Shown: positions 1 through 64,000 of the stretch, piece after piece | How positions within the stretch are numbered: position 1 is the stretch's first letter | Layout of the letters: every line of letters starts with the position of its first letter | Assembly: GCA_026396515.1 (NCBI GenBank) | Contig: JAPLWQ010000002.1 | Coordinates: forward strand, 193,230 to 257,229 | Direction of reading: 5' to 3' | Origin: Candidatus Magasanikiibacteriota bacterium | Lineage (GTDB): Bacteria; Patescibacteriota; Patescibacteriia; Magasanikbacterales; GWA2-37-8 | Length of the DNA stretch: 64,000 bases | The notes under the pieces: generated by a model | Told to the model about the DNA's origin: nothing | Databases searched by the model: none | What the model saw: only the letters and a program-made list of their open reading frames with translations | Program-made: the position numbers and the translations under genes

Positions 1-9526: not shown

Positions 9527-9576
9527 TCTTACCACTATAAATCATTTTCGGCATAAATACCCAAAATGATTTATAG

Positions 9577-9648
9577 AGCAGGTGAGCGGAATCGAACCGC
9601 CATCTTATCCTTGGCAAGGACATATACTAACCATTGTACTACACCTGC
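9577..9648 (-). tRNA. tRNA-Gly(GCC)
   Basis: Acceptor GCAGGTG/CACCTGC, anticodon loop TTGCCAA, T-arm GGCGG-TTCGATT-CCGCT. Confidence 0.85.
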
Positions 9649-9754
9649 AAAAAATAAATATCAATTTGTGCTTAACATTATAGTGTCCAAAGCCTTTTTT
9701 GTCAAGCGCGATGATACCCATAATCTACATAATTTGATATAATAGTAGCATCTT

Positions 9755-12382
9755 ATGAATTTCTATAAGCGTTTCCATAAACGCGAAAAAAAGCCATCTG
9801 ACCCGGCTTGCTATAGTGCAGCCGACCGGCCTTTTTTTACGTTTGCCAAAAAATCATCGCATGAAGTAATGAAAATATTAAAAAGTTCCGCTTCATCCGG
9901 CCTTTCCATTGCACAATCGCATACTCGACTGTTGAAATATGGCCGTAATGAAATTGTCCGGGAAAAACGCCGCTCATGGGTTGTTCTATTGCTAAAGAAC
10001 TTCAAAGACCCCTTAAGCGCTCTCTTAGTCGCTCTCGCCCTGATTTCCTATCTGACGCACGATATGAAGGCAACTATCATGATAGGTATCATGGTAGTAT
10101 TAAGCGTTTTTTTACGCTTCTACCAAGAAATTAAAGCCGACTTTGCGGCGCAAAAATTAAAAGCAATGGTGCGTACTGTGGCGCATGTTGTCCGAAAAAA
10201 TAAAATCAAAAAAATTCCATTTGAACGCTTAGTCCCCGGAGACATTATCCACTTATCGGCCGGAGATATGATCCCGGCCGATGTCCGGCTACTAGAGACA
10301 AACGGCTTGTATATTAATGAAGCTACTCTCACCGGCGAAGCTCTTCCGGCTGAAAAACACTCCCAACCGATTGCCACAGAGGCAAAAACTCCGCTCGAGC
10401 TTAACAATATCTGTTTTTTGGGCACCAATGTCGCCAGTGGTTCGGCAAAGGCCATCGTAATACTTACCGGTAGCCGGACATATTTGGGCTGCCTGGCAGA
10501 AAGTTTGGTGAAGCCGGAACCACCGACCACTTTTGATCTTGGTGTTAAAAAATTTACATGGCTGATAATGGGCTTAATTTTGGTGATGTCACCGGCGGTC
10601 TTTTTGATCAACGGATTTGCCCATCATCAATGGCTTGAAGCATTTTTATTTGCTATGGCTGTGGCAGTGGGGCTCGCTCCGGAAATGCTACCCATGATTG
10701 TCGCGGTTAACCTGTCCAAGGGCGCTTTGGTTATGTCAAAGAAAAAAGTAATTGTAAAACACCTTGATTCAATACAAAATTTTGGCGCCATGGATATTCT
10801 GTGTATGGACAAAACCGGCACTCTCACCGAGGGCAAAGTGGTGCTGGAAAAATATCTCAACATAAAAGGCGAGGAAGAACCGGCAGTGCTTGAATACGCA
10901 TTTTTAAACAGTTTTTTTCAGACTGGGCTAGAGAATCTTTTAGACGCCGCCGTACTTAAGCATAAAGATGTCGGCGTTAAACTAAAAATAAAAAGCGACT
11001 GGAAAAAAATTGATGAAATTCCATTTGATTTTATCAGGCGCCGCATGTCAGTGGTGATGGAAAACAAAGAAGGCGACCATTTATTAATATGTAAAGGAGC
11101 GGTGGAAGAAATTATTTCCCTTTCCTCACATGTCGATATCAACCATCATACGGAAGCATTCCACGCAGATACATATGAAAAACATTTAGGCATTGAGGAC
11201 AAAATGAACGACGGTGGGTTTCGCGTTGTCGGAGTAGCTTACAAAAAAATCCCCAATACTAAAACGAGATACTCTATAGCTGATGAGACAGGCATGACTC
11301 TTGTCGGATTTCTCGCTTTTCTCGACCCGCCCAAAGAAACGGCCAAGGTCTCTCTCAACGAACTGCGCGACAGCGGAATAACGGTGAAACTATTAACCGG
11401 CGATAATGAATTGGTGACCAGAAAAATTTGTCTTGACGTCGGCCTTGAGGCGACAGATATAGTGTTGGGTTCGGAAATTGAGGAAATGTCTGAAGAAGAA
11501 ATTAAAAAAATTGCCATAAAAATTAATATCTTCGCAAAGCTCACGCCAATGCAAAAAGAACAAATCGTTTCCGCTTTGCGCAGTGCCAACCACACTGTCG
11601 GATTTATGGGCGACGGTATAAACGACGCTCCGGCCTTACGTGGAGCGGATGTCGGCATATCAGTGGATACAGCCGTGGATATTGCCAAGGAATCCTCGGA
11701 CATTATTTTGTTGGAAAAGGATCTTTCAGTATTATACGAAGGCGTCCGTGAAGGCAGGCGCATCTTTGGGAACATCACCAAATATATCCAGATGTCGGCC
11801 AGCTCAAATTTTGGCAATATGTTCAGCGTGGTTGGCGGTAGTATTTTTCTTCCTTTTTTGCCGATGTTGCCAATCCAAATATTGGTGAATAATTTATTAT
11901 ACGACCTTTCCCAAACCACCATACCCACGGACAAGGTTGATGAGGAATATTTAAAAAAACCGCGGCAATGGCGTATCGACCATATTCGCCGGTTTATTAT
12001 GTTCATCGGTCCGGTTAGCTCCCTTTTCGATTACGCCACATTTTTTGTAATGCTTTTTGTCTTTAACACATGGCTTCATCCGTCCCTTTTCCAAACCGGC
12101 TGGTTTGTGGAATCGCTATTAAGCCAAACTCTAATTATTCACGTCATCAGAACAAATAAGATTCCCTTTATTCAGAGCCGCGCCTCCTGGCCGTTAATAG
12201 TAAGTACTGTGGGGATTTCGGCAATCGGTGTCGCATTGCCCTACTCTCCATTCGCCTCTTCATTAGGTTTTTCGCCCCTGCCTTTGTGGTATTGGCCAAT
12301 ACTAATCGCCATGTTATTTATTTATTTTTTTCTTACTCAAATGGTCAAGCGCTGGTTTGCAAAAAAGTATAGGATTGAATAG
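9755..12382 (+). CDS. Cation-transporting P-type ATPase (MgtA-like, Mg2+ importer type)
   Basis: 875 aa with DKTGTLT phosphorylation motif, TGES-like actuator, GDGINDAPAL hinge and about 10 TM helices. The true start may be an internal Met. Confidence 0.85.
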   Translation: MNFYKRFHKREKKPSDPACYSAADRPFFTFAKKSSHEVMKILKSSASSGLSIAQSHTRLLKYGRNEIVREKRRSWVVLLLKNFKDPLSALLVALALISYLTHDMKATIMIGIMVVLSVFLRFYQEIKADFAAQKLKAMVRTVAHVVRKNKIKKIPFERLVPGDIIHLSAGDMIPADVRLLETNGLYINEATLTGEALPAEKHSQPIATEAKTPLELNNICFLGTNVASGSAKAIVILTGSRTYLGCLAESLVKPEPPTTFDLGVKKFTWLIMGLILVMSPAVFLINGFAHHQWLEAFLFAMAVAVGLAPEMLPMIVAVNLSKGALVMSKKKVIVKHLDSIQNFGAMDILCMDKTGTLTEGKVVLEKYLNIKGEEEPAVLEYAFLNSFFQTGLENLLDAAVLKHKDVGVKLKIKSDWKKIDEIPFDFIRRRMSVVMENKEGDHLLICKGAVEEIISLSSHVDINHHTEAFHADTYEKHLGIEDKMNDGGFRVVGVAYKKIPNTKTRYSIADETGMTLVGFLAFLDPPKETAKVSLNELRDSGITVKLLTGDNELVTRKICLDVGLEATDIVLGSEIEEMSEEEIKKIAIKINIFAKLTPMQKEQIVSALRSANHTVGFMGDGINDAPALRGADVGISVDTAVDIAKESSDIILLEKDLSVLYEGVREGRRIFGNITKYIQMSASSNFGNMFSVVGGSIFLPFLPMLPIQILVNNLLYDLSQTTIPTDKVDEEYLKKPRQWRIDHIRRFIMFIGPVSSLFDYATFFVMLFVFNTWLHPSLFQTGWFVESLLSQTLIIHVIRTNKIPFIQSRASWPLIVSTVGISAIGVALPYSPFASSLGFSPLPLWYWPILIAMLFIYFFLTQMVKRWFAKKYRIE

Positions 12383-12417
12383 GCGTATTTGTTCGTTCTG
12401 CCTCTTCACCTAAGAAA

Positions 12418-12449
12418 ACAAAAACCGCCAAAGGCGGATTTTGTTTTTG
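12418..12449 (+). terminator. Intrinsic terminator after the ATPase gene
   Basis: AAAAACCGCC-AAA-GGCGGATTTTGTTTTT. Confidence 0.6.
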
Positions 12450-12498
12450 AGCTCCTTGGTAATAGACATTAGAACTATTTTGAGAGATAATTGCTGAC

Positions 12499-12538
12499 CT
12501 TATACCCTGTAGGACATTCACAATGTTCACAAGTTCAC
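12499..12538 (+). repeat. TTCAC-triplet motif, copy A
   Basis: CTTATACCCTGTAGgacaTTCACAATGTTCACAAGTTCAC. Near-identical copies at 14563-14602 and 62556-62596 in the same orientation. Confidence 0.7.
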
Positions 12539-12648
12539 GCCGTAGATTACTGTACCCAGACTTCAAACCACCCGGTAGGGGATATTAGGAGGTGGTTTGA
12601 TACTATTAAGGTAATTATGTGGCCAGCGATGGTGTAGAATTTTATATT

Positions 12649-13182
12649 CTATTTTTGGTTAAAGTTGTTTCTCATATACTGTGGCATTTCTATCGATATA
12701 TCTTCGACCATCCTTTTGGTCTTTTCTGCTACGGTATAAAACTGTTCCACTTTCAAAAAATGTTCCTTTAACTCCATTGTACATTCTTCAATAGTATTAT
12801 TAACGTAAGGTCGAAAAACTTCTGCGCTATCATTTAATTTCTGCACATCTTTACAGTCCCTGTCACTTTCAAAAAGCATTGCTGGAATTTTAGATTTTGT
12901 GAGCGATGCGGCGGTAGTTCGATGGTTACCGTCCAGTGCAAAATATTTTACTTGTGGGTGACTTTTTTCAAAATCCTTAAATTTTTTCTTAACTTTTTCG
13001 TCGAAAACAGCAGTCACCAACTCTTTAGGTAACACAATCACTCTGGCGATAATGTTAGCACAGCCTTTTTGAAAAATTCTAAAATACAATTTTAAAATTA
13101 CACCATCACCTTCCAATAAGTCGTGAATTGGATAGTCAATCATTGTCACAATTTCATTATCTGCTATTTCTAATAGTTTCAT
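12649..13182 (-). CDS. ParB/Srx-fold (ParB-like nuclease domain) protein
   Basis: 177 aa. YFALDGNHRTTAA...KIPAML resembles the ParB N-terminal/sulfiredoxin-fold DGHHR motif. Confidence 0.45.
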   Translation of the reverse strand: MKLLEIADNEIVTMIDYPIHDLLEGDGVILKLYFRIFQKGCANIIARVIVLPKELVTAVFDEKVKKKFKDFEKSHPQVKYFALDGNHRTTAASLTKSKIPAMLFESDRDCKDVQKLNDSAEVFRPYVNNTIEECTMELKEHFLKVEQFYTVAEKTKRMVEDISIEMPQYMRNNFNQK

Positions 13183-13397
13183 AAGAAATGTTTAATACCA
13201 TCATTCTAGCAAATTGTGGTTAAAAAAACTAGATGGGTTCGATTTCTCCTTGGGTCTTAACAAAAAACCCCGCTGTTTAAGCGAAGTTTTTCGGTGAGCT
13301 CGGTGGTAAATGATGTTAGAACTTGTTTGTGTCTGAATTGAAAGTTTAAACCCCTTGGGCAGGGATATTCGGCAGTAGTTTGAAGGCTTAAGCGGAT

Positions 13398-14480
13398 TTA
13401 AGGTCCTACCTTAGTTAAATATTCATGAAATTGACCGCTGGCTCCACCCAAACAAAATTCTAATTCATATGAATTTCCGCCCTTTAAAGGCCTATACGCA
13501 TATTGAAAATTGGTCGGGCAATTTCCGTCATTCGGTAAGGGAGTGCTGGGAATTTGTTGTAGATATACTACACCATCATTCGATAACTGTTTACCTATTT
13601 CTATTTTTTCCGGATACTTTCCATTATCTGTATAATACAGCTCAAGAGCAGTTTGTATCACTTTTATATCGCTAACTCTTTTGTGATCCCGGATTGCAGA
13701 TTCATCAATTACTACAGGTACTACGGGCTCTTTAGTTTGTATCGATTCAACCACAATGTCGGAATAAAATCTAAAAGTATTGTTTTTTTCTGCTCCCACT
13801 TTCCACGTTACATCATCGTATACAGGCTTACCATTTGATACTGGAATATTACACAATTTATTTATCTGAGTAGCGTAATCGGCATCAACCACAGGGATGC
13901 TCATACCTTTATCAATTGAAATCTCTACTAGAGTTTTATAATTTTTTTCTACATTAAAACCTGCGCCCTTAATATATTCATTAGCCTTTTTATGCAGTCT
14001 GTTACACTCATTAAAATCTATTTCTTTTATTCCATCGCAGCAACCATTATATTCAATATCGCAATGATCAGGATATTTTGCAGGCATGATATTGTCCGGT
14101 ATCTCATATTCATTCCCGGAGAAAATTATCTCCTTACTACCCATAAAATTTTTAATCTGGTTAATTTGCGATTGGCCAAGCTGAGTTATAAAATAAAATG
14201 TATTCCGCTCAGGATATGAAGGCATTTCTCTGAAAATTTTTCCATTCTGGCAAAAAATAAAGCGTTCTTCAGCTAATAACAACAACGGTTCTTTATCAGA
14301 GATTACGTATTTTTGTGGTGCGACGCAGTCAATTTCTTTGTTGTTCTCATCCACACAGACATTTAAATTATTGTATTCGGAGCTATTTAAGTCACTACGC
14401 CATTGAAAAAACTTAAATGTCCCAACAGAGGCAGCGATGAAAATAATTATCAAGATTACCGGCAATAATATTTTTTTCAT
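13398..14480 (-). CDS. Secreted Cys-rich protein with C-terminal pseudopilin (GspG-like) domain
   Basis: N-terminal signal/anchor helix but no G|FTLIE prepilin motif. C-terminus TALELYYTDNGKYPE...LSNDGVVYLQQIP...CPTNFQYAYRP resembles type II secretion/type IV pseudopilin globular domains. At least 12 Cys. Confidence 0.4.
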   Translation of the reverse strand: MKKILLPVILIIIFIAASVGTFKFFQWRSDLNSSEYNNLNVCVDENNKEIDCVAPQKYVISDKEPLLLLAEERFIFCQNGKIFREMPSYPERNTFYFITQLGQSQINQIKNFMGSKEIIFSGNEYEIPDNIMPAKYPDHCDIEYNGCCDGIKEIDFNECNRLHKKANEYIKGAGFNVEKNYKTLVEISIDKGMSIPVVDADYATQINKLCNIPVSNGKPVYDDVTWKVGAEKNNTFRFYSDIVVESIQTKEPVVPVVIDESAIRDHKRVSDIKVIQTALELYYTDNGKYPEKIEIGKQLSNDGVVYLQQIPSTPLPNDGNCPTNFQYAYRPLKGGNSYELEFCLGGASGQFHEYLTKVGP

Positions 14481-14562
14481 ACGTAATGTTCAAAAATAAA
14501 GTAGTATGTACTTCCGTATAAGACAATTCTATCATTGCTTGGATATAAAAACAACGACATTA

Positions 14563-14602
14563 AGGCCGCTGTCTTATACCCTGTAGAACGTTCACAATGT
14601 TC
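14563..14602 (+). repeat. TTCAC-triplet motif, copy B
   Basis: CTTATACCCTGTAGaacgTTCACAATGTTCACAAGTTCAC. Directly abuts a 16-nt duplicate of the tRNA-Gly(TCC) 3' end (GAGCGGGCAACGGGAA, 14604-14620). Confidence 0.7.
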
Positions 14603-14615
14603 ACAAGTTCACCCG

Positions 14616-14746
14616 AGCGGGCAACGGGAAATCTCACGCGGCGCTACGCGCCTTTCACGAAAGGGCTTCCGCCCTCTCGTGAACTCTCCCCCACAATAGC
14701 GGGAAAACCGCCAAGCAGTTTTCCCAAACCCTTTCGGTTCGATTCC
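14616..14746 (+). repeat. tRNA-associated structured element, copy 3
   Basis: GGGAAATCTCAC...GGTTCGATTCCC termini. Three hairpins (GCGGCGC-TAC-GCGCC, CACGAAAGGGC-TTC-CGCCCTCTCGTG, GGGAAAAC-CGCCAAGCA-GTTTTCCC) with compensatory changes versus copies 1 and 2. Confidence 0.6.
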
Positions 14747-14794
14747 CGTCCGATATAATAAAATAATCCCACGGATTCGGGATTATTTTATTAG

Positions 14795-14866
14795 AGCGGG
14801 CAACGGGAATCGAACCCGTATCACCAGTTTGGAAAACTGGAATAATAGCCGTTATATTATGCCCGC
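14795..14866 (-). tRNA. tRNA-Gly(TCC)
   Basis: Acceptor GCGGGCA/TGCCCGC, anticodon loop TTTCCAA, T-arm ACGGG-TTCGATT-CCCGT, discriminator T. Confidence 0.85.
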
Positions 14867-15035
14867 AACGAGTGGAAACCGAGAATAAATTCTCGGTTTT
14901 CCGAGCAAGGGCATTATATACCTAAGTATATTATGCCCGCGAAATTGACATATGAATTGTGGTGATATCTTACAAAAATACTTCCGATTAGTCAATATTC
15001 AACAATAGTAAATAATTTGATATAATGATACTAAT

Positions 15036-15329
15036 ATGATTGAAATCATCTTAACCCCAATTCACTGGGCTGTGATTATTTACCTCACCACCATCAACCT
15101 GGTCACTTTCTTTGTTTATGGCCTTGATAAGGCAAAATCCGGAGTTTCAGGCGCAAGACGTATCAGCGAAAAGACACTGCTCATCATCGCCCTCATCGGT
15201 GGCTCTTTAGGCGCACTCGCCGGAATGAAAGTCTTTCGTCACAAGACAAAAAAGCTTGGTTTCCAGGCACCACTGGCCGTAATATTGTGCCTCCAAATAT
15301 TTCTTGTCTGGTTTTTATTTTTCCGCTAA
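15036..15329 (+). CDS. DUF1294-family small membrane protein
   Basis: 97 aa, GLDKAKSGVSGARRISEKTLLIIALIGGSLGALAGMKVFRHKTKK. Confidence 0.55.
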   Translation: MIEIILTPIHWAVIIYLTTINLVTFFVYGLDKAKSGVSGARRISEKTLLIIALIGGSLGALAGMKVFRHKTKKLGFQAPLAVILCLQIFLVWFLFFR

Positions 15330-15413
15330 ATTATTATTGACAACTTCTTATTTCCATGTTAATATGCTGGAAAAATTTATTTAATATATATTTTTTAAGT
15401 TTTTATACAAACT

Positions 15414-15650
15414 ATGGCAACCAATAATATTGACGAGTTGAACAATGAAAATGATGGCTTAGCCGAAGACAAAAATGAAGAAATGGTGGGATTCCACGAG
15501 ACAGTCGGCGAGGAAAGCGAAGACGAGGACGAAGAAGAAAGTGGCGACGAAATTGATGACTTAGATGAAGATAAGGACGGGGTAGAGGTGAAGAAAACGA
15601 AAGTGGAAGAAGATGACGACGATGACGATAATGCCAAAAATGATTGGTAA
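15414..15650 (+). CDS. Highly acidic small protein (poly-D/E)
   Basis: 78 aa, more than 45% D/E. TTGACA...TAATAT promoter at 15337-15365 and a terminator at 15658-15688. The antisense poly-Ser ORF is a mirror artefact. Confidence 0.4.
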   Translation: MATNNIDELNNENDGLAEDKNEEMVGFHETVGEESEDEDEEESGDEIDDLDEDKDGVEVKKTKVEEDDDDDDNAKNDW

Positions 15651-15657
15651 ATTCAAA

Positions 15658-15688
15658 CCGCCCCGATAAAAATCGGGGCGGTTTTTTA
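15658..15688. terminator. Bidirectional intrinsic terminator between the acidic ORF and efp
   Basis: CCGCCCCGAT-AAAAA-TCGGGGCGG flanked by A/T runs on both sides. Confidence 0.6.
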
Positions 15689-15701
15689 TTTATAAGATTA
15701 T

Positions 15702-16262
15702 TTACGCCCTGGCCGAATATTCACCGGTTTCAGTATTTACCAAAATCTCTTCGCCTTCTTTGATAAAAATCGGAGCAGCAATATGCAAGCCGTTTTCCAA
15801 CACCACTTCTTTGGTCACATTGCCCGAAGCGCTGTCGCCCTTCACCGCCGGCGGGGCTTCCATCACCTTGTACTGAACTTTCTTCGGGAGTTGTATGCTG
15901 ACCGGCCGGCCTTCATACATGCCAACAATCACTTCCAAACCCTCTTTCAAATATTTGGCATCGTCGCCAGCTAGGTCGCCATTCATTTCAATCTGCTCAT
16001 AGCTTTGCATATTCATGAAAGCATAATTGTCGCCGGTTTTATAAAGATACTGCATGGTCATGAAATCAACTGAAACAATATCCACCGATTCTACGGTCTT
16101 GTAAGTAATCTCCATGGCTTTGCCGGTGCCAAGCGATTTCATGCGTGTGCGCACAAAAGCCGCGCCCTTACCCGGGTTAACATGTTGAAATTCAACTACA
16201 ACAAATAAGTCGTTTTGATGGCGGATGACCACGCCTTTGCGGATTTCGGATGTGGAAGCCAT
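15702..16262 (-). CDS. efp: Elongation factor P
   Basis: 186 aa, MASTSEIRKG...VNPGKGAAFVRTRMK with the conserved loop Lys in PGKG. Confidence 0.9.
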   Translation of the reverse strand: MASTSEIRKGVVIRHQNDLFVVVEFQHVNPGKGAAFVRTRMKSLGTGKAMEITYKTVESVDIVSVDFMTMQYLYKTGDNYAFMNMQSYEQIEMNGDLAGDDAKYLKEGLEVIVGMYEGRPVSIQLPKKVQYKVMEAPPAVKGDSASGNVTKEVVLENGLHIAAPIFIKEGEEILVNTETGEYSARA

Positions 16263-16369
16263 ATATAATTATTATTTTGGGAACAGCGGGATTTTAGCGA
16301 AAATTATCAGGTTTGTCAACTCTTGCGAACCAGATTCCTGTTAAGGAATATCAAAGATCCTTCGCTTCA

Positions 16370-17404
16370 TCAGGATGACAGCTGGTCGCCCACGGCCTGA
16401 AAAATCACCTCATTAATATCTTTCGCCCCGGTAAAAAGCATTATCATGCGATCAACGCCCAGAGCAATACCGCCTGCATTCGGAATACCGGATTCTAGGG
16501 CTGAGATAAAATCAGAATCAACCGGCCAAGTTTCTTTGCCCATTTGCGCACGTTTTTCTCTATCCGCTTCCAGTCGTTTTTTCTGTTCGACCGCATCAGT
16601 CAATTCGCCAAAGGCATTAGCCATCTCCAACCCGGCAATGTAAAGTTCAAACCGCTCGGCATAGCGCGGGTCATTTTTTGACAAGCGCGAAAGCGATGTC
16701 ATCTGCTCCGGATAGTCATAAATCATTATCGGTTTTTGCATCCCGAGTTTAGGTTCTATCTCATTTAAAAATATTTTGTAAAATAAATCTTCAAACGCCT
16801 CTTTTTCTTCTACAGCGTACCCGCGCGCCTTCACCAACTCAGCCATTTTTTCACTGGTCAGATAATCATTCAATTCAACATCCGAATATTTTTTCCATAC
16901 CTCGCGCATACTCAATCTCTCCCACTCACCAAAAATCGGCACAACATGATCTTTTGACTTTAGACTTTCAACTTTCAACCCGGTGGCCACATATTTAAAT
17001 AATCTCTCTGTGTCATCCATAATTTCCTCAAGTGTACCTGACGCACGGTACCATTCAATCATGGTAAACTCCGTATTATGATTTCCGCCAAACTGTTCGA
17101 AATCTCGAAAACATTTACAAATCTGAAATATTTTTTCATAACCGACGGCCAATAATTTTTTCATGGCAAACTCCGGCGATGTCTGCAGATAGAATTTGTT
17201 CACAATACCATTCGGATCATGAAACAAGACCGGGATCGGATTCAAATAAGGCTCCTGACCGGGCAGGCGCACGGCCACCGGTGTTTCCGCTTCCTGAAAA
17301 TTTTCAGACCAAAAAAACTCGCGTATCAGACGAGTTATCTCTAAACGCTTTTTAAATATTTCGTTTAGGCGCGGATTATTTTTTAAGTCAGACCATTTGG
17401 ACAT
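16370..17404 (-). CDS. epmA: EF-P (R)-beta-lysine ligase EpmA (PoxA/GenX, class II LysRS paralogue)
   Basis: 344 aa with FTMIEWY, RFELYIAGLEMANAFGELTD and GIALGVDRMIMLFTG class II synthetase motifs. Adjacent to efp. Confidence 0.8.
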   Translation of the reverse strand: MSKWSDLKNNPRLNEIFKKRLEITRLIREFFWSENFQEAETPVAVRLPGQEPYLNPIPVLFHDPNGIVNKFYLQTSPEFAMKKLLAVGYEKIFQICKCFRDFEQFGGNHNTEFTMIEWYRASGTLEEIMDDTERLFKYVATGLKVESLKSKDHVVPIFGEWERLSMREVWKKYSDVELNDYLTSEKMAELVKARGYAVEEKEAFEDLFYKIFLNEIEPKLGMQKPIMIYDYPEQMTSLSRLSKNDPRYAERFELYIAGLEMANAFGELTDAVEQKKRLEADREKRAQMGKETWPVDSDFISALESGIPNAGGIALGVDRMIMLFTGAKDINEVIFQAVGDQLSS

Positions 17405-17439
17405 ATTATCAAATTACCCCGCTGGCGCGGGGTAATTTT

Positions 17440-17664
17440 TTACTTTGGTATGAAAGACATGAGCGAGGCTTGTCGCGCGCGCTTAATCGCGCTCGCTACC
17501 TGGCGCTGATGTTTGGCGCAAAGTCCGCTGCGTCGGCGCGGAGCAATCTTCATATACGAAGAAACAAACCGGCGAAGATTAATAATATCTTTATAATCCA
17601 CCGCTGTCTTATTATTCACGCAGTAGTGGCAGGCCTTGCTAACCTGTACTTTCGTGGAATTCAT
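17440..17664 (-). CDS. rpsR: 30S ribosomal protein S18
   Basis: CHYC...VDYKD...LRRFVS...RRSGLCAKHQR. The start is moved to MNSTKV so it does not overlap ssb; the track ORF begins at 17706. Confidence 0.8.
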   Translation of the reverse strand: MNSTKVQVSKACHYCVNNKTAVDYKDIINLRRFVSSYMKIAPRRRSGLCAKHQRQVASAIKRARQASLMSFIPK

Positions 17665-17686
17665 AATTTGCACAACTATATATTGA

Positions 17687-18121
17687 TTAAAATGGAATAT
17701 CCTCAACTTTTATCTCTTCTTCAGCCACTTCTCCCGGCGCTTCTTCTGCTGTCGTCGGCGCACTTCCCGCGCCAGACCATTCACCGCCGCCCTGTTTGGC
17801 TGAAAGCATAATCATATTTTCTCCGATTATTTCAGTTCGGTATCTTTTCACACCGTCCTGTCCGGTCCATTCGCGGGTCTGCATTCGGCCCTCCACGTAC
17901 ACCTTTTGGCCCTTTTTCAAATACTGGCCGGCGATCTCGGCGAGTTTCGCCCAAAATACCACATTATGAAACTCGGCTTGTTTTTGTTTTTGGCCATTGG
18001 CGTCTGTCCAGACACGATTGGTGGCTACACTAAAAGATGCCACTGACTTACCATTCGGCGTTGTGCGCACTTCCGGATCGCGGGTCATATTGCCGATGAT
18101 CATCACTTTATTCAAGTCCAT
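17687..18121 (-). CDS. ssb: Single-stranded DNA-binding protein
   Basis: OB-fold sequence MDLNKVMIIGNMTRDPEVR... and the acidic C-terminal tail ending DIPF. Confidence 0.9.
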   Translation of the reverse strand: MDLNKVMIIGNMTRDPEVRTTPNGKSVASFSVATNRVWTDANGQKQKQAEFHNVVFWAKLAEIAGQYLKKGQKVYVEGRMQTREWTGQDGVKRYRTEIIGENMIMLSAKQGGGEWSGAGSAPTTAEEAPGEVAEEEIKVEDIPF

Positions 18122-18129
18122 ATATTTTA

Positions 18130-18693
18130 TTAAATATTGATATTATCATCAGCTAAAATCTCGTCCAGTTTTTTATCAATCTCTTTCAGATCAAGCGTTT
18201 TAGCTTTGACCGGCACTTTCGGGAAAACAACTTTCTCCGCTTCCGCATCAACCGCCTCTTCTTTAGCCAAATCCGCTGTTTCAATCAATTGCTCTTGTAC
18301 CGGTGTTTCTTTAAAGTCCGATTCAACCTTATCTACAACAAATGTTCGCGCCTGCTCTTCCTGTTGCGGCATTTCGTTAAAATAGGTTATTTTTTGCGCG
18401 CCAATCATCGCTTTATTATAATGCGTAATAATAGCGCGGAGTAGACCGCGGCTTAATCTTAATTTTTCTTCAATCTTTTGTATATTTTCCGGCTCAGCAG
18501 AAAAAACAACTGTATAAAAATAGCCATAGCGCACCTGCTTAATCGGATACGCCAAACGATTTTTGCCAAGCACAGTCAAATCGGCTTCCTGGACAAATTC
18601 ATTAATTATTTCAACAACTTCTTTTGTTTTGACCTCCGCTTCTTTTTCATCAAGCGTTCCAGGCAAAACCAACAATAACTCGTATTTTCTCAT
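18130..18693 (-). CDS. rpsF: 30S ribosomal protein S6 with a long acidic C-terminal extension
   Basis: MRKYELLLVL...RLAYPIK N-terminal domain. 187 aa is longer than a typical S6 because of an E/D/K-rich tail. Confidence 0.85.
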   Translation of the reverse strand: MRKYELLLVLPGTLDEKEAEVKTKEVVEIINEFVQEADLTVLGKNRLAYPIKQVRYGYFYTVVFSAEPENIQKIEEKLRLSRGLLRAIITHYNKAMIGAQKITYFNEMPQQEEQARTFVVDKVESDFKETPVQEQLIETADLAKEEAVDAEAEKVVFPKVPVKAKTLDLKEIDKKLDEILADDNINI

Positions 18694-18938
18694 AATTTAC
18701 TTTTTAACAAATTACGGTAATTCTCAAATGATTACCTTTTTGGCGCATTTAATATAGCATATGCGCGAAATAAGTCAACCCCGCAGAATCTCCTGGAGCT
18801 CTGCCGGGCAAGCCCCGTGCAAACAATAATTAATGAACGAATCTCTCATCAACCCGCCTCTTATTCTCGTAAACATACAATATATATGCTATAATACAGC
18901 TAAACCGCATGTAGTGGTGAGTTTTTCGCTTATACAAT

Positions 18939-20666
18939 ATGATACCTATAAAAATACTGGAGGATGTAGTCAAAAAATACGGTCTGGTGAAAGACGAAGG
19001 GAAGTGGGGACAGGCCAAAAAAGACGCTATAGCACAAAATAAGGACCTTGTGGAAATCGCCTTAGGCGCGAATATATTAGACGAAAACGCGCTTTTTCTT
19101 AAAATCGCCGAGTATCTTGGCCTGGAATTTGTGTCCTTTAAGGGGCGCGATATCAGCCAAGAAGTTATCAATCTGGTGCCCAATCCCCTGGCTCTGACCC
19201 ACAATGTAGTGGCCTATGACAAAACCAAAAGCGAGGTGCTACTTGCGATGACCGACCCGACCGATATCGAAGCGGCTGAATTTATCCGCCGGAAGACCGG
19301 ACTGGAACCGAAAATTGCCGCCACTTCTCCAACGGAGATGAAGGAGGCGCTACGAATGTACCGGACCGGTTTTGAGGAGGAGTTTAAGATAATCCAGGAA
19401 AAATCTGCCGAGGCCGCTTCAAGCGGAGATCTGAAAAAAGTGGCCGAAGAACTGCCAATTGTGAATGTTGTGAACAGTATTTTGGAACATGCCATCTACG
19501 AGGGTGCATCCGATATCCACGTTGAACCAAATGAGAAAGAAATGGACATTCGCTACCGGATTGACGGGGTGTTGCGGCCGATAATGACTTTGCCAAAAAG
19601 TCTGCAAAACGGAATCGTGGCGAGAGTAAAAATTCTCGCAAATCTCAAACTCGACGAACACATGGCCCCGCAGGACGGCCGTTTCAAAATTCAAATTCAA
19701 AATGACAGAACCGCATTTCGTGTCTCCATCATACCGGTCTATGATGGGGAAAAGATCGTAATGCGACTTTTACCTGAAGGCGCCAAGTCGCTCACGTTGG
19801 ATCAACTGGGCTTTCTTGAACAGCCGAAGCAGGCCTTAGAGCGCGCCATAAAAAAACCAAACGGCATGATTCTCGTCACCGGCCCCACCGGTTCAGGTAA
19901 AACTACTACCCTATACTCTATTTTAAGCATGCTTAACCAACCGGGAGTAAATATTTCCACTATCGAAGACCCAATTGAGTACCGTATTAAAGGAATTAAC
20001 CAGAGCCAAATCAATCCGAAAGTCGGTTTCACTTTTGCCACCGGATTACGCGCTTTTTTGCGCCAAGATCCGAATATTATCATGGTCGGAGAAATCCGCG
20101 ACCAGGAGACCGCGGAGATATCCGTCCACGCGGCCATGACCGGACATCTGGTGCTTTCCACTTTGCACACCAATGACGCGCCGACCACTCTACCCCGTCT
20201 CATTGATATGGGAGTACCGCCGTTTCTTGTCGCTTATACCATCAATTTAATTGTCGCCCAACGTTTATTACGAAAAATTTGTACGTTCTGCAAATCCGAA
20301 TTCAAATTGGACAAAAATTCTTTGAACGAATTAGCAAAAGTATTCGGCGTGGAAAAAATTCTGAATTTATTTAAGCAAGCCGGAGTACTTAAGGCCGGAG
20401 AAACGTCTTTGGAAGAAATTACTTTTTATCAGGGCGCCGGCTGTGCCAAATGCAATCAGAGCGGGTACAAGGGACGCCTTGGCATATATGAGGTGCTGGA
20501 GATGAACAATGAGATTACAAAAAAAATAAACGAACACGCCACGGCGGCCGAGCTCAAGACAATCGCTCAAAAATTCGGCATGTTAACTATGTCTGAAGAC
20601 GGCTTAATTAAGGCAAAAATGGGCATTACTTCCATTAGCGAAATTTTGCGCGTTACCAAGGATTAA
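18939..20666 (+). CDS. pilB: Type IV pilus assembly ATPase PilB (GspE family)
   Basis: N-terminal GSPII_E_N-like domain, Walker A GPTGSGKTT, Asp box, His box, tetracysteine CxxC...CxxC. Confidence 0.9.
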   Translation: MIPIKILEDVVKKYGLVKDEGKWGQAKKDAIAQNKDLVEIALGANILDENALFLKIAEYLGLEFVSFKGRDISQEVINLVPNPLALTHNVVAYDKTKSEVLLAMTDPTDIEAAEFIRRKTGLEPKIAATSPTEMKEALRMYRTGFEEEFKIIQEKSAEAASSGDLKKVAEELPIVNVVNSILEHAIYEGASDIHVEPNEKEMDIRYRIDGVLRPIMTLPKSLQNGIVARVKILANLKLDEHMAPQDGRFKIQIQNDRTAFRVSIIPVYDGEKIVMRLLPEGAKSLTLDQLGFLEQPKQALERAIKKPNGMILVTGPTGSGKTTTLYSILSMLNQPGVNISTIEDPIEYRIKGINQSQINPKVGFTFATGLRAFLRQDPNIIMVGEIRDQETAEISVHAAMTGHLVLSTLHTNDAPTTLPRLIDMGVPPFLVAYTINLIVAQRLLRKICTFCKSEFKLDKNSLNELAKVFGVEKILNLFKQAGVLKAGETSLEEITFYQGAGCAKCNQSGYKGRLGIYEVLEMNNEITKKINEHATAAELKTIAQKFGMLTMSEDGLIKAKMGITSISEILRVTKD

Positions 20667-20674
20667 ACATTACT

Positions 20675-21775
20675 ATGGAGGGCGAAAATCACCTAACTTT
20701 ATGGAAAAAGGTTGAAATCTGGCTCACGGATAATCTGACCCGTGTGTCTTTTGTTGAAAAATATCTTTTTGTTCATCATCTGCAAATAATGACCAATGCC
20801 GGACTTTCAATCGTTTCGAGCTTGCACGTTCTCAGTCAGGAAGTAAAAAACAAGAAATTAAAAAAAATCATAACAAACATTAAATCAGAGGTGGAAACGG
20901 GCAAGCAATTAAGCGAGGTATTGGCGCGTTATCCAAAAATTTTTCCGCGTATTTATGTGAGTATGATTGCCGCCGGCGAAGTCGCCGGAAAGATGGAGGA
21001 GGCGCTAGCGCAAATCAGCCACCAAATGAAACAAAGCCAGCAAATATCGTCAAAAGTGCGCGGCGCTATGATATACCCTCTTATCATAATCATTGCCATG
21101 GTCGGCATTTCAATATTTGTTGTTTTTTATATTCTTCCCAAAATCATGGTTATGTTTGATGAAATGGATGTGGAACTTCCTCTGGCCACCCGCTTTTTGA
21201 TCGCTCTGACAAAATTCGCACAAAATTATTGGTGGCTGGTACTGATAGTTATCGGCGTGGCCGTCGCTTCGTTTACCCGCTTGATGAAGATCTCCGGTTT
21301 TAAACATGCTATACATTCACTCTATCTTCGCCTGCCGATATTCGGCGTAATTATTAAAAAAATAAATCTGGCGCGCTTTACGCTCACGCTGTCTTCACTG
21401 CTCGCTTCCACAATCCCGGTGGTTGAAGCGGTCCGCATTTCCTCTGAGGTGCTTGGAAATGTAATTTTCAGGGACAATCTGCTTGCCGCTTCAGAGGCGT
21501 TGAAGCGCGGCGAATCGCTATCAGAAGTTCTGTCGCGATATCCAAGAACTTTTCCACCAATGGTCAACGAGATGATTATGGTCGGAGAACAATCCGGCAA
21601 GATGGAAAATATGCTTTCTGAGCTGTCTGAGTATTACAATAATGAAGTTGAGACAACAATGAATAATTTTACGGCGGTAATTGAACCTGTGATTATTCTG
21701 TTGCTTGGGCTTGGCGTTGCCGGTATCGCCGTTGCCGTTATTATGCCGATGTATTCGCTGGCGCAAAACATTTAA
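20675..21775 (+). CDS. pilC: Type IV pilus platform protein PilC (GspF family)
   Basis: 366 aa with two GspF repeats and 3-4 TM helices. Confidence 0.85.
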   Translation: MEGENHLTLWKKVEIWLTDNLTRVSFVEKYLFVHHLQIMTNAGLSIVSSLHVLSQEVKNKKLKKIITNIKSEVETGKQLSEVLARYPKIFPRIYVSMIAAGEVAGKMEEALAQISHQMKQSQQISSKVRGAMIYPLIIIIAMVGISIFVVFYILPKIMVMFDEMDVELPLATRFLIALTKFAQNYWWLVLIVIGVAVASFTRLMKISGFKHAIHSLYLRLPIFGVIIKKINLARFTLTLSSLLASTIPVVEAVRISSEVLGNVIFRDNLLAASEALKRGESLSEVLSRYPRTFPPMVNEMIMVGEQSGKMENMLSELSEYYNNEVETTMNNFTAVIEPVIILLLGLGVAGIAVAVIMPMYSLAQNI

Positions 21776-21779
21776 TATT

Positions 21780-22871
21780 ATGTTTATCAACAATCCATTC
21801 CATAATGCATTTGGCCTTGATATCGGCGACTCATCGCTCAAGCTTGTTCGTCTTGAAAAAAAAGTCCGGCTTAGCGGCAGAGCGCAATATGAAGCTCCTG
21901 ACATCCGCCAAATCTCCCTACCCGCCGGATGTATTGTCGGCGGAGAAATACGACAACCGGAGTTGGCCAGAGAGAAAATAAAATTATTGTTAGATAAACA
22001 AAATGATGCACCGGCTATTCGCACATCTTGGGTGGTCGCCGACTTGCCGGTATCAAAAACTTTTTTAAAACTTATCCGAATTAGCGCACCTGAAAATGAA
22101 GTTAACGATGAAACAATGCGCCTTGAAGCGACAAAGCATCTTCCTCTGGACATTAAGGAAATGGATATTGATTGGCAGATAATTCACGGCCAAACGCTAA
22201 AACCGAGCGCCACATTCGTACTTCTTGGTGCCACGCCAAAAAATATCGTCAAATCGTATTCAAATTTGCTAAAATCAGCCGCTTTAACACCATTGGCTCT
22301 GGAAATTGAGGATATCTCTATAGCTCGTGCCATGATTACGGCGAATAAGGAATATCAGGGAGAAGCGCGGGCAATCCTGGACCTGGGCGGTTCGCGCTCA
22401 AGTTTAATTATTTATGATAAGGGGTCCATCCAATTCAGTTCATTGCTTAATTTTTCAGGTGACCTGATTGATAATACCATTATAGATCACCTAAAAATTG
22501 AGCCTGCCGCAGCAACCGCGCTTAAAAATAAAAATGGACTAAATTATTCCGACCAATACCCGTCATACTTGAAGATTGTCACAGAATTAAGCGAGAAACT
22601 TGTTGATAATATTTATCAGGCAATAATGTTTTATCGAGATCACTTTTACGAGCCAAATCCGGTGACGCATATTACTATGTCCGGGGGATTATCCGCTTTG
22701 ATAAACCTTGATAAGTTTCTATCAGACAAACTCCAAATTGAATCGACCCTCGGAAATGTTTGGAAAAATTTGTTTAATCCATCTTTGGAAAAAGAAAACG
22801 GCAAGGACCTGGCTATGGCCTCGGCAATAGGGCTGGCGCTCAAAGCGGCCGAATGGCCTATTATTAAGTAA
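21780..22871 (+). CDS. pilM: Type IV pilus assembly protein PilM (actin-like ATPase fold)
   Basis: Start MFINNPFHNAFGLDIGDSSLKLVRL one codon-gap after the pilC stop. Actin/FtsA-like fold. The track ORF begins upstream in the overlap. Confidence 0.75.
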   Translation: MFINNPFHNAFGLDIGDSSLKLVRLEKKVRLSGRAQYEAPDIRQISLPAGCIVGGEIRQPELAREKIKLLLDKQNDAPAIRTSWVVADLPVSKTFLKLIRISAPENEVNDETMRLEATKHLPLDIKEMDIDWQIIHGQTLKPSATFVLLGATPKNIVKSYSNLLKSAALTPLALEIEDISIARAMITANKEYQGEARAILDLGGSRSSLIIYDKGSIQFSSLLNFSGDLIDNTIIDHLKIEPAAATALKNKNGLNYSDQYPSYLKIVTELSEKLVDNIYQAIMFYRDHFYEPNPVTHITMSGGLSALINLDKFLSDKLQIESTLGNVWKNLFNPSLEKENGKDLAMASAIGLALKAAEWPIIK

Positions 22872-22872
22872 T

Positions 22873-23403
22873 ATGATGCCAATACATCTGAATTTCCTAC
22901 TGGATGAAGACCGCCGCAAGGTAAAATCTGCAGCCGTGCTGTCTTGGGTGTGTAATGTTTTGCGCTGCTTGCTGATTGTTTTAATTATTTTCAACGGATT
23001 TCTCGGCCTGGTATTTTTTCTTTTCCATGATCAGGTAGAAATTCTCGACCAACTCTCCAGCGATTCCAGCCAGCGCTATGCTTTCTACGACGAGCAAATT
23101 CAAAAAATTAACGGCCAAACCGGCCAGCTCAATCTGGCCGGAGAAAAATACCGTATTCTTACCGCCCGTTTCTGGTCTATTATCAATTCAGTGCCTCAAG
23201 ATATTAAGATATCAAATATCATACTGGATATAAACGACACAACAATGAATATACCGGGCGTGGCCCAAACGCGCGACGCATTGATTGCTTACGATAAATA
23301 TCTTTTAACGCTGCCTTGGGTGGAAAAAACGTCGCTGCCCAAATCGCAACTCCTGCAAAAAGAAAACGTGCCGTTTCAAATTCAGATAACAATAAAAAAA
23401 TGA
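22873..23403 (+). CDS. pilN: PilN-like bitopic protein
   Basis: Short cytoplasmic N-terminus, a single TM helix and a periplasmic coiled-coil region. Position is right after pilM. Confidence 0.5.
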   Translation: MMPIHLNFLLDEDRRKVKSAAVLSWVCNVLRCLLIVLIIFNGFLGLVFFLFHDQVEILDQLSSDSSQRYAFYDEQIQKINGQTGQLNLAGEKYRILTARFWSIINSVPQDIKISNIILDINDTTMNIPGVAQTRDALIAYDKYLLTLPWVEKTSLPKSQLLQKENVPFQIQITIKK

Positions 23404-23945
23404 GCTCCACTGCTAAAAAAACGATTATTTTTATTGGGATATCACTTATAATTAATATCCTGCTTATTGTCTTGGCGATAATAATTTCAAATAAGATAAC
23501 CGTTCAATCACGAACAATTTCAACCCAAGTAGCGGCTCTGAACAAACGAAATTTAAGCACCGAAAATTTGCGCGAAAGCTTGGCCCGCATAAAAACTGTC
23601 GGCGCCCGTATTGATAATATCGACAAATACTTATTTACGGCCGGCGAAGAACTTTCTCTTATTACCGACCTGGAAAATATCGCGGCAAAAAATAAAATCT
23701 CTTATAAAGTTGCCAGCTCCAATCTGGATAATTACCAAAACAATCGGCTTGATATTATTTTGAACGTCGACGGCCCGCTTTCCGGCATAATAAAATATTT
23801 GTCGGATTTAGAATCTTATAAATATGTAGTATCAATCCAAAGAATTGAATTTGCTCCATCCGGTTCATTAAACCAGGAAAATAGCTCGCAAATAAACGTA
23901 AATATGCGGCTAATTCTGTTTTTATATGCTCAACCGACAAAATAA
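23400..23945 (+). CDS. PilO-like bitopic protein
   Basis: Start MSSTAKKTIIFIGISLIINILL overlaps the pilN stop (ATGA). Single TM helix plus a soluble domain. Confidence 0.45.
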   Translation: MSSTAKKTIIFIGISLIINILLIVLAIIISNKITVQSRTISTQVAALNKRNLSTENLRESLARIKTVGARIDNIDKYLFTAGEELSLITDLENIAAKNKISYKVASSNLDNYQNNRLDIILNVDGPLSGIIKYLSDLESYKYVVSIQRIEFAPSGSLNQENSSQINVNMRLILFLYAQPTK

Positions 23946-24330
23946 CAACTTACCGAAAAAGTACAATTTGACTCCGAATGAAAAGAACTATATGATCTGG
24001 TTGTTTTCTACCCTGTCTTTTATGATTGCAGTTATCGCCGTTCTTTGCGTATATGGCATCATTATCTACCATCGTGCCTTAAATCTATTTAATTCGACGA
24101 ATGAACAAATTGTCCAAAAAACCGGCTTGGAAATGACATCGGAAATTAATTCCGCAGCGGTTGAATTGGTTGAAAAAATAATTAGCAAAAAGATTGAAAC
24201 GCCGCAATTGCCGGAAAAAGCGCGAAATATATTCTTTTATAATTCCTACATCAATATTTTACCGCCGGCGGCTATTCCCGAAATTATTACAGCCACAACC
24301 AGCGGCATAAATTCCGACAATCAACAATAA
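23926..24330 (+). CDS. Small membrane protein in the pilus operon (PilP-like?)
   Basis: 134 aa, one TM helix. Placement is by operon position only. Confidence 0.3.
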   Translation: MLNRQNNNLPKKYNLTPNEKNYMIWLFSTLSFMIAVIAVLCVYGIIIYHRALNLFNSTNEQIVQKTGLEMTSEINSAAVELVEKIISKKIETPQLPEKARNIFFYNSYINILPPAAIPEIITATTSGINSDNQQ

Positions 24331-24340
24331 CATTCAGCAC

Positions 24341-25540
24341 ATGTCCCGATCAATAGAAAATGAAACATGGTTTGTTTTGGGGTCGTTCCCGGAATTATCG
24401 GCCGCAGAAATATCTGCGGTTTTGTCTTTGGACGAACGGTCCTTTGTTTATAAGCCGCCATTTCTTATCATTTATGGAAATACGGCAGACAATGATAGTC
24501 TTATGTTGAGGCTCGGCGGTACAGTAAAAATTGCTAAAGGCCTCTTTACCGCAGAAACTGAAGCGGTTTTGATTAAAAAAATTTGTGCTAATTTGGCCAA
24601 TAATTCAGGAAAGATAACTTTTGGAATAAGCAATTATTATAAGGAAGGTAACACCGCAAAATTTTCTGAGCAGCTGGGAAAGGAAATAAAGAAAAATCTC
24701 AAACAGCAGGGGTTGTCGGTTAGATATGTATTTAACAGCGATCCAATATTGTCATCTGTAACCGTATCCAAGAATGGTCTCACCGGCCGAGGAAAGGAAT
24801 TTATTATTTCAAAAGATGAAGAAAAATTTTTTGTCGCCGCGACCGTCGCCGTTCAACCTTACGAGGATTGGGGCAGCCGCGATTTTGGCCGTCCGGAAAG
24901 GGATGACGTGAGCGGTATGCTGCCGCCGAAACTGGCGCGTATCATGCTCAATTTATCCCAGGCGGATGAGAACGATGCTGTCCTAGATCCTTTTTGCGGC
25001 TCAGGAACCATAATAACTGAGGCTCTAACGATCGGCATGAACAAAATCATCGGTTCGGATAGTTCGGAAAAAGCGATTAATGACACTAGGTCAAATATTG
25101 ACTGGCTGATATCAAGAAATAAGAACCTCCAAAAATCCAAAGTTGATTTATTTTCTTCTGATATTACCGACTTAACAAGACGACTTGAGCCTGATTCAAT
25201 AGACGCGATAATCACCGAACCGTATCTTGGCAAGCCGTTGCATGGCACAGAAACCGTCGCTGAACTAAAAAAACAGGCAATAGAACTTTCAACCTTATAC
25301 CGCATGGCTTTTGTCACATTCAAAAAAATCGTAAAAAAGAACGGACGCGTTGTTATTATCTTTCCAAGATTTCGATATAATAACGAATGGATTACGATTA
25401 ACATTCTTGATAGTCTAAAAATCCTTGGCTTTACTCCGGAAACTTTAATAAAAATAGGGAACCGAACAGTCGATTCCCTACCATATAGTCGCCCTAATCA
25501 AAAAGTCGGAAGAGAAATTTGGCGCTTCAAAAAAAATTAA
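24341..25540 (+). CDS. Class I SAM-dependent methyltransferase (THUMP-like N-terminal region; RNA/DNA N-methyltransferase type)
   Basis: Motif I VLDPFCGSGTIITEA and motif IV-like DAIITEPYLG, which is DPPY-like. Confidence 0.55.
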   Translation: MSRSIENETWFVLGSFPELSAAEISAVLSLDERSFVYKPPFLIIYGNTADNDSLMLRLGGTVKIAKGLFTAETEAVLIKKICANLANNSGKITFGISNYYKEGNTAKFSEQLGKEIKKNLKQQGLSVRYVFNSDPILSSVTVSKNGLTGRGKEFIISKDEEKFFVAATVAVQPYEDWGSRDFGRPERDDVSGMLPPKLARIMLNLSQADENDAVLDPFCGSGTIITEALTIGMNKIIGSDSSEKAINDTRSNIDWLISRNKNLQKSKVDLFSSDITDLTRRLEPDSIDAIITEPYLGKPLHGTETVAELKKQAIELSTLYRMAFVTFKKIVKKNGRVVIIFPRFRYNNEWITINILDSLKILGFTPETLIKIGNRTVDSLPYSRPNQKVGREIWRFKKN

Positions 25541-26608
25541 TTATCTTGAATTTGGATTTGTCGGAGTGCTTGTCGAACCGGTGTCCGGTTCGATTATTAT
25601 TTCTGTCCCGCTGTCATCCGCCGATCCCGGTTCAACGACTCCGGCGTCATCCACCGGTGCTTCCACATCAAGCAAGTTTATACTATCGTCGCTAGATGTA
25701 ACAATATCAAATACCACATCATCCGGATTGGCGCTGGTAAATTGCTCAAATTCTTTGATAATTTCTTCGCGGTATTCATCCAGAGCTTCCTCGCTCGTCA
25801 TACCACCATCTTCAATGGCCTGCAAACGGTCATTAATCTTTTCATCGGCTTCAAGCGACGACTTCACCCATTCTTCACCCAGCACCGCATCGCCCACTTG
25901 CTTAACATCTTCCGAAATTTCTTTCCCGATGCTCGCATAATCCAATACTGTGGCATCGAATATTTCCAAATACTTATCCTCTTCAACCGCCGCCTGCTGA
26001 TTTCCAATCACTTCATCTGTTTCTGGGTTAACAGCATTAACCGCAATTATATGTTCTGACCCGATAATACGGGTCTTTCCGCGTGAATAACTCATGCCGA
26101 ATGCCGAACCGCGCACCGCCGCGACAGCATTAGTTGTTCGCACTTCCCAAACCGACTCCGGCGTCGCCAATTTCATAATTTTTGACCAAAGATTGCCGAC
26201 AATTAATTTAATTCTAACCGTTAGGGTTTTTGTTTTGACATCATACATTCCGGCGGATATTGTAATCTTTGTTTGTGAATCTAAACGGGCCACTGATCCA
26301 TCCGAAAAAAAGATATTCGCCAAACCGTTTTTATCAGTTTCAATTGTCACACCCGCGTCCACTTCATCACCGGTTTTAAGAACAATTTTTTCTGTATTGC
26401 TTGTAATTAAAAAAGCCCCATCCTTAATAACTTGAATCCATGGCTTGCTCGCCATAGTGCCCGTATCTTTTGTCTGATCGCCTTTTTGCTCTTCTGTCTG
26501 TTGCACATTGAGATTCGTTTCAGCAGTTTTCTTGCCACAACCGCTAAACAACATCGCTCCGGCGATGAGAAGAACAAAAATCGCTAAAATGCCTATTGTA
26601 TGCTTCAT
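25541..26608 (-). CDS. FecR-domain lipoprotein with acidic C-terminal tail
   Basis: Lipobox LFSGC. Sequence ...VAAVRGSAFGMSY resembles the FecR domain. D/E/T-rich C-terminus. Confidence 0.5.
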   Translation of the reverse strand: MKHTIGILAIFVLLIAGAMLFSGCGKKTAETNLNVQQTEEQKGDQTKDTGTMASKPWIQVIKDGAFLITSNTEKIVLKTGDEVDAGVTIETDKNGLANIFFSDGSVARLDSQTKITISAGMYDVKTKTLTVRIKLIVGNLWSKIMKLATPESVWEVRTTNAVAAVRGSAFGMSYSRGKTRIIGSEHIIAVNAVNPETDEVIGNQQAAVEEDKYLEIFDATVLDYASIGKEISEDVKQVGDAVLGEEWVKSSLEADEKINDRLQAIEDGGMTSEEALDEYREEIIKEFEQFTSANPDDVVFDIVTSSDDSINLLDVEAPVDDAGVVEPGSADDSGTEIIIEPDTGSTSTPTNPNSR

Positions 26609-26617
26609 ATATATTTA

Positions 26618-27697
26618 TTACGTACTAATATGAAAATATATGACATCACCATCCTTTACAACGTAATCTTTTCCTTCCAGCCGCATTTTCCCGGTTTCTT
26701 TAATCTTACTCCAGCCGCCATATTTTACAAAGTCCTCCCAATTCATAACATCTGCTTTAATAAAACCCTTGATAAAGTCGGTATGTATCACACCAGCGGC
26801 CTCAGGAGCTATCGCCCCTTGTCGGACAGTCCAAGCGCGTGTCTCCGGCTCTCCACTGGTCAAAAAAGTCACCAAATTCAATAACTTATAACTGGCCGTA
26901 ATAAGTTTATCTAACCCTGTTTCCGTCATGCCCAGATCTTTCAAATATTCTTTAGCTTCGGTTTCATCTAAATCAGCCAACTCCGATTCCAGTTTGGCAC
27001 AGATCTCAATTTGAACCGTACCTTCATTTATCTTTGTCGGCGTACCCTTTGCCGCTTCGGCTTCATCGACATTCAAAACATAAAGCATCGGCTTCATGGT
27101 TAAAAGGCACATATCACGCACCATTTCCATTTCATCGTCAGAATACTCAAGCTCGCGCGCCGCGCCGCCTTTTTGCAGGTGTGCGTAAACCCGCTCCAGC
27201 AACTCAATATTTTTTTGCGCGTCTTTGGCGGCCGCCCCTTTGGCATTTTTTTTAACAGACTCCAGGCGCTTACCGACCGTGCCTAAATCGGCCAGGGACA
27301 ATTCAATATTTATAACATCAGCGTCATCTTTCGGATTAACTTTATTGCTCACGTGTATAACATTCGTATCTTTAAAATCACGCACTACTTGAGCAATGGC
27401 ATCCACCTCGCGAATATGCGATAAAAATTGGTTGCCCAGCCCTTCGCCCTTGGACGCTCCGGCGACTAACCCGGCGATATCAACAAACTCAATGGCTGTG
27501 GGAACAATTTTTTGCGATTTTGATACTTCGGCAAGTTTGGCCAGCCGATCATCGGGTACCTCAACAACGCCGACATTGGGATCGATGGTACAAAAAGGAT
27601 AATTTTGCGCATTCGCCTGCTTGCTGCGCGTCAACGCATTGAAAAGTGTTGATTTTCCCACATTAGGTAAACCAACGATACCGACGGAAAGTGACAT
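26618..27697 (-). CDS. ychF: Ribosome-binding ATPase YchF (Obg family)
   Basis: [24 protein letters not shown]1 motif, TGS-like C-terminal domain, 359 aa. Confidence 0.9.
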
Positions 27698-27743
27698 ATT
27701 ATTTTTTTATGCATAGAGACGAGGATTTCCTCGTCTCTATATC

Positions 27744-27817
27744 GTGGACCGTATCGGATTTGAACCGATGGCCTCTTCCATGCCATGGAAGCGCTCTAGC
27801 CAGCTGAGCTAACGGCC
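27744..27817 (-). tRNA. tRNA-Ala(GGC)
   Basis: Acceptor GGGCCGT/ACGGTCC with the G3:U70 identity pair, anticodon loop ATGGCAT, T-arm ATCGG-TTCAAAT-CCGAT. Confidence 0.85.
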
Positions 27818-27872
27818 CGAAATGTAAAAATATTATACTCCGCCGGCATATTTTGTCAAGACAAATAGAACA

Positions 27873-27900
27873 AAAACGCCGCTATTTAGCGGCGTTTTTT
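27873..27900. terminator. Intrinsic terminator ending the surface-protein operon
   Basis: AAAAACGCCGC-TATTT-AGCGGCGTTTTTT. Confidence 0.6.
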
Positions 27901-27901
27901 A

Positions 27902-30787
27902 CTATGCGATTGGAGGTCGTATCGGCAAATTGGCGGGAGGCGGACTTACTGCCGGGGGTATTTGTGGCGGTGCCGGTGGTGGAACAATGGGCGGTGCCGG
28001 CGGTGGCTGGCTTCCCCGCGGCGGTTCAACCGGCGTCATCCCGCTTTTTTCCATTCCAATATCAACCTTAACTACTTCATTTTTCTGTCTGATTTTTATA
28101 TCCGCACTGGTTGTTTTATCATACCCGTTCTTATCAAAAGTAATGAAGTATTCATTAGGTCCAACCATAAACGAATATCTTCCGCTATTATCAGTTACCT
28201 CAGTAGCAACCAATTTGTTAAATTGCTTGCTAAACAATCTTGTAACCACGCGGCCAATTGGTTTCTTATCCGTTTTATCATACACAATACCCCAATTTTT
28301 TGGTTTCTTGGCCACGGACAAACGTTTGAACAAATAATATAAAGCAACCTGCGCAACTAATAGTGAGATGGTCCACCAATTCGGCGATATAACCACAGCT
28401 ATGATACCGGCAACAATGCTTAAAGAGGCGATGAATTTCTGTACATCTCTCAGCCAGCGCTCAATAAGAATGCGCCGCGGCGTTCTTTCTTCGACTCCTG
28501 CCGGATCCACCGGGATATTCGCGGCTATCGCCACGTATTTGTCGTCAACATGAACCGGTTCGCCATGGTAAATGTCCAAAAAGCCTGTATCCTCCTTGAA
28601 TTCCTGCAAAATTTTTGTCGGAAAAACATATCCTGGTTTTGTTACTTCCAAACGGTATAAACCCGGCTCAACGAAGAACGCATAGCGGCCCTCAGCATCG
28701 GTCACCCGGGACTGGACAATTCTGTTTGTTTTTGAATCAATTACCCGAACAATAGCCAGGTCAATCGGCATTTTACTTAGTGAATTATATACAATTCCCC
28801 ACTTCTTCCTTTTTCTTCTGCCAAACAGGAATATCGGCTGTAGGAATAAGAATCTCAAATATGATAATAAACTTAACAGGGAAAGAGCCGGGACAGTGGC
28901 TAAAAGAGCTGACCCCAAAGCGATCGGCGCCACCGCCTGCTCGGCGGCTTTTTCCACATTCGGGTTGTCCGCACTTTCTATTAATTTATTAACTTGATCT
29001 TGCGCTACCGAAGCTACATAGGAGGCTTTATCAGTAAGTGGTACGTTAGTGTCCAAAAGGTCAACTGATCCAACTAATTGAAACTGTCGATTGACTATAT
29101 GATTTGTCAGCGCAAATCCGCTTGTTTGTTCAGTGCGAAAACCGCCGGCCTCGGCCCTAATTCTAAATGTTCCATTCGGCAATACAAAACCATATCGGCC
29201 ATTCGCTGATGTCTGCGTTCTGGCCACTTGTACATATTGCCCGCCCGCATACTGCTCGGCTATTACGCTCGCGCCGGATACTGGGCCGATACCATCCCGG
29301 GTTTTGCCATTAATAATGCCCTGCGTCAAGATAGAAACAGTAAATGGAATTACTGCTTCGCTCGATGACCCATAATCAATCGTAAGCGCCGCATTGTGCA
29401 AACCGACAGCGCTTAAATCGGTAACATCAACCGCGTACATCCGCAAGGAGTTATCATAATATAGGCGATAAGTATTTTCACCAAGCAATAAATTGACTTC
29501 GGAAACCTGTTCGCCTATCTCACTTATATCAGCGGCCACAGTTAAAGAAAACCCGCTTAAAGCTTCAACCGAGCCGCCTGTATTCGGCACTGCTTCAACA
29601 GTTCTGTTGGCCAAATAGAATTTTAAATCGGTCAGCGAAACAACTCCGCCGGTTGATGGTGTGGACGTGGCGGTCGGGCACTGTACTTCACCGAAGACAA
29701 ACTCATTATTGTCAGTTTCATTTTCACAGCCCGGATCCGCTAAATCGATCAGATTGTCATTATCATTATCTACCCCATCACTGCACTGAGTTACAATACC
29801 GCCGCTGGGCGTTGTCGAGCAAGAATAATCACCGGTCGAAAATTCATTATTATCATCCGAATTCGCGCATCCGGCATCAGCCGGAAAATCAATTCTACCA
29901 TCACCATCATTATCCACACCGTCAGAACATTGAGGCGTAATTGCACTGGCTGAGCAGCCAAGCTGGGCGCAGGATAAGTCATTAAACTGATAGGTCCTGG
30001 ACATGGCGTTACCGGCCTTATCAACAGCAGAAGCCGACACCACCACCTTTAGTTCCGGCGTAAGATCATTTACGGGATTTATATCGATTGAATACCACTT
30101 GTCATCAGTACCGTGCGCCGTGCGCGTAACATTTATCGGCAACTCAATATTGTTTTGCTTTACCACAACACTGAAGGTGCTCATGTTAAGGCCGGATCCG
30201 TCGTCGCGAATATCAAATTTAATATTCTGTCCGACCGGATGGTTTGGATTGTCCGGTACCGGGTCTAAATTAGTAAGATATGGCGGCTGCGTCTCACAGT
30301 ATCCATCAATAACAGTGTAACTACCTGATGTAACGCCGGTTAAGATATTTTCACTTGAGGGGTGAGCCGCAATTTTACTCGTAATGTCGCCGGCATTATA
30401 TCTGACGGTCAGATTAAGAGCGCCGTTGATATTACTCCGAACATTCACAGTGGCATAATTTAACGCGTTGCCATTTACGATTCCACCATAGCCAAACAGG
30501 CCGACCGTCCCGGCCGGCACTCCCGGTGGCGTACCATAGGTGCTGAATAATCCCGCGCCGGAAAGCCCAATTGTTCCGCCACCTAGCGCTCCATAATCAA
30601 CATATACTTGCGCGCCATTTGACGCCTGACCGTCTGTGCTCATTTTGACACGGATCTGCGCCGTGCATCCTTTTATAAGATTGCCGGATGCCGGTTCAAG
30701 ATAAAAAGTCGCGGCAGATGCCAAGTCAGCTTTAAAGAAAATCAATAGAGCAACAGCTGCAAGCGACCAACGGATAAATTTCAACAT
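27902..30787 (-). CDS. Large surface protein with TSP3-like Ca-binding repeats, two internal TM helices, two CarboxypepD_reg-like domains and a Pro-rich tail
   Basis: Signal peptide MLKFIRWSLAAVALLIFF...ASA. Repeats CSDGVDNDGDGRIDFPADAGC...DDNNE occur twice. Two segments resemble the carboxypeptidase regulatory domain. C-terminus is PPPAPPIVPPPAPP. Confidence 0.6.
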   Translation of the reverse strand: MLKFIRWSLAAVALLIFFKADLASAATFYLEPASGNLIKGCTAQIRVKMSTDGQASNGAQVYVDYGALGGGTIGLSGAGLFSTYGTPPGVPAGTVGLFGYGGIVNGNALNYATVNVRSNINGALNLTVRYNAGDITSKIAAHPSSENILTGVTSGSYTVIDGYCETQPPYLTNLDPVPDNPNHPVGQNIKFDIRDDGSGLNMSTFSVVVKQNNIELPINVTRTAHGTDDKWYSIDINPVNDLTPELKVVVSASAVDKAGNAMSRTYQFNDLSCAQLGCSASAITPQCSDGVDNDGDGRIDFPADAGCANSDDNNEFSTGDYSCSTTPSGGIVTQCSDGVDNDNDNLIDLADPGCENETDNNEFVFGEVQCPTATSTPSTGGVVSLTDLKFYLANRTVEAVPNTGGSVEALSGFSLTVAADISEIGEQVSEVNLLLGENTYRLYYDNSLRMYAVDVTDLSAVGLHNAALTIDYGSSSEAVIPFTVSILTQGIINGKTRDGIGPVSGASVIAEQYAGGQYVQVARTQTSANGRYGFVLPNGTFRIRAEAGGFRTEQTSGFALTNHIVNRQFQLVGSVDLLDTNVPLTDKASYVASVAQDQVNKLIESADNPNVEKAAEQAVAPIALGSALLATVPALSLLSLLSYLRFLFLQPIFLFGRRKRKKWGIVYNSLSKMPIDLAIVRVIDSKTNRIVQSRVTDAEGRYAFFVEPGLYRLEVTKPGYVFPTKILQEFKEDTGFLDIYHGEPVHVDDKYVAIAANIPVDPAGVEERTPRRILIERWLRDVQKFIASLSIVAGIIAVVISPNWWTISLLVAQVALYYLFKRLSVAKKPKNWGIVYDKTDKKPIGRVVTRLFSKQFNKLVATEVTDNSGRYSFMVGPNEYFITFDKNGYDKTTSADIKIRQKNEVVKVDIGMEKSGMTPVEPPRGSQPPPAPPIVPPPAPPQIPPAVSPPPANLPIRPPIA

Positions 30788-30819
30788 AGTTTTTATTTGA
30801 TAATTTTTCGTAATTAAAA

Positions 30820-31764
30820 TTATAATATCGGATCGCCTTTCTTGTTATAATTCACCAGAACGGCACTCATATCAAGCACATCAACAATTCCATCGCGGTT
30901 TAAGTCAAACTCAAGATTATGAGAGTTGAATTTAATGTCTTCAGCGGAAATATCAAGGATGTCGACATAATTATCTTTTAAACCAGTACCCTGAACATCA
31001 CCTGCTAATAATGAAAAAACGCTGGCCTCGGAAAAATCCAAAACCGCGTCCGTACCATTTTCCAAATGAACGCCAATTATTTTTTTTGCCAGATGCGATT
31101 GGCCTTTCAAAACTGCTTCAAAATTTCCGGTAGGCGCCCCGATATATTGTACTGTCGAAGAACCGACATCATTAATTGCGGTTGTAAATGAAAACATCAG
31201 TTGCTTTGTCGCCGAATCATACAGCAGCAAGGTTACATCCAAAGAGAGATTGCCGCCCGTCTTTGGCACACGCTTCTCCGGCTTGGCAATTATTGTCAGT
31301 TTATTTTGAAAAGCGGGAGAAAGAGTAACAAATGTGCCAGTGGCGGTTGTCTGATTGCTGGTATCAGCGCAGGTAATTAAAAAATAGTACGGCGTACCAG
31401 TGGTTAGGTCGCTTAAATTGACATAAAAATTTGAACCAGCTACGTTTGTCGCGCCAGAGGTGCCGTACATATCGGTAAGACCATAATTAAAAGAACAATA
31501 ACCTACTGACACATTATCTGTCGCTATCCAACTTACTGTGGCAGTAGTAAAGGATACATCTGTATTTATATTTGAAATAACCGGCGGTATGTTGTCGCTT
31601 GAACCGCCGCCTCCGCCCGGTGGCGTGCTGGTTGATGGCACGACAAATTGCACGTTTATATCCCCGGTTTCTTGAGCGGTAAAAGCAAAAGAGCCAAACA
31701 AAAAACAACCGCCCAATAATAGAAGTAGCAACACTACCCCAATATTGTAACGATTGTTAATCAT
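30820..31764 (-). CDS. Secreted FN3-domain protein with C-terminal dockerin-like repeat
   Basis: Signal peptide. PPVISNINTDVSFTTATVSWIATDNVSVGYC is FN3-like. DLNRDGIVDVLDMSAVLVNY is a dockerin/EF-hand-like Ca-binding repeat. Confidence 0.5.
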   Translation of the reverse strand: MINNRYNIGVVLLLLLLGGCFLFGSFAFTAQETGDINVQFVVPSTSTPPGGGGGSSDNIPPVISNINTDVSFTTATVSWIATDNVSVGYCSFNYGLTDMYGTSGATNVAGSNFYVNLSDLTTGTPYYFLITCADTSNQTTATGTFVTLSPAFQNKLTIIAKPEKRVPKTGGNLSLDVTLLLYDSATKQLMFSFTTAINDVGSSTVQYIGAPTGNFEAVLKGQSHLAKKIIGVHLENGTDAVLDFSEASVFSLLAGDVQGTGLKDNYVDILDISAEDIKFNSHNLEFDLNRDGIVDVLDMSAVLVNYNKKGDPIL

Positions 31765-31765
31765 A

Positions 31766-32644
31766 TTAAACTTTTTTTCTTCTAAATATCGCGACAGCTC
31801 CCAAAGCGGAAAATATCGCCAATAATATCCATAAATATAAAGGAAGATACCAGACGCTCTTTGTCGCCACCACTGTTTGCTTTGTTAAACCATAATTCAC
31901 CTTTACTTCAGCTTCATAGAGTCCTGGTAAGAGCAAACGCGCCGGCAAGTCCAAGTTTGCCGAAAAGCTCCTGCCTGACGATGGTAAAAGAGGCAGGCCA
32001 AAACTTATATCGCTTCGCGACACTTCGCGTCCCAGCCAATCGCGTACCGTAATTTCGCCTTTTACCGGCAATTCGGTGACGCAAGTATTAACTATGGAAA
32101 GAATCGCAGGCCAACTCTTCTTGACCGTAATGCCCGGCACCTCCCAGTGGTCAATACTTAACGACTCATTTACAACACCCGCGACCTGCAAAAGAAAAAC
32201 TGATACCAATTGGCCCGAGACGCCAACTTGCTTTTCAGCCTCACCAGTCACGCTCTCTGCCGCCAAGCCAAGATAATGAGACCCTGCCAAAGCGTCCTGC
32301 GGTACACTGACCGAAAAGTTAATTATTTTTTCAGAGTTTGGAAGAATCTCCACTATATCAACTTCCGGACGCACCCATGTTTCAGCGACTGAATTCTTTT
32401 CCATAAATGCCAGCCGCCCGCTTTCCATCTGCCGTGCGCCTAACACCTTTATCTTATATACCTGTTTTTTTGAAGACGAATTTTTGACTGTCAATGATAC
32501 ATCATGGCTCGACGTGCCCGGCGTAAGCGTCAGGTGATACTTGAGAGGGCTAATTGAAAAAGATTGACACACCGTAGTGAAAAATAATGCGCCAACGACC
32601 GCAAAAAAAAATATTTTTATCCAGCTTCTCATCATGTTTATCAA
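31766..32644 (-). CDS. Cell-surface protein, N-terminal signal peptide and C-terminal TM anchor with RRKKV tail
   Basis: 292 aa. Resembles the DUF916/DUF3324-type architecture of Gram-positive surface loci. Weak. Confidence 0.35.
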   Translation of the reverse strand: MINMMRSWIKIFFFAVVGALFFTTVCQSFSISPLKYHLTLTPGTSSHDVSLTVKNSSSKKQVYKIKVLGARQMESGRLAFMEKNSVAETWVRPEVDIVEILPNSEKIINFSVSVPQDALAGSHYLGLAAESVTGEAEKQVGVSGQLVSVFLLQVAGVVNESLSIDHWEVPGITVKKSWPAILSIVNTCVTELPVKGEITVRDWLGREVSRSDISFGLPLLPSSGRSFSANLDLPARLLLPGLYEAEVKVNYGLTKQTVVATKSVWYLPLYLWILLAIFSALGAVAIFRRKKV

Positions 32645-33264
32645 AGATTAGCGGACGCAGACATAGTCACTGTCTGGCTATAACTGCCGACAGCAGACGC
32701 AGCATCTATTGATGCTTTAAAAGAAATATCTGTCGCACTCGGGTCTATCGCCGTTGAGGTCGCCGAAACAATCGTACCAGCCGCTACCGCCACATCGCCT
32801 ACCACCTGACTTTCCGAACCACTGGCCGAAAAACCGTATTCTTCAGACCCAATGCTAACGGCGCCGTCGGATACTGCCGCAAGACCGGCCCCTGCCACGG
32901 CTGACATAGACATGGAATAGCCACTAATGCTATCTGTCCCCACGGTTACCGTAGTTATTGCAGTATTTATTGCCCCAGTACTTAATGTGCCTAAATTGAG
33001 CGCATTGTCGCTAATATCCATGGACAAATAGCCCCGCTCCATATATTGATAGCCGGCTCGTATTTCATAGGCGCTGCTTGATGAAAAATCACTCGGCGAT
33101 TCGCCGATTGTATCTTGAAGTGTGTAAGCTCCGCCCGAACTAAAACTACCGCCTGCATCTACTGAATCGGCATAAATGTAATAATTTGTTGAAGACATGG
33201 CGGCGAATACATTAAAAGGTACGGCCGCCATGGCCAACATAAGTAGCGCCGCGTAGAAACGCAT
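32641..33264 (-). CDS. Secreted Ser/Ala/Gly/Thr-rich protein (possible fibre/fimbrial-like subunit)
   Basis: 207 aa, signal peptide MRFYAALLMLAMAAVPFNVFA, low-complexity S/A/G/T body. 4-bp overlap with the downstream gene. Confidence 0.35.
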   Translation of the reverse strand: MRFYAALLMLAMAAVPFNVFAAMSSTNYYIYADSVDAGGSFSSGGAYTLQDTIGESPSDFSSSSAYEIRAGYQYMERGYLSMDISDNALNLGTLSTGAINTAITTVTVGTDSISGYSMSMSAVAGAGLAAVSDGAVSIGSEEYGFSASGSESQVVGDVAVAAGTIVSATSTAIDPSATDISFKASIDAASAVGSYSQTVTMSASANL

Positions 33265-33273
33265 AACAAATTT

Positions 33274-35586
33274 TTATTGATTCGCCGGTGTTTCCTCCGG
33301 AGCAGCCGTTCCTCCACCAACCAGAGACCTAATTTTGCTTGTGATATCTTTATTGTCCGGATTTAAATCTTTTACTTTGTAATAGTACTGCAGAGCAGTT
33401 GTTTTATCTCCGCGCGATTCATACAGCAACCCTAAGCTGTATAAAGCGTTTGAATAATTTGGCTGGAGGTTCACTGAATTTAGCCAAAGCGTTTCGGCAT
33501 CAGCGCGATCTTTATCTTTATTGCGGTTATATAATAGGCGGCCAAAATCAAAGAGTAAAACCGGATTGTTCGCGGCACCATATGACATCGCAGCTTTGTA
33601 CGATTCTACCGCTTCATCCAATTTATTTTGCTGTTCATACACTCTCGCCAGGCCGACATACGAATCAAGATAGTCGCGCTTTAACTCGCTCGCCTCCTTA
33701 TAATTTTTTATCGCATCATCCATCTGGCTTGATAACGCATAGTTGTTGGCTAACCGCCAAGAAAGTACCGGGTTGGTCGGCTCAAGCTCTTTTGCCTTTT
33801 GCCACGATTTAATCGCCCACTCTCTCGCTTCAGGGACAATGACGGCCGCATTTTCATACATGATAGCCAGATTTTCCCAGATCGCAACAGAACGGGGGGA
33901 TATTTCAGTGGCAGTTCTCGCTTCGTTTACAGCTTGCGCCACAAACGAACTGACAGCTTGCAGGTCTTTGCTTCCAGTGTTAACTAAATTTACCGCCTGC
34001 ATTAAGTATACCTGCGCCAATGCTGCATGATAAACATCCGAGCTGCCCCTCTGAAACAGTGCACGAGTTAAATTGCTTTGCGCTTCATTATAATCTTTAC
34101 TGGTGATAGCTTTGGCATACGACGCCTCCGCAAGATATAACCGCGCCCCCCACACTCCAACCATAATCAGGCCGGCGAGCACAACAATCATTACGAATGA
34201 AAAAGTCAGGCTGTATTGCGGAGTATCTTCAACTTCCCACTCTTTTTGCTTAATTACTTCGGGGTTAATAAATGATAACCCGGTAATAATTAAACCAAGC
34301 ATCAGCCACCATAACCACCATAATACCGGACCGAAAAACACGACAGCCATGGCACCAGTTAATACCAGCCAGGCCGCTGCCGTAATAAAAGTATCCAATT
34401 TGGTTTCCACAGAGTCGCCCATATCAACCATTTTAACAGCCGAAAAACCACCCCTCTTAAACCAAACGTTAAATACATGGCCAATTACATATAGGACCGC
34501 GAACAGAATAATAAGAGTGATCAGGACTCCGCCTTCAGCAAGGAGCGCCATAAAGGTTGAAAGCGGCTGACTGAACCGTAATGACCAAGCCAAAGTATCA
34601 TTATTAAAATCAACTGACCGATACTTTGAGAAATCAACATTGAAAGTACCCAAACCACTACCCAATAAAAATCCTTTTGCTCCGGAAAAAATAGTTTGAG
34701 ATGTAATGGACCATGAAGGTTTTGCCCCAAGAGAAATTTCGGCCGGAACTGCAGTCTGCAAATATCTCGGCGTACCAAATGCGATAAATATTACCGTTAA
34801 CATTAACATGGCAAACAAAGCTGAAACCCAGCCCAGCCGTACTTCTTTCATAAAGCTGACACCGACAAGCAGTAATAATATCAACCCTGCCAACACTATC
34901 CACCAAAGAATATTAAAGCTGAGCAACACGAGCGAGGCAAAACAAAGAATCGTTACGAAGAAATACATTATTGACTTCCCTACCAACATGTTCTTTTTAA
35001 GCAAATTGCCCGCGGCCAATAACATGATGACAATAATCCAAATGCCAAATGGCGTATTAATTTTATCAATTGAATTTAATGCGCCCGGGAATAACCAAGA
35101 AAGCAAGTCAAGTTTAAAGACAGCCTTCAAGATAAACACTAATGTCGTAAATCCACCGGTGTACACCATGGCATCAACCAAACCGCTCCAACGCGCGCGG
35201 GAATTGATGAAATTAGTAATAAGAAAATAAAAAACCGCTAGGAAAATAAGGTAAACATAGTTGAACACGAAATATTCATTTCTACCAAGAAACGAATCAT
35301 AATGATTCACTGAAAAAATGGACGAGAAAAGTGCGAACAGCAGTAAACCCAAGATCGGTAAATCCATTATTGACCGACGGTATGAAAGTGTTTTTGACAA
35401 AATCATTTTCGCCACAAACAAAATTACATTTACCAACAGTAAGCATATAAATGCATACTGTTTTGGTATGATATAAAAATTAACCAAATTTCTGTCCATA
35501 AACAGCGGCACGGCCACTGCATTGACCAGCAAAAAGACATACGAAAATATGTCTATAAACTTCAATACCTTCTGATTACCCATCAT
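33274..35586 (-). CDS. Wzy_C (O-antigen ligase-like) polytopic membrane protein fused to C-terminal TPR repeats
   Basis: 770 aa. About 12 TM helices in the N-terminal 480 aa, then at least 5 TPR-like repeats. Same architecture as PglL/TfpO-type O-oligosaccharyltransferases. Confidence 0.6.
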   Translation of the reverse strand: MMGNQKVLKFIDIFSYVFLLVNAVAVPLFMDRNLVNFYIIPKQYAFICLLLVNVILFVAKMILSKTLSYRRSIMDLPILGLLLFALFSSIFSVNHYDSFLGRNEYFVFNYVYLIFLAVFYFLITNFINSRARWSGLVDAMVYTGGFTTLVFILKAVFKLDLLSWLFPGALNSIDKINTPFGIWIIVIMLLAAGNLLKKNMLVGKSIMYFFVTILCFASLVLLSFNILWWIVLAGLILLLLVGVSFMKEVRLGWVSALFAMLMLTVIFIAFGTPRYLQTAVPAEISLGAKPSWSITSQTIFSGAKGFLLGSGLGTFNVDFSKYRSVDFNNDTLAWSLRFSQPLSTFMALLAEGGVLITLIILFAVLYVIGHVFNVWFKRGGFSAVKMVDMGDSVETKLDTFITAAAWLVLTGAMAVVFFGPVLWWLWWLMLGLIITGLSFINPEVIKQKEWEVEDTPQYSLTFSFVMIVVLAGLIMVGVWGARLYLAEASYAKAITSKDYNEAQSNLTRALFQRGSSDVYHAALAQVYLMQAVNLVNTGSKDLQAVSSFVAQAVNEARTATEISPRSVAIWENLAIMYENAAVIVPEAREWAIKSWQKAKELEPTNPVLSWRLANNYALSSQMDDAIKNYKEASELKRDYLDSYVGLARVYEQQNKLDEAVESYKAAMSYGAANNPVLLFDFGRLLYNRNKDKDRADAETLWLNSVNLQPNYSNALYSLGLLYESRGDKTTALQYYYKVKDLNPDNKDITSKIRSLVGGGTAAPEETPANQ

Positions 35587-35853
35587 AATGTATATATTAC
35601 GAGTAAAATATTTATTATTAAGTCAACAAACGGCGATCCGACCGAATCACCTGCAGCAATTATATCACACTTTATAAATATGATAAACTGTGAATAACTC
35701 AGTAATGGGACCTGTGTAAACATCTGCACATCTCGGAACCGTGTCCATGTATTTATGGCATATGCATGTGCTCTATTGCGCGAACTGGAAGTTCAACCGG
35801 GTTGGACAATTCATTTTCGGGTTATCTCACGCCTCGTGTGCAGAAATGTCATT

Positions 35854-35877
35854 TTTGTGTACGCTAGCGTACACAAA
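35854..35877. promoter_or_regulatory. 24-bp perfect palindrome P1, copy a
   Basis: TTTGTGTACGCTAGCGTACACAAA is its own reverse complement. Copies at 36825-36848, 61047-61070 (1 mismatch) and 61160-61183. Confidence 0.6.
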
Positions 35878-35913
35878 TTTTCAATATATCGCATGCTATC
35901 CACAATTTATTCA

Positions 35914-35938
35914 CAAAAAAATACCCTGCAAGGGTATT
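35914..35938 (-). terminator. Terminator of tRNA-Ala(CGC) (minus strand)
   Basis: Minus-strand read AAATACCCTTGCAGGGTATTTTTT: hairpin plus U-run directly 3' of the tRNA. Confidence 0.55.
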
Positions 35939-35942
35939 TGAG

Positions 35943-36013
35943 TGGACTTACCGGGAATTGAACCCGGGTCTCCGCAATGCGAATGCGGCGTACTACCGCT
36001 GTACTATAAGCCC
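35943..36013 (-). tRNA. tRNA-Ala(CGC)
   Basis: Acceptor GGGCTTA/TAAGTCC with G3:U70, anticodon loop TTCGCAT, T-arm CCGGG-TTCAATT-CCCGG. Confidence 0.8.
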
Positions 36014-36091
36014 AAATATATGATGCCAATGCTATATCCTCGGTAATGGAGATAAATTTCAATTTCCAACACACCGAATAGCTTGCTCGAA

Positions 36092-36113
36092 AATTGTTTC
36101 ACGTGAAACAATT
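36092..36113. promoter_or_regulatory. 22-bp perfect palindrome P2, copy a
   Basis: AATTGTTTCACGTGAAACAATT with a CACGTG core. Identical copy at 36580-36601 and an 18-bp core copy at 36729-36746. Confidence 0.6.
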
Positions 36114-36280
36114 TGACTCAATTTCGAATATTATATCACAATTCTTGAAGAAATCAAGGGCAAAATGTGTATAATTGTGCATAAATACCGCCTCTTGTCA
36201 GGATATCAGCCAGAACATAAAAAAAACCGCCTCAACCGAAGTATGTTGGCGGGAGCAGAGGGGCTGCTCAGTCCTTGCGA

Positions 36281-36535
36281 TCACTTGCTCTTGTAGAAGA
36301 TGGTAATGGTAACATGATGAGAAAGGCGGCCGGAAGCGTTTTGTAGCACCCGCGTGATCTCGACGGTTGCGCCGGCCAACTCGAGCCAGTCATTAATCTG
36401 CTTCTCGAGACCCACTGAGTTATCGACCGCATAGAACACTTTTACTCTCTCCATTTGCTTCCTCCTTTTCGGCAAAAAATGAGCTTGAACCACTATCGGC
36501 TTACTCAAAATAGCACGTGATGTCATTTCTGTCAA
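36281..36535 (-). CDS. Small hypothetical protein bracketed by P2 palindromes
   Basis: 84-aa ORF, or 57 aa from MERVKVFYAVDNS. P2a lies downstream and P2b upstream. No homology recognised. Confidence 0.3.
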   Translation of the reverse strand: MTEMTSRAILSKPIVVQAHFLPKRRKQMERVKVFYAVDNSVGLEKQINDWLELAGATVEITRVLQNASGRLSHHVTITIFYKSK

Positions 36536-36579
36536 TATAGCGCCGGAAAACAGCTATTTACGCAGTTATACATGATAAG

Positions 36580-36601
36580 AATTGTTTCACGTGAAACAAT
36601 T
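36580..36601. promoter_or_regulatory. Palindrome P2, copy b
   Basis: AATTGTTTCACGTGAAACAATT. Confidence 0.6.
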
Positions 36602-36646
36602 CTTTGGGTAAATATGAGATTTTTGGCTAATTTCAGCCAAATATAG

Positions 36647-36718
36647 TGTCCTCGCCAGGAATCGAACCTGGATCCGAGCATTAGGAGTGCCCGGTTCTAT
36701 CCATTAAACTACGAGGAC
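36647..36718 (-). tRNA. tRNA-Arg(CCT)
   Basis: Acceptor GTCCTCG/CGAGGAC, D-stem GTTT/AGAC-type, anticodon loop CTCCTAA, T-arm CCAGG-TTCGATT-CCTGG. Confidence 0.8.
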
Positions 36719-36728
36719 CTGATAGAAG

Positions 36729-36746
36729 ATGTTTCACGTGAAACAT
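36729..36746. promoter_or_regulatory. Palindrome P2, copy c (18-bp core)
   Basis: ATGTTTCACGTGAAACAT, 10 bp from the tRNA-Arg 5' end. Confidence 0.55.
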
Positions 36747-36824
36747 TCTTGCACGTTAAATGCCACCACTATCACAATGCCTGCAATTGTCATATGCGCA
36801 ATCCTAGAAGTCGATTTTCACGCG

Positions 36825-36848
36825 TTTGTGTACGCTAGCGTACACAAA
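36825..36848. promoter_or_regulatory. Palindrome P1, copy b (upstream of rmuC)
   Basis: TTTGTGTACGCTAGCGTACACAAA, about 105 bp upstream of the rmuC start. Confidence 0.6.
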
Positions 36849-36953
36849 TCTACAAATGAGACCACGGCCAGTAATAAGCAGACAATTACATTCATGGCCT
36901 CTCCTTGTGGAAAACTTGCCGGGATGGTAATATCTTACTATAAAATACAAATT

Positions 36954-38033
36954 ATGACTACACAACTACTCACAATTATCTTGCTATCACTCCTAGTCTT
37001 CGTACTAATCGTCTTCGTTATCGTCCGCGGTTCAAGAAATCATTCTGGAAAAGACGACAATAACCTATATCTTTTGATTCAAAACCAAATACAGGATCTC
37101 TCCCGTCTTATGGACCAAAAAATGGGCGAAACAAACCGTACTATGAATGAGACGCAAACCAACCTTCACAAAACCATTCAAACGCAGTTTGGACAAAGCG
37201 CGAAAATAATATCCGATGTCACCGAGCGCCTGACCAAACTGGATGAGACCAACCGCCAGGTAATCGGATTTGCCGACCAGCTTCAGAATTTGGAAAACAT
37301 ATTACAAAATCCGAAACAACGCGGCATCCTTGGAGAGTATTATCTGGAAAATGTTTTAAAGAATGTTTTGCCACCGGGCTCGTATGAAATGCAGTATAAA
37401 TTTCCGGACGGAGATATCGTTGATGCAGTTGTGTTTGTGAAGGACAAAATCATACCAATTGACTCCAAATTCAGTTTGGAAAACTATAACCGTGCTGTCG
37501 GCGAGAAAGACCCGGTTCGCCGTGCCGAATTGGAAAATGATTTTAAAAATGATCTAAAAAAGCGCATTGATGAAACAAGCAAATACATCAAACCCAAAGA
37601 GGGGACGATGGATTTTGCTTTTATGTTTATTCCGGCCGAGGGCATTTATTACGATCTACTTATCAATCAAGTCGGCGCGATGAAGGTAAATACTCATGAT
37701 CTAATTGAATACGCTTTCAAAGAAAAACGCGTCATTATTGTTTCGCCAACTTCATTTCTCGCTTATCTGCAAACTGTGATGCAGGGCTTGCGCGCTTTGC
37801 AAATTGAGGATTCCGCCAAAGAAATTCGCAAGCGGGTGGAAGACTTAGGCAAACATATTTTGGCCTATGATGATTATTTAAAAAAGCTCGGCGGTAATCT
37901 TTCTACTACTGTGAATTCTTACAATTCCGCTTACAAAGAATTTAACAAAATTGATAAGGACGTAATAAAAATCGCAGGCGGAGAAAAACAAATTGAGCCG
38001 GTTTTATTGGATAAACCGAATGTTGAAGAATAG
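36954..38033 (+). CDS. rmuC: DNA recombination protein RmuC
   Basis: N-terminal TM helix, coiled coil, and C-terminal RmuC domain (FAFMFIPAEGIYYDLL...). Start set at MTTQLL. The track ORF start at 36729 overlaps the tRNA and palindromes; an alternative ATG is at 36894. Confidence 0.75.
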   Translation: MTTQLLTIILLSLLVFVLIVFVIVRGSRNHSGKDDNNLYLLIQNQIQDLSRLMDQKMGETNRTMNETQTNLHKTIQTQFGQSAKIISDVTERLTKLDETNRQVIGFADQLQNLENILQNPKQRGILGEYYLENVLKNVLPPGSYEMQYKFPDGDIVDAVVFVKDKIIPIDSKFSLENYNRAVGEKDPVRRAELENDFKNDLKKRIDETSKYIKPKEGTMDFAFMFIPAEGIYYDLLINQVGAMKVNTHDLIEYAFKEKRVIIVSPTSFLAYLQTVMQGLRALQIEDSAKEIRKRVEDLGKHILAYDDYLKKLGGNLSTTVNSYNSAYKEFNKIDKDVIKIAGGEKQIEPVLLDKPNVEE

Positions 38034-38086
38034 GTTAGTTTGTCATATATATTCGTTTGAATTTTTAATCATTTATTTTTAAATAT

Positions 38087-38611
38087 ATGAAGGGCATACT
38101 ATTTGGAATCCTATCCGCGGGCTTGTTGGCATTGAGCGGCTGCACAATTTTGGGGCAACAAATACAAATCACTCCAGTTCAAAATATTCCTACGAATAAT
38201 GGCGTATCCAATCCGACAACGCCGGCAGTTAAGACCAGCGTCAAATTGGATCTGAGCAACCAACAACTGACAAAAGTCCCGGAGTATGTTTTTAATATGA
38301 CCAATTTGGAAGAGCTAAATCTTTCCAATAATCAACTCACCGGCGCCATCCAGTCGCAAATTGGACAGCTGAAAAAACTCAAAGTGCTTAATGCCAGCAA
38401 CAACTTGATGACCGGCGTGCCGGCCGAGGTCGGCCAACTGCAAAATTTACAGGTGCTGGATTTATCAAACAACCAGCTAACCGGGCTGCCTAATGAGCTG
38501 GCTAATTTGAAAAATCTCAAAACATTTAATATCTCGGGCAATAATTATTCGACGCAGGATTTGAATACTATTATGAAGGGCCTGCCGGCAAGCGTGAATA
38601 TTATTAAATAG
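38087..38611 (+). CDS. Leucine-rich-repeat lipoprotein
   Basis: Lipobox LALSGC. Five LRR units LxLSNNQLTxxP... of 23-24 aa. Confidence 0.65.
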   Translation: MKGILFGILSAGLLALSGCTILGQQIQITPVQNIPTNNGVSNPTTPAVKTSVKLDLSNQQLTKVPEYVFNMTNLEELNLSNNQLTGAIQSQIGQLKKLKVLNASNNLMTGVPAEVGQLQNLQVLDLSNNQLTGLPNELANLKNLKTFNISGNNYSTQDLNTIMKGLPASVNIIK

Positions 38612-38663
38612 GTTCCCGCTCTGATAATAGCACGGAGCGCTCGCAATGTCTTAAATAAGAGCC

Positions 38664-38692
38664 TTGACATTTCTTGATGAATCCTCTAAATT
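38664..38692 (+). promoter_or_regulatory. Sigma70-like promoter of GC-rich cassette 2
   Basis: TTGACA, 17-nt spacer, TAAATT. SD AAGAGGAGGAG lies 5 nt before the ATG. Confidence 0.5.
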
Positions 38693-38736
38693 AACGGACA
38701 AGAAACAAACCACTGCCCTTTAAAGAGGAGGAGACA

Positions 38737-39003
38737 ATGGATCTGAAGATCGGTGAAGAAGTGATGCTCGTCTTGGATAAAAAAGGCGCCCTGGAAGAGC
38801 CATCCGACGACTTCGATGATTTCGCGGCGAGAGCACTACACGGTAGGATTATCGGTACGACCGACTACTACGTCACCGTCGAGATCATGGACGACCAGTG
38901 CTCCGTCAAGCGTCTCATCGTGATGGAATCCAACTTCGACAAGCTGCGCTTCCACCCCGTCATGCCCACCCTACAGAACGCTAACCCACCGCCCAGCGCC
39001 TAG
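38737..39003 (+). CDS. Hypothetical protein (GC-rich cassette 2)
   Basis: 88 aa, GC-rich, strong SD. Own terminator at 39031-39058 (CGACTCC-ACATCA-GGAGTCGTTTTCATTT). Confidence 0.45.
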   Translation: MDLKIGEEVMLVLDKKGALEEPSDDFDDFAARALHGRIIGTTDYYVTVEIMDDQCSVKRLIVMESNFDKLRFHPVMPTLQNANPPPSA

Positions 39004-39126
39004 CCAGAGCCCCTCCTTCCAATCCCGCCACGACTCCACATCAGGAGTCGTTTTCATTTCTATTGACAGAAACGCCAAAATCAATTAATATATGAACGCT
39101 CTCATTTTTTGTTCAAATTTCATAAT

Positions 39127-39381
39127 ATGCCAAATAAGCAAAATGCAAAAAAGGCTTTACGCCAAAATGTTAAGAGACAGGCTAGAAACAAGGCGAGAAA
39201 AACTGCTTTCCGCGAGGCGATAAAAAACGCCGGTAAAGCTGCTTCAGCAGAAGAAGCGAAGAAATTCGCCCGCGAAGCGCAGAAGGCATTGGATAAGGCG
39301 TCTAAGACAGGCGCGATCAGAAAAAAAACTGCTGCCCGCCGCCTCTCGCGATTGATGAAGAAGGTCAACAAAAAGAAGTAA
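39127..39381 (+). CDS. rpsT: 30S ribosomal protein S20
   Basis: MPNKQNAKKALRQNVKRQARNKARKTAFREAIKN..., 84 aa. Terminator at 39387-39417. Confidence 0.85.
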   Translation: MPNKQNAKKALRQNVKRQARNKARKTAFREAIKNAGKAASAEEAKKFAREAQKALDKASKTGAIRKKTAARRLSRLMKKVNKKK

Positions 39382-39467
39382 CATTAAAACCGTCAGCCCA
39401 TAGCTGACGGTTTTTTTAATATCGGCTTGTCCAATTGAGCAAGGGAATTTGAACAAGCTAAAAAGCA

Positions 39468-40466
39468 CTAAAGCTTCCCCACGAAAAAATCTATCAATAC
39501 CGCCTGATCCGCCAGACCGGTTTTTGTTTTAACATCAATTTCCAGCAACTCATCATACGCGCGCCTTAAATCCGTCATAGTAAACTTCCTAACAATCGGC
39601 ATGCTTTTTTTTGCCACAAACGGATGCAATTTCATTTTTTTTGCCATCACATCGCTCGTAAGATTGTCCTCCCGCTCCCAGAGGTCCCTCATCTGCAACA
39701 ATATCTTGAATTGCCGCATAATCATAGCAAACAAATATGATTCATCTTCACCCAACCGGCGCTGTTCATTGATTAACTTAAACGCCAATTTTTTATTTCC
39801 GGAAATGATCGCGTCAACCATGTTAAAAATGTTGTCATCAACTTTCTCGTCGATAAACAACCTTACATCAGCCGTACCGATTTCAGCGCCATTTTTAAAG
39901 GCGACAAGCTGGTCAATCAGTGAGTTTAACAACCAGACATCGCCGGCGTCGGTTGCAAGAATTGACGCCGCCCTCGCATCAATTTTCCCGCCGCGCTCTT
40001 TCATCTCTTTAATTATCCATTTTGTCAGTTCTGCCTGGCTCATAGCGACAAACTCGTAAGCAAATTTTCCTTTTGCCAATATTTCCTGCAATTTTTTCGC
40101 CTCGCCGGATTTGCCGATCGGTTCCCCCTGCCAAACTACCGCCACATTCGTATCCGGAATTTTATTACCCTCGACCAACTCGCGAACCCTCTCCAAAAAA
40201 TCTTTATCTTTTGCGCTTAACAAATTTTGTATTACAACCATTCTTTTTTCAGCCAAAAAAGGGAGAGCCAGCATATCCTGGAGTATTTTGCCGGGATCAT
40301 CCGACTCAGCGTCAAAAATCAGGGTGTTATACCCCTGAGGATCGCGCTTCGCCTTGAATTCATTCACACTTTTGCGCAAAAATTCCCGGCTGCGAAATGT
40401 GTCATCACCGTAGATATAGATGATCATAGACGGTGTCATAATACAATTCTTTACAAAACTTGGCAA
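39468..40466 (-). CDS. holA: DNA polymerase III delta subunit
   Basis: 332 aa with the layout of HolA: N-terminal Rossmann-like domain and C-terminal helical domain. An alternative start is at MTPSMIIYIYGDD. Confidence 0.65.
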   Translation of the reverse strand: MPSFVKNCIMTPSMIIYIYGDDTFRSREFLRKSVNEFKAKRDPQGYNTLIFDAESDDPGKILQDMLALPFLAEKRMVVIQNLLSAKDKDFLERVRELVEGNKIPDTNVAVVWQGEPIGKSGEAKKLQEILAKGKFAYEFVAMSQAELTKWIIKEMKERGGKIDARAASILATDAGDVWLLNSLIDQLVAFKNGAEIGTADVRLFIDEKVDDNIFNMVDAIISGNKKLAFKLINEQRRLGEDESYLFAMIMRQFKILLQMRDLWEREDNLTSDVMAKKMKLHPFVAKKSMPIVRKFTMTDLRRAYDELLEIDVKTKTGLADQAVLIDFFVGKL

Positions 40467-40514
40467 ATCAAATTAGAAAATGTATTATTCATCTATAATT
40501 TATTGTTTAACATT

Positions 40515-41210
40515 ATGGACAAAAAACATTCCTTAACGGCGTTATTCCACATGGCGGGTGATGAAGAAACCGGCAGTAATGTGGTTGATATGTATAAACT
40601 CCACCAGATTGCTGAAGATCAAGAACGAAAAAAAGTCGTCGGTGATACGGTGAAACATCTGGAAGAAATTTTAGCCGACATTGGCAGTATCCGGCTTAAG
40701 AAAGAAGACACAAAACAACAAGTTATTTTGAATAAACAAAAAGATACTTCCCGCGAACTTTTGAACGGTGTAATAGAAAGCGCGAAAACCTATCTTGAAA
40801 CAGTAATGAGTACTGAAAATTATAAACAAGGGAGAGAACACTTGGAACAACAGGATTATCTGGAAGGTCTTAAAAAAATGGATATAATGCGCGAACAAAA
40901 ACACAATCTTTTAATTGATGCTATTAACATCGCTAACCGTTATATATCGCTGCATTTCTCAAAATTGAAAACAGATGACCTTGATGCGTTTATCGAAGAT
41001 GAAGAAAATAAAGGAAGAGCCACAATAGATGTGCAAAGAATTATTTTACCGATTTCCGGAATATGTACGGCGGGAATTAATTTAAGAGACCGGAAATCAA
41101 TCGCCAACTGGGCCCGCGTGCTATCTTCAGAACTTTCGGACTATAAAAAAATCAACGGAAGAGACTATGCTCTTCCGTTGGAGGGTGGTGATGGAGGTCA
41201 GAGGGCTTGA
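40515..41210 (+). CDS. Hypothetical protein
   Basis: 231 aa from MDKKHSLTALFH. The upstream part of the track ORF overlaps holA. The 3' end runs into the GC-rich patch. Confidence 0.4.
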   Translation: MDKKHSLTALFHMAGDEETGSNVVDMYKLHQIAEDQERKKVVGDTVKHLEEILADIGSIRLKKEDTKQQVILNKQKDTSRELLNGVIESAKTYLETVMSTENYKQGREHLEQQDYLEGLKKMDIMREQKHNLLIDAINIANRYISLHFSKLKTDDLDAFIEDEENKGRATIDVQRIILPISGICTAGINLRDRKSIANWARVLSSELSDYKKINGRDYALPLEGGDGGQRA

Positions 41211-41425
41211 CGAAGCGCCGCGTCGCAGTAGGCGCGAACCTCGCTCTCAAGATCAATACCCGGTGGGCAATGAAGCTCGAGGCGCAGTTGCGTGATATTG
41301 TTATCAATCTCCGACTGGATTGGAGTGATAGGCTGGTTGTTGAGAGCCAGCCAACCGCGATCCATCATCAAAAAGTACGTTTCCCGAACCAGTTTCCTGG
41401 TATTGTCATTATCCGGCCGTATCAT
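41198..41425 (-). CDS. Hypothetical protein (GC-rich cassette 3, minus strand)
   Basis: 75 aa. Minus-strand promoter TTGACA-17-TAATGT (about 41466-41494), SD GGAAGGAGGG 8 nt before the ATG, and a terminator CAACGGAAGAG-CATAGT-CTCTTCCGTTGATTTTTTT at about 41152-41196. Confidence 0.4.
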   Translation of the reverse strand: MIRPDNDNTRKLVRETYFLMMDRGWLALNNQPITPIQSEIDNNITQLRLELHCPPGIDLESEVRAYCDAALRQAL

Positions 41426-41546
41426 CTAAATACCCTCCTTCCAAGGTAGTTCAGGTTAATGGAGAACATTATCACAACTTCCCCGGCCTGTCAATGCTGA
41501 TATCAAAAAACACCTGCTTGAGGGTGTTTTTTCTATTTTGACTAAA

Positions 41547-44225
41547 TTACTTTATCTCCCCCCAATTTTTTGCAGTATGCACCTCAACAATCACCGCTAC
41601 ACGCAAATGCACTACTGTTTCCATTGCATCTTTAACAATTTTTGACACTTCCCCTGCTAATCCTTCCTTTACTTCAAAAACCAGTTCATCATGCACCTGC
41701 AATAATAATTTTACTTCGTCCGATGAATATTTATTCAGCTTTTTTTCGATTTCGATCATCGCCATTTTCATGAGATCAGCCGCCGTGCCCTGCACCGGGT
41801 GGTTAATCGCCATCCGCTCAGCTGCCGCCCGTAATTGAAAATTCGATGCATTCAATTCCGGGATATACCGACGCCGGCCGAACAATGTTTCAGAGTAACC
41901 TTCCTTCTTAGCAAAGGCGATGGTATCTTCCAGATATTTCTTTACCCCGCTGAATTCAGAAAAATACTTATCAATAAACCGTTTAGCATCAGCTTGCGTC
42001 AGGTCAGCCCGCCAGCTCAAACCGTATGACCCCATTCCGTAAAGTACGCCAAAATTTACTTCCTTTGCCGCACGGCGCATTTCTTTTGTCACTTTATCAA
42101 GTGGCACGCCATTGATCGCTGCCGCTGTAGCACGATGGATATCTTCGCCGCGTTGAAAAATTTCTATCATTTTTTTGTCTTCAGCCAACGAGGCTACAAT
42201 ACGCAGTTCAATCTGAGAATAATCCGCACTAATCAGTATATTTCCTTTTTCAGCGATAAATGTTTTCCTAATTTCCGCTCCCAATTCAGAGCGGATCGGT
42301 ATATTCTGCAAATTCGGGTCTGAACTGGACAGGCGACCGGTCGCGGTCACCGCCTGATTATAGGTGGTGTGTACCCTGCCGGTTTTCGGGTTGACCAATA
42401 ACGGCAATACATCTACATAAGTATTTTGCAGTTTTGTCAGTTCGCGCCAGTGTTCAATTTTATCAATAATCGGATGGAGGCCACGCATTTTTTCCAGTTC
42501 AGCCGCGGCTGTAGACAAGCCGGTCTTGCCTTTTTTAATGCCCAGTGCCGGAATATCCATCTTCTCAAACAAAACCTCGCGCAATTGAACCGGTGAACCG
42601 ATGTTAAATTCAGAGCCGGCCATTTCATATATGGCCTTTGTCTCTCTTTGTATTTCGCCGGCGATATGTTTAGAAAGCCGATCCAGTTCCGCCAAATCAA
42701 CCGCTATTCCGTTTATTTCCATTTGCGCCAAAATCAGAGCCACAGGAATCTCAATTTTTGTCAGCAAATCCAAATTATTAGCGCTTTCAAGATCTCTCTG
42801 TAGGTTGTCTTTCGCCAATGTCAGCATGTGCAATTCTCCGATCGCCACTCGCGCGTCCGGACCAAATAAACTGTTTTGACTGCCGCCGCCAGATAGTTCT
42901 TTCCCTAAATATTTTAAAACAATACTTATCGGATCATGAGCTCGCGAACCGGGACTGAGTAAATATGAGGCAAGCATTAAATCAAATATTTCATTCCTTA
43001 GAAGCCACTTTTTATTCAGCAATATTTTTGCCAATTTTTTTATATCATGCGCAATAAGGGTGAGGGACTCGTCACTAAAGATATCTTTCATCATTTCCGC
43101 CGCTTCCTCTGAAATAAAATATCCATACTCGCCGATGACTAAGGCAAACCCATAAAATTTTGCCGAAAAAATATCATCACCCGAAGTTAAGGCACGGCAA
43201 CTGAACACGCCCATCTTTCTCAATTTATCGCCCACCTTTTCAAACGACTTTCTGTCATTTATTTCCTCAAATATTATTTTTTTAATCGCCCCGCGCTTGG
43301 TTTTCTCTTTCTTAACTAATTCCACAACCGGCGAACCGGGCAACCGTTTTAACAATGAAACGAATTCCATTTCCTGAAATAATTTAACCACTTTTTCGCG
43401 ATCGAAATCTTTAGCCCGGCAATCCTCGAGTATAAAATCAACTCCGGGCACATTCTGATCAATCGTCGCCAGCTCATAACTCATATTCGCACTCTCTTCG
43501 CCGGAAATTAATTTCTCCAAGACACCCGGTTTAATGCTGCTACTTTCTCTTTTCTTCTTACTGTTTACTGTTTTATAAATTTCTTTTACACTGCCAAATT
43601 TCTGCAACAACTCAACCGCTGTTTTTTCACCGACGCCGGGCACGCCCGGAATATTATCCGATGCATCGCCGCGCAATGCCTTATAGTCAATCATCTGCTC
43701 AGGATTAAAACCAAAAGTTTCTTTAACTGCCGCCGCGTCATAAGTAACCGTGTCGCTCATCCCTTTGCGTAAAGTAAAGACTTTAACATTTTTATCAATC
43801 AGCTGAAGTGTATCTTTATCTCCGGTAACAACCACTATTTCCAGATCGGTATTATTTTTAGTTTTCTTTACCACGGTGCCGATAACATCATCAGCTTCAT
43901 ATCCTTGCTTTTCAAAAATCGGGATATTAAAGGCCGATACCAAATCGTGAACCATCGGAATTTGGTCGTAGAGCTCCTGATCGGCTTTGACGCGGGTGGC
44001 TTTGTACTTGTCATATTTCTCATGCCGAAAAGTCGGGCCCGCCATATCAAAAGTTACAGCAATATATTCCGGTTTCAAATCACGCCATACTTTAAGCAGC
44101 ATGGAGGTAAAACCATAAACAGCGTTTACCAAAACACCCTTTTTCGTGATCATCGGCGGCAGGGCATGGTAGGCGCGGTGAATAATAGCATTTCCGTCAA
44201 TTATTATCAGGCGTTTCATATACAA
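41547..44225 (-). CDS. polA: DNA polymerase I
   Basis: 892 aa with 5'-3' exonuclease N-domain, central domain and polymerase motifs (RRAAKEVNFGVLYGMG, LLQVHDELVFE). Confidence 0.9.
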   Translation of the reverse strand: MYMKRLIIIDGNAIIHRAYHALPPMITKKGVLVNAVYGFTSMLLKVWRDLKPEYIAVTFDMAGPTFRHEKYDKYKATRVKADQELYDQIPMVHDLVSAFNIPIFEKQGYEADDVIGTVVKKTKNNTDLEIVVVTGDKDTLQLIDKNVKVFTLRKGMSDTVTYDAAAVKETFGFNPEQMIDYKALRGDASDNIPGVPGVGEKTAVELLQKFGSVKEIYKTVNSKKKRESSSIKPGVLEKLISGEESANMSYELATIDQNVPGVDFILEDCRAKDFDREKVVKLFQEMEFVSLLKRLPGSPVVELVKKEKTKRGAIKKIIFEEINDRKSFEKVGDKLRKMGVFSCRALTSGDDIFSAKFYGFALVIGEYGYFISEEAAEMMKDIFSDESLTLIAHDIKKLAKILLNKKWLLRNEIFDLMLASYLLSPGSRAHDPISIVLKYLGKELSGGGSQNSLFGPDARVAIGELHMLTLAKDNLQRDLESANNLDLLTKIEIPVALILAQMEINGIAVDLAELDRLSKHIAGEIQRETKAIYEMAGSEFNIGSPVQLREVLFEKMDIPALGIKKGKTGLSTAAAELEKMRGLHPIIDKIEHWRELTKLQNTYVDVLPLLVNPKTGRVHTTYNQAVTATGRLSSSDPNLQNIPIRSELGAEIRKTFIAEKGNILISADYSQIELRIVASLAEDKKMIEIFQRGEDIHRATAAAINGVPLDKVTKEMRRAAKEVNFGVLYGMGSYGLSWRADLTQADAKRFIDKYFSEFSGVKKYLEDTIAFAKKEGYSETLFGRRRYIPELNASNFQLRAAAERMAINHPVQGTAADLMKMAMIEIEKKLNKYSSDEVKLLLQVHDELVFEVKEGLAGEVSKIVKDAMETVVHLRVAVIVEVHTAKNWGEIK

Positions 44226-44297
44226 ATATTATACTCATTTTACGTCAAAACTGCGGTTTCCGCAACAGAATAAAAAACCCGCCGATGGCGGATTTTG

Positions 44298-44369
44298 AGG
44301 TACCGGTGGGAATTGCACCCACGCATAGAGGTTTTGCAGACCTCTGCCTTACTGCTTGGCTACGGTACC
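44298..44369 (-). tRNA. tRNA-Cys(GCA)
   Basis: Acceptor GGTACCG/CGGTACC, anticodon loop CTGCAAA, discriminator U73 typical of Cys, atypical T-loop TGCAATT. Terminator hairpin CCGCC-ATC-GGCGGGTTTTTT follows on the minus strand. Confidence 0.7.
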
Positions 44370-44420
44370 ATATTTTTTGTGCTAGAAATATAACACAAAA
44401 AATGTTCTCTTTCAAGATTG

Positions 44421-45806
44421 CTACCTGACGTATTTCAGTGGGTTCATTCTAGCGCCATTAACACGCACTTCAAAGTGCAGGTGGATGCCGGTTCGGCCGC
44501 GCACATTACCGGTGTTGCCCATTAAGCCGATTGTCTGACCGGTTGTTACCTGGTCGCCGACACTAACTAATAATTTATTATTGTGGCCATATAATGTAAC
44601 AACGCCATTGCCATGATCAATCATAATTTCACAACCATAGCCATTATTCCAGCCACATTGCGATTTGATAACCGTGCCGGCTCTGGCGGCGTAATTGGCA
44701 GTGTTCATCGGGCCGGCCAGATCTAAACCATAATGGCGCCAGCCGTAATACTGAGTTATCGTTCTCGCTGCTGTAGGCCAGACATAACCAGCCACAGTCG
44801 GAGCTTGAGCTGATGAAGCCGGTTTTGCGCCTGCATATTTGCCTTGCGTGGCGGTATACTGCAAAGGTGTCCGTACTGCAGGTGCCTCCTGTTTCGCGCC
44901 TCCCGGAACCATAATTTTTTCTCCAATCACTAAATCAGTACCATCCTCTTTTAAATTATTAAATTTAATAATGTCTTCCTGCTTTGAACCATATGCGGCA
45001 GCAATTTTCTTAAGCGTGTCTCCTTTTTTGATTGTGTGCATCACGCCGGTGGTCGGGGGTATCCGTATCGCATCACCCGGCCTGATTATTGATCGCACGC
45101 CAAGACTATTTTCCCACATCAGAGTAGCCACACTAATTCCATATCGATAAGCAATGCTTGATAGAGAATCTCCCGGTTCAATCGTATAATTGATAATATT
45201 TTTTCTTTCGACCCCGACAATGACCATCCCTGGGATAAGCGACGGCTTAATAACCGCGCCTCCGCCCAATGCCATCATGCCGAGCTCCGTTGAAACAACA
45301 TTTTCCTGCGAACCGCTACCGGCGGGTTCGCTTTCAACCGCTCCTGTGCGCCACACCGGCGCCGCAACCGGCACATATCCAGTATTTGAACCGCTCACTA
45401 TTTCTTCGACACCGTAGTCCTCGCCCGGTCCAAAAAGCTGGTAGGCAATGGTATTTTGCCCCGGACGCGCGCCAATTTCTTTTGACAATAATTTAGTCTG
45501 CGGCAACGCTGAAATAAAAAGTACAGCGAGTAAAATTAGCTGCAAATTGTCGCGTTTAAGCCACCAAATTTGATCCTTTCCCCAGCCCACCCGACGCAAG
45601 TAGTATTCCAACTTATAATTCCAGAAAGCAAAAAAACGCCAAATCTTGGCGGAAAATTTGGCTAATACATAATGCATTTTTGATCCAAGCCACCAGGAAA
45701 ACCGTTTTAGACCGATCAGCAAGTGCAGTATTTTTAACAACACCTTGTATTTCATATCTTGACGATACGGCCCTAATAGCATATTATATTTATCGCATAA
45801 AAGCAA
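44421..45806 (-). CDS. LysM-domain M23 family metallopeptidase
   Basis: Two LysM motifs (YTIEPGDSLSSIAYRYG, HTIKKGDTLKKIAAAYG). C-terminal M23 HxxxD...HLHFE (GHNNKLLVSVGDQV...GIHLHFEVR). Confidence 0.8.
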   Translation of the reverse strand: MLLCDKYNMLLGPYRQDMKYKVLLKILHLLIGLKRFSWWLGSKMHYVLAKFSAKIWRFFAFWNYKLEYYLRRVGWGKDQIWWLKRDNLQLILLAVLFISALPQTKLLSKEIGARPGQNTIAYQLFGPGEDYGVEEIVSGSNTGYVPVAAPVWRTGAVESEPAGSGSQENVVSTELGMMALGGGAVIKPSLIPGMVIVGVERKNIINYTIEPGDSLSSIAYRYGISVATLMWENSLGVRSIIRPGDAIRIPPTTGVMHTIKKGDTLKKIAAAYGSKQEDIIKFNNLKEDGTDLVIGEKIMVPGGAKQEAPAVRTPLQYTATQGKYAGAKPASSAQAPTVAGYVWPTAARTITQYYGWRHYGLDLAGPMNTANYAARAGTVIKSQCGWNNGYGCEIMIDHGNGVVTLYGHNNKLLVSVGDQVTTGQTIGLMGNTGNVRGRTGIHLHFEVRVNGARMNPLKYVR

Positions 45807-45851
45807 GATGAGGGAGACCTCTAAATTTAATCAATTTAATCTATTTTCTTT

Positions 45852-47849
45852 ATGACAACGAACGTTATTATTGCTCTAGGCGCAATTATCCCAGCTTTGG
45901 CCGCAGTGGTCTATGGCGTGATTCTTATCCGCTGGATCAACAAACAACCGGCCGGCGACGAACGCATGCAGGCCATTGCCCGCGCTATTCAAGATGGAGC
46001 CAAGGCCTATTTGGGCAGACAATACAAAACCATTGCCATGGTGGCAATCGTTATGTTTTTTGTAATCGGTATCGCGACCGATTGGATCACTGCCCTAGGA
46101 TTCTTGCTTGGGGCGATTCTTTCCGGGGCGGTCGGCATTATCGGTATGAATATATCGGTCCGAGCTAATGTGCGTACTGCCGAGGCCGCTAAAAAAGGTT
46201 TTAAGGAGGCATTAAACATGGCCGTCCGGGGCGGTTCTATCACCGGTCTTCTGGTGGCCGGCCTGGCATTGTTTGGAGTAGCCGGATTCTACATTGTTAC
46301 AAAAGATGTTTTTGCGCTCGTTGGTTTGGGTTTTGGCGCAAGTTTAATTTCTATCTTTGCCCGTATCGGCGGCGGAATCTTCACCAAGGCGGCCGATGTC
46401 GGCGCTGACTTGGTTGGAAAAGTTGAAAAAGGAATTCCTGAGGATGATCCGCGCAACCCGGCTGTTATTGCTGATAATGTAGGTGATAATGTGGGCGATT
46501 GCGCCGGCATGGCTGCTGATCTGTTTGAAACGTACGCGGTTACAGTCATCGCCGCAATGGTGCTTGCCTCGCTCCTCTTCCCGGGTAATAATAAAATTTT
46601 AATCTTGCCGCTCATTCTCGGCGGCGTGTCAATGATTGCTTCTATCCTTGGTACACTTTGCATCCGCGTCGGCAAAGATCAAAAAGTGATGAAGGCACTG
46701 TATAAAGGTCTTGCTGCTGCGGGCATTCTTGCCCTTATTGGTTTTTATCCGGTTACAAAATGGCTGGCTGCGGGATTGGAAAATATTAAAATTAACAACC
46801 TGTACCTCACGGGCATTATCGGTTTGGCACTCACGGGTATTATGGTTTTCCTCACTGAATACTATACTTCCCAAAAATATAAGCCGGTGCAAGCGATCGC
46901 CAAGGCCTCCACTACCGGACACGGCACAAATATAATCGCCGGCCTGGCAGTTTCAATGAAGGCCACCGTTCTGCCGGTTCTGTGTATAGTAGCCGCCATT
47001 CTTGCCTCATTCTGGCTTGCAGGCATTTTCGGCGTAGCCATTGCTGCCGTGGCCATGCTTTCGCTCACTGGTATTATCGTGACGATTGATGCTTACGGCC
47101 CGATTACTGACAACGCCGGTGGAATTGCGGAAATGGCAAACCTGCCAAAAGAAGTTCGCGATATTACCGATCCGCTGGACTCTGTCGGCAATACCACAAA
47201 AGCAGTAACAAAAGGCTACGCCATTGCATCAGCTGGTTTAGCCGCGCTAGTTTTGTTTGCCGATTTTACACACAAACTTCCCTCAACAATGCAATTTCTA
47301 ATCGATGATCCAAAAGTTCTCGCCGGTTTATTTATCGGTGGTTTACTGCCATACTTATTCGCCGCACGATTAATGGAATCGGTTGGAGTAGTGGCGGGAC
47401 AAGTAGTAGAAGAGGTTCGCCGCCAATTTAAAGAAATCACGGGAATTATGGAGGGCACAAACAAGCCCGATTATGGCAAGGCGGTTGATATTGTGACAAA
47501 GGGCGCTATTGGCCAAATGGTATTGCCGGCGTTAATCCCTGTTATTGCGCCTATCCTAGTAGGCTTTATTCTTGGTCCGCAGGCCTTGGGCGGCATGCTC
47601 GTCGGTACAATCATCACCGGTTTGTTTATGGCCATATCAATGACAACCGGCGGCGGCGCTTGGGATAATGCCAAAAAATATATTGAGGAAGGCAACCACG
47701 GCGGTAAGGGCTCCTTCGCCCATCAGGCCGCGGTCACTGGCGACACTGTTGGCGATCCGTACAAAGACACTGCCGGCCCGGCCATTAACCCCATGATTAA
47801 GGTCGCAAACATAGTAGCCCTTCTGATTGTTGGATTACTAATCCGATAA
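45852..47849 (+). CDS. hppA: Membrane-bound H+/Na+-translocating pyrophosphatase
   Basis: 665 aa with [20 protein letters not shown] and DNVGDNVGD signature motifs and about 16 TM helices. Confidence 0.9.
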
Positions 47850-47950
47850 ACCCGACTTGCCCCGTAGCGAGGCCGAAGGCCTCTGCTACTGGGGTAATAA
47901 AAGTGGCGAATATTGTTGCCTTGCTGATTGTTGGATTGTTGATTAAATAG
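47850..47950 (+). repeat. Palindromic insert plus duplicated hppA 3' end
   Basis: 47899-47950 (AAAGTGGCGAATATTGTTGCCTTGCTGATTGTTGGATTGTTGATTAAATAG) re-encodes the last 16 codons of hppA. It is separated from the real stop by a 48-bp imperfect hairpin CCCCGTAGCGAGGCC-GAA-GGCCTCTGCTACTGGGG. Confidence 0.55.
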
Positions 47951-48102
47951 ATATATTGTTATTAAAGAACACCCTGCACAATGTCAGGGTGTTTTTTAAT
48001 TATTTTGACGCCAAAAATATCCGCAAACAAGTAGAAATATTGACATCTTGGCTGATTTATGGTACCGTTACTTGTCGATCTTTTCACCAAAAGGGGGCAT
48101 AA

Positions 48103-48585
48103 ATGTCTTCTCAACAAATAGACGAAATGCTGACCTACGTCAGCCAAATCATGCATCAAATTGAGCAGGGCGACATCCCCGCGGCCGAAATCGAACTGAT
48201 TGTTTCGCTGTTCGCCGGCCTGATCAAACCCGAGAGTCGCGCCAAGGTTCTTCGCTCATTGACGAGAACCATTCCGACCATGCCGCCGGCATCAGCCGAT
48301 GCGCCGGACGAAGGGCCGATTACCATTGAGTCGGAGAAGGAGCTCATCGAGCAGAGGGGTCGGGAAGAAACGATCGCCATCTCCACGGAGCCGCAGGATC
48401 TGCCGACCTATGCCGCCAAGATTGGTATAAAACCCACGGGCGATACAACCTACCACATGGTCGGCCAGGGGGCTCACGCCGGACCCCACAGGGGCGGGCT
48501 GCGGGCCGCCAACCTCGACGAGCAAACCACAAAACAACGCCGAGTCATCGATGTCCGCAGTCTCCGCGGCCCGGGCAAAGATTAA
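48103..48585 (+). CDS. Hypothetical protein (GC-rich cassette 4)
   Basis: 160 aa. SD AAAGGGGG 6 nt before the ATG. Upstream TTGACA at 48040-48045. Dense shadow ORFs on both strands show high GC. Terminator AACCAGCC-CCACAG-GCTGGTTTTTCC at 48602-48627. Confidence 0.45.
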   Translation: MSSQQIDEMLTYVSQIMHQIEQGDIPAAEIELIVSLFAGLIKPESRAKVLRSLTRTIPTMPPASADAPDEGPITIESEKELIEQRGREETIAISTEPQDLPTYAAKIGIKPTGDTTYHMVGQGAHAGPHRGGLRAANLDEQTTKQRRVIDVRSLRGPGKD

Positions 48586-48691
48586 CTCGCGCACCTTTCC
48601 GAACCAGCCCCACAGGCTGGTTTTTCCATATATAATTGACTTTTCTCAATATTTCCGCTAAACTGCCAATTGCTTTTATTAACATCATTAT

Positions 48692-49972
48692 ATGCCATAC
48701 GAATTGAAAAAATTGGAAAAATCAGAAGTGGAATTAACTATCACGGTCACACCGCCTGAGTACCAGCACGACCTTGAGCATGCGGCAAAACATTTGTCCG
48801 AAGTAGCCGCCATCAAAGGTTTCCGCCCGGGAGCTGCGCCTTATGATATTGTTAAACAGCAAGTGGGAGAGCAAAAAATATTGGAAGCCGCTCTTGAAGA
48901 AGTCGTCCATAAGAATTTTTATAAAGCGATTGATTCAGAAAAGCTTCAGACGGTCGGCATGCCGATGATCACGATCGAAAAACTGGCTTCGGGCAATGAT
49001 ATCGTTTTTAAGGCAAAAGTCGCTCTTCTGCCAAAAATTAAACTTGCTGATTTCGGGAAAATAAAGGTTGAGACAAAAAAAATTGAAGTGGGCGACAGGG
49101 AAATTGCCGCCACCTTGTATGACCTGCAAAAAATGCGAATGAAAGAGGAAACAAAAAATGGCGCCGCCACAAAAGAAGACAAAATTGTGGTTGATCTGGA
49201 TATGTTTATTGATAAGGTACCGGTAGAAGGCGGACAGGCCAAAGGTCATCAGGTATATTTAAGCGAAGAGCATTACATACCGGGTTTTGCCGAACAGTTG
49301 ATCAATTTAAAAAAAGACGACGAAAAAGAATTTTCCTTAAAATTCCCTAAAGAACACTACCAAAAACATCTGGCCGGCAAGGAAGTTGATATTAAGGTTA
49401 AGGCAAAAGATATTTTCTCTCTGGAATTACCGGCTCTCAATGATGATTTCGCCAAAAGTTTGGGGCAAAATGATATCGAAACACTAAAGTCTTTGATTCA
49501 AGAAAATCTTAAACATGAGGCTGAGCATAAGGAATCTCAACGTCTTGAGGTGGCAATTCTGGAACAGTTGGTTGAAAAAAGCGAATTTGCGGAAATTCCT
49601 GAAGTGCTTATTAAATCGGAAAAACAGAAAATGTTCAATGAATTAAAACATGATTTGGAACACCGCGGCATTGAAATGGAAAAATATTTACAGGACTTAA
49701 AAAAATCAGAAGAGGAAATCTACCGTGACTTTGAGGAAGGCGCACTCAAGCGGGTAAAGGCTTCTCTGGTCGCGAGAGAAGTGGCAATTGAAAACAAAAT
49801 CGAGGTTGATAAAGACGAATTGAATAAAGAAATCGATTTAATCAAGGCCACGTATGGCAACGACCCGAAGGTGGAAGAAAATCTTAAGCGGCCGGAGGTG
49901 CTGGACACTATCGCACGGACAGTGCAAAATAGAAAAGTGGTTGAATTCCTCAAAAAGCAAATAATAAAATAA
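48692..49972 (+). CDS. tig: Trigger factor
   Basis: 426 aa. N-terminal ribosome-binding domain with a GFRPG-type motif, then PPIase-like and C-terminal helical arm regions. Confidence 0.85.
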   Translation: MPYELKKLEKSEVELTITVTPPEYQHDLEHAAKHLSEVAAIKGFRPGAAPYDIVKQQVGEQKILEAALEEVVHKNFYKAIDSEKLQTVGMPMITIEKLASGNDIVFKAKVALLPKIKLADFGKIKVETKKIEVGDREIAATLYDLQKMRMKEETKNGAATKEDKIVVDLDMFIDKVPVEGGQAKGHQVYLSEEHYIPGFAEQLINLKKDDEKEFSLKFPKEHYQKHLAGKEVDIKVKAKDIFSLELPALNDDFAKSLGQNDIETLKSLIQENLKHEAEHKESQRLEVAILEQLVEKSEFAEIPEVLIKSEKQKMFNELKHDLEHRGIEMEKYLQDLKKSEEEIYRDFEEGALKRVKASLVAREVAIENKIEVDKDELNKEIDLIKATYGNDPKVEENLKRPEVLDTIARTVQNRKVVEFLKKQIIK

Positions 49973-49973
49973 T

Positions 49974-50813
49974 ATGTACTTCGGAGCGCATGTTTCCATA
50001 GCGGGGGGGCTTGTAAACGCGCCGTTAAACGCCGCCAAGATAGGCTGTGAAGTTTTTCAGATATTCACCCGCTCTCCTCAGGGCGGCTGGACGCCGGAAT
50101 TAAACGCTAAAATCGCGACCGATTTTAAAGCTGCCTGCAAAACTGCCAAGCAAAAAGAGTGGTATGTTCACACTCCATATTTTATTAATTTTGCTTCTTC
50201 TAACCCGCGAATTAAGCACGCCTCCATCAGCATCGTCCGCCAAGAATTGGAGCGGGCTTCCATGCTCGGCGCAAAATTTTTAATGACCCACCTCGGCAGC
50301 TACGCCTCGCTCGGCAAAGAAAAAGGATTCGTGCAATTAATTGCCGCACTAGACGCTACACTCAAAGGCTATAAAGGAAAAACAAAATTTCTAATAGAAA
50401 TATCCGCGGGAGCCGGCGACATAATCGGCGGCACCTTCGAAGATATGGCAAAAATTGTTCTTCACCCGACATTAAAAAAATACGACATCGGCGTTTGTTT
50501 TGATACACAGCACGCCTTTGCTTCCGGCTATGACATCCGCGATAAAAGCCTCGTAGACAAAACATTGGCACACTTTGATAAAACTATCGGGCTAAAAAGG
50601 CTGAAAATGTCTCACTGCAATGATTCAAAAACAGAATTCAACTCTCATAGCGACCACCATGCGCATATCGGCAAAGGTAAAATCGGAAATGACGGTTTCG
50701 CGGCGCTAATATCCGACAAGCGCCTCGCCAAAATAAATTTTATTTTGGAGACAAAACCGGATATGGTCGAAGATGATTTGGTATTGCTCAAGAAACTTCG
50801 CGATAATAAGTAA
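49974..50813 (+). CDS. nfo: Endonuclease IV (AP endonuclease, TIM-barrel)
   Basis: MYFGAHVSIAGG... and the conserved His/Asp/Glu metal ligands, alignable along its length to E. coli Nfo. Confidence 0.85.
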   Translation: MYFGAHVSIAGGLVNAPLNAAKIGCEVFQIFTRSPQGGWTPELNAKIATDFKAACKTAKQKEWYVHTPYFINFASSNPRIKHASISIVRQELERASMLGAKFLMTHLGSYASLGKEKGFVQLIAALDATLKGYKGKTKFLIEISAGAGDIIGGTFEDMAKIVLHPTLKKYDIGVCFDTQHAFASGYDIRDKSLVDKTLAHFDKTIGLKRLKMSHCNDSKTEFNSHSDHHAHIGKGKIGNDGFAALISDKRLAKINFILETKPDMVEDDLVLLKKLRDNK

Positions 50814-50814
50814 T

Positions 50815-51033
50815 ATGCGACTAAATGTTAGGGTGATACCTCGATCTTCAAAAAATGAAATCATTGAACTTTCCGACGGCTCGATTAAAGCCAAACTGAC
50901 GGCTCCACCAGTGGAGGGCGAGGCAAATAAAAAACTAATTGAACTTATCGCAAAAAAATTTAATACTGCAAAAAGCCGTGTACAAATAGTGAGGGGAGCA
51001 AGGGGAAAAAATAAAATTATTGATTTACTCTGA
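50815..51033 (+). CDS. DUF167/YggU-family protein
   Basis: 72 aa, MRLNVRVIPRSSKNEI...KAKLTAPPVEGEANKKLIELIAKKF. Confidence 0.55.
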   Translation: MRLNVRVIPRSSKNEIIELSDGSIKAKLTAPPVEGEANKKLIELIAKKFNTAKSRVQIVRGARGKNKIIDLL

Positions 51034-51034
51034 T

Positions 51035-51427
51035 ATGCTTCAGCAAATAAACCGTTTGGCCAAAATTCGCGATTTTAATTTATTGGTTAAGCATGGCCGT
51101 TTTATAAATGGTTCTTTTTTATCTTTGAAAACGCTGCACTTAATTGACATAAAAAAATATTTTCCCTTAAAAGAAGACCCCGATAAATTTGAAGCGCAAC
51201 TTCGCATTGCTTTTGCCGTTAGCACTAAAATTTCTAAAAGCGCAGTAAAACGCAATCGTTTCCGCCGACAACTCCGCGAAGCTATCCGCCTACTTATTAA
51301 AGAAACCAAAATTGACAACGGTTGGTACCTGTTGTTTATTGCCAAGCCCGGCTGTCTGGATAATACTTATGAAGATATTAAAAATCAAGCAGTGGAACTA
51401 TTAAGCAGGACGAAGGCTTTAAAATAG
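51035..51427 (+). CDS. rnpA: Ribonuclease P protein component
   Basis: RnpA-like basic protein (KHGRF..., RNRFRRQLREAIR). Start at MLQQ directly after the DUF167 stop. Confidence 0.8.
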   Translation: MLQQINRLAKIRDFNLLVKHGRFINGSFLSLKTLHLIDIKKYFPLKEDPDKFEAQLRIAFAVSTKISKSAVKRNRFRRQLREAIRLLIKETKIDNGWYLLFIAKPGCLDNTYEDIKNQAVELLSRTKALK

Positions 51428-51428
51428 T

Positions 51429-51701
51429 ATGAAAAAATTGCCGGAATACATTAAATTTTTACTATATTTACCGCGAATGCCATTTCTAATGCTTATTAGA
51501 CTATACCAGAAGACATTCTCCCCTGACCACGGACCAGTAAAGCGTTTTTTTCCGCATGGATACTGCCAATTTTACCCCAGCTGCAGCGAATATGGCCACC
51601 AAGCCATAAAGAAATACGGCCTTCTAATAGGCATCCCCAAGGCAATCTGGAGGGTTCTGCGCTGTAACCCCTGGAGCGCCGGCGGGATTGATCTGCCATA
51701 A
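51429..51701 (+). CDS. yidD: Membrane protein insertion efficiency factor YidD
   Basis: LIRLYQKTFSP...GYCQFYPSCSEYGHQAIKKYG...RVLRCNPWSAGGIDLP, diagnostic of YidD. Confidence 0.85.
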   Translation: MKKLPEYIKFLLYLPRMPFLMLIRLYQKTFSPDHGPVKRFFPHGYCQFYPSCSEYGHQAIKKYGLLIGIPKAIWRVLRCNPWSAGGIDLP

Positions 51702-51711
51702 TTATTATACA

Positions 51712-51740
51712 AAAAACCCGCTATTTTAGCGGGTTTTTTA
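51712..51740. terminator. Bidirectional terminator between yidD and rpmH
   Basis: AAAAAACCCGCT-ATTTT-AGCGGGTTTTTT. Confidence 0.6.
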
Positions 51741-51783
51741 AATTTGGTCGGCAGAGATCAAAGCCATTCTACCGGGTTGACAA

Positions 51784-51960
51784 CTATCTGGTTTTCCGCG
51801 TACGCTTACCCTTGCGCTCATTTGAAACGGTTAATTTCTTTCTTCCCTTGGCACGTCGGCGACTTAATACGTTTCTACCGCCCTTCGTACTCATGCGCTT
51901 TCTAAAACCATGACTTTTGGCTCTTTTGCGCTTATTTGGTTGGTATGTTCTCTTCGGCAT
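51784..51960 (-). CDS. rpmH: 50S ribosomal protein L34
   Basis: [45 protein letters not shown], with a short basic C-terminal extension. Convergent with rnpA-yidD and divergent from dnaA. Confidence 0.8.
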
Positions 51961-52040
51961 ATGACTATATAATATTAGAATGCTATAAGCATAGCTCATT
52001 ACGCGAGTCAAGTCAAGGTTTGCGGTCGTTTAAGCGGTAA

Positions 52041-52049
52041 TTATCCACA
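52041..52049 (+). promoter_or_regulatory. Consensus DnaA box upstream of dnaA
   Basis: TTATCCACA, followed by a weaker TTTTCCACA at 52052-52060. Confidence 0.55.
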
Positions 52050-52140
52050 CCTTTTCCACATCTCCTGCACTTTGTAAGTTCGATTTTTTGGCTATGTTGT
52101 GATAAAATTCAGTAAATTAAAAAACTCGGATATACCCATT

Positions 52141-53538
52141 ATGAACAATAACGAGATCTGGCAGGCCGTGCTTGCCGAACTGGAACTATCAATATCAAAA
52201 GCCAATTTTATCACCTGGTTTAAAAATACAGGCATCGTTTCAGTTCAGGAAGGCCAAATATTGCTTTGCGTGCCCAACACATTCGCACGCGCCTGGTTTG
52301 AAAAAAAATATCACCATATGATTATCAAATCAATGGAGCGCATTATGGGCAAGCCTGTGCGCCGCCTTGAATATAAAATTGATAATATAAGAAATTTAGC
52401 TGAACAAGCGGCAAATGCATTCGATACCTTTACCACTGCCTACGCCGGAGGCGCGGAGACAGTTGACGCCTCACGGTCACTATCGAGACCCGCCAGCCAA
52501 AATGGGGGTTTTGCTCTCAATCCAAAATATTGTTTTGAAAATTTTGTCGTCGGTAGCGGATCAGAGCTCGCTTACGCGGCGGCCAAGGCGGTTTCTGAAC
52601 GGCCCGGCGAAGCATACAATCCACTATTTATTTATGGGGGCGTCGGTCTCGGAAAAACCCACCTCATTCAGGCCATTGGCACCCAAATATTAAAAAATAA
52701 TCCAAGCGCCGCTGTTTTATACGTAAGCGCTGAAAAATTTTCAAATGATTTTATACAATCGGTAAAAGAAGGCACGGCAAAAGAATTTCAAAATCATTAC
52801 CGAAACATTGATTTGCTTCTAATTGATGATATCCAATTCATTGCCGGCAAAGACCGCACGCAGGAATCTTTTTTTCACACCTTCAACGAACTCCACCAAC
52901 AGAACAAGCAAATTGTATTAACCTCCGACCGGCCGCCAAAAGCCATCCCCACATTAGAGGACAGATTAAAATCCAGATTTGAGTGGGGGATGATCGCCGA
53001 CATTACCATGCCTGATTTTGAAACACGCGTCGCTATTTTGCAGAAGAAATGTTCAGAAAAAACTTTTGACTTGCCTGAAAAAGTGCTTCACACCATCGCC
53101 GCTTCAGTCCAATCGAATATTCGCGAGCTTGAGGGGTCGCTTAATAAAATTATCGCCTACCACCAATTGAAGAATTTGACTCCCTCGGTTGAGTCAGTGA
53201 AATCATTACTTAGCTCAATCGAAACAGCCTCAATGAAGCAATCACTGGCCCCGCGCCAGATTACAGAGACTGTTTGCCAGTTTTATAGCATCCCATCGGA
53301 AAACATTTCCAATAAAAGCCGCGAAAAACGCGTTTCTTACCCACGGCAGATCATTATGTATCTCATGCGTGAGGAATTAAAAATGTCTTACCCTACAATT
53401 GGCGGCGAATTGGGCGGCCGCGATCACACTACGGCAATGCACGCCTATGAGAAAATTCGGCGCGACGTTGAAAATAGCCCTAAATTGAAACAAGAAATTG
53501 AATTAATTAAGCAACGACTATATATAAATAATGTTTAA
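52141..53538 (+). CDS. dnaA: Chromosomal replication initiator DnaA
   Basis: AAA+ Walker A GGVGLGKTHL, Walker B LLLIDDIQF, sensor motifs, and the C-terminal DNA-binding domain with a DnaA signature. Alternative upstream start at 52099. Confidence 0.9.
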   Translation: MNNNEIWQAVLAELELSISKANFITWFKNTGIVSVQEGQILLCVPNTFARAWFEKKYHHMIIKSMERIMGKPVRRLEYKIDNIRNLAEQAANAFDTFTTAYAGGAETVDASRSLSRPASQNGGFALNPKYCFENFVVGSGSELAYAAAKAVSERPGEAYNPLFIYGGVGLGKTHLIQAIGTQILKNNPSAAVLYVSAEKFSNDFIQSVKEGTAKEFQNHYRNIDLLLIDDIQFIAGKDRTQESFFHTFNELHQQNKQIVLTSDRPPKAIPTLEDRLKSRFEWGMIADITMPDFETRVAILQKKCSEKTFDLPEKVLHTIAASVQSNIRELEGSLNKIIAYHQLKNLTPSVESVKSLLSSIETASMKQSLAPRQITETVCQFYSIPSENISNKSREKRVSYPRQIIMYLMREELKMSYPTIGGELGGRDHTTAMHAYEKIRRDVENSPKLKQEIELIKQRLYINNV

Positions 53539-53800
53539 TTTTGTTTATATTGTGTGGATAAATCTGTTAAAACAGTGACTAGCGGCTCTTACTTATCCCC
53601 ACATTATAGTAGCTATACACACTCAGGCGAAGAGCAAAAAAATGTCCTCACCTTTTATACAGAGATTTTTACTTGACTATACACAGGTAACTAATCAATA
53701 ATACCCTTATCTGAGCGCAAAAAAGGAATTATCCCCTCTATTCACATCCCTTATTATTATGATTATCTAAATATATATAAAATAATACCAATTAATAAAT
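53539..53800. promoter_or_regulatory. Putative oriC (dnaA-dnaN intergenic)
   Basis: DnaA box TGTGGATAA at 53553-53561, near-box TTATCCCCA at 53593-53601, and an AT-rich stretch CTAAATATATATAAAATAATACCAATTAATAAAT at 53767-53800. Confidence 0.6.
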
Positions 53801-54925
53801 ATGAAGATCACATGTATAAAAGAAAATTTAGCGACAGCACTATCATTAGTAACAAATTTGGCTACAAAGAGCGTAAATTTGCCAATATTAAGTAATGTTT
53901 TAATTAAAGCCAGCGAACAAAAAGTGGAAATAATATCAACAAATCTGGAATTAGCAATTATTGTTTCCATCAGGGCTAAGGTGGAAGAACCCGGGTCGTT
54001 TACCGTACCAGCTAGAACCCTGACAGATTTTGTAAATTTGCTAGCTGATGAAAAAATTGATGTCGAATTGAAAGAAAATGAACTGGTTGTGTCGTGCGGA
54101 AAATCGGCGACTAAGATTAAGGGTATCCCGGCGGACGAATATCCCGTCATACCAGCAGTGGGCGAGGGTCAGGGTTTTTTGGTACCGGTGGAAGATATGA
54201 AAAAAGGCCTCTCACAAGTCAACCTGGCGGCCGCGCGCAACGACATCAGGCCGGAACTGTCCGGTGTATTGTTTGCCTTTAATCTGGAAAACAGCGGCCA
54301 GTTGGTTGTAGCGGCGACAGATAGTTATCGCCTGGCCGAGAAAAAGATAAAGCTCCTTCAGGGCAAGGAATCCTTTCGGGTTATTGTACCAGGCCGCACC
54401 TCACAGGAAATTGCTCATATTCTTTCTTCGTCCAGTGAATTGGAATCTGAAAAAAGCGTACGCATAATTCTAAGTGAAAATCAGATTGCGGTGAATTATA
54501 ACAGTGTGCAGATGATTTCACGTTTGGTGGAAGGGCAATATCCGGACTACACTCAAATTATTCCCAAAGATTTCAAAACATCGGCTGAGTTTTCTATCGC
54601 CAAAATGGTTAAAGAAATAAAAGCAGCGAGTCTATTTACAACGGTCGGAGTAAACGCGGTTGCTTTTGATATTCTGCCCGCTGAGGGAGAAATAAAAATT
54701 GCGTCAACTTCAACTCAGACAGGTGAATATCGCTCCGGGATGGAAGCGGAAATTAAAGGAGAAAAAAATGCTATTCTCTTAAATCACAGATATTTATTGG
54801 ACGGGTTAAATAGTATTAACGGAGACGTAGGGACGCTTAAAATAATTAATAGTGACAGTCCATGCGTCCTCATTGGAAAAAACGAGGAAAATTATTTGTA
54901 TATAGTCATGCCTATACGGCAGTAG
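53801..54925 (+). CDS. dnaN: DNA polymerase III beta sliding clamp
   Basis: 374 aa, three-domain clamp, N-terminus MKITCIKENLATALSLV. Confidence 0.9.
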   Translation: MKITCIKENLATALSLVTNLATKSVNLPILSNVLIKASEQKVEIISTNLELAIIVSIRAKVEEPGSFTVPARTLTDFVNLLADEKIDVELKENELVVSCGKSATKIKGIPADEYPVIPAVGEGQGFLVPVEDMKKGLSQVNLAAARNDIRPELSGVLFAFNLENSGQLVVAATDSYRLAEKKIKLLQGKESFRVIVPGRTSQEIAHILSSSSELESEKSVRIILSENQIAVNYNSVQMISRLVEGQYPDYTQIIPKDFKTSAEFSIAKMVKEIKAASLFTTVGVNAVAFDILPAEGEIKIASTSTQTGEYRSGMEAEIKGEKNAILLNHRYLLDGLNSINGDVGTLKIINSDSPCVLIGKNEENYLYIVMPIRQ

Positions 54926-54977
54926 ATTAATAATTAAAAAACATCCCGGCACAACCGAGATGTTTTAATTTCTCCAA

Positions 54978-55400
54978 TTAATTTATCGGAGGATTATAAT
55001 TATCTCTTAACAAATTTTGAATGGGGAGGAAAAGTGGCCGTGGCAGGTCGCCCCATTCAAACCACTCCCATTTTTCGCACTTGTCCGGCTCCATTATTTT
55101 TATCTCGCCGGAATCATAGTCGGCGAGCATGAAGATTGTAATATAATGTTTTTCTTCATTCGAAAAAATATCATTGGTCGCCGTGCCGAAGCGGATGCCA
55201 TTTATTTTTATTCCTGCTTCTTCCATCGTCTCTCTTGCGGCGCAATCTTCCCATGTTTCATTAAATTCCAGATGGCCGCCTGGAAAGCTCCACGTGCCGT
55301 CTCCATGAGAATTTTTTCTTTTTCCCATAAGTATCCTGCCGTTTTTTATAATAATGACCCCTACCCCCACCTTGGGTCGTTTGTCTTCGCAATGAATCAT
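54978..55400 (-). CDS. NUDIX hydrolase
   Basis: Nudix box GGHLEFNETWEDCAARETMEEAGI. Confidence 0.8.
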   Translation of the reverse strand: MIHCEDKRPKVGVGVIIIKNGRILMGKRKNSHGDGTWSFPGGHLEFNETWEDCAARETMEEAGIKINGIRFGTATNDIFSNEEKHYITIFMLADYDSGEIKIMEPDKCEKWEWFEWGDLPRPLFLPIQNLLRDNYNPPIN

Positions 55401-55885
55401 ATAGAAAAATATTTTTTCAGGATATACAACAATTCGGGGTGAAATTTTTCGCCCTCGGAAATCATCTTAGTGATTTCGTCAATGCTAAAGAAATCCACTC
55501 TTTCAACTACGCCGAGGTCCGGCCTGAATGGGCCATTAAAACTTGTTTTAAATACGGAAATGAATTTATCGGGAGAATCTGGCACCTGATAAAAATCCTT
55601 GCCGACAAGCTCTATACTGCTGTTTGCACCTAATTCCTCGGAGTACTCTCTCGCCGCGGCTTGTTTGTAGGTTTCGCCGGCCTGAACGTGGCCGCCGACG
55701 GCAGTAGACCAATGGTTTGGGCAAAAAGAAACATTGTTGCTTCTAAGCTGCAGGGCCATTTTTCCCTCGTCATTAAATATGAGGACGTGCGATATCCGAT
55801 GACACAGTAATTTTTTATATGCATCTTCTTTTGATACGAGTCCGATCACATTATCACCACTGTCAACGATATCAAGCATCTCCAT
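55397..55885 (-). CDS. NUDIX hydrolase (second, adjacent; 4-bp overlap)
   Basis: Nudix box GGHVQAGETYKQAAAREYSEELG. Confidence 0.75.
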   Translation of the reverse strand: MEMLDIVDSGDNVIGLVSKEDAYKKLLCHRISHVLIFNDEGKMALQLRSNNVSFCPNHWSTAVGGHVQAGETYKQAAAREYSEELGANSSIELVGKDFYQVPDSPDKFISVFKTSFNGPFRPDLGVVERVDFFSIDEITKMISEGEKFHPELLYILKKYFSI

Positions 55886-55897
55886 ATTAAATGGTTT

Positions 55898-58738
55898 TTA
55901 CTCCACCCGGACTTCCAGCGTTTTCGAAACCGTCTTCCCATCCACGCCAGTTAATAGGCCAACAAGTTCATAGACCCCGGCGCCGGGCGAATTTTTCCAG
56001 CTGAAATTAAGCTTATCAACCAAAAGCTGGTCGTTGTGGTCAAAAGTATAAATTAATTTATTCTGGTCATTACCTGTGAGTTTAATTTGAATATTTTTAA
56101 TATCACTCCAACGGAAAGGAATTATGCCGATCGATCGCGGAAAGTCGTCAGAGCGCACTGTGATGGAAGATCCGTCGACCCAATTGAAATCCGGAGGATC
56201 AAGCTCCGCTTGTAAATCAAAAGTAATTTCCCGGATAGAGCTATTGCCCACGTCGTCAGATGCCAGCACTGTAAGAATATGCAGACCCTTATTCAGATTT
56301 TTTAAATAGTAGTCGGTTGAAAATGGCGGACCGTATTTAACAGCAATTGTATTGTCGTCCAATTTAAAAGTTACCTGGGAAATACCCCGGGGCGCCGATG
56401 CGTTAACGGAAATAACAATATTTCGATCCAGAATTGTTGAGCTGGCCAGTGGCGAAACAATTTCTATCGTCGGCGCTAATGCGGGGTCGGCGGAAAAAAG
56501 ATCCACTTCCGCCGGCGGCTCCGAAAAGGATACAAGCCGCCCGGCTTCTTGTTCGCGCCTTGCCCAATCTTGCAGTGCTGATTCCCAATTTTCATATTGC
56601 GGGTCATCTGCCGGAAACGCCGGGATAGGGCCGCGCGGGTCGTCTTTATTCACATAATACAATATATCATGTGGTGGTAGAAATTCTTTTTCCGCAATCA
56701 AAGCCTCGGGGGTCGATGATGTTGCCAGTTTCCCGTTCAAGCGGTTAATCTTTATTCTCATCACGCCATCTCCACCGCGCAATACCGCTTTATCCGTGTC
56801 ATTTGCCGGCGGTGCCGGGAATTGCTCCGGTGAAGTGGAAGCGAGCGACAGTTTCATAAATCGGTTCCAGATTTGTCCGGCTAATGTGTTGCCACCGCCT
56901 TTCATTGGTGCCGGGGTGGTATTGCCAACCCAAACTCCGGCCGCAAGAGAAGGGACATAACCAAGCGTCCAGGCGTCTTTATAATTGTTCGTGGTGCCTG
57001 TTTTGGCGGCGACCAGGCGGTCAGGCAAAGTTAGAGTACTACCGCGCCCAAAAATATATGAGCGGGCGTTATCATCGGTTAAAACGCTGGAAATTAGCGC
57101 AGCCAGTTCCGGTTTAACGGCCTCGCTCCCTTCGCTGGTTTTGGCCTCAAATATGGTAGCTCCCTTGTCATCAGTTACTTTCAATATACTGCTTGGCTGG
57201 TGGTATCGGCCGTTATTGGCCAGCGTGGCATAGGCGTTGGTGTGTTCAAGAAGGTTAACTTCAGCGCCGCCCAGCACCAAGGAGAGCCCAAAATTGCCGC
57301 CCTTTAGCGTGGTATAGCCAAAACGCTCGGCGAAGTCCGACATATATTGTTCGCCGACCAGATAAAGTGTCTTTACGGCCGGGATATTGAGTGACCCCTG
57401 GAGTGCCTTACGCAGGGTGACCAGACCGTGCTCCTTATTATCATAGTTAACAGGAGTATAATTGCCGCCTGTGCGCATATCAAAATTAGTTGAAACATCA
57501 TAAAGAACGGTTTCCGGGGTGAAACCTTTCTCAAAGGCAGCCGTATAGACAAACGGCTTGAATGATGACCCCGGCTGGCGCTTGCCGAGAACTGCCACAT
57601 TAAATTGCCCGTCGATTTCTTCATTTTGAAAATCGCGAGAGCCGACCATGGCTAATATTTCGCCGGTTGATGGAGCAATTGCCACCAGAGATGCATTATC
57701 TGCATTAGCGTCTTTGGCAAATTTATCACCCAATTCTTTTACGGCCGACTCTGCAATTTTTTGTTTATCATAATCAAGCGTTGTAATAACTTTTAAACCG
57801 GACTGGTCAACCGTCTTTTCTCCAAATTGCTCCGCCAGCAACTGCTTCACATATAAAACAAAATGCGGTGCGTCCATAATGCCTGCGTTTCGGATTATTT
57901 TTAGCGTTTCGTTTTGCGCCGCCGTTTTTTCTTCTTCGGAAATATATCCCTGCTCGTTCATCAGGCGCAATACAACATTTCGCCGCTCTTTTAACATTTC
58001 CTGATCATTTAAATAGCGCGTTGGTTGTTTCAACAATGCAGCCAGTGTTGCCGACTCGGCGAGAGAAAGATCGATCGCTTTTTTTCTAAAATAACTTTGC
58101 GAAGCCGCCTCTATTCCATAGTTGGTTGACCCATATGGAATTTCATTCAAATACATTTTCATTATTTGATCTTTGGTATATTTTTTTTCGAGCCGCAGAG
58201 CCAGAATAGCTTCCTTAATTTTTCTGAAATACGATCTTTCGCCGCCTATAATAGTGTTCTTAATTAATTGTTGCGTTAGAGTGGAAGCCCCGCCTGAGCC
58301 AGCTTGTCGTCCGATTAAATTATTAACACCGGCTCGGATAATGGAAATCAAGCGCACCCCATTATGGGTATAGAAATTTTTATCCTCTACCGCCACCGTC
58401 GCTTTTATCGCCAGCGGCGCTATTTGATCGAGTTCGACCATTGTCCTCTTTTGGTCCTGGTAAACCTCATAAAGCAAATGCTCTCCGGTGCGGTCATAGA
58501 TTTTTGTGCTCTGAGCGACCTGGCGTTCAGACAGCTTTTGCGGGTCAGGTAGCTCGCGGCTGACGACCACGACCACGATTGTGCCAATGATAAAACAGGC
58601 GACGCACAAAGCGATGCCGCCCAAAATAATTATTTTCAGCCATTTTCTGTCCCTTTTTTGTTGACGCCGCGCATTTTTTTCCGGCTCCACCGTCCCATAC
58701 GCCCGGCGCTCCTTTTCAATCAAATGCTTTATTGGCAT
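55898..58738 (-). CDS. Class A penicillin-binding protein (PBP1A type) with C-terminal Ig-like extension
   Basis: N-terminal TM helix, glycosyltransferase-51 motifs (RQAGSGGASTLTQQLIKN), transpeptidase SxxK/SxN/KTG motifs, about 250-aa C-terminal extension. Confidence 0.9.
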   Translation of the reverse strand: MPIKHLIEKERRAYGTVEPEKNARRQQKRDRKWLKIIILGGIALCVACFIIGTIVVVVVSRELPDPQKLSERQVAQSTKIYDRTGEHLLYEVYQDQKRTMVELDQIAPLAIKATVAVEDKNFYTHNGVRLISIIRAGVNNLIGRQAGSGGASTLTQQLIKNTIIGGERSYFRKIKEAILALRLEKKYTKDQIMKMYLNEIPYGSTNYGIEAASQSYFRKKAIDLSLAESATLAALLKQPTRYLNDQEMLKERRNVVLRLMNEQGYISEEEKTAAQNETLKIIRNAGIMDAPHFVLYVKQLLAEQFGEKTVDQSGLKVITTLDYDKQKIAESAVKELGDKFAKDANADNASLVAIAPSTGEILAMVGSRDFQNEEIDGQFNVAVLGKRQPGSSFKPFVYTAAFEKGFTPETVLYDVSTNFDMRTGGNYTPVNYDNKEHGLVTLRKALQGSLNIPAVKTLYLVGEQYMSDFAERFGYTTLKGGNFGLSLVLGGAEVNLLEHTNAYATLANNGRYHQPSSILKVTDDKGATIFEAKTSEGSEAVKPELAALISSVLTDDNARSYIFGRGSTLTLPDRLVAAKTGTTNNYKDAWTLGYVPSLAAGVWVGNTTPAPMKGGGNTLAGQIWNRFMKLSLASTSPEQFPAPPANDTDKAVLRGGDGVMRIKINRLNGKLATSSTPEALIAEKEFLPPHDILYYVNKDDPRGPIPAFPADDPQYENWESALQDWARREQEAGRLVSFSEPPAEVDLFSADPALAPTIEIVSPLASSTILDRNIVISVNASAPRGISQVTFKLDDNTIAVKYGPPFSTDYYLKNLNKGLHILTVLASDDVGNSSIREITFDLQAELDPPDFNWVDGSSITVRSDDFPRSIGIIPFRWSDIKNIQIKLTGNDQNKLIYTFDHNDQLLVDKLNFSWKNSPGAGVYELVGLLTGVDGKTVSKTLEVRVE

Positions 58739-58892
58739 AAGTAAAAAATCACCTCAAATTGGACTTGAACTATATCATTATAGCAGTATCGTCGACTCTT
58801 GACAAAAACCATATTTTATGGTAATATTATGTGTTAAAATTATACAGCGAAAATATCCTAAATAGGATATTTTTTGCTTAAATAAGCCATTT

Positions 58893-59600
58893 ATGGACAA
58901 TACATTAAGAAAGAGCTTGTTTTCTAGCGGTAAACTGTGGTTAGTTTCAGCCATTACCGTTATTATCTTTATCCCTACTGTTACTTTGGCTAAATCTAGC
59001 GAAGTTTTCTGCTCATATACCTCTTTGGACCATTATTTAGCTATGTATTATAAGCAAAATAAGGTGAAAGAGCTGAAAACTAGCCAAAAAGGTGAAGATA
59101 AATTGAATTTGGCTCAGACTGCGGAGAAAACGAAGGTTGCCATAGTACCCGCTAAGAACGTAGCCAAAACACAGGTTATCAATCAGTTGGAAAAGCAGAT
59201 TATTGTAAATCCAGCCAAAAAAACCGTGTCTTTACCGGTCGCTGGTCAAAAATCAGCTGGTTCCAAGCCGGATAGAGTGGTAAACGCGGTGATTACTGCC
59301 TACACCTCTACTCCTGACCAAACTGATGATACTCCTGATATAGCAGCTTCGGGCAAACATGTCTATGATGGCATGATTGCCGCGAACTGGCTTCCGTTTG
59401 GTACCCAGATCAAGATTCCTGCCCTTTACGGCGACAAAATTTTTACCGTAGATGACAGAATGAATAGACGTTACGGCTATGGCCGTATGGATGTCTGGTT
59501 GGATACTTCCAAATCAGAGGCCCTCAAGTTCGGCGTCAAGCGCGTTGAAATTGAAGTGTACAATAAAGTGAAAACAAAACAACTTGTGCTGGCAAAATAA
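58893..59600 (+). CDS. 3D-domain protein (MltA-like barrel; YuiC-type)
   Basis: Signal peptide. C-terminal 3D domain with conserved Asp residues (TAYTSTPDQTDDTPDIAASG...VDDRMNRRYGYGRMDVWL). Terminator at 59612-59645. Confidence 0.7.
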   Translation: MDNTLRKSLFSSGKLWLVSAITVIIFIPTVTLAKSSEVFCSYTSLDHYLAMYYKQNKVKELKTSQKGEDKLNLAQTAEKTKVAIVPAKNVAKTQVINQLEKQIIVNPAKKTVSLPVAGQKSAGSKPDRVVNAVITAYTSTPDQTDDTPDIAASGKHVYDGMIAANWLPFGTQIKIPALYGDKIFTVDDRMNRRYGYGRMDVWLDTSKSEALKFGVKRVEIEVYNKVKTKQLVLAK

Positions 59601-59695
59601 CCTTACGAGTCAAAACACCCCGGAGACGGGGTGTTTTGTTTTTATGATTCCCTCACTACGAATTGGTGGACCTCGAATAAAATCTAAAAAATATA

Positions 59696-60133
59696 TTACT
59701 TAGCCGTTCGATCGCCGGCGGAATTGAAGATGCAAATTACGGCGCCGATAATAATTAAAATGTCAGCCAAGTTGAATAGACTGGTAACAAATAGGAAATA
59801 ATCGAGTGTCTTATGGAAGACAAGACGGTCAAATAGGTTGGAGATAGCTCCAAGCAAAATAAATAAAAATCCAAAACGTAAAATAGTATTTTTAGCATGG
59901 AAAAAATAAGTGAGCAGGATTGTAATAAATGCTATCGAAAGTATGATTATCGCGATTTGCGGAACAGGCAGGCCGAAGGCGATACCGGTATTTGTTGAAG
60001 GCGACCAACCTAAAAATCGGTTAACATATGCATCATGGCTCCAGGCAGATGCTGATAAAGTTTTAAATATACGGTCGGCGATAAATAAAAAACCGCCGAC
60101 AATTACGAGTGCCAGGCGGGTGTTGTTCGCCAT
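59696..60133 (-). CDS. lspA: Lipoprotein signal peptidase II
   Basis: 145 aa, four TM helices, conserved NTGIAFG and FNLADI blocks. Confidence 0.85.
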   Translation of the reverse strand: MANNTRLALVIVGGFLFIADRIFKTLSASAWSHDAYVNRFLGWSPSTNTGIAFGLPVPQIAIIILSIAFITILLTYFFHAKNTILRFGFLFILLGAISNLFDRLVFHKTLDYFLFVTSLFNLADILIIIGAVICIFNSAGDRTAK

Positions 60134-60148
60134 ATGATTATCTCAAGA

Positions 60149-60583
60149 TTACAATTCTTGAGTAATGGTTTTTTTGCATTCAACGCAGGCGCTTGAAGTT
60201 GGGCGAGCCAACAGGCGTTTTTCTTCAATCGCTTTTCCACAATATTTACACACCCCGTAAGTTCCTTTTTCAATACGCTCCATGGCTTTGTTCACGTCGC
60301 GTAGAGTTTTTTCCAGCCCTTCCTCAACTGGAAGATTATTGATATATTCAGCCACTTCAGCCGCGTTTTCATCTTCCTTATCTCCGTATTCGGGGAATTG
60401 CGTATCAAAATCATCAGCCACATGCTGGCTTTTTTTTGTAAATTGGCCCAGCTCATTTTCGAGCTTTAGGCGCTGTTCTTCCAGTTGTTTTGCAATCTCG
60501 TCTAGGAAGTCCTTGGAAAAAGAAGATTTTACATTCATAAAATTAATTGAATTCACTGTATCCACAGTAATAGTATATGGCAC
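60149..60583 (-). CDS. DksA/TraR-family C4 zinc-finger protein
   Basis: Coiled-coil N-terminus and C-terminal CKYCGKAIEEKRLLARPTSSACVECK. Confidence 0.75.
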   Translation of the reverse strand: MPYTITVDTVNSINFMNVKSSFSKDFLDEIAKQLEEQRLKLENELGQFTKKSQHVADDFDTQFPEYGDKEDENAAEVAEYINNLPVEEGLEKTLRDVNKAMERIEKGTYGVCKYCGKAIEEKRLLARPTSSACVECKKTITQEL

Positions 60584-61046
60584 TATTATACAAATTTATT
60601 ACCGATAGGTCAAGCAAATGGCCTGAAAATATAAAAGGCCGATACGCCCGTATAACATTGTTGTTTTGAGGCCTCGGCCTTTATTTGTCTACGAGTAAGC
60701 TTTTTTGCCCCTTTCGGGGCCTGTCGGCATTACGCCGTAGAACGATGATTCCAACCGCTTTGGGGTAGTACTCCAGACTTGTCGGCCGATATACGGCACA
60801 ACGAGTTAATAGCGGAGATACCCGGGTTGAAGTCGGAATGCCATGATTTCATTTTTTTATTTGATCGTGGTATTTCGGCTTGTGTTTTTTGCAGTTTGGA
60901 ATCGTAGTGGATTGTATCAATGAACGACATTTACATTTCTTACTACCTAAATAGTATACCATATTTTTGGTATCCTGTCAAGGGTGGGTGTTTTTTGGCA
61001 GGTTTTCTTTAATATTAGCCAAAAAAATGCATATTTTGCAATATTT

Positions 61047-61070
61047 TTTGTGTACACTAGTGTATACAAA
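61047..61070. promoter_or_regulatory. Palindrome P1, copy c
   Basis: TTTGTGTACACTAGTGTATACAAA, one mismatch from a perfect palindrome. Confidence 0.55.
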
Positions 61071-61159
61071 CATTATTTTAGCTATAATTAGGGCAAACTA
61101 TTAGGATTTGTACATAATTTATCCCCATATTCACAGAGTTATCCACAGACATATCCACT

Positions 61160-61183
61160 TTTGTATACACTAGCGTACACAAA
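61160..61183. promoter_or_regulatory. Palindrome P1, copy d
   Basis: TTTGTATACACTAGCGTACACAAA. 113 bp from copy c and about 120 bp upstream of the 61303 gene start. DnaA-box-like TTATCCACA at 61138-61146 is adjacent. Confidence 0.55.
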
Positions 61184-61302
61184 CTGATAGATTAAGTGAC
61201 ATTAAGTTCCTAAGCAGCCTGCGCACCCCGGGATAAATATTTTTTTTGTTAAATACCCGCATGCTTGCTCATTAATTGGATACGGAGTAGACTATACCGC
61301 AT

Positions 61303-62421
61303 ATGAGCCACATAATAACAATTATTCTATTGATTTTGGCTGCCCTAGGCATTGTGTTTGCCAGCCATTTTTTCGTTTATTATTCACTTGGTCATTTTTT
61401 TAAGATTGTTAACCCTGACATCAACACGGCGATGGCTATTGTAATCTCAATTCTAGCTGTTAGCTTTATTGTCGCTTCCGTATTGGCCCACTGGAAGGAG
61501 AACATATTTACTCGGGCACTATATTTTACTTCCGGTCTGTGGCTCGGGTTATTGGTGAACCTGATCATTGCTTTATTGTTAGGATGGTTGGTTTCAGCGT
61601 TAGTGCATTCCGTCGGCATATATCCAAATTTGGCTATAATTGGCGTATTATCAGTTATTTTGGCGCTAATTTACACCTCTTGGGGTGTTTGGAGTGCATT
61701 TAATCCGGTCGTTCGGCATGTGGATATTACCATTAAAAACCTGCCTGAATATTGGAAGCAAAAGACAGTGGTACAAATATCAGACGTGCATTTGGGCCAT
61801 GTTTTTAACAAAAATTTCTTGAATAAAGTGGTAAGTCAAATAAACGCGGAAATGCCGGAAGCAGTATTCATCACCGGTGATTTGTTTGATGGTATGGACG
61901 GGCAGTTGGTTTCTCACGTCGGTCCGCTTGATAGTATTATCGCTAAGTATGGTGTGTTTTTTATTACCGGTAATCATGAAATATATTTTGGCGTTGACCG
62001 GGCAAAACAAATATTGTCACAAACAAAAGTGCGCATTTTATCAGATGAGACAGTCGATTTGGAAGGCCTTCAAATTGTCGGCTTAAATTATTCTGACCAA
62101 TTTGAAGACCGCGATCTTGTAAAACTAATCGGCGAACAGAAAAATTTTTCCGCTGATCGTCCGGCGATATTGCTTTATCACAGCCCGGTGCAGGTAGATA
62201 AGATTAAAAAGGCGGGCATTGATCTTCAACTTGCCGGCCATACTCACGGCGGCCAGATGTTTCCTTTCGGATATATTACCCGGCTGATATTCAGGGGATA
62301 TGACTATGGCTTGTCACGGGATGGCGATTTTTCAATTTACACCACTAGTGGGGTCGGTACATGGGGCCCGACCATCCGTACCGGTAACCGACCAGAAATA
62401 GTGGTCTTACATTTTCAATAA
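61303..62421 (+). CDS. Membrane-anchored metallophosphoesterase (calcineurin-like; YkuE type)
   Basis: Four N-terminal TM helices, then MPE motifs VQISDVHLGH, GDLFDG, GNHE, GHTHGGQ. Confidence 0.8.
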   Translation: MSHIITIILLILAALGIVFASHFFVYYSLGHFFKIVNPDINTAMAIVISILAVSFIVASVLAHWKENIFTRALYFTSGLWLGLLVNLIIALLLGWLVSALVHSVGIYPNLAIIGVLSVILALIYTSWGVWSAFNPVVRHVDITIKNLPEYWKQKTVVQISDVHLGHVFNKNFLNKVVSQINAEMPEAVFITGDLFDGMDGQLVSHVGPLDSIIAKYGVFFITGNHEIYFGVDRAKQILSQTKVRILSDETVDLEGLQIVGLNYSDQFEDRDLVKLIGEQKNFSADRPAILLYHSPVQVDKIKKAGIDLQLAGHTHGGQMFPFGYITRLIFRGYDYGLSRDGDFSIYTTSGVGTWGPTIRTGNRPEIVVLHFQ

Positions 62422-62555
62422 TTTGCTTATTGAGGAGGGAATATTCTCTGACAGCGGCAGTAGCCATTGTCGGTTTTTTGTTGGTAGATCACTGTACTCA
62501 GACTTTAAACCCCATTATGCTGGATTTGAGACGGTGGATGGAGGGAATACCCTTG

Positions 62556-62596
62556 CTTAATACCCTGTAGGTGGTTCACAATGTTCACTTGTTCAC
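62556..62596 (+). repeat. TTCAC-triplet motif, copy C
   Basis: CTTAATACCCTGTAGgtggTTCACAATGTTCACTTGTTCAC. Confidence 0.65.
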
Positions 62597-62724
62597 TACT
62601 TAACTATAATGCACCGAACAATTGAAAAAGGGCGATTAGGTAGATGATGAATAAAAAGCATCCATTAATATAGTATTTTACCATTGCCCTAGAAACCTTA
62701 TGAATATTTTTAGCTTCTTTTTTA

Positions 62725-63222
62725 TTACTCCCACCAATTAATAGTTCTGTATATAAATTCAAAAGATATAATCTTTCTATCCTTAGCATAGCGTTCAATA
62801 TCCTTATCTTTCATGTGCCAGGAATAGGTGTTTTTGCCTTTACGCTGTAAAGCCAGCAAATGTTTCAGCGACAGAATATAACAATAAATTTTTTCGCCAG
62901 CGTCAATCACCAAAGCAAAATAAGGTTTGCATTTGAACGCTTTACAGGCCTTTTTGATTTTCCTGAAATTGTCGTTATCTATGCTTAACGGCGTTCCTTC
63001 CTTGCCGACATTCCGGCTTCTGCCTTTAACAGAAATGCCTATCACTTCTTTTGAACGCAGCCTTCGGGCAATAATATCAATGCCGGTATGGTCTATGATG
63101 GCGCATTCAAAGCCATATTTGGAAAGCCAATAGCGGATAATATTTTCACAAAAATCACCGGTAATCTTGGCATGCCTTGAACTTTTTTTAAGCTTCATAT
63201 TATCTAAAAACCCGCCGAACAT
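62725..63222 (-). CDS. Hypothetical protein, possibly restriction-endonuclease-like (PD-(D/E)xK-type) fold
   Basis: 165 aa. GIDIIARRLRSKEVIGISVKG resembles Hjc/Mrr-type catalytic cores. The weak, spaced D/E/K pattern is the only basis. Confidence 0.3.
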   Translation of the reverse strand: MFGGFLDNMKLKKSSRHAKITGDFCENIIRYWLSKYGFECAIIDHTGIDIIARRLRSKEVIGISVKGRSRNVGKEGTPLSIDNDNFRKIKKACKAFKCKPYFALVIDAGEKIYCYILSLKHLLALQRKGKNTYSWHMKDKDIERYAKDRKIISFEFIYRTINWWE

Positions 63223-63437
63223 AAAAGCGGCGGGTGTGTTTGTTAGTGATTATAGCTGGCAATATCCATAAATAAGCCAAAAATATGCTTATGGCTATAT
63301 TATATCAAAATTAAGCCGTTTTGTCCGTATAAACAAAACGCCCACTGAGGAGGGATCCTTGGTGGGGCTTTGTGCTCATATTATTGAGCCCGAGTATTAT
63401 AGGAGAATACTTGACTTTTAGCCATATTTTGCCTCTC

Positions 63438-63537
63438 TTGACAGGGAAGGTCGTTTTTGGTAAGATATCATCACAATAAATAAACCTGCGACATTTCACC
63501 TGATTTTCTAATCGGGCGAAGGTCGCGGGTTTTTTTA
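63438..63537 (+). ncRNA. Candidate small RNA or leader/attenuator (promoter plus terminator, about 65 nt)
   Basis: TTGACA (63438-63443), 17-nt spacer, TAAGAT (63461-63466). An 8-bp stem CCTGCGAC/GTCGCGGG encloses a 28-nt loop, followed by TTTTTTT at 63531-63537. Confidence 0.3.
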
Positions 63538-63585
63538 TTTAAGGCGCAGCAAATTTAGCCAATAATAATTAATTAATAATTCTAT

Positions 63586-63894
63586 ATGCTTAGTGCTTTG
63601 GAAGATAGCCAAATACAGACAAGTCGGAGCGGAGCTGGAAAGGGGGTTGAAAGAACTGAGGACATTAGCCGAGACATAATGTTTAAAAGGAAATTCAAGG
63701 AATATTTTAATGATGCCGAGCTAGTAGAATTGCTAGCGTCGGTTAAGACGCAGGCTAAAGTGAATCCTGCAATGTTGAAGTTCTGCTTAGAACAAATATT
63801 TGGTCGTGCTCCTCAACGGGAGAAGGATTCAAATGACGAACAAGCCCGGATGCAGATGGCTCGGATAGAGGATTATATGAAAAAATTTTTTTGA
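63586..63894 (+). CDS. Hypothetical protein
   Basis: 102-aa ORF, no recognisable family. Confidence 0.3.
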   Translation: MLSALEDSQIQTSRSGAGKGVERTEDISRDIMFKRKFKEYFNDAELVELLASVKTQAKVNPAMLKFCLEQIFGRAPQREKDSNDEQARMQMARIEDYMKKFF

Positions 63895-64000
63895 AATTAG
63901 AGCAGATTAAGACTGCTGTATGGGAAATTTAAACTCTTTACAAGGTTTTTTTCGAAACAGATAAAAAACGCCGTAACGGTTTTGGCAGAGGAGGTGACTC

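Follow-up and report, generated by a model that had tools for sequence, protein, structure and literature searches.

Two near-identical direct repeats that bracket a pair of genes beside a tRNA gene raise an obvious question, namely whether they mark the ends of an integrative island. The locus lies in a stretch of 64,000 nucleotides from a Magasanikbacteria genome, analysed in full and referred to here as the window, between a gene for a Mg2+ P-type ATPase (MgtA) and the gene for tRNA-Gly(UCC). A sequence-only reading of the window had described the repeats as 40-bp copies of a motif containing three evenly spaced TTCAC half-sites, had suggested that these are arm-type recombinase or regulator sites, and had taken the copies for the direct repeats of an integrase-less island.

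Copies A and B of the repeat (D1) lie in the same orientation and agree at 38 of 40 positions, as described, although copy B had been placed at 14563-14602, 10 nt too low. The consensus given for the repeat, CTTATACCCTGTAG-n4-TTCACAATGTTCACAAGTTCAC, is correct. Three TTCAC elements are present in each copy; those of copy A start at 12517, 12526 and 12534, a spacing of 9 and 8 nt that is near-even rather than exactly even. Exactly two open reading frames, both on the minus strand, lie between A and B, but the repeat does not belong to this gene pair alone: a third copy, C, stands about 48 kb away and retains 20 of 22 positions of the triplet and 12 of 14 of the left part. With up to 3 mismatches allowed, 100 shuffles put the number of 22-mers expected by chance at 0.00. 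Even when 5 mismatches are tolerated, the minus strand of the window yields no copy, and the list of inverted repeats contains no dyad internal to the 40-mer.

Table 1. Features of the insertion beside tRNA-Gly, of its flanks and of the third repeat site (positions counted from the first base of the window).
Feature	Positions	Strand	Remarks
Bidirectional terminator hairpin	12415-12447	.	Inverted repeat I9; terminator of the convergent MgtA gene (9755-12382); terminator-scan matches on both strands
Module copy 1, GAGCTCCTTGGTAATAGACATTAGAAC	12449-12475	+	First sequence of the inserted segment
Repeat copy A	12499-12538	+	Lineage-specific 18-nt left part and 22-nt TTCAC triplet (12517-12538)
R-part copy A, GTAGATTACTGTACCCAGACTTCAAACC, with hairpin	12542-12600	+	Second copy elsewhere versus 0 expected; proposed left end of the gene-carrying unit
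ORF1, 177 aa	12649-13182	-	Cargo gene; locus tag NTW66_01515; ParB/Srx-like fold; DGNHR motif
Module copy 2, GAGCTCGGTGGTAAATGATGTTAGAAC	13296-13322	+	After a terminator-like hairpin (13264-13295); followed by an R-part-like tail (13345-13387)
ORF2, 360 aa	13398-14480	-	Cargo gene; Cys-rich; N-terminal hydrophobic segment
Repeat copy B	14573-14612	+	Left part and TTCAC triplet (14591-14612); right end of the inserted segment
Copy of tRNA-Gly(UCC) 3′ end	14615-14630	-	Repeat D5; 16-nt perfect copy of 14794-14809
GC-rich structured spacer and terminator hairpin	14631-14793	.	Spacer to about 14749, hairpin 14750-14799; folding z-scores -7.0 and -6.0
tRNA-Gly(UCC)	14794-14866	-	
Third site: R-part copy C, then repeat copy C	62484-62596	+	R-part copy C 62484-62511; iteron block copy C 62557-62596

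A sister Magasanikbacteria genome (L139; MgtA 82% identical) conserves the gene order around this site and carries no motif, no ORF1 and no ORF2 there. In L139 the MgtA terminator hairpin, which forms the left chromosomal flank in the window, is followed directly by the 16-nt tRNA 3′-end copy, the structured spacer and tRNA-Gly. Since the L139 terminator abuts the tRNA 3′-end copy, positions 12449-14614 of the window are, on this comparison, a low-GC insertion of 2.2 kb, with a deletion in L139, the single island-less relative, as the formal alternative. Because L139 has both the tRNA 3′-end copy and the structured spacer without the island, these two elements predate it; the spacer, whose position is conserved in L139, lies outside the island, and searches of Rfam, at the gathering threshold and, over 12380-15040, at E<=10, returned nothing for spacer or motif. 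A further sister genome, L140, has different content at the corresponding site. The GC content of the island is 0.33-0.37, versus 0.42-0.47 in its flanks. An island between the ATPase gene and tRNA-Gly is thus borne out, as is the adjacency of copy B to the tRNA duplicate, which begins after a gap of 2 nt. So is the lack of an integrase: tblastn searches of the 64-kb window with queries that included large serine recombinases, the P4 integrase and other tyrosine integrases gave no match, and no homologue of an integrase, serine recombinase or primase-helicase was found there.

The repeats themselves, in contrast, do not behave as the product of the island's integration. The two junctions of the insertion have only GAGC in common, 50 nt of inserted sequence separate the left junction from copy A, and copy C is far from either. 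We considered whether the module found at 12449-12475 and 13296-13322 is a decayed 3′ half of tRNA-Gly, and dropped the idea after a shuffle test (p 0.58 and 0.96, respectively); because the module is not significantly tRNA-like, any attachment-site logic rests on the 4-nt GAGC overlap.

The two genes carried by the insertion have the look of cargo. Assignment of ORF1 to the ParB/Srx fold finds weak, fold-level support from Foldseek, where the top matches are all ParB, Noc, KorB or sulfiredoxin (E 5e-3 to 0.1), and none from Pfam, PHROGs or NCBIfam. Its homologues, 60-82% identical, occupy unrelated contexts in other CPR genomes, as expected for cargo. A link between ORF1 and the motif was rejected, as 7 other homologue loci have no motif, module or tRNA nearby. 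The pseudopilin-like domain attributed to ORF2 corresponds to one T2SSG match over residues 267-318 (E 0.0023) that falls below the cut-off (18.4 versus 21 bits). Neither protein contains an integrase or recombinase domain. Look-ups of the exact proteins for variants of the source genome returned the same genome only, in two Logan runs.

What the triplet might be emerges from its distribution elsewhere. The 22-nt triplet is found at 134 public loci in many phyla and hence is not specific to the island; the exact pattern occurs at 17 genome loci, where a search of 1.2e12 positions with 20 fixed bases would yield about 1 by chance, and in 117 metagenome stretches, and the GC content of these loci ranges from 0.29 to 0.69. 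Viral contigs contain no exact match, and a literature search with the literal motif sequence gave chance primer matches only. Clustering of the open reading frames at these loci reveals a primase-helicase family in 39 of them, with N-termini of either PrimPol plus PriCT_1 or DnaG-Zn plus Toprim type, together with two additional helicase families. The motif is associated with these rep genes: it sits at the 3′ end of the primase-helicase gene in 48 of the 51 loci that possess one, at offsets of -120 to +450 nt. Inverted motif sets are the rule at rep-linked loci, in the layout GTGAACnnGTGAACrttGTGAAC, a gap of 75-130 nt and TTCACaayGTTCACnnGTTCAC, to which further GTGAAC pairs are often added. 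Large serine recombinases are encoded at 15 motif loci and tyrosine integrases at two (L002 and L016), and the motif follows the rep gene whichever type of recombinase is present.

The same core sequence is found in P4. The 'ori type 1 repeats' that GenBank record X51522 marks in both ori and crr read TGTTCACC/GGTGAACA and have the GTTCAC core in common with the blocks of the window. The P4 repeat sets occur in both orientations; crr starts 46 nt 3′ of the alpha gene, directly downstream of a primase-helicase gene, with two direct repeat copies there 9 nt apart, and lies about 190 nt from attP in an element that integrates at a tRNA gene. The alpha protein reportedly binds the type 1 repeats. 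The motif matches the P4 repeats in core sequence and, at rep-linked loci, in position, and because of this match we read the triplet as a probable replication-initiator iteron block rather than an integrase arm site, one that a Rep protein would be expected to bind. The annotated arm repeats of the P4 integrase are ATGCCCCCA-like and unrelated to GTTCAC; together with the occurrence of the 22-mer at so many loci and its place behind rep genes, this removes the case for an arm-type recombinase or regulator site. P4 differs from the window in several respects: it has the alpha gene beside its repeats, whereas the window has no alpha-like gene and single blocks only, its ori repeats are spaced by 10-11 nt rather than 9 and 8 nt, and its integrase is of the tyrosine type, in contrast to the frequent large serine recombinases at motif loci.

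Homology to alpha is claimed for one motif-associated family only. BLAST relates the family at L074 (RepB_primase, D5_N and DUF5906) to P4 alpha with an E value of 1e-13. The main and largest Rep family (cluster 0) aligns with alpha by BLAST and hhalign just along the Walker A stretch and is not counted as an alpha homologue; a sequence search of the PDB with this family found nothing.

Other sequence elements recur beside the blocks. The module is present twice in the window against 0 expected, its copies agreeing at 21 of 27 positions (p<0.0005), and copy 1 has relatives beside the motif in L004 and L017 (p<=0.002). In CPR arrays it accompanies the iteron block as a cis-element. The neighbourhood of module copy 2 resembles the region of copy A minus its iteron block. 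At the third site, the start of R-part copy C is the exact first base of a synteny break with relatives, two of which (L149 and L150) carry a gene of about 985 aa where the window retains just its first ~55 nt. This position of copy C would count in favour of small mobile units. Motif occurrence at other intergenic sites had been named in advance as a point against an island; the motif does occur elsewhere, but those sites too are synteny breaks or variable gene blocks.

We propose that the island arose as mini-elements, non-autonomous or decayed and each with an iteron block at its end, accumulated beside the tRNA gene, and give this reading a probability of roughly 55%. The TTCAC triplet would comprise three replication-initiator iterons with a GTTCAC core, a type of site bound by the primase-helicase (Rep) of integrative elements and characterised in P4, in its type 1 repeats of ori and crr. 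Autonomous elements would carry the block at the rep 3′ end as two inverted sets some 75-130 nt apart, while this Magasanikbacteria genome would retain single same-strand blocks, each with the lineage-specific 18-nt extension and each forming the right-hand terminus of a small unit without rep or integrase. Two such units would be stacked between the MgtA terminator and the pre-existing tRNA-Gly 3′-end copy: an empty unit of about 90 nt (12449-12538) that ends in copy A, and a unit of about 2.07 kb (12542-14612) that carries the two ORFs and ends in copy B. Stacking of two rep-less, integrase-less units is what would make the island an accretion of non-autonomous (or decayed) integrative elements. 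The motif copies would then be conserved end modules of the elements themselves and not a target duplication. We place the unit boundaries where the recurring elements suggest them. The units, if still active, would have to draw on a helper element for both recombinase and Rep. Judged by its genes, a candidate helper of the serine-recombinase/primase-helicase type does exist in the lineage: in L140 an element integrated in tRNA-Met encodes a DnaG-Zn primase, a helicase and a large serine recombinase, and the 3′ end of the recombinase gene overlaps the tRNA gene.

Simple tandem integration was rejected as the route, as it cannot explain why copy A precedes the R-part at 12.5 kb, whereas the R-part precedes copy C at 62.5 kb; the module at 13296, which lacks the motif, fits it poorly as well. 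Excision of 12449-14614 as one segment would join copy B, CC and a GAGCTCC-module, the same order as in the intact motif-GAGCTCC-module junctions of L007 and L004.

Similar arrangements in other CPR genomes bear on what the block does. Same-strand single blocks, 0.4-2.9 kb apart, stand beside tRNA genes and between accessory genes in L006/L007 (Saccharibacteria, tRNA-Asn, four copies), L015, L017/L005, L108/L067 and L128. Such arrays count in favour of the accretion reading. They also accord with an alternative in which the block is a recombination site, or half of one, in a cassette system comparable to attC/attI: block-ended gene units would be captured serially at tRNA 3′ ends by a site-specific recombinase acting in trans, and the block beside rep genes would be where autonomous elements keep their own site. 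The block lies 2-5 nt from an intact tRNA 3′ end in L006 (Asn), L031 (Glu) and L063 (Glu), much as it adjoins the tRNA-Gly copy in the window; GTTCAC is exactly where homology between copies stops, both in L017 and among the three in the window; direct arrays set apart units of 1-3 genes; the L007 junction, CAAGTTCAC-GAGCTC-CGAACTTG, forms an inverted repeat with a palindrome at its centre; and several contigs break off at the motif. Given such positions at tRNA 3′ ends and at unit termini in CPR arrays, a role as recombination site would fit at least as well as one as origin. The window copies, being single and without the inverted partner of rep-linked origins, may not work as origins. Against the cassette system as a whole stand the block's place at rep 3′ ends and the kinship of its core with P4 replication sites rather than P4 arm sites. 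In addition, no one recombinase family co-occurs with the block, which is a direct triplet and not a dyad of the kind seen in attC or serine-integrase att sites. In L109, moreover, an element is bounded by tRNA-Thr 3′-end repeats about 8.4 kb apart and its motif pair lies mid-element, not at the ends. We regard this alternative as unlikely.

The copies may instead be inert debris, origin fragments left over from elements that integrated and were then deleted down, with neither function nor mobility. The missing inverted partner set and the absence of rep and integrase from the 64 kb are as such decay would leave them, the empty units of 90 nt (12449-12538) and 113 nt (62484-62596) look like deletion remnants, and the module at 13296 has lost its block. 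What debris explains poorly is preservation: all three window copies keep 35-38 of 40 positions amid unrelated flanks, a near-identical 40-mer is present in an independent metagenome contig (L045), and distant phyla have the 22-mer in identical or near-identical form, a sign either of constraint or of an arrival in very recent times. We hold this explanation, too, to be improbable.

It is very unlikely indeed that a host transcription factor uses the block as its operator, that the block belongs to a promoter, or that it serves the ParB-fold ORF1 as a parS-like site: the direct hexamer repeats do look like response-regulator boxes and GTTCAC like a half-site of parS (TGTTTCAC), and ORF1 has the appropriate fold, yet a promoter scan finds no sigma-70-like hexamer pair overlapping any motif copy, the genes on either side of copy A converge on it, at loci without a rep gene the block turns its GTTCAC end towards a gene 3′ end 38 times and towards a 5′ end 25 times, ORF1 homologues elsewhere lack the motif, and the ORFs near the window copies have no gene in common with five other arrays.

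Accretion of iteron-ended mini-elements thus remains our preferred reading, and on it the islet is real and fairly ordinary, a small insert of foreign DNA with two genes, next to a tRNA gene of an ultra-small CPR bacterium. Tiny CPR genomes would gather small accessory-gene units beside tRNA genes, the units keeping just the 22-nt marker. If mobilisable, these units would count as some of the most minimal hitch-hikers known and would offer gene flow a route in organisms where few mobile elements can be recognised. Should they be relics, the locus is an ordinary genomic islet with a useful lesson for annotation, namely that an island may be bracketed by short direct repeats that are not att sites. 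In either case TTCACAAYGTTCACNNGTTCAC offers a simple 22-nt marker for the probable origins of very widespread, poorly annotated primase-helicase integrative elements, in a group that spans relatives of E. coli P4 to the CPR, Chloroflexi, Acidobacteria and Zixibacteria. A bolder proposal, which we think quite doubtful, is that CPR bacteria, and possibly others, practise integron-like gene capture, in which rep-less and integrase-less iteron-ended cassettes are added serially at tRNA 3′ ends and are excised, replicated and moved in trans by serine-recombinase/primase-helicase helpers, the block being an origin and at once a portion of the recombination site.

Besides P4, several known systems invite comparison. 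In the origins of SaPIs and PICIs, which lie directly downstream of the gene for the Rep primase-helicase, an AT-rich spacer has iteron sets on either side, and SaPI iterons are said to be Rep-specific. The rep-linked motif loci resemble them in having two iteron sets around a spacer of 75-130 nt at the rep 3′ end and in the lifestyle of a small tRNA- or site-specific integrative element; they differ in iteron sequence, and the window, which has no rep gene, holds half of such an origin only. CIMEs are cis-mobilisable, att-flanked, integrase-less derivatives of ICEs or IMEs that are mobilised by accretion, and are reportedly defined by two functional att sites. The island is like them in standing at an integration hot spot without its own recombinase and in being plausibly helper-mobilised, whereas its junctions have just GAGC in common and its att sites are putative.

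Tycheposons, described in Prochlorococcus, target tRNA genes and encode tyrosine or large serine recombinases together with primase/helicase genes; successive integrations displace older elements inward and leave degenerated remnants, known by their partial tRNAs (Hackl et al., bioRxiv 10.1101/2020.12.28.424599). The units considered here, by contrast, occur in CPR bacteria, measure 0.09-2.9 kb and so are much smaller, and have an iteron block as their recurring marker. Integron arrays, finally, differ in having intI and attI, in a site that is an imperfect palindrome with R''/L''-L'/R' boxes rather than a direct triplet, and in that the motif accompanies genes in both orientations and has a second home beside replication genes; the likeness lies in the architecture, that is, recombinase-free units of 1-3 genes, each ending in the same conserved site on the same strand.

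All three copies of the 40-nt repeat in the window lie at boundaries of lineage-specific DNA. The sequence-only reading had recognised two of them, copies A and B, as near-identical direct repeats; the pair exists and agrees at 38 of 40 positions, but copy B had been placed 10 nt too low, and a further plus-strand occurrence (copy C) in the same window shows that the repeat is not confined to this pair. The right 22 nt of the repeat, TTCACAATGTTCACAAGTTCAC, contain three TTCAC starts spaced 9 and 8 nt apart, a triplet for which shuffled sequences give 0.00 expected chance matches. Alignment of the three sites restricts their likeness to the 40-mer, ending exactly after GTTCAC. Copies A and B enclose two ORFs, ORF1 (177 aa) and ORF2 (360 aa), and 2 nt separate the end of copy B from a perfect 16-nt copy of the tRNA-Gly(UCC) 3' end.

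Coordinates of the repeats, ORFs and tRNA-derived features (window positions unless a sister genome is named)
Feature	Position	Strand	Remark
Copy A, 40-nt direct repeat	12499-12538	+	
Copy B, 40-nt direct repeat	14573-14612	+	
Copy C, third 40-mer	62557-62596	+	
27-nt module, first copy	12449-12475		immediately after terminator hairpin
27-nt module, second copy	13296-13322		immediately after terminator hairpin
R-part, first copy	12542-12569		
R-part, second copy	62484-62511		
ORF1	12649-13182	-	between copies A and B
ORF2	13398-14480	-	between copies A and B
tRNA-Gly(UCC)	14794-14866	-	
tRNA-Gly partial copies and spacer	14615-14630 (16-nt 3'-end copy), 14631-14793, 14853-14866, 14927-14940		
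tRNA-Gly partial copies and spacer, sister genome L139	12511-12715, about 12847-12861		
ORF adjoining copy C	62725-63222	-	
ORF adjoining copy C	63586-63894	+	

Synteny with the sister genome L139, in which the Mg2+ P-type ATPase MgtA left of the island is 82% identical and gene order is conserved on both sides, supports the earlier proposal of an island that lacks an integrase and adjoins a tRNA gene. Following the MgtA terminator, L139 has 16 nt that duplicate the 3' end of that genome's own tRNA-Gly, then a GC-rich spacer of ~175 nt, a terminator and tRNA-Gly(UCC), with no motif, ORF1 or ORF2 at this site. Relative to L139, the window holds 2,166 nt of extra DNA (12449-14614) between the terminator and the tRNA 3'-end copy, with a GC content of 0.33-0.37 against 0.42-0.47 in the flanks. 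No homologues of primase-helicases, serine recombinases or tyrosine integrases are detectable within the 64-kb window. The further proposal, that integration produced the direct repeats around the island, is not supported, since the junctions have only GAGC in common and the window contains a third copy. A second sister genome, L140, carries different genes at the island site, including a GIY-YIG protein. Just upstream of MgtA it also has an element (5772-9683) in tRNA-Met, with genes for a DnaG-zinc-ribbon primase, a helicase of 515 aa and a large serine recombinase; the recombinase gene overlaps tRNA-Met with its final codons. This tRNA-Met site is empty in the window (9325-9398), and a TTCAC block is absent from the L140 element even with 5 mismatches allowed.

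Partial copies of tRNA-Gly(UCC) flank the gene in the window and in L139 alike, one of the 3' end (16 nt) downstream and one of the 5' end (14 nt) upstream; each matches the tRNA of its own genome, so that gene and copies vary together. The spacer between the 3' copy and tRNA-Gly is GC-rich and strongly structured (z -6 to -7), finds no match in Rfam, and may represent a so far unrecognised small RNA, a processing element or a mini-insertion of older date. Since L139 has the 3'-end copy and the structured spacer without the island, both predate it. ORF1, previously assigned a ParB/Srx fold, matches no family in Pfam, PHROGs or NCBIfam, but the fold is plausible from a model built on 21 homologues (pLDDT 81.7, confident in only one of five models), which matches ParB, Noc, KorB and sulfiredoxin with weak E-values. 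ORF1 homologues (60-82% identity) occur at unrelated loci of other CPR genomes, without the motif. The pseudopilin-like domain proposed for ORF2 corresponds to a T2SSG match, its sole match, but a sub-threshold one.

Two further short repeat families, the module and the R-part, each occur twice in the window. The module (consensus GAGCTCnnnGGTAAnnGAYRTTAGAAC) includes a near-palindrome, GTTAGAAC/GTTCGAAC; sequences related to the module are found with the TTCAC motif in CPR loci L004, L007, L017 and L022, and the module directly follows the motif in L007, L004, L053 and L089. At the third site, a gene remnant is followed by the R-part, copy C and unrelated minus-strand ORFs. The relatives L149 and L150 carry a ~985-aa gene directly after a metallophosphoesterase gene; in the window (62422-62483) ~55 nt of its 5' end are left, the gene being truncated exactly at the start of the R-part/iteron block. 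The far end of this variable region lies outside the window. The ORFs adjoining copy C have no match in PHROGs or NCBIfam, and the first of them, the one searched against Pfam, has none there; they are lineage-specific genes.

Scanning one genome per species for the exact pattern gave 17 loci, against ~1 expected for 20 fixed bases, and a slightly degenerate pattern returned 117 metagenomic stretches; viral contigs scanned for the TTCAC triplet gave no match. The hosts comprise CPR groups (Paceibacterota, Saccharibacteria, Staskawiczbacteria, Taylorbacteria), Chloroflexia, Zixibacteria, Acidobacteriaceae and one Woesearchaeota bin, and the GC content of the loci spans 0.29 to 0.69. Common to them is the 22-mer only; the left 18 nt of the window 40-mer are lineage-specific, with close versions in L045 and L004. 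Several public contigs start or end less than ~100 nt from the motif (L006, position 25; L007, 10; L040; L065; L067, 5; L080, 27; L106, 30), which suggests that assemblies break where a junction is repeated or varies within the population.

Clustering of all ORFs ≤5 kb from the motif yielded one dominant family, in 39 loci, whose members have either PrimPol+PriCT_1 or DnaG-zinc-ribbon+Toprim N-termini and share a C-terminal half with a P-loop. Two more helicase families lie near the motif in 8 and 4 loci, one with RepB_primase+D5_N+DUF5906 domains. In 48 of the 51 loci with a primase-helicase (rep) gene, a motif copy lies at -120 to +450 nt from its 3' end. Along the reading direction of rep, GTGAACnnGTGAACrttGTGAAC is usually separated by 75-130 nt from a following TTCACaayGTTCACnnGTTCAC, and additional GTGAAC pairs are frequent; such a layout would match an iteron-type origin lying next to the gene for its initiator. 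The first iteron set sometimes falls within the last codons of rep, translated as VNVVN, so that origin and initiator C-terminus overlap. The triplet is often found in these final codons (L013 957-978, L034 about 6036, L050, L059, L110, L136), where it encodes a conserved ..(E/Q)VNVVN.. tail. Because of this 3'-end position and layout, together with the precedent of satellite phage P4, we read the TTCAC triplet as a putative Rep iteron block. An arm-type recombinase site, as first suggested, is not supported, given the tracking of rep 3' ends and the P4 integrase arm repeats, which are unrelated in sequence to the motif.

A large serine recombinase with the domains Resolvase, Recombinase and Zn_ribbon_recom is present in fifteen motif loci, its 3' end abutting or overlapping the tRNA gene for Glu in L008, Asp in L011 and Trp in L013. 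Other motif loci have tyrosine integrases, and L016 pairs a P4-type Arm-DNA-bind_3/Phage_int_M/Phage_integrase protein with a DUF3987 helicase. The L109 element is delimited by tRNA-Thr 3'-end repeats ~8.4 kb apart, with the motif pair in the middle. The motif-owning elements are integrative, target tRNA genes and bring a replication module of their own.

The orphan, unit-terminal form of the block seen in the window is unusual, and recurs in CPR genomes. Several other loci have single same-strand copies 0.4-2.9 kb apart that separate 1-3 accessory genes, usually beside a tRNA gene: L006/L007 of Saccharibacteria (four copies, the last 2 nt from tRNA-Asn), L015 (tRNA-Glu), L017/L005 (3-4 copies within a ~200-nt conserved block ending at GTTCAC), L108/L067 and L128. 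The motif lies 4-5 nt from tRNA-Glu in L031 and L063. A motif-bounded unit of another CPR-like genome (L108 2690-5487, L067 52-2979) contains a pair of genes (about 320 aa and 640 aa) of defence-like appearance; by eye only, the N-terminus resembles SIR2-type proteins. Joining the ends of the window insertion gives copy B - CC - GAGCTCC-module, the order of the intact motif-GAGCTCC-module junctions of L007.

This array and junction pattern fits a Campbell-type integration of small circular DNAs with an attachment region that would lie immediately beside the iteron block, later arrivals stacking beside earlier ones. The island would be a stack of two units lacking rep and integrase, both lodged at the tRNA-Gly 3'-end sequence: an empty unit of ~90 nt, terminated by copy A, and a 2.07-kb unit with ORF1 and ORF2, terminated by copy B. 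The 40-mers would be the units' own conserved termini, with P4-type iterons inside. Simple tandem integration does not explain the two orders, copy A before R-part versus R-part before copy C, nor the motif-less module at 13296. That the iteron block acts directly in recombination is a live rival, favoured by its distance of only 2-5 nt from tRNA ends. The three near-identical copies in unrelated flanks argue for constraint or recent arrival, and the lack of the inverted partner set speaks against a function as origin. The stacked units may still be mobilisable by a helper, or may be dead remnants.

The alpha primase-helicase of P4 binds type 1 repeats. The P4 GenBank record annotates such 'ori type 1 repeats' (TGTTCACC/GGTGAACA) both in ori and in crr, the cis replication region, which starts 46 nt 3' of the alpha gene, lies ~190 nt from the attP core and contains two direct copies at a distance of 9 nt. 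The domains of alpha are Toprim, D5_N, DUF5906 and Pox_D5, and BLAST shows it to be homologous (E 1e-13) to the D5_N family, at whose gene's 3' end the motif pair lies in L074; between alpha and the commonest motif-linked Rep family, no similarity was found beyond the Walker A segment. The motif probably belongs to a known functional class, the initiator iterons of P4-like primase-helicase replicons, and P4, PICIs and tycheposons are of the same general type as the elements that carry it.

Follow-up and report, generated by a model that had tools for sequence, protein, structure and literature searches.

Patescibacteria apparently carry, at the 3′ ends of their tRNA genes, an undescribed family of noncoding cassettes of ~130-230 bp; full-text literature searches did not find a description of such an element. 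In the window analyzed here (the whole 64 kb stretch of DNA), cassettes are present at three of eight tRNAs, namely tRNA-Leu(TAA), tRNA-Gly(GCC), and tRNA-Gly(TCC) (copies 1, 2, and 3, respectively; Table 1). On balance, we lean toward a family of mobile cassettes that enter by recombination within the tRNA 3′ segment. A unit is made up of an AT-rich hairpin, an inverted tRNA copy that runs from G53 to the 3′ end, a conserved structured core, and a direct tRNA copy that starts at about nt 57 and likewise reaches the 3′ end.

The case is clearest at tRNA-Gly(TCC), where the 16-mer GAGCGGGCAACGGGAA occurs exactly twice on the same strand of the 64 kb window (14615-14630 and 14794-14809, 179 bp from start to start), against a chance expectation of ~0.05 matches even with up to two mismatches; two occurrences were reached in 0 of 100 shuffles. 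The direct duplication of the tRNA 3′ end claimed in a preliminary description of this DNA is therefore real and, as also claimed, brackets a hairpin plus the element; its repeats stand, while the coordinates first assigned to them (14604-14620 and 14796-14811) were off by ~11 and 2 nt. The proximal repeat, the last 16 nt of the tRNA, takes in nt 59-60 of the T-loop, the 3′ strands of the T-stem and the acceptor stem, the discriminator, and a single base beyond it. In the direction of the tRNA, copy 3 runs from the tRNA through the AT-rich hairpin, an inverted arm, a core of ~100 nt, and the octamer GTGAGATT to the direct copy. The inverted arm, which abuts the hairpin, is a reversed copy of tRNA-Gly(TCC) from the T-loop to the 3′ end: it covers G53, the T-loop, and the T-stem 3′ strand and runs into the acceptor strand, and its reverse complement equals the tRNA exactly over 13 nt (GTTCGATTCCCGT). 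Inverted 8-mer matches are found downstream of the tRNA. Beyond the core, whose hairpins H1, H2, and H3 surround a purine-rich four-way junction, GTGAGATT is what remains, in mutated form, of a T-loop and pairs with GAATCGAAC in the 5′ arm via tandem G·A. For the core, the minimum free energy is −70.3 kcal/mol (z = −4.6), and the identity to a tRNA-Asn copy (locus L013) is 75%. An assembly artefact is excluded by two independent Logan assemblies that agree at 100% identity over 16.9 kb and by the recurrence of this architecture in many unrelated MAGs. An exact-protein look-up for strain variants returned the same genome alone, 100% identical.

Table 1. Coordinates of the cassettes and their parts in the 64 kb window
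Feature	Position	Strand	Evidence
tRNA-Gly(TCC), host gene of copy 3	14794..14866	-	ARAGORN; Rfam tRNA model, 63.6 bits
Copy 3, AT-rich hairpin, terminator-like in both directions, AATAAAATAATCCC / GGGATTATTTTATT, 8-nt loop	14757..14792	-	Sequence
Copy 3, 5′ arm, inverted tRNA copy ATATCGGACGGGAATCGAAC	14737..14756	-	Reverse complement versus tRNA
Copy 3, structured core, subtype A2	14638..14736	-	Covariance model 14624-14750, 75.5 bits, E = 7e-17
Copy 3, 3′ arm, GTGAGATT then direct copy TCCCGTTGCCCGCTC of tRNA 3′ end	14615..14637	-	16-mer search, arm analysis
Copy 2, between tRNA-Gly(GCC) (9576-9648) and tRNA-Met (9325-9398)	9413..9575	-	Covariance model 9417-9530, 125.7 bits
Copy 2, hairpin	9537-9574		
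Copy 2, inverted arm	9517-9536		
Copy 2, core	9433-9516		
Copy 2, GTGAGATT	9423-9430		
Copy 2, decayed direct copy CCCTCACTTG	9413-9422		
Copy 1, behind tRNA-Leu(TAA) (1802-1884)	1886..2053	+	Covariance model 1932-2047, 129.7 bits; arm analysis
Copy 1, hairpin	1886-1919		
Copy 1, inverted arm	1925-1945		
Copy 1, core	1946-2033		
Copy 1, GTGAGATT	2034-2041		
Copy 1, direct copy CTCCCCGAACAA	2042-2053		
Truncated older units distal to copy 1	2054..2185	+	Repeat family D3; covariance model 2077-2178, 44.4 bits

The arms of the two further copies match their respective tRNAs. Compared by hand, the copy 1 inverted arm agrees with the reverse-complemented tRNA 3′ end at 19 of 21 nt, with 16 nt as the longest exact run; that the tRNA-Leu copy also has tRNA-specific arms had been overlooked. 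The looser match CAAGTGAGGGAATC previously noted at copy 2 is indeed the equivalent arm for tRNA-Gly(GCC), at 9413-9426, one base away from the position first given. Because each copy bears the sequence of its own host tRNA, the repeats are true tRNA duplications rather than terminal inverted repeats that happen to resemble T-arms. Distal to copy 1 lie two more core 3′ fragments, each with GTGAGATT and a tRNA-Leu-like 3′ end (CTCCTCGAAC and CTCCCCGGA). The insert is miniature and noncoding, as had been proposed; the open reading frames over the elements (9318-9623 and 1835-2053) are unconserved and extend across tRNAs, and protein coding was rejected.

A covariance model recovered 20 more copies on contigs from Magasanikbacteria and other Patescibacteria, at 12 tRNA species. 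All 23 matches at E < 1e-8 are found immediately downstream (3′) of a tRNA or of a 3′ fragment of one, in the tRNA sense. Hosts of the type A core are tRNA-Leu(TAA), Gly(GCC), Gly(TCC), Ile, Val(GAC), Val(TAC), Glu(TTC), Glu(CTC), Asn, Arg(GCG), Arg(TCG), and Met, with a weak type A match behind tRNA-Pro. Every copy found elsewhere, like the three in the window, carries arms of its own host tRNA sequence, and these track T-loop variants (TTCAAGT with ACTTGAAC...AAGT; TTCGACT with AGTCGAAC); only the T-loop-derived inner 8-9 nt are common to the arms, the outer arms varying with the host tRNA. Direct repeats in the other copies measure 6-41 nt, always start in the T-loop, and sometimes include the whole downstream hairpin. 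Nearly all copies have such a hairpin separating the element from the tRNA; empty sites (e.g., L043 and L044) lack it. The tRNA-Val copy of L005 has an arm helix of 9 bp and lacks a hairpin, indicating that neither arm-helix length nor the hairpin is obligatory. Two other core types, B and C, share the architecture of type A. Cores of subtype A1 are 82-95% identical across MAGs, and the same core types stand behind many tRNAs in genomes that are ~70% identical in flanking DNA. The window core at tRNA-Gly(GCC) shares 66% identity with its counterpart at this site in L042, versus 91% with the tRNA-Ile copy of L005; core identity does not track site orthology.

Comparison of orthologous sites, at which gain and precise loss look alike in patterns of presence and absence, revealed empty and filled alleles, bearing out the check for empty sites that had been recommended. 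The spacer between tRNA-Gly(GCC) and tRNA-Met is 12-36 nt and empty at seven loci from six relatives (L043, L044, L045, L047, L048, L049, and L050), and 177-248 nt and filled in the window, L042, and L052 only; the element is also missing at tRNA-Gly(TCC) in L043 and at tRNA-Leu in L050. Three or four tRNA sites distinguish the sister genomes represented by L042 and L043, which share 85% identity over 18 kb. At filled sites, the original flank comes after the distal copy: in L042, the sequence after the distal copy is TGGCAAAA, a match to the spacer TGGCTAAA of its sister L043, where the site is empty. Distal copies in the window, L042, and L052 miss the same G (GATTCC-CTCAC), and after this shared deletion those of L042 and L052 take their own acceptor variants (CACCCGC versus CACCTGC). 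These chimeras of donor and recipient, in which a shared odd deletion precedes the local tRNA variant, indicate recombination inside the tRNA 3′ segment, and the attL/attR logic of the preliminary description holds to that extent. In L030, the arms match each other (GAGAGG/CCTCTC) and not the local tRNA-Pro. Across syntenic relatives, tRNA-Leu(TAA) is found with core types A, B, and C, with an empty site, and with a remnant, and distal units in arrays are truncated, suggesting that new units enter beside the tRNA.

A nonmobile origin could be sought in local fold-back (tandem-inversion) duplication, with replication template switching at the terminator and T-arm hairpins around a vertically inherited host small-RNA gene, which would leave the tRNA 3′ end in a direct-inverted-direct triplication. 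Since the 3′ arm of the hairpin runs straight into the inverted arm, a single long interrupted palindrome extends from the tRNA 3′ end through the hairpin to the inverted copy, and solo inverted T-loop copies (GGACTTGAAC) without a core follow the tRNA-Met terminator in L043 and L045; both observations would suit such an origin. It is nevertheless improbable given the recurrence of core types behind many tRNAs in diverged (~70% identical) surroundings, the three unrelated core types with a single architecture, the differences between 85%-identical sisters, and the donor-type deletion common to distal copies across lineages. Under the preferred reading of a mobile cassette, a chromosomal tRNA 3′ segment would recombine with the element-borne copy and the tRNA would be regenerated; the direct repeat would therefore represent the crossover or homology segment rather than a staggered-cut target duplication. 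The cassette would spread mainly from a tRNA gene of one lineage to its equivalent in another, presumably following uptake of DNA, and would be lost when the repeats recombine with each other. Such exchange among equivalent tRNAs cannot account for one core type with matching inverted and direct arms at 12 tRNA species.

Islands and prophages that target tRNAs at the T-loop sublocation by means of tyrosine integrases regenerate the tRNA, leave a T-loop-to-3′-end repeat, and accrete in tandem, and the repeat at copy 3 fits the established geometry of this T-loop class. Accordingly, the cassettes might be nonautonomous miniature integrative elements, mobilized as double-stranded circles by a tyrosine or serine integrase in trans, with the T-loop-to-3′-end block of the tRNA as attP. 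The direct repeat from the T-loop to just beyond the discriminator beside an intact tRNA, the empty-site alleles in relatives, the chimeric distal copies, and the tandem accretion with new units apparently entering beside the tRNA are all shared with such elements. The cassettes differ in being only ~150-200 bp and noncoding, in having one core type behind 12 tRNA species with different 3′ ends rather than the one-tRNA specificity of an element lineage, and in possessing an extra inverted att copy and a covarying RNA core, which have no role in the classical scheme. Furthermore, the distal T-loop is truncated or mutated (GTGAGATT), leaving no complete core site. No tyrosine or serine integrase or other recombinase, resolvase, transposase, nuclease, or reverse transcriptase was seen in the window ORFs scanned or covered by stored annotation, nor any integrase, resolvase, or transposase domain in precomputed Pfam lists for ~170 kb of related loci. 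Taken together, these observations make the classical route unlikely and lend no support to the integrase in trans that had been postulated. What stands of the earlier picture of a mobile miniature element is its mobility and noncoding nature; it had missed the inverted arm and the strongly covarying core and had not counted the hairpin toward the insert, three features foreign to the classical scheme.

The core folds as a four-way junction in which 24 of 29 pairs are changed on both sides (compensatory), as counted in an alignment fitted by the covariance model, which leans toward the modeled structure. Paired cells amount to 95.7%, compared to 80.1% in shuffles; the observed values were reached in 0 of 500 shuffles, and slid controls collapse. 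On the tRNA-sense strand, G·U outnumbers A·C by 24 to 6, and tandem G·A pairs and GNRA-type loops are found; relative to shuffles, the two strands fold about equally (z = −4.6 and −4.7). Covariation extends over the core and the inner part of the arm helix and follows the pattern of an RNA read in the tRNA sense. In all copies examined, the two arms pair, with duplex energies between −4.5 and −25 kcal/mol (−11 to −25 in complete units), and form a helix that reaches the acceptor region in the tRNA-Leu copy of the window, L007, and L015 and is short or degenerate in the L005 tRNA-Val copy and L047. This helix, P1, formed by the inverted and direct arms, would close the four-way-junction RNA and mask the spare tRNA 3′ half in a transcript; were there a single-stranded intermediate, this pairing would re-create the attachment site within it as a duplex.

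At the gathering threshold, Rfam models matched nothing but tRNAs in the window, and in 146 kb of related loci they matched tRNAs and one unrelated DUF3800-IX, leaving type B and C cores unmatched; with an E-value threshold, copies 2 and 3 gave no credible sub-threshold matches. Among known RNAs, the cassette recalls tRNA-like molecules (the tmRNA domain, viral structures, and minihelices) in that the 3′ strand of its closing helix, identical to the tRNA, consists of T-stem, acceptor, and discriminator, and in that its four-way junction is cloverleaf-like in topology. It differs in having base-paired T-loop nucleotides, an acceptor part that is often degenerate or missing, and no anticodon-like feature, and the Rfam tRNA, tmRNA, and tRNA-like-structure models do not score on it.

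Strong purifying and compensatory selection on the helices, conserved purine-rich junctions, and the high identity of A1 cores across MAGs would also be expected of a tRNA-linked RNA that benefits the host, as a processing or termination insulator or a regulatory RNA, with cores homogenized by gene conversion and occasionally lost. The hairpin of copy 2 lacks a U-tract and tRNA-Met lies downstream, so this copy is probably cotranscribed; the element would then be part of a tRNA operon transcript at the Gly-to-Met site, which would suit an RNA of this kind. Absence from most orthologous sites in relatives, the interchangeability of three nonhomologous cores at a single site, the occurrence of truncated and nested copies, and occupancy of only three of eight window tRNAs render host benefit a doubtful explanation, of low probability.

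Reverse transcription offers another route by which tRNA sequence might be captured, as in the Varkud and Mauriceville retroplasmids of Neurospora, which form hybrid cDNAs templated on tRNA. An RNA replicon whose end mimics the acceptor/T minihelix might, after RNase P and RNase Z processing and CCA addition, be reverse transcribed into hybrid cDNAs templated on tRNA or pre-tRNA, which would then recombine at tRNA genes. Snap-back cDNA synthesis on a tRNA would yield both arm orientations, the arm helix does reproduce the continuous 3′ strand of the acceptor/T stack, and reverse transcriptases occur in relatives (L041 carries a DGR). Yet direct copies in L022, L025, and the tRNA-Met copy of L042 continue into the genomic hairpin and not into CCA, showing that the template was DNA or a primary transcript rather than mature tRNA; no reverse transcriptase is present among the window ORFs examined, and the acceptor part of the helix is missing or degenerate in several copies (L005 tRNA-Val and L047). 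An origin as a retroelement or RNA replicon is thus very unlikely.

Small noncoding multicopy elements are also familiar as MITEs and REPINs, and the cassettes resemble these in their inverted-repeat ends, strong hairpin potential, and intergenic position near terminators. In contrast to the constant terminal inverted repeats derived from a parent element, however, the terminal repeats of the cassettes copy the neighboring tRNA; a short target duplication of fixed length is lacking, specificity for tRNA 3′ ends is strict, and neither a MITE parent transposase nor a REPIN RAYT gene was found in the examined sequences. Since the core starts right after GAAC, IS91/Helitron-type targeting of GAAC/GTTC was considered; it was rejected together with IS200/IS605 PATEs and REP/RAYT, given the locus-specific arms and the lack of any HUH gene in the examined sequences.

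A further parallel is offered by integron attC cassettes and the attP(+) of CTX-phi/IMEX, imperfect palindromes whose folded stem rebuilds a duplex recombination site. The product predicted for such a folded site (site, linker, inverted arm, loop, site) corresponds to the order observed here (tRNA 3′ end, hairpin, inverted arm, core, direct copy), the palindrome arms do pair, and arrays occur in which new units apparently lie beside the primary site. The cassettes differ in lacking an ORF and, in the examined sequences, an IntI/Xer-type site or gene; their stem is tRNA-derived and locus-specific, their "loop" is a conserved four-way-junction RNA, and the attC motifs RYYYAAC/GTTRRRY have no more than a loose counterpart in ATCGAAC/GTTCGAT.

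Among proteins, the sole recurrent partner at these sites is a small GIY-YIG protein of the UPF0213 type, which may supply DNA breaks at the T-loop. Its genes lie directly 3′ of a tRNA or tRNA 3′ fragment at all five distinct loci seen in relatives (two from loci already fetched and three sampled by homology), and at two of the five they are nested in type A units. The proteins, of 85-99 aa, contain the catalytic domain only, without a DNA-binding domain; this is not a classical homing endonuclease, and a link to the element is suggested by these five loci. T-even phages encode in their tRNA region the free-standing GIY-YIG homing endonuclease SegB, whose cut motif is RAWTSGAAC, an antisense T-loop, and whose breaks drive recombination-dependent tandem amplification of tRNA segments (PMC13096335). 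The two systems are alike in having a GIY-YIG gene beside tRNA genes and in the cut motif, which is identical to GAATCGAAC of the element 5′ arm; they differ in that the patescibacterial proteins are predicted nucleases consisting of the catalytic domain, and in that the elements are noncoding and the window contains no GIY-YIG gene. In a model of nuclease-driven spread, GTTCGATTC/GAATCGAAC would be the candidate cut site.

These features permit a bolder reading, offered tentatively as a possibility that we do not expect to be the likelier one: a new class of mobile element, a single-stranded dumbbell (DNA or RNA) of ~190 nt whose stem is its own attachment site and which is driven in trans by GIY-YIG proteins. 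The hairpin would form one end and the structured core the other, with the stem being a folded duplex copy of the host tRNA 3′ end; minimal GIY-YIG nucleases from the same sites would cut T-loop DNA. If the arms were re-templated on the target tRNA, the element could colonize any tRNA.

At ~1 Mb, the genomes of Patescibacteria leave little space for selfish DNA, yet several tRNA genes in a genome are occupied by fast-turning-over noncoding cassettes of at least three structural types. If the family of mobile cassettes favored here is real, tRNA 3′ ends in a huge uncultured radiation would be a dedicated landing pad for an undescribed kind of mobile element that needs no gene of its own, spares the essential tRNA, and bears a conserved, strongly covarying RNA. 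The cores provide three new candidate structured-RNA families, a concrete possible role is suggested for the uncharacterized UPF0213 GIY-YIG proteins, and arms templated on the tRNA would be a natural case of a recombination site copied from its target. Partial tRNA copies and long palindromes beside tRNAs can also mislead tRNA annotation, island prediction, and assembly in CPR MAGs.

Several other resemblances were considered and set aside. An RNase P-like stretch in the H1/H2 junction (GAGGAAAGUCC) resembles a P4 strand, but no RNase P model scored with E up to 10 and the likeness is regarded as coincidence; a hammerhead-like CUGANGA is unconserved among copies. Group I introns of Patescibacteria tRNAs are situated in the anticodon loop at position 35/36 (PMC13011429) and are unrelated to the cassette. 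A phage origin was dismissed after two scans of viral contigs, which gave one chance match, without a covariance-model match, and nothing more. A metagenome scan with the over-strict end GYGTGAGATT recovered only 4 true loci. Some matches to the family are labeled "uncultured Gammaproteobacteria."

The element behind tRNA-Gly(TCC), copy 3 of the window, is a non-coding unit of variable presence that is located exactly at tRNA 3′ ends, where an inverted and a direct arm, both derived from the tRNA, flank a covarying RNA core. The window contains exactly two occurrences of the 16-mer GAGCGGGCAACGGGAA, against a chance expectation of ~0.05 matches even with two mismatches allowed; the preliminary description had reported this duplication of the tRNA 3′ end, and the repeat was confirmed, with its coordinates corrected by about 11 and 2 nt. 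This organism was assembled twice independently, with 100% identity across 16.9 kb, so the arrangement is not an assembly artefact. In the tRNA sense, the tRNA 3′ end (...GGGTTCGATTCCCGTTGCCCGCTC) is followed by an AT-rich hairpin and an inverted arm, ATATCGGACGGGAATCGAAC, the reverse complement of the tRNA from G53 through T-loop and T-stem to the acceptor strand. A core of ~100 nt with three hairpins comes next, then a 3′ arm consisting of GTGAGATT and the direct copy TCCCGTTGCCCGCTC. The flank beyond is a promoter-like 40-nt repeat, also present at 12499 and 62557, which on the minus strand reads GTGAAC-TT-GTGAAC-ATT-GTGAA..CCTACAGGGTATAAG (three GTGAAC boxes and a -10-like TATAAG) and looks like a common promoter or operator. 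Its middle copy adjoins the distal arm of copy 3, upstream of ORF 13398-14480; that at 12499 is a putative promoter of a short transcript with a bidirectional terminator at its end.

Coordinates of elements, associated genes and neighbouring repeats (L numbers, loci fetched from other contigs or relatives)
Feature	Locus	Coordinates	Strand	Context
tRNA-Gly(TCC)	window	14794-14866	minus	ARAGORN and Rfam
16-mer repeat	window	14615-14630; 14794-14809		
AT-rich hairpin, copy 3	window	14757-14792		after tRNA-Gly(TCC), tRNA sense
Inverted arm, copy 3	window	14737-14756		after AT-rich hairpin, tRNA sense
40-nt repeat	window	12499-12538; 14573-14612; 62557-62596		
Copy 1	window	1886-2053		behind tRNA-Leu(TAA)
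Copy 2	window	9413-9575		between tRNA-Gly(GCC) and tRNA-Met
rnpA, dnaA, dnaN	window	51020-54925		
GIY-YIG gene	L013	4787-5086		inside type A unit behind tRNA-Asn
GIY-YIG gene	L050	17211-17468		between two tRNA-Met direct copies; core 3′ fragment next
GIY-YIG gene	L052	2501-2767		start exactly at tRNA-Met 3′ end
GIY-YIG gene	L055	2501-2758		start exactly at tRNA-Ser 3′ end
GIY-YIG gene	L053	2501-2764		behind tRNA-Ser-like 3′ fragment
Diversity-generating retroelement	L041	12082-13536		between ruvB and spoIID
GGACTcgttggccgttcgaccaGAAC and terminator	window	9250-9324	minus	downstream of tRNA-Met
Solo inverted T-loop copies	L043	~18440-18470		directly after tRNA-Met terminator
Solo inverted T-loop copies	L045	~16990-17000		directly after tRNA-Met terminator
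Palindrome TGTTTCACGTGAAACA	window	36095-36110; 36583-36598; 36730-36745		two copies bracket tRNA-Arg(CCT), 36646-36718
Palindromic repeat TTTGTGTACGCTAGCGTACACAAA	window	35854-35884; 36825-36855; 61047-61077; 61160-61190		near tRNA-Ala(CGC), near tRNA-Arg(CCT) and at ~61 kb

In each of the three window copies, the inverted and direct arms match their own host tRNA. Compared by hand, the tRNA-Leu inverted arm matches at 19 of 21 nt, with an exact run of at most 16 nt, and older, truncated units continue beyond copy 1 to about 2185. No such arms were found at the other five window tRNAs. A covariance model of the type A core, the type of all three copies, gave 23 matches with E better than 1e-8 in the window and fetched loci, every one directly 3′ of a tRNA or tRNA 3′ fragment and in the tRNA sense. 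Type A matches lie behind 12 tRNA species, with a further weak match behind tRNA-Pro, and arm sequences track host T-loop variants: ACTTGAAC...AAGT at tRNA-Met (TTCAAGT), GAGTTGAAC...GTTCAACT at tRNA-Val (TTCAACT), where the exact repeat reaches 24 nt (25 with one mismatch) and includes CCA, and inverted arm AGTCGAAC at a tRNA-Gly(TCC) variant (TTCGACT) in L042. Behind tRNA-Leu, tRNA-Met and a tRNA-Glu fragment, the same architecture houses two further core types: type B starts with GGCGGAGCG and contains GCCGGTGGC, and type C starts with GGGCAGAAAT and spans ~190 nt. None of the three cores has a match in Rfam. By its RuvB homologues, the window belongs to Candidatus Magasanikbacteria (Patescibacteria). 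A pattern scan of one genome per species returned 28 matches, including 10 true elements on nine contigs, all in Patescibacteria-type MAGs (some of them bear an unconfirmed "Gammaproteobacteria" label), and a metagenome scan added four loci.

Conserved synteny around RuvB allows a comparison of orthologous tRNA sites. The spacer between tRNA-Gly(GCC) and tRNA-Met is 12-36 nt in seven loci (L043, L044, L045, L047, L048, L049 and L050), of which L044 and L045 are mutually 100% identical and L047 and L048 apparently represent one organism; among the loci compared, only the window, L042 and L052 have it filled by a unit. At tRNA-Leu(TAA), type A is found in the window and L031, type B in L041 and L044/L045, and type C in L042, L043 and L047, while L049 retains a tiny remnant and L050 is empty. 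L042 and L043, despite 85% identity over 18 kb (every other pair, ~70%), differ at Gly(GCC), Gly(TCC), Met and Leu. A reading as a host-beneficial RNA fits some of the data and conflicts with others. In arrays, intact units are tRNA-proximal and truncated ones distal. Core similarity does not track site orthology: the Gly(GCC) copies of the window and L042 have cores 66% identical, and the window Gly(GCC) core is 91% identical to an Ile copy in L005.

Distal copies are chimeric. In L042 the distal copy runs into TGGCAAAA, the spacer directly after the tRNA in empty L043 (TGGCTAAA). The distal copy has the same oddity at all three filled Gly(GCC) sites, a missing G (GATTCC-CTCAC), after which L042 and L052 continue with the local acceptor variant, CACCCGC or CACCTGC; in L030 the arms match each other (GAGAGG/CCTCTC) and not the local tRNA-Pro. 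Such chimeras are the expected trace of a crossover inside the tRNA 3′ segment between incoming element and chromosome. A duplication that arose purely locally, by fold-back around a small RNA of the host, likewise explains some of the data and conflicts with others. The interpretation in the preliminary description is partly upheld: the element is mobile, miniature, non-coding and tRNA-regenerating, but no evidence for an integrase was obtained, and the description had missed the inverted arm and the RNA structure.

RNAalifold and model-based alignment indicated that the two arms pair as a closing helix, P1, whose inner part (GAAUCGAAC/GUGAGAUUC) contains tandem G.A pairs and which encloses a junction where conserved purine-rich strands lie between three hairpins. 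Across 25 distinct sequences, in an alignment fitted to the covariance model and so biased toward the modelled structure, 95.7% of cells were paired versus 80.1% in shuffles, and 24 of 29 pairs changed on both sides; none of 500 shuffles reached these values, and sliding the partner columns lowered pairing to 26-53%. Individual compensatory changes are independent of model fitting: GAGAAAAC/GUUUUCUC becomes GUGAAAAC/GUUUUCAC, and CACGAAAACC becomes CACGGGAACC or UUGAGAAACC with the partner strand changed to match. On the tRNA-sense strand G.U outnumbers A.C by 24 to 6, and the tandem G.A pairs of hairpin H3 are present on this strand only. Copy 3 has a predicted fold of -70.3 kcal/mol (z = -4.6); the opposite strand reaches -56.1 kcal/mol with a similar z-score.

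The integrase that had been proposed to act in trans was not found among the window ORFs examined or in the related loci. Window ORFs covered by a scan or by stored annotation have ordinary chromosomal functions and show no integrase, transposase, reverse transcriptase or GIY-YIG domain; the rnpA-dnaA-dnaN cluster among them indicates that the window spans the replication-origin neighbourhood, and rnpA, encoding the RNase P protein, implies that RNase P is of the conventional, RNA-based kind. Related loci likewise show no integrase, transposase or reverse transcriptase in their precomputed Pfam lists, except for one diversity-generating retroelement (reverse transcriptase plus bAvd) in L041, the closest relative found (RuvB 88% identical), at a position where the window has none. 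Movement by a classical integrase and a reverse-transcriptase-based route each fit some of the observations, although each is contradicted by others. The element was not found on the phage contigs scanned.

The sole recurrent protein at element sites is a small GIY-YIG gene product (85-99 aa, UPF0213 type), whose gene lies directly 3′ of a tRNA or tRNA 3′ fragment in all five distinct loci seen; chance adjacency is ~1% per locus by our estimate from ~45 tRNAs per Mb. Each gene is preceded by a CACGTA...TACGTG hairpin beginning at the tRNA end, and many homologues occur on very short contigs, as with repeated or mobile DNA. SegB, a GIY-YIG enzyme of phage, cleaves tRNA genes at the antisense T-loop motif RAWTSGAAC and drives a tandem amplification that depends on recombination (PMC13096335). 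GAATCGAAC in the element 5′ arm fits this motif, which is destroyed in the 3′ arm (GTGAGATT). By analogy, the SegB parallel offers a lead to how the element might be mobilised.

Entry would occur by recombination within the tRNA 3′ segment, so that the direct repeat would be the crossover or homology block; the element could then spread between equivalent tRNAs of different lineages and be lost through the direct repeats. Arm pairing may close the element RNA and mask the spare tRNA 3′ half, and in a single-stranded intermediate it would rebuild the attachment site. Single-strand integration of the CTX-phi/attC type yields the order site, linker, inverted arm, loop, site. The element shows exactly this expected arrangement, with tRNA end, hairpin, inverted arm, core and direct copy in succession. 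We class the element with those that integrate at tRNA sites, as a novel variant, and there is a real chance that it constitutes a new class; no prior description was found in the literature searches or Rfam.

Several further features accompany the tRNA sites. In the window (1802-2391) the tRNA-Leu array directly adjoins ruvB, whereas nrdG and nrdD intervene between tRNA-Leu(TAA) and ruvB in all relatives (L041-L050), so the array coincides with the endpoint of a rearrangement or deletion. Downstream of the window tRNA-Met, GGACTcgttggccgttcgaccaGAAC looks like an interrupted form of the inverted T-loop copy that reads GGACTTGAAC in relatives, and the terminator after it has a 5′ arm, GCCCCGCA, that reproduces the acceptor 3′ strand of tRNA-Met; this sequence may be a decayed element remnant. 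The solo inverted T-loop copies in L043 and L045 (GGACTTGAAC, GGACTTAAAT), which have neither core nor direct copy, could be traces that lost elements left behind, or else precursors from which new ones arise. The repeat TTTGTGTACGCTAGCGTACACAAA, with four good copies, may be a regulator binding site. TGTTTCACGTGAAACA is a perfect palindrome, and CACGTG-centred hairpins also stand at the start of GIY-YIG cassettes behind tRNAs in relatives.

Follow-up and report, generated by a model that had tools for sequence, protein, structure and literature searches.

A candidate minimal Pam-type surface-fibre operon in Candidatus Magasanikbacteria

Organisation and conservation of the five-gene locus

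The window analysed in the present study (the whole 64,000-nucleotide stretch from a Candidatus Magasanikiibacteriota genome, in whose numbering all coordinates are given) carries five consecutive minus-strand genes, the open reading frames of which coincided exactly with those listed in a preliminary description made from the letters alone: g1 (33274-35586, 770 aa), g2 (32641-33264, 207 aa), g3 (31766-32644, 292 aa), g4 (30820-31764, 314 aa) and g5 (27902-30787, 961 aa). All features located within these genes below are likewise on the minus strand. The junctions from g1 to g5 measured +9, -4, +1 and +32 nt; the earlier statement that most of them span 4 bp or less was overstated, since it fits the second and third junctions but not the first and last. 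A candidate operon promoter, by consensus match only, reads TTATCA-16-TG-TATAAT (35659..35686, minus strand) and lies about 70 nt upstream of the g1 start, with 10 of 12 positions and the extended -10 TG matched in a consensus scan. The operon ends in an intrinsic terminator (27872..27899, minus strand) that begins 2 nt past the g5 stop codon and consists of a 12-pair stem (6 G-C pairs), a 4-nt loop and a T-run. Alanine tRNA genes were found on both flanks, tRNA-Ala(GGC) at 27744-27818 and tRNA-Ala(CGC) at 35942-36013, and the bounding of the operon by a terminator and tRNA-Ala was thereby confirmed. No usher, sortase or ATPase gene is present in the operon.

The five-gene block occurred in identical order and strand in 33 of 34 loci from related GTDB species, mostly Candidatus Magasanikbacteria, and the co-conservation that the preliminary description had put forward as a means of refuting its own grouping was strongly borne out. 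The core triad of pilin, chaperone and big membrane protein was additionally found, without g1, in the distant loci L003, L004 and L039, with chaperone HMM E-values of 1e-37 to 1e-48. The big protein followed the chaperone gene in all 35 loci whose contig extends that far (the related-species loci plus L039), often with overlapping stop and start codons, and this pairing held even where all flanking genes differed; the downstream flank was variable, YchF being found in just 12 of 38 loci. The data support the view that the five genes, co-transcribed and conserved together, specify a surface assembly of a CPR cell. The distant loci with the core triad include Buchananbacteria.

Candidate pilin g2 and candidate chaperone g3

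The mature g2 protein is free of Cys, consists of 54% S/A/G/T and carries a net charge near -15, in agreement with its earlier characterisation as an S/A/G/T-rich, fibre-like subunit. Its sole meaningful NCBIfam matches were PamT (NF058579; E 5e-11) and Pam_pilin_C (NF058581; E 6.6e-5), models for the Pam pili of the CPR bacterium Ca. Mycosynbacter amalyticus (Troman et al., bioRxiv 10.64898/2026.03.03.709456). Both scores were far under the curated cutoffs (42 versus 240 bits and 23 versus 55 bits), and g2 is therefore not a Pam pilin by NCBI's criteria. At the same time, a g2 family profile retrieved 3195 representatives, and among 45 sampled family sequences (44 relatives and g2 itself) 41 matched PamT and 39 matched Pam_pilin_C. 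The relative P0146, which shares 33% identity with g2, reached 153.8 bits where the cutoff is 55, and the pilin-chaperone-big-protein core is also present at its locus. Judged by these profile relations, g2 most likely belongs to the CPR Pam pilin superfamily as a diverged member with a single domain (PamT-like), and it is a candidate secreted fibre subunit.

The g2 protein carries an N-terminal extension (aa 22-77, 33034..33201), which is a candidate donor strand or linker, followed by a beta-sandwich with a pilin-type Ig-like fold (aa 78-207, 32644..33033). Three short strand motifs, STNYYIYADSV, AYTLQDTIGE and AYEIRAGYQ, are present in the extension. Conservation within the family peaks at aa 21-40, yet aa 21-74 are disordered in the AF2 monomer model (pLDDT <50), in which the C-terminal domain is confident; conserved but unfolded, the extension thus bears the signature of a donated strand. 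The nearest solved folds were donor-strand fibre subunits, with the TLP-1b fibril at the top, for which AF2 likewise leaves the donated N-terminal strand disordered (PMC11494351). In two-domain relatives of g2, a domain of 110-130 aa is inserted between the second and third motifs, matching the NTD-linker-CTD plan of PamA/B; the window has one pilin gene and one chaperone gene, and no two-domain pilin of the PamA/PamB type. In the published Pam model, PamT is without a donor linker (bioRxiv 10.64898/2026.03.03.709456).

The g3 protein consists of a signal peptide, a first Ig-like domain (aa 29-132, with a further strand at 145-154), a second Ig-like domain (aa 162-266) and a C-terminal TM helix (269-291), after which the sequence ends in IFRRKKV, that is, with the RRKKV tail previously reported for an anchored protein. 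The closest solved structure was Enterococcus WxLIP, followed by PapD/FimC-type chaperones, and Pfam WxLIP_PGBD matched 22 of 26 members of the g3 family; no Pam-specific NCBIfam model matched g3. Conservation in the g3 family is highest along the last strand of the first domain, LLLQVAGVVNE, and the loop preceding this strand is the sole low-confidence segment of the model. We regard g3 as a candidate membrane-anchored chaperone of the WxLIP/PapD-like kind. For WxLIP itself, composed of DUF916, DUF3324 and a TM helix (PDB 9i1y), strand insertion into the partner has been predicted; the role described for it is that of stabilising WxL proteins, which are non-filamentous, and not that of a chaperone for pili (Hassan et al. 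2023, PMC10599100).

The split candidate anchor g4/g5 and the putative accessory protein g1

The g4 protein, a putative secreted adaptor, begins with a signal/TM segment (aa 4-31) and a post-signal beta-strand, INVQFVVP (aa 36-43, 31636..31659), followed by a Gly-rich linker, an FN3 domain (aa ~60-150) and an X-module with dockerin (aa 215-314, 30823..31122). The FN3 domain proposed earlier was matched, but weakly when the g4 sequence was searched alone (in Pfam, fn3 at E 0.078 and Pur_ac_phosph_N at E 0.0046). The same applied to the dockerin-like repeat, which was weak by single sequence (E 0.14-0.15) but significant when a 13-orthologue profile was compared with solved dockerins and X-dockerins (E 4e-9 to 1e-3; 5k39_B at 4e-9, the X-dockerins 4u3s_B and 4wi0_B at 1.6e-7); one loop, DxNxDGxVDxxD, is canonical and the first is degenerate. 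A regular expression for the post-signal strand found a match within the N-terminal 90 aa in 31 of the 34 orthologues, whether separate g4 or fused proteins, and in 3% of shuffled sequences. Inspected by eye, the matches in L034 and L039 proved not to be the post-signal strand, which leaves about 29 genuine ones, and the three orthologues missed by the expression carry a variant of the strand. By analogy with the N-terminal strand of PamR, INVQFVVP is a candidate donor strand for capping and anchoring the g2 fibre.

In about 20 species, g4 and g5 were found as a single protein, to the N-terminal FN3 part of which g4 is orthologous (g4 aa 61-221 align to aa 90-237 of the fused protein at L004, E 7e-22). 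The g4 dockerin tail and the g5 N-terminal module co-occurred in 12 of 12 split species as well as in the window, and both were absent from every complete fused protein. From these sequence relationships, g4 and g5 are read as one functional unit, a single split protein. Lost on fusion, the dockerin is therefore dispensable, and would serve as an internal connector rather than a scaffold on which many enzymes assemble. In their extracellular part, g5-type proteins were highly variable, with differing FN3 numbers and Cys-rich repeats. The fused protein at L039 begins with a pilin-like SASYSLT motif.

The g5 protein, a putative membrane platform or anchor, opens with a signal peptide, an all-beta module of about 140 aa and a Big_5-like Ig domain (aa 1-260, 30008..30787). 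This region is a candidate receptor for the g4 dockerin, with a cohesin-like role; the search for a cohesin-like partner recommended earlier returned no Cohesin match for the N-terminal module in Pfam or PDB. Two acidic double-disulfide repeats, CSDGVDNDGDGxID...GC, follow (aa 283-356, 29720..29941). They had been taken for thrombospondin type 3 repeats, an assignment that was not confirmed, as no Pfam TSP_3 match to g5 was listed at E<=1 and the Asp/Cys repeats instead match NCBIfam NF033662, the "acidic double-disulfide repeat" (E 5e-12, 45.3 bits, cutoff 41). The CarboxypepD_reg assignment was upheld (Pfam PF13620, E 2.4e-25), but three stretches were found in place of the two expected. The best of them, the first, transthyretin-like domain (aa 492-562, 29102..29314), would be extracellular by its position N-terminal of the first hydrophobic region (aa 618-655, 28823..28936, located by Kyte-Doolittle hydropathy and flank charges), which by the positive-inside rule would have its acidic flank outside and its RRKRKK flank inside. 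Transthyretin-like domains 2 and 3 surround a TM hairpin (aa 783-822) that is K/R-rich on both flanks, and hydropathy and charge suggest that this whole region (aa 664-915, 28043..28798) is probably cytoplasmic. Of the two internal TM helices proposed earlier, two hydrophobic stretches of about 40 residues each were indeed seen, but they probably form three helices. The segment aa 664-915 is an internal duplication of the unit TM - basic - WG(I/V)VY - TTR domain, and in no other part of the protein is conservation across all loci as high; matches to the g5 C-terminal part had E-values of 1e-87 to 1e-206 in the 33 loci extending that far, the three distant ones included. The translation ends in the proline-rich tail already recognised (aa 918-961, 27905..28036).

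The g1 protein has about 12-13 hydrophobic segments within aa 1-490 by hydropathy and a C-terminal TPR domain (aa ~520-750; Pfam TPR_1 E 3e-14), so that the TPR repeats announced for it were recovered. A database protein 100% identical to g1 comes from Ca. Magasanikbacteria and bears the annotation of a TPR protein. The Wzy_C domain ascribed to g1 was not recovered: neither g1 nor its membrane part matched Wzy_C in Pfam even at E<=10, 28 of 30 orthologues were without a match (best E 0.002 in the other two), none of the 120 best homologues carried PF04932 in precomputed Pfam annotation, and a g1 profile had no match in PDB. The reading of g1 as a PglL/TfpO-like O-oligosaccharyltransferase is unsupported because this underlying assignment was not reproduced by profile searches. 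An extracytoplasmic-loop motif of g1, GSGLGTF...W-S-L-R-F-S-Q-P followed by a helix, is invariant. The gene was present in 33 of 34 Magasanikbacteria-type loci and missing from L003, L004 and L039, which keep pilin, chaperone and big protein; it is therefore not essential to the core mechanism, and g1, the first gene of the operon, would be a lineage-specific accessory.

Interpretation and comparison with described systems

We consider it probable that a minimal and diverged surface fibre of the Pam type is encoded by the operon of this uncultured, ultra-small CPR bacterium (Candidatus Magasanikbacteria). The preliminary description could match the combination of genes to no described apparatus; the plan of Pam pili does match, because g2 falls within the Pam pilin superfamily and g3 is a WxLIP/PapD-like chaperone candidate, and these two genes, overlooked in that role, are the heart of the system. 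The fibre would be a donor-strand pilus, assembled with the help of a chaperone on a cell that has no outer membrane, for whose polymerisation and anchoring the following course may be envisaged. Sec would export or insert all five proteins. The fibre subunit g2 would donate its N-terminal extension, disordered alone, to the adjacent subunit, and g3, held in the cytoplasmic membrane through the helix at its C-terminus, would act like PamC/PamD, WxLIP or PapD, holding newly exported g2 through strand complementation until the next subunit takes over, so that the fibre would grow from its base without an usher. The cell-proximal anchor, the part proposed for PamR, would be formed by g4 and g5: the INVQFVVP strand, with the Gly linker behind it, would enter and fill the last g2 subunit's groove, g4 would dock onto the g5 N-terminal module with its FN3 and X-dockerin body, and g5 would be held in the membrane by about three helices, its two conserved transthyretin-like domains and Pro-rich tail facing the cytoplasm. 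Such a fibre may attach to a host, and a role in episymbiotic attachment is plausible.

As in Pam pili, the pilin is CPR-restricted and Sec-exported, has a C-terminal Ig-like domain related to Pam_pilin_C, and adjoins the gene for a membrane-anchored, two-Ig-domain chaperone-like protein, the architecture of which is that of PamC/PamD as compared by description; an FN3-containing membrane-anchored protein with an N-terminal strand corresponds to PamR in role, and usher, sortase and ATPase are likewise missing from the operon. One single-domain pilin under both curated cutoffs and one chaperone stand here against PamA/B/E/T and PamC/D; the anchor is giant (~960-1350 aa, or split in two), with about three TM helices and transthyretin-like domains, whereas that of Pam is small and RbmA-like; a polytopic TPR protein comes first in the operon; the ATP-synthase neighbourhood is not seen; and the lineages carrying the system are Magasanikbacteria and their relatives, while Saccharimonadia and Microgenomatia are those highlighted in the preprint.

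Chaperone-usher pili share the incomplete-Ig pilin fold, the subunit N-terminal extension and the two-domain PapD-like chaperone fold, but here there is neither outer membrane nor usher, the chaperone is membrane-tethered, and sequence similarity to Pfam pilin or PapD families was not detectable. The usher-free donor-strand fibres (TasA of Bacillus, archaeal threads, bundling pili, cannulae and the pond-water TLP-1 fibrils) are structural neighbours of g2 to which no sequence relation was found; TLP-1 shares the donated segment disordered in monomer predictions, whereas TasA fibres, threads and cannulae are without a dedicated membrane-anchored PapD-like chaperone gene beside the subunit.

It is unlikely, by our estimate, that the products form a non-filamentous complex like those of Firmicutes WxL clusters, in which a g3 strand would hold monomeric g2 on the cell surface, with g4/g5 as the host-binding partner and no polymer. 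The cluster logic is the same, with a secreted beta protein of small size, an anchored protein of the DUF916 type and a large surface protein made of several domains; the architecture of g3 is that of WxLIP, which is also its best structural match, and the window has a single small-subunit gene. However, no WxL domain or motif occurs anywhere: g2 has no Trp and therefore no WxL motif, and Pfam WxL matched 0 of 114 family members. Moreover, g3 is shorter (292 aa versus 337-365 aa in most WxLIPs), TM helices of its own, instead of a WxL domain, anchor the large protein, and the phylum is different. The g2 partner belongs with the Pam pilin family, members of which form filaments solved by cryo-EM (bioRxiv 10.64898/2026.03.03.709456), its conserved but unfolded extension is a trait of polymerising donor-strand subunits, and multi-pilin loci occur in relatives (L039).

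A model along the lines of the preliminary description appears improbable. In it, dockerin and TSP3 modules would organise a cellulosome-like assembly for attachment that is glycosylated and depends on Ca, and g1 would be a PglL/TfpO-type O-oligosaccharyltransferase glycosylating Ser/Thr-rich g2. The dockerin is real at the profile level, resembling cellulosomal type II/III X-dockerins of X-dockerin - cohesin pairs (5k39_B, 4u3s_B, 4wi0_B, 2b59_B) and keeping the canonical Ca-binding loop, but its first loop is degenerate, its partner module gives no cohesin signal, and it would join two halves of one anchor and is gone in the fusions. The acidic Cys repeats of g5 would suit this model but gave no TSP_3 match; the S/A/G/T content of g2, the invariant g1 loop motif and the extra density seen on a PamA serine (bioRxiv 10.64898/2026.03.03.709456) also speak for the model, as do the two weak Wzy_C matches among orthologues, against which stand the failed Wzy_C and PDB searches described above and the distant loci that retain the core without g1.

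Finally, it is very improbable that g4/g5 is an independent membrane-anchored adhesin or envelope protein that only shares the transcript and has no physical link with g2: its extracellular part varies as in adhesins, but in all 35 loci the gene after that of the chaperone is that of the big protein, often with overlapping stop and start codons, and the post-signal strand is conserved while the domains behind it vary.

Operon structure and the candidate pilin

The five operon genes are all located on the minus strand: g1 (33274-35586), encoding a polytopic TPR membrane protein of 770 aa; g2 (32641-33264), encoding the candidate pilin or fibre subunit (207 aa); g3 (31766-32644), encoding the candidate membrane-anchored chaperone (292 aa); and g4 (30820-31764) and g5 (27902-30787), encoding the two parts of a candidate membrane anchor (314 and 961 aa). 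The gene coordinates of the preliminary description were exact and the block is compact, although the spacing of 4 bp or less reported for most of the genes was overstated, the g1/g2, g2/g3, g3/g4, and g4/g5 junctions being +9, -4, +1, and +32 nt, respectively. The strong terminator proposed 3' of g5 was indeed found, as a 12-bp stem followed by a T-run (27872-27899, minus strand) that starts 2 nt past the g5 stop, and directly beyond it the same strand carries the promoter of tRNA-Ala(GGC) (27832-27859; TTGACA-16-TATAAT, 12/12 of the sigma-70 consensus). At the other end, a promoter-like site (35659-35686, minus strand) is located within the 355-nt spacer between g1 and tRNA-Ala(CGC); an Rfam scan of this region upstream of g1 revealed no riboswitch or leader, only tRNAs.

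No Pfam match was obtained for g2 or for any of its 114 relatives, and a single-sequence search against PDB sequences gave no match for g2 or g3. Matches were found to two NCBIfam models that derive from Pam pili, the donor-strand pili of CPR bacteria, for which filaments of PamA and PamB were solved by cryo-EM in Candidatus Mycosynbacter amalyticus and PamT was described as a single-domain tip pilin (bioRxiv 10.64898/2026.03.03.709456). The match of g2 to PamT (NF058579, "CPR-type pilus protein PamT") had an E-value of 5e-11 and 42.4 bits, missing the curated cutoff of 240 bits, and that to Pam_pilin_C (NF058581, "Pam pilus system pilin subunit") had an E-value of 6.6e-5 and 23.0 bits, missing the cutoff of 55 bits; by these curated NCBI thresholds, g2 is not classed as a Pam pilin. 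A profile search with the g2 family retrieved 3195 cluster representatives, and among 45 sampled profile matches (44 relatives and g2 itself), PamT was matched by 41 and Pam_pilin_C by 39. One g2-family protein from a Buchananbacteria MAG, P0146, with 33% identity to g2, reached 153.8 bits with Pam_pilin_C (cutoff 55), and its alignment spanned the full-length PamT model. Because the sampled relatives match these models and P0146 clears the cutoff, g2 is best placed as a diverged member of the Pam pilin superfamily, by homology that is transitive and of profile level.

The AlphaFold model of g2 comprises a very confident beta-sandwich (aa 78-207) and an unstructured segment (aa 21-74), of which aa 21-40 (AAMSSTNYYIYADSVDAGG) form the best-conserved stretch across the whole g2 family. 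The nearest solved folds in the structure search, with modest fold scores, were donor-strand fibre subunits, namely the FimH and PapG pilin domains, FimG, CsuA/B, CfaB, PapA, Caf1, archaeal threads and bundling pili, cannulae, and TasA; a Foldseek search of the full PDB with g2 returned no deposited PamA or PamB structure among its matches. The N-terminal segment, unstructured in the monomer model, resembles that of TLP-1, whose donated N-terminal strand is disordered according to AF2 and folds only inside the fibril (PMC11494351).

The single-domain g2 is the sole pilin gene of the 64-kb window, where no second pilin or chaperone copy was found besides g2 and g3. In g2 relatives of 300-367 aa, a domain of 110-130 residues is inserted between N-terminal motifs 2 and 3, resulting in the NTD-linker-CTD plan of PamA/B. 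Three further g2-family proteins, P0238, P0145 (10001-10909 of the distant locus L039), and P0280, are partial tandem duplications, with the first half corresponding to profile positions 1-118 and the second to positions 85-209; not being NTD-insertion forms, they add a third pilin architecture to the family. The named relatives come from Magasanikbacteria, Buchananbacteria, Wildermuthbacteria, and the "Patescibacteria group", and, judged by these, the system is restricted to CPR/Patescibacteria.

The candidate chaperone and candidate membrane anchor

The g3 family is small (26 clusters). In the g3 model (pLDDT 88.6), a signal peptide precedes two Ig-like sandwiches, and the C-terminus is a TM helix with an RRKKV tail; the sole low-confidence segment is the loop preceding the last strand of domain 1. 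No run is better conserved across the g3 family than this last strand (LLLQVAGVVNE), which occupies the position at which the donor G1 strand sits in PapD-type chaperones. Thus built, g3 is a candidate chaperone of the PapD/FimC-like kind with a C-terminal TM helix, as are PamC and PamD, described in the same terms in the Pam preprint (bioRxiv 10.64898/2026.03.03.709456). No Pam-specific chaperone model in NCBIfam was matched by the g3 family or the distant chaperones. A chaperone-usher system was rejected as the identity of the locus, since there is no usher and the chaperone is membrane-anchored; none of the five operon proteins matched the Pfam Usher and PapD families.

In Pfam, WxLIP_PGBD was matched by 22 of the 26 g3-family members (best E-value 7.7e-9), g3 itself reaching 22.9 bits, under the cutoff of 27.3. 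In Firmicutes, WxLIP is the conserved, membrane-anchored partner of WxL proteins, into which it is predicted to insert a strand (PMC10599100); the words "chaperone" and "donor" are absent from that paper, WxL is unmentioned in the Pam preprint (bioRxiv 10.64898/2026.03.03.709456), and none of the papers listed in a literature search joined WxL terms with those for donor-strand or chaperone-usher systems. In the Firmicutes clusters, WxLIP consists of DUF916 (PF06030), DUF3324, and a C-terminal TM helix, and at least two WxL-domain proteins (dual Trp-x-Leu motif) are expected per cluster; Pfam WxL was found in 0 of 114 g2-family members and in neither g4 nor g5, and g2 contains no Trp. For want of a WxL domain, a WxL cluster was rejected as the identity of the locus. 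The main rival to a fibre, a non-filamentous WxL-type surface complex, is disfavoured, as g2 is linked to a filament-forming family, WxL features are completely absent, and the N-terminal extension of g2 is conserved yet unfolded.

The g4 and g5 proteins appear to be one functional unit. Their split form, with two genes, occurs in 12 species and in the window, and always has both a dockerin tail on g4 and an N-terminal module of ~260 aa on g5. The fused form, one protein of 960-1350 aa in ~20 species and in the distant loci L003, L004, and L039, has neither and combines g4-homologous FN3 domains with the C-terminal two-thirds of g5. From the all-or-none occurrence of tail and module across the two forms, the g5 N-module is the probable docking partner of the dockerin tail, and their union would rebuild the fused protein. 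The dockerin-like repeat noticed earlier was insignificant in the single g4 sequence (12.7 bits against the Pfam cutoff of 22.9) but significant in a profile built from the C-terminal 100 residues of 13 g4 orthologues, which matched solved dockerins with E-values of 4e-9 to 1e-3, including 5k39_B (4e-9), the X-module-dockerin dyads 4u3s_B and 4wi0_B (1.6e-7), and 2b59_B; the alignment shows one canonical DxNxDGxVDxxD loop. The FN3 domain also proposed for g4 gave a weak Pfam match. A search for a cohesin-like partner, suggested at the same time, yielded no Cohesin match for the g5 N-module by Pfam, with the single sequence or with 13 orthologues, or by a profile against the PDB; "cohesin-like" therefore refers to a role only, not to a fold.

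In both g4 and the fused proteins, the signal peptide is directly followed by a short strand of alternating pattern, (I/V)N(V/I)Q(F/L/M)TVP, and then by a Gly- or Cys-rich linker. The corresponding regular expression matched 31 of 34 orthologues (first 90 residues) against 3% of shuffles; by eye, the matches in loci L034 and L039 are not the post-signal strand, and the three orthologues without a match have a variant strand. At the position of this strand, the L039 fused protein has a pilin-like SASYSLT motif. PamR, an FnIII-type membrane anchor, has been proposed to cap and tether the pilus via an extra N-terminal strand (bioRxiv 10.64898/2026.03.03.709456); as a possible counterpart, g4/g5 have a conserved post-signal strand, FN3, and TM helices, and are far larger.

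The carboxypeptidase-regulatory-like domains of g5 were upheld (CarboxypepD_reg, PF13620, E-value 2.4e-25, score 89.1 bits, cutoff 32.3), although they number three stretches instead of two, while the thrombospondin-type-3 repeats were replaced by another assignment: Pfam listed no TSP_3 at E<=1, and the repeats match NF033662, an acidic double-disulfide repeat, above its cutoff. Hydropathy and flank charge place aa 25-617 of g5 outside; a hydrophobic region (aa 618-655) and RRKRKK follow, and beyond these, two transthyretin-like domains are separated by a TM hairpin with both flanks K/R-rich, and a Pro-rich tail ends the protein. Under the positive-inside rule, the hydropathy and flank charges indicate that the last two CarboxypepD_reg domains are probably cytoplasmic, and transthyretin-like domains on the cytoplasmic side would be unusual in a surface protein. 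The C-terminal part is the most conserved portion of g5 over all loci (E-values of 1e-87 to 1e-206). Within aa 618-915 (28043-28936), a unit composed of a hydrophobic hairpin, a K/R cluster, WG(I/V)VY(N/D), and a transthyretin-like domain is duplicated internally.

Conserved core and accessory genes

The related loci comprised 34 species representatives and four loci obtained by exact protein look-up, which were searched jointly (38), and L039, which was analysed separately; L001 and L002 duplicate the contigs of L006 and L008. Nearly all of them come from the Candidatus Magasanikbacteria lineage. Co-conservation of the five-gene block, proposed as a check in the preliminary description, was borne out, the order g1-g2-g3-(g4,g5) being kept on one strand in 33 of the 34 species loci. 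In the Magasanikbacteria-type loci, the upstream RmuC gene is syntenic in 32 of 38 and the downstream YchF gene in 12 of 38. Pilin, chaperone, and big protein are also kept together, as a triad, in L003, L004, and L039, with chaperone HMM E-values of 1e-37 to 1e-48; L003 is a Buchananbacteria locus with completely different flanks, and L039 contains two two-domain pilin genes. Mere synteny of close relatives was rejected as the cause of co-conservation, because the triad has wholly different surroundings in L003 and L039 and the genes downstream of it vary even within Magasanikbacteria.

Being absent from L003, L004, and L039 and, among the species loci, from L020, g1 is regarded as a lineage-specific addition and, on gene content, cannot be part of the conserved core. 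Its TPR repeats were confirmed by Pfam, and NCBI lists a 100% identical protein, from a Candidatus Magasanikbacteria MAG, under the annotation of TPR protein. The Wzy_C domain assigned to it earlier did not hold: PF04932 gave no match at E<=10 with the whole protein or with the isolated membrane part and was found on 0 of the 120 best homologues, 2 of 30 g1 orthologues matched Wzy_C (best E-value 0.002), and a profile of the g1 membrane domain matched no solved structure in the PDB. Glycosylation of the surface assembly, which depended on g1 as a Wzy_C-type enzyme, is not supported, given this outcome and the place of g1 outside the conserved core. An invariant loop motif of g1 (aa 309-353; GSGLGTF...N...W-S-L-R-F-(S)-Q-P...E-G-G), followed by a TM helix, presumably recalls an O-antigen-ligase-like loop, but has Gln in place of the catalytic His.

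Some neighbouring genes deserve mention. Downstream of the operon, a FecR-domain protein (25541-26608, minus strand), whose signal is of the lipoprotein type (LFSGC) and whose tail is acidic, adjoins YchF and is kept in the closest relatives only (5 of 38 loci). Type IV pilus genes for a PilB-type ATPase (T2SSE, E-value 1e-130), PilC (T2SSF), and PilM are located ~5 kb downstream (18939-22871, plus strand), so that two fibre systems of unrelated kinds are neighbours in this genome; PilM/PilN occupy the equivalent place in L001. In L003, DruA, NurA-like, and DUF87 (HerA-type) genes (1-3676) lie ~6 kb upstream of the pilin gene, possibly as a defence island unrelated to the fibre system. Many GTDB records (L005, L010, L011, L014-L016, L019, L020, L025, L027, L031-L033, and L037) are titled "uncultured Gammaproteobacteria bacterium" despite a clearly Patescibacteria-type locus; these titles are probably a submitter's default label and not taxonomy.

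Proposed fibre assembly and relation to known systems

From the observed homologies, folds, operon structure, and split/fusion pattern, we infer a route of assembly in which every contact, and polymerisation by donor-strand exchange as such, is a prediction. The g2 protein would be exported by Sec, and its open sandwich would be complemented by membrane-tethered g3; the N-terminal strand of the next g2 would displace g3, and the fibre would grow from its base without an usher. The N-terminal strand of g4 would end the fibre, and g4 would tie it to membrane-embedded g5 via FN3, the X-dockerin, and the g5 N-module; in relatives with the fused form, the same tie would be a single polypeptide. Read from its genes, the system would work like Pam pili, to which it appears homologous in the pilin. 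The Pam preprint emphasises Saccharimonadia and Microgenomatia (bioRxiv 10.64898/2026.03.03.709456), whereas the present system belongs to Magasanikbacteria and their relatives, and its operon is headed by the polytopic TPR protein. It also differs in having only one pilin, of the single-domain type, and only one chaperone, with no two-domain PamA/PamB-type pilin in the window, although two-domain pilins are known in relatives, and in its giant anchor with TM hairpins and transthyretin-like domains, optionally split at the dockerin junction.

A life attached to other microbes is assumed for CPR bacteria, and little is known of how they attach. Pam pili were described in 2026 for one cultivated Saccharimonadia-related parasite only (bioRxiv 10.64898/2026.03.03.709456), and the present locus would extend a fibre of this kind to Magasanikbacteria and relatives in its simplest form, with one pilin and one chaperone. 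New with respect to the published Pam model are the large membrane protein, a neighbour as conserved as the chaperone; the natural split/fusion pair, with dockerin as an internal connector; and the link in sequence and structure from a Pam-type chaperone to WxLIP of Gram-positive pathogens. A broader reading, which we consider rather doubtful, would trace WxL clusters and Pam pili back, as two branches, to a single ancient chaperone-subunit (donor-strand) system, with the g5-type protein as the missing membrane platform. With such a common origin, the shared system would belong to bacteria without an outer membrane, as the CPR organism of the Pam preprint is described (bioRxiv 10.64898/2026.03.03.709456), and the operon of Magasanikbacteria would bridge the two in minimal form; the g5-type protein would be an assembly and anchoring platform, the functional counterpart of the usher, missing from the published Pam model. 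If the WxL link is true, a virulence-associated locus of enterococci, listeriae, and lactobacilli would be a relative of a pilus-assembly system.

The gene for the g5-type protein always follows the chaperone gene directly, and the protein has ~3 TM helices and two conserved, putatively cytoplasmic transthyretin-like domains; on the broader reading, it might also couple fibre assembly to the cytoplasm. The window contains no very large secreted gene of the kind that follows the big membrane protein in two of the distant loci, where the second protein is a secreted 1595-aa protein with a Peptidase_S74 tail-fibre-type C-terminus (L004, 15024-19811) or a secreted protein of >2632 aa with Peptidase_G2/LVIVD (L039, 16586-20909). 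These very large secreted proteins may correspond to the "tail fibre-like protein" that is co-localised according to the Pam preprint.

Follow-up and report, generated by a model that had tools for sequence, protein, structure and literature searches.

A low-copy 24-bp palindrome held at the same gene neighbourhoods in Magasanikbacteria-like CPR genomes, and a small HTH_17 protein as its candidate regulator

What is the function of a 24-bp palindrome that is found four times within 64 kb of one genome, each time between genes? The palindrome, hereafter P1 (TTTGTGTACGCTAGCGTACACAAA), is exact at positions 35854-35877 (P1a) and 36825-36848 (P1b) of the 64-kb stretch of DNA analysed here as a whole (the window), and a search of the window returned two near-perfect copies, P1c at 61047-61070 and P1d at 61160-61183, with three and two mismatches, respectively, and starts 113 bp apart. 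The number, positions and intergenic location of the four copies, which fall at two loci, are as reported by the first-pass annotation, in which P1 was taken for the operator of a dimeric repressor, with targets hinting at a DNA-damage or stress regulon, and they are not expected by chance: no match with three or fewer mismatches was obtained in 100 dinucleotide-preserving shuffles. The half-site TTGTRTAC occurs eight times in the 64 kb, every time inside one of the four P1 sites, and the identity between copies ends at 24 bp, the flanks not being shared. In the perfect copies (window variant GTGTACGC) the centre reads GCTAGC, as against ACTAGT in the clade consensus. Both half-sites of the window variant are altered symmetrically; the inverted symmetry is kept and the direct symmetry is not.

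A scan of 185,579 species genomes yielded 101 stretches matching P1, nearly all of them in ~68 Magasanikbacteria-like CPR genomes; seven stretches, from five genomes, lie outside the three gene contexts described below, and the remainder belong to those ~68 CPR species. Each genome carries one to three matching stretches (two in a complete 1.19-Mb chromosome, three in a 628-kb contig). The clade consensus is TTTGTATACACTAGTGTATACAAA; 217 sites taken together read TTTGTATAC-ACTAGT-GTATACAAA, most arm positions carrying 1.2-2.0 bits. What is conserved over the ~68 species is some 22 particular bases, which goes beyond mere pairing. Between genomes whose genes are no more than 73-79% identical, P1, together with parS and DnaA boxes, forms conserved islands in diverged intergenic DNA. 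P1 is thus confirmed as a real, low-copy site kept at the same gene neighbourhoods in ~68 uncultivated species. The first-pass annotation had stated that hundreds of copies irrespective of gene context would make P1 a REP-like repeat; since the count is one to three stretches per genome, the operator idea survives. REP/BIME elements are, like P1, short intergenic palindromes capable of forming hairpins, but they number from tens to hundreds and mostly follow genes, whereas P1 keeps conserved promoter-region positions. A REP or MITE repeat was ruled out by the copy number and by the confinement of the repeat to 24 bp, and a phage operator was rejected as P1 had no match in viral contigs. No paper on the P1 motif was found in the literature.

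Three contexts recur, and six genomes have all of them together. The commonest, context A, has P1 between a gene for a ~95-aa HTH_17 winged-helix protein and an ECF sigma operon, 230-370 kb away from the other P1 loci; it is absent from the window. Context B comprises rmuC, then tRNA-Arg and tRNA-Ala, then Wzy/TPR genes, with P1 interleaved with parS. In context C, P1 adjoins an array of DnaA boxes, with an unannotated RNA and dksA-like and lspA genes downstream. The commonest neighbours of P1 are the HTH_17 regulator, the ECF sigma/anti-sigma operon, surface-protein and Wzy/TPR genes, dksA-like/lspA, tRNAs and the unannotated RNA, headed by the divergent ECF sigma gene (38 loci) and the HTH_17 gene, which adjoins P1 in 36 loci.

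The first of the two P1 loci in the window is of the context B type. P1a lies upstream of a surface-protein operon, 267 bp from the start of its first gene, which encodes a Wzy-like/TPR membrane protein (33274-35586, minus strand), and 64 bp past the 3′ end of tRNA-Ala(cgc) (35942-36013, minus strand), after that tRNA's own terminator hairpin. P1b occupies the divergent intergenic region between tRNA-Arg(cct) (36646-36718, minus strand) and rmuC (36954-38033, plus strand; Pfam RmuC 7e-55) and ends 105 bp before the likeliest rmuC start (ATG 36954), so that the proximity of P1a to tRNA-Ala and the Wzy/TPR start and of P1b to rmuC was rightly described at first. Orthologous sites are kept in L034, L035, L068, L082 and others for P1a, and in L034 and L012 for P1b. 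Both protein genes are candidate regulon members. The adjacency of rmuC, proposed early on as a target, is conserved (P1 lies within 42-117 bp of it in L012, L034, L037 and L049), and we keep it as a confounded case, because the divergent region of P1b also serves tRNA-Arg and a parS site. A second palindrome, P2 (TGTTTCACGTGAAACA), which matches the textbook parS consensus, is present in three copies at 36094-36111 (site 1), 36582-36599 (site 2) and 36729-36746 (site 3, between tRNA-Arg and P1b and thus in the tRNA-Arg upstream region, 79 bp from P1b). All three fit the parS consensus TGTTNCACGTGAAACA perfectly; P1 fails to fit it. Two DnaA-box-like 9-mers, CTATCCACA and TTATTCACA (35896-35915, plus strand), lie 20-30 bp from P1a and are conserved in L034, L035 and L012. 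A metagenome scan with the exact P1 variant of the window returned two context B contigs only, from another organism and without the regulator gene.

The second locus belongs to context C. P1c, the promoter-proximal site, has its centre ~112 bp upstream of where an unannotated minus-strand RNA is predicted to begin; for this RNA, a strong promoter (TTGACA-17-TATACT at 60981-60953) and a candidate transcript of ~316 nt, running from about 60946 to 60631 with a terminator hairpin at its end, can be delineated (60631-60981). It is this candidate RNA that is conserved downstream of P1 in context C, and it is followed by a dksA-like zinc-finger gene (60149-60583) and lspA (59696-60133; together 59696-60583, minus strand). 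It had no match in Rfam, where only the tRNAs scored above the gathering threshold and low-score matches were noise, and RNAalifold applied to nine homologues gave at most weak covariation. P1d, the distal site, abuts a phased DnaA-box array (61119-61159, plus strand; TTATCCCCA at 61119, TTATCCACA at 61139 and ATATCCAC(T) at about 61151), which places three to four boxes with an 11-12-bp period between P1c and P1d. The composite of P1 and DnaA boxes is present in 15 related loci. P1d also ends 119 bp before the ATG (61303) of a membrane metallophosphoesterase gene (61303-62421, plus strand). The latter had been named as a target, and the position of P1d upstream of it stands, but the two are linked only in the window and in its closest relative, L001; the conserved partner of P1 at this locus is the DnaA-box array with the RNA/dksA side. 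None of the P1 copies in the window overlaps a confidently predicted core promoter. They lie upstream of predicted promoters, with about 112-115 bp between them and the predicted starts of transcription at the two loci; in several relatives, P1 is only 3-4 bp from the -35 element at loci of the context B or C type.

The protein encoded next to P1 in context A carries a MerR/excisionase-type winged helix at its N-terminus (PF12728, 32.7 bits with a cut-off of 27; TIGR01764, 35.4 with a cut-off of 28.8) and a conserved C-terminal tail, GIGQFV..WKI.N..SPNP. The family counts 433 homologues; among the 120 listed, identity runs from 50 to 100%. In structural models the protein adopts a b-a-a-b-b-a fold (pLDDT 86-88), the wing being followed by one short helix and a low-confidence tail; that is, at ~95 aa the modelled protein has neither the long C-terminal coiled-coil dimerisation helix nor the effector domain of canonical MerR proteins. 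Its closest fold neighbours are Pukovnik Xis, BldC and RdfS, and GlnR, NmlR and RacA were also retrieved; a sequence search of the PDB with the regulator gave nothing significant. By tblastn, no HTH_17, ECF sigma, TrmB-like or LAGLIDADG gene was found in the 64-kb window, and the pairing of the HTH_17 protein with P1 therefore rests on other genomes. In context A, the centres of 36 P1-like sites fall between +0 and +19 of a predicted TTGACA-17-TAtAxT promoter reading into the HTH_17 gene, and in another HTH_17 subfamily the -10 hexamer, TACACT, is inside P1. Judged from these promoter predictions, P1 over the -10 element or start of the HTH_17 promoter is the geometry of autorepression. The operator-type character first attributed to P1 is thus borne out, as far as sequence can tell, by low copy number, orthologous positions in ~68 species and the putative core promoter overlap at one conserved locus. 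Moreover, a residue at the beginning of the recognition helix, the one preceding its invariant Thr, co-varies with operator position 6 (A or G): the position is G in seven of the eight genomes with Leu vs three of the 37 with Gln, His or another residue (Fisher 2e-5, a statistic that ignores phylogeny), with L072 as one exception. In the tree of the protein, Leu turns up on four separate branches.

How does this candidate pair compare with known systems? Like GlnR and TnrA of Bacillus, the HTH_17 protein is small and combines a MerR-type winged helix at the N-terminus with a short tail at the C-terminus, and GlnR-DNA complexes are among its best fold matches. GlnR/TnrA sites are long inverted repeats that start with TGT and end with ACA, often with several operators per promoter, and P1 is likewise a long inverted repeat of the form TGT...ACA. 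The half-sites differ, however (TGTNA-N7-TNACA for GlnR/TnrA and TGTATAC-N6-GTATACA for P1), no sequence relationship beyond the fold was detected, and the genes next to P1 are unrelated to nitrogen metabolism. BldC of Streptomyces and the phage/ICE excisionases Xis and RdfS share the Pfam family of the protein (PF12728, TIGR01764). Similarly to BldC, the HTH_17 protein looks like a chromosomal regulator with several sites per target rather than a recombination factor, and it differs from the excisionases in having no integrase or mobile-element context and no viral matches. BldC and Xis form head-to-tail oligomers on direct repeats, whereas P1 is an inverted repeat. The characterised HTH_17 relatives (Xis, BldC) mostly bind direct repeats head to tail, an observation that counts against an HTH_17 protein on inverted P1. 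We argue for a head-to-head dimer since the variants of the P1 inverted repeat are symmetric.

Adjacency alone is insufficient to identify the binder, and P1 could instead be the operator of a TrmB-like or other DNA-binding factor, the HTH_17 gene being merely its most conserved target. A TrmB-family gene is indeed found beside P1 in ~15 loci; in L012, L023, L044 and L060 its start lies 26-74 bp downstream of P1. However, a TrmB-like gene is absent from the window and from most context B loci, never occurs in contexts A or C and has no operator over its own start site, and the co-variation of residue and operator favours the HTH_17 protein over such a binder, so that we regard a different binder as unlikely. 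It is less probable still that P1 works through its folded form, a hairpin or cruciform serving for instance as terminator, RNA-processing signal or REP-like element, instead of as a duplex protein site. As DNA, the perfect copies do fold, with -9 kcal/mol; a TTTT follows P1a, which was flagged as terminator-like; and positions 12-15 in the flanks of the half-sites pair more than composition predicts. This last excess was not taken as proof of a hairpin because it is inconsistent among sites within one genome. Against folding speak the low copy number and the ~22 bases conserved beyond pairing, the many P1 sites between divergent promoters, where there is nothing to terminate, the drop to -2 to -5 kcal/mol in the imperfect copies of the window, which lose most of the stability, and the tRNA-Ala terminator that already precedes P1a. 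The P1 stem, furthermore, is AT-rich with no consistent T-tract, whereas the real terminators of this genome are GC-rich and flanked by A and T runs. An intrinsic terminator was rejected on the AT-rich stem, a T-run at P1a only, the many sites between divergent genes and the energetics. Hardly credible, finally, is P1 as the LexA (SOS) box of the lineage. The arms TGTATA...TATACA bear a faint likeness to the E. coli LexA box CTGT-N8-ACAG, and rmuC, a recombination gene, recurs as a neighbour, but the arms of P1 are spaced as TTGT-N14-ACAA and not by N8, the neighbour that appears autoregulated is the HTH_17 protein and not a LexA-like one, and among the genes flanking the 101 stretches there is no lexA, recA, uvr or polymerase gene. 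The DNA-damage regulon first suggested for P1 thus finds no support. The LexA network of Patescibacteria is the subject of published work, cited in PMC8565304 and PMC7739468.

Could P1 chiefly serve chromosome maintenance, its binder working with the DnaA-box clusters and parS near the origin as at a datA/DARS-like accessory site, as an origin regulator, as a RacA-like anchor or as a boundary to ParB spreading? In 795 kb of loci, ~45 of 80 perfect DnaA boxes lie within 80 bp of P1 (~3 expected), at stereotyped offsets (a gap of 0-2 bp in context C), and parS clusters are interleaved with P1 in more than 20 genomes. Within the window, the stretch separating the two P1 loci contains dnaA and dnaN, and the GC skew turns in a zone at 46-61 kb, which narrows the origin no further, the skew being uninformative at this scale. 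RacA, as mentioned, is among the fold neighbours of the HTH_17 protein. A specific site near the origin and beside parS, at fixed spacing to phased DnaA boxes, is reminiscent of IHF and Fis at E. coli datA/DARS, of the Spo0A, CtrA and MtrA origin boxes and of the RacA ram sites. Unlike datA/DARS-type accessory sites, P1 is also found at an origin-distal promoter, and IHF, Fis and response regulators belong to other protein families than HTH_17. Indeed, context A is distant from the origin, has no consistent DnaA boxes and shows a clear promoter overlap, and the fixed spacings could be explained by common ancestry of the intergenic regions. A phased DnaA-box cluster is present at context C, and DnaA boxes also occur at further loci, namely at dnaA (52041, 53553) and context B; neither a DnaA-trio nor an unwinding element was recognised by eye next to P1 in the context C sequences, and, with the skew as coarse as it is, context C is at most a possible oriC. 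As one DnaA box abuts the -35 element of the Wzy operon promoter, DnaA may act here as a transcription factor. Taken together, a role mainly in maintenance seems improbable to us, about as much so as a binder other than the HTH_17 protein.

The reading that we favour, with reasonable though limited confidence, is that P1 is the operator of a lineage-specific HTH_17 regulator, a pairing drawn from genomes other than that of the window. The sites, how they are conserved and placed, and the co-variation of protein and site are observations; from them we infer which protein binds P1, the sign of its regulation at the window loci and any interplay with DnaA or ParB. Two HTH_17 subunits would sit head to head on the inverted half-sites TTGT(A/G)TAC that flank the 6-bp centre. 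At the regulator's own gene, outside the window, one operator would cover the -10 element and start site and shut the promoter, and one or two stronger operators would lie toward the divergent ECF sigma/anti-sigma operon, at roughly helical-phase spacings (peak 82 bp). The target loci in the window would be the tRNA-Arg/tRNA-Ala island from rmuC to the Wzy/TPR operon, with P1 interleaved with the three parS sites, and the region upstream of the unannotated RNA and dksA-like/lspA, with two P1 sites bracketing the DnaA-box array. In both contexts B and C P1 lies upstream of the promoters, which the protein would probably modulate, possibly with or against DnaA. The regulon looks like one of cell envelope, stable RNA and origin-proximal genes, and not like an SOS regulon.

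To our knowledge, almost nothing is known of gene regulation in Candidate Phyla Radiation bacteria, which cannot be grown alone and encode very few regulators. What is described here is a candidate regulator-operator pair, made up of a 22-24-bp site, a ~95-aa protein and a predicted specificity-determining residue, conserved over a class-level lineage, with a small putative regulon in which an ECF sigma factor, genes for surface proteins and lipoprotein processing, genes for stable RNAs and rmuC are brought together. The annotation gains in addition a centromere with three parS sites, the neighbourhood of the origin and an unannotated conserved RNA. That P1 is systematically paired with DnaA boxes and with parS in the origin neighbourhood suggests control regions common to DnaA and the P1 factor; if confirmed, this would be a rare chance to see how reduced genomes keep replication and surface functions in step. 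More speculatively, and in our estimation with little probability, the P1-binding protein could couple replication and segregation to the cell surface in these ultra-small bacteria, controlling DnaA availability or ParB spreading near the origin through the P1/DnaA-box composites and the P1 sites bracketing parS, and gating the ECF sigma and surface-protein programme.

The window contains four copies of the 24-bp palindrome P1, which the first-pass annotation had proposed to be an operator. Two are exact matches to TTTGTGTACGCTAGCGTACACAAA, namely P1a (35854-35877), between tRNA-Ala(cgc) and a Wzy-like/TPR gene, and P1b (36825-36848), 105 bp before the most likely start (36954) of rmuC (Pfam match, 7e-55). 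The other two are near-perfect, with three mismatches in P1c (61047-61070) and two in P1d (61160-61183), the latter 119 bp before the start of a membrane metallophosphoesterase gene. No P1 match was found in shuffled sequences, and all TTGTRTAC half-sites of the window lie within the four sites. The copies and the gene context were correctly described at first sight. Similarity between the copies ends at the edges of the 24-mer, and P1 is therefore a discrete site rather than a piece of a longer repeat.

A scan of 185,579 species (one genome per species) with the pattern TGTRTACRCTAGYGTAYACA identified P1 in 101 stretches. These originate from about 68 MAGs of Magasanikbacteria, Falkowbacteria, Uhrbacteria and other Patescibacteria, with the exception of seven stretches from five genomes, located outside the recurring gene contexts described below; viral contigs contained no P1. 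Instead of the hundreds of genome-wide copies that would speak against an operator, only two matching stretches were present in a complete 1.19-Mb chromosome and three in a contig of 628 kb from the closest relative. Across the clade the consensus is TTTGTATACACTAGTGTATACAAA, while both arms in the window's organism read GTGTACGC, a variant that keeps the inverted symmetry and destroys the direct-repeat symmetry of the consensus. The inverted repeat is therefore the feature under selection. Some genomes carry P1 arrays, such as five copies with an exact 102-bp period in one stretch (L098:481-910) or seven within about 340 bp in another (L037:5999-6356). Many P1-bearing MAG records (L002, L005, L006 and many others) are titled 'uncultured Gammaproteobacteria', and one each Neisseria and Syntrophomonas; their gene content and synteny are those of Magasanikbacteria, and the titles appear to be wrong.

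P1 recurs in three gene contexts, all found together in six genomes. In context A (36 loci; not present in the window), a small gene for a winged-helix protein of about 95 aa (HTH_17) is divergent from an ECF sigma factor gene, followed by genes for a DUF5667 protein, likely an anti-sigma factor, and a large secreted protein; the intergenic region holds up to three P1-like sites, most often spaced by about 82 bp. Context B (about 30 stretches, the window among them) consists of rmuC, P1, tRNA-Arg(cct), tRNA-Ala(cgc), P1, the Wzy/TPR gene and surface-protein genes with WxLIP-like and adhesin-like domains, with a TrmB-like regulator or LAGLIDADG gene added in some genomes. Context C (about 15 loci, one of them in the window) has the order P1, two to four phased DnaA boxes, 60-100 bp, P1, a strong sigma-70-type promoter, a predicted unannotated transcript of about 315-400 nt, a dksA-like gene and lspA; the metallophosphoesterase gene is on its far side only in the window and in stretch L001. 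Coding DNA of the window is only 73-79% identical to that of the closest relative, yet the intergenic alignments show P1, the parS sites and the DnaA boxes as islands of conservation.

The commonest neighbours of P1 are the HTH_17 gene and the divergent ECF sigma gene. In each context-A array, a TTGACA-17-TAtAxT promoter reads into the HTH_17 gene, and the weakest site begins in its -10 hexamer or directly behind it; the centres of 36 P1-like sites fall at +0 to +19 relative to the predicted start, and the remaining operators are about 90 and 170 bp upstream. A second subfamily, retrieved via the protein, has the -10 hexamer TACACT inside P1. Judged by these predicted promoters, the layout is that of classical negative autoregulation. 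The context-A ECF sigma gene has a conserved ECF-type promoter, TGTAACA-N16-CGTCTA, directly before its start codon (e.g. L064:4600-4680 and L099:5600-5660) and a sigma-70-like TTGAC promoter further upstream, which suggests positive autoregulation layered on P1 control.

The HTH_17 family comprises 433 homologues (50-100% identity among the 120 listed), all named just 'excisionase family DNA-binding protein'. The recognition helix, T-[IV]-R-R-A, is almost invariant, while the residue before the Thr is variable. When this residue is Leu, operator position 6 is G (GTGTAC) in 7 of 8 genomes, compared with 3 of 37 for Gln, His or others (Fisher 2e-5, without phylogenetic correction); a neighbour-joining tree places the Leu state on four separate branches, and the reading of adenine by Gln is chemically sensible. 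Since the window sites read GTGTACGC, we predict a Leu-type regulator in this genome. A PDB sequence search with the protein gave no match. The AlphaFold model is a confident b-a-a-b-b-a winged helix (pLDDT 86-88) with a conserved C-terminal tail of low confidence, and the structures that resemble it most are Pukovnik Xis, GlnR-DNA, BldC, RdfS, NmlR and RacA.

P1 could alternatively be a structural element, i.e. a hairpin or terminator, given that pairing of the half-site flanks exceeds expectation at positions 12-15. However, this pairing is inconsistent within a genome, the stem is AT-rich, imperfect copies fold poorly (-2 to -5 kcal/mol versus -9 for perfect copies), many sites lie between divergent promoters, and the true terminators of the genome are unlike P1, so that this reading is unlikely. 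Binding by a different protein, e.g. a TrmB-like one, is possible, with weaker support than for HTH_17. No SOS gene is among the neighbours of P1, hence neither an SOS box nor the DNA-damage regulon hinted at initially is supported. The most likely binder of P1 is an uncharacterised MerR-superfamily/HTH_17 regulator found in Magasanikbacteria-like CPR bacteria.

None of the window copies overlaps a confidently predicted core promoter. The centre of P1c is about 112 bp upstream of the predicted start of a strong minus-strand promoter (60981-60953). For P1b, which is upstream of both, the distance is about 114 bp to a tentative leaderless rmuC promoter read by eye (TTGCCG-17-TATAAA) and about 107 bp to tRNA-Arg; a parS site separates P1b from tRNA-Arg. 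Five relatives have the promoter-proximal P1 of context C 3-4 bp ahead of the -35 hexamer, and in stretch L034 the P1 beside tRNA-Arg is followed after 12 bp by a TTGACT-17-GATAAT promoter. At these loci we can only say that P1 is promoter-associated.

Downstream of the strong promoter (TTGACA-17-TATACT) and bounded by a terminator hairpin is a candidate non-coding RNA of about 316 nt (about 60631-60946, minus strand), upstream of dksA-like/lspA. At least 12 genomes share blocks of its sequence, such as GACTTC..CCCGGGTA.CTCC and GGGG..CTACCC..AAGCGGTT; an overlapping 66-aa ORF lacks a conserved start codon, and no Rfam match was found. RNAalifold on nine homologues showed weak covariation. A third palindrome, TTTGGCTAATTTCAGCCAAA, is present at 36622-36641 (beside tRNA-Arg) and 61004-61023; in related loci its half-motif TTTRGCTAA occurs 32 times within 120 bp of P1 versus 4.6 expected (about 7-fold).

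Three parS sites (36094-36111, 36582-36599 and 36729-36746), with TGTTTCACGTGAAACA, which we take to be the canonical parS sequence, at 36095, 36583 and 36730, lie within 650 bp and are interleaved with two tRNA genes and both perfect P1 sites. Such clusters of two to four parS sites occur with P1 in context B of more than 20 related genomes, and the island of the window is probably the chromosome's centromere. Between its first two parS sites is a 57-aa ORF (36281-36454, minus strand) with a strong GGAGG ribosome-binding site and no family match in Pfam or NCBIfam. Free-standing single-motif LAGLIDADG endonuclease genes (127-150 aa) lie inside the parS/tRNA island, 19-96 bp from P1, in four genomes (L028:3916-4368, L083:2780-3211, L094:7045-7437 and L100:310-693); a link to P1 is conceivable because homodimeric enzymes of this type cut pseudo-palindromes of roughly 22 bp.

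The window appears to span the replication origin region, as dnaA (52099-53538) and dnaN (53801-54925) lie between its two P1 loci, with DnaA boxes at 52041, 52052, 53553 and 53593 and the cumulative GC skew minimum between 46 and 61 kb. The loci, 795 kb in total, contain 80 perfect DnaA boxes, of which about 45 are within 80 bp of P1 (about 3 expected), at stereotyped offsets; in context C only 0-2 bp separate the distal P1 from the adjacent box. The protein that binds P1 could work with DnaA or against it; alternatively, such composites might contribute to the control of replication. Context A sits 230-370 kb away from the other P1 loci, and P1 is thus not purely an origin element. The predicted promoter of the Wzy/TPR operon (35686-35659) has a DnaA-box-like 9-mer, TTATTCACA (35689-35697, minus strand), directly against its -35, and the relative L034 has this box in the equivalent position, pointing to DnaA as a transcription factor at these promoters and a regulator of the surface-protein operon. 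No description of the motif was found in searchable papers, and P1 is a real, conserved and previously undescribed putative operator, whose small regulon would most likely comprise cell envelope, stable RNA and origin-proximal genes rather than DNA-damage genes.
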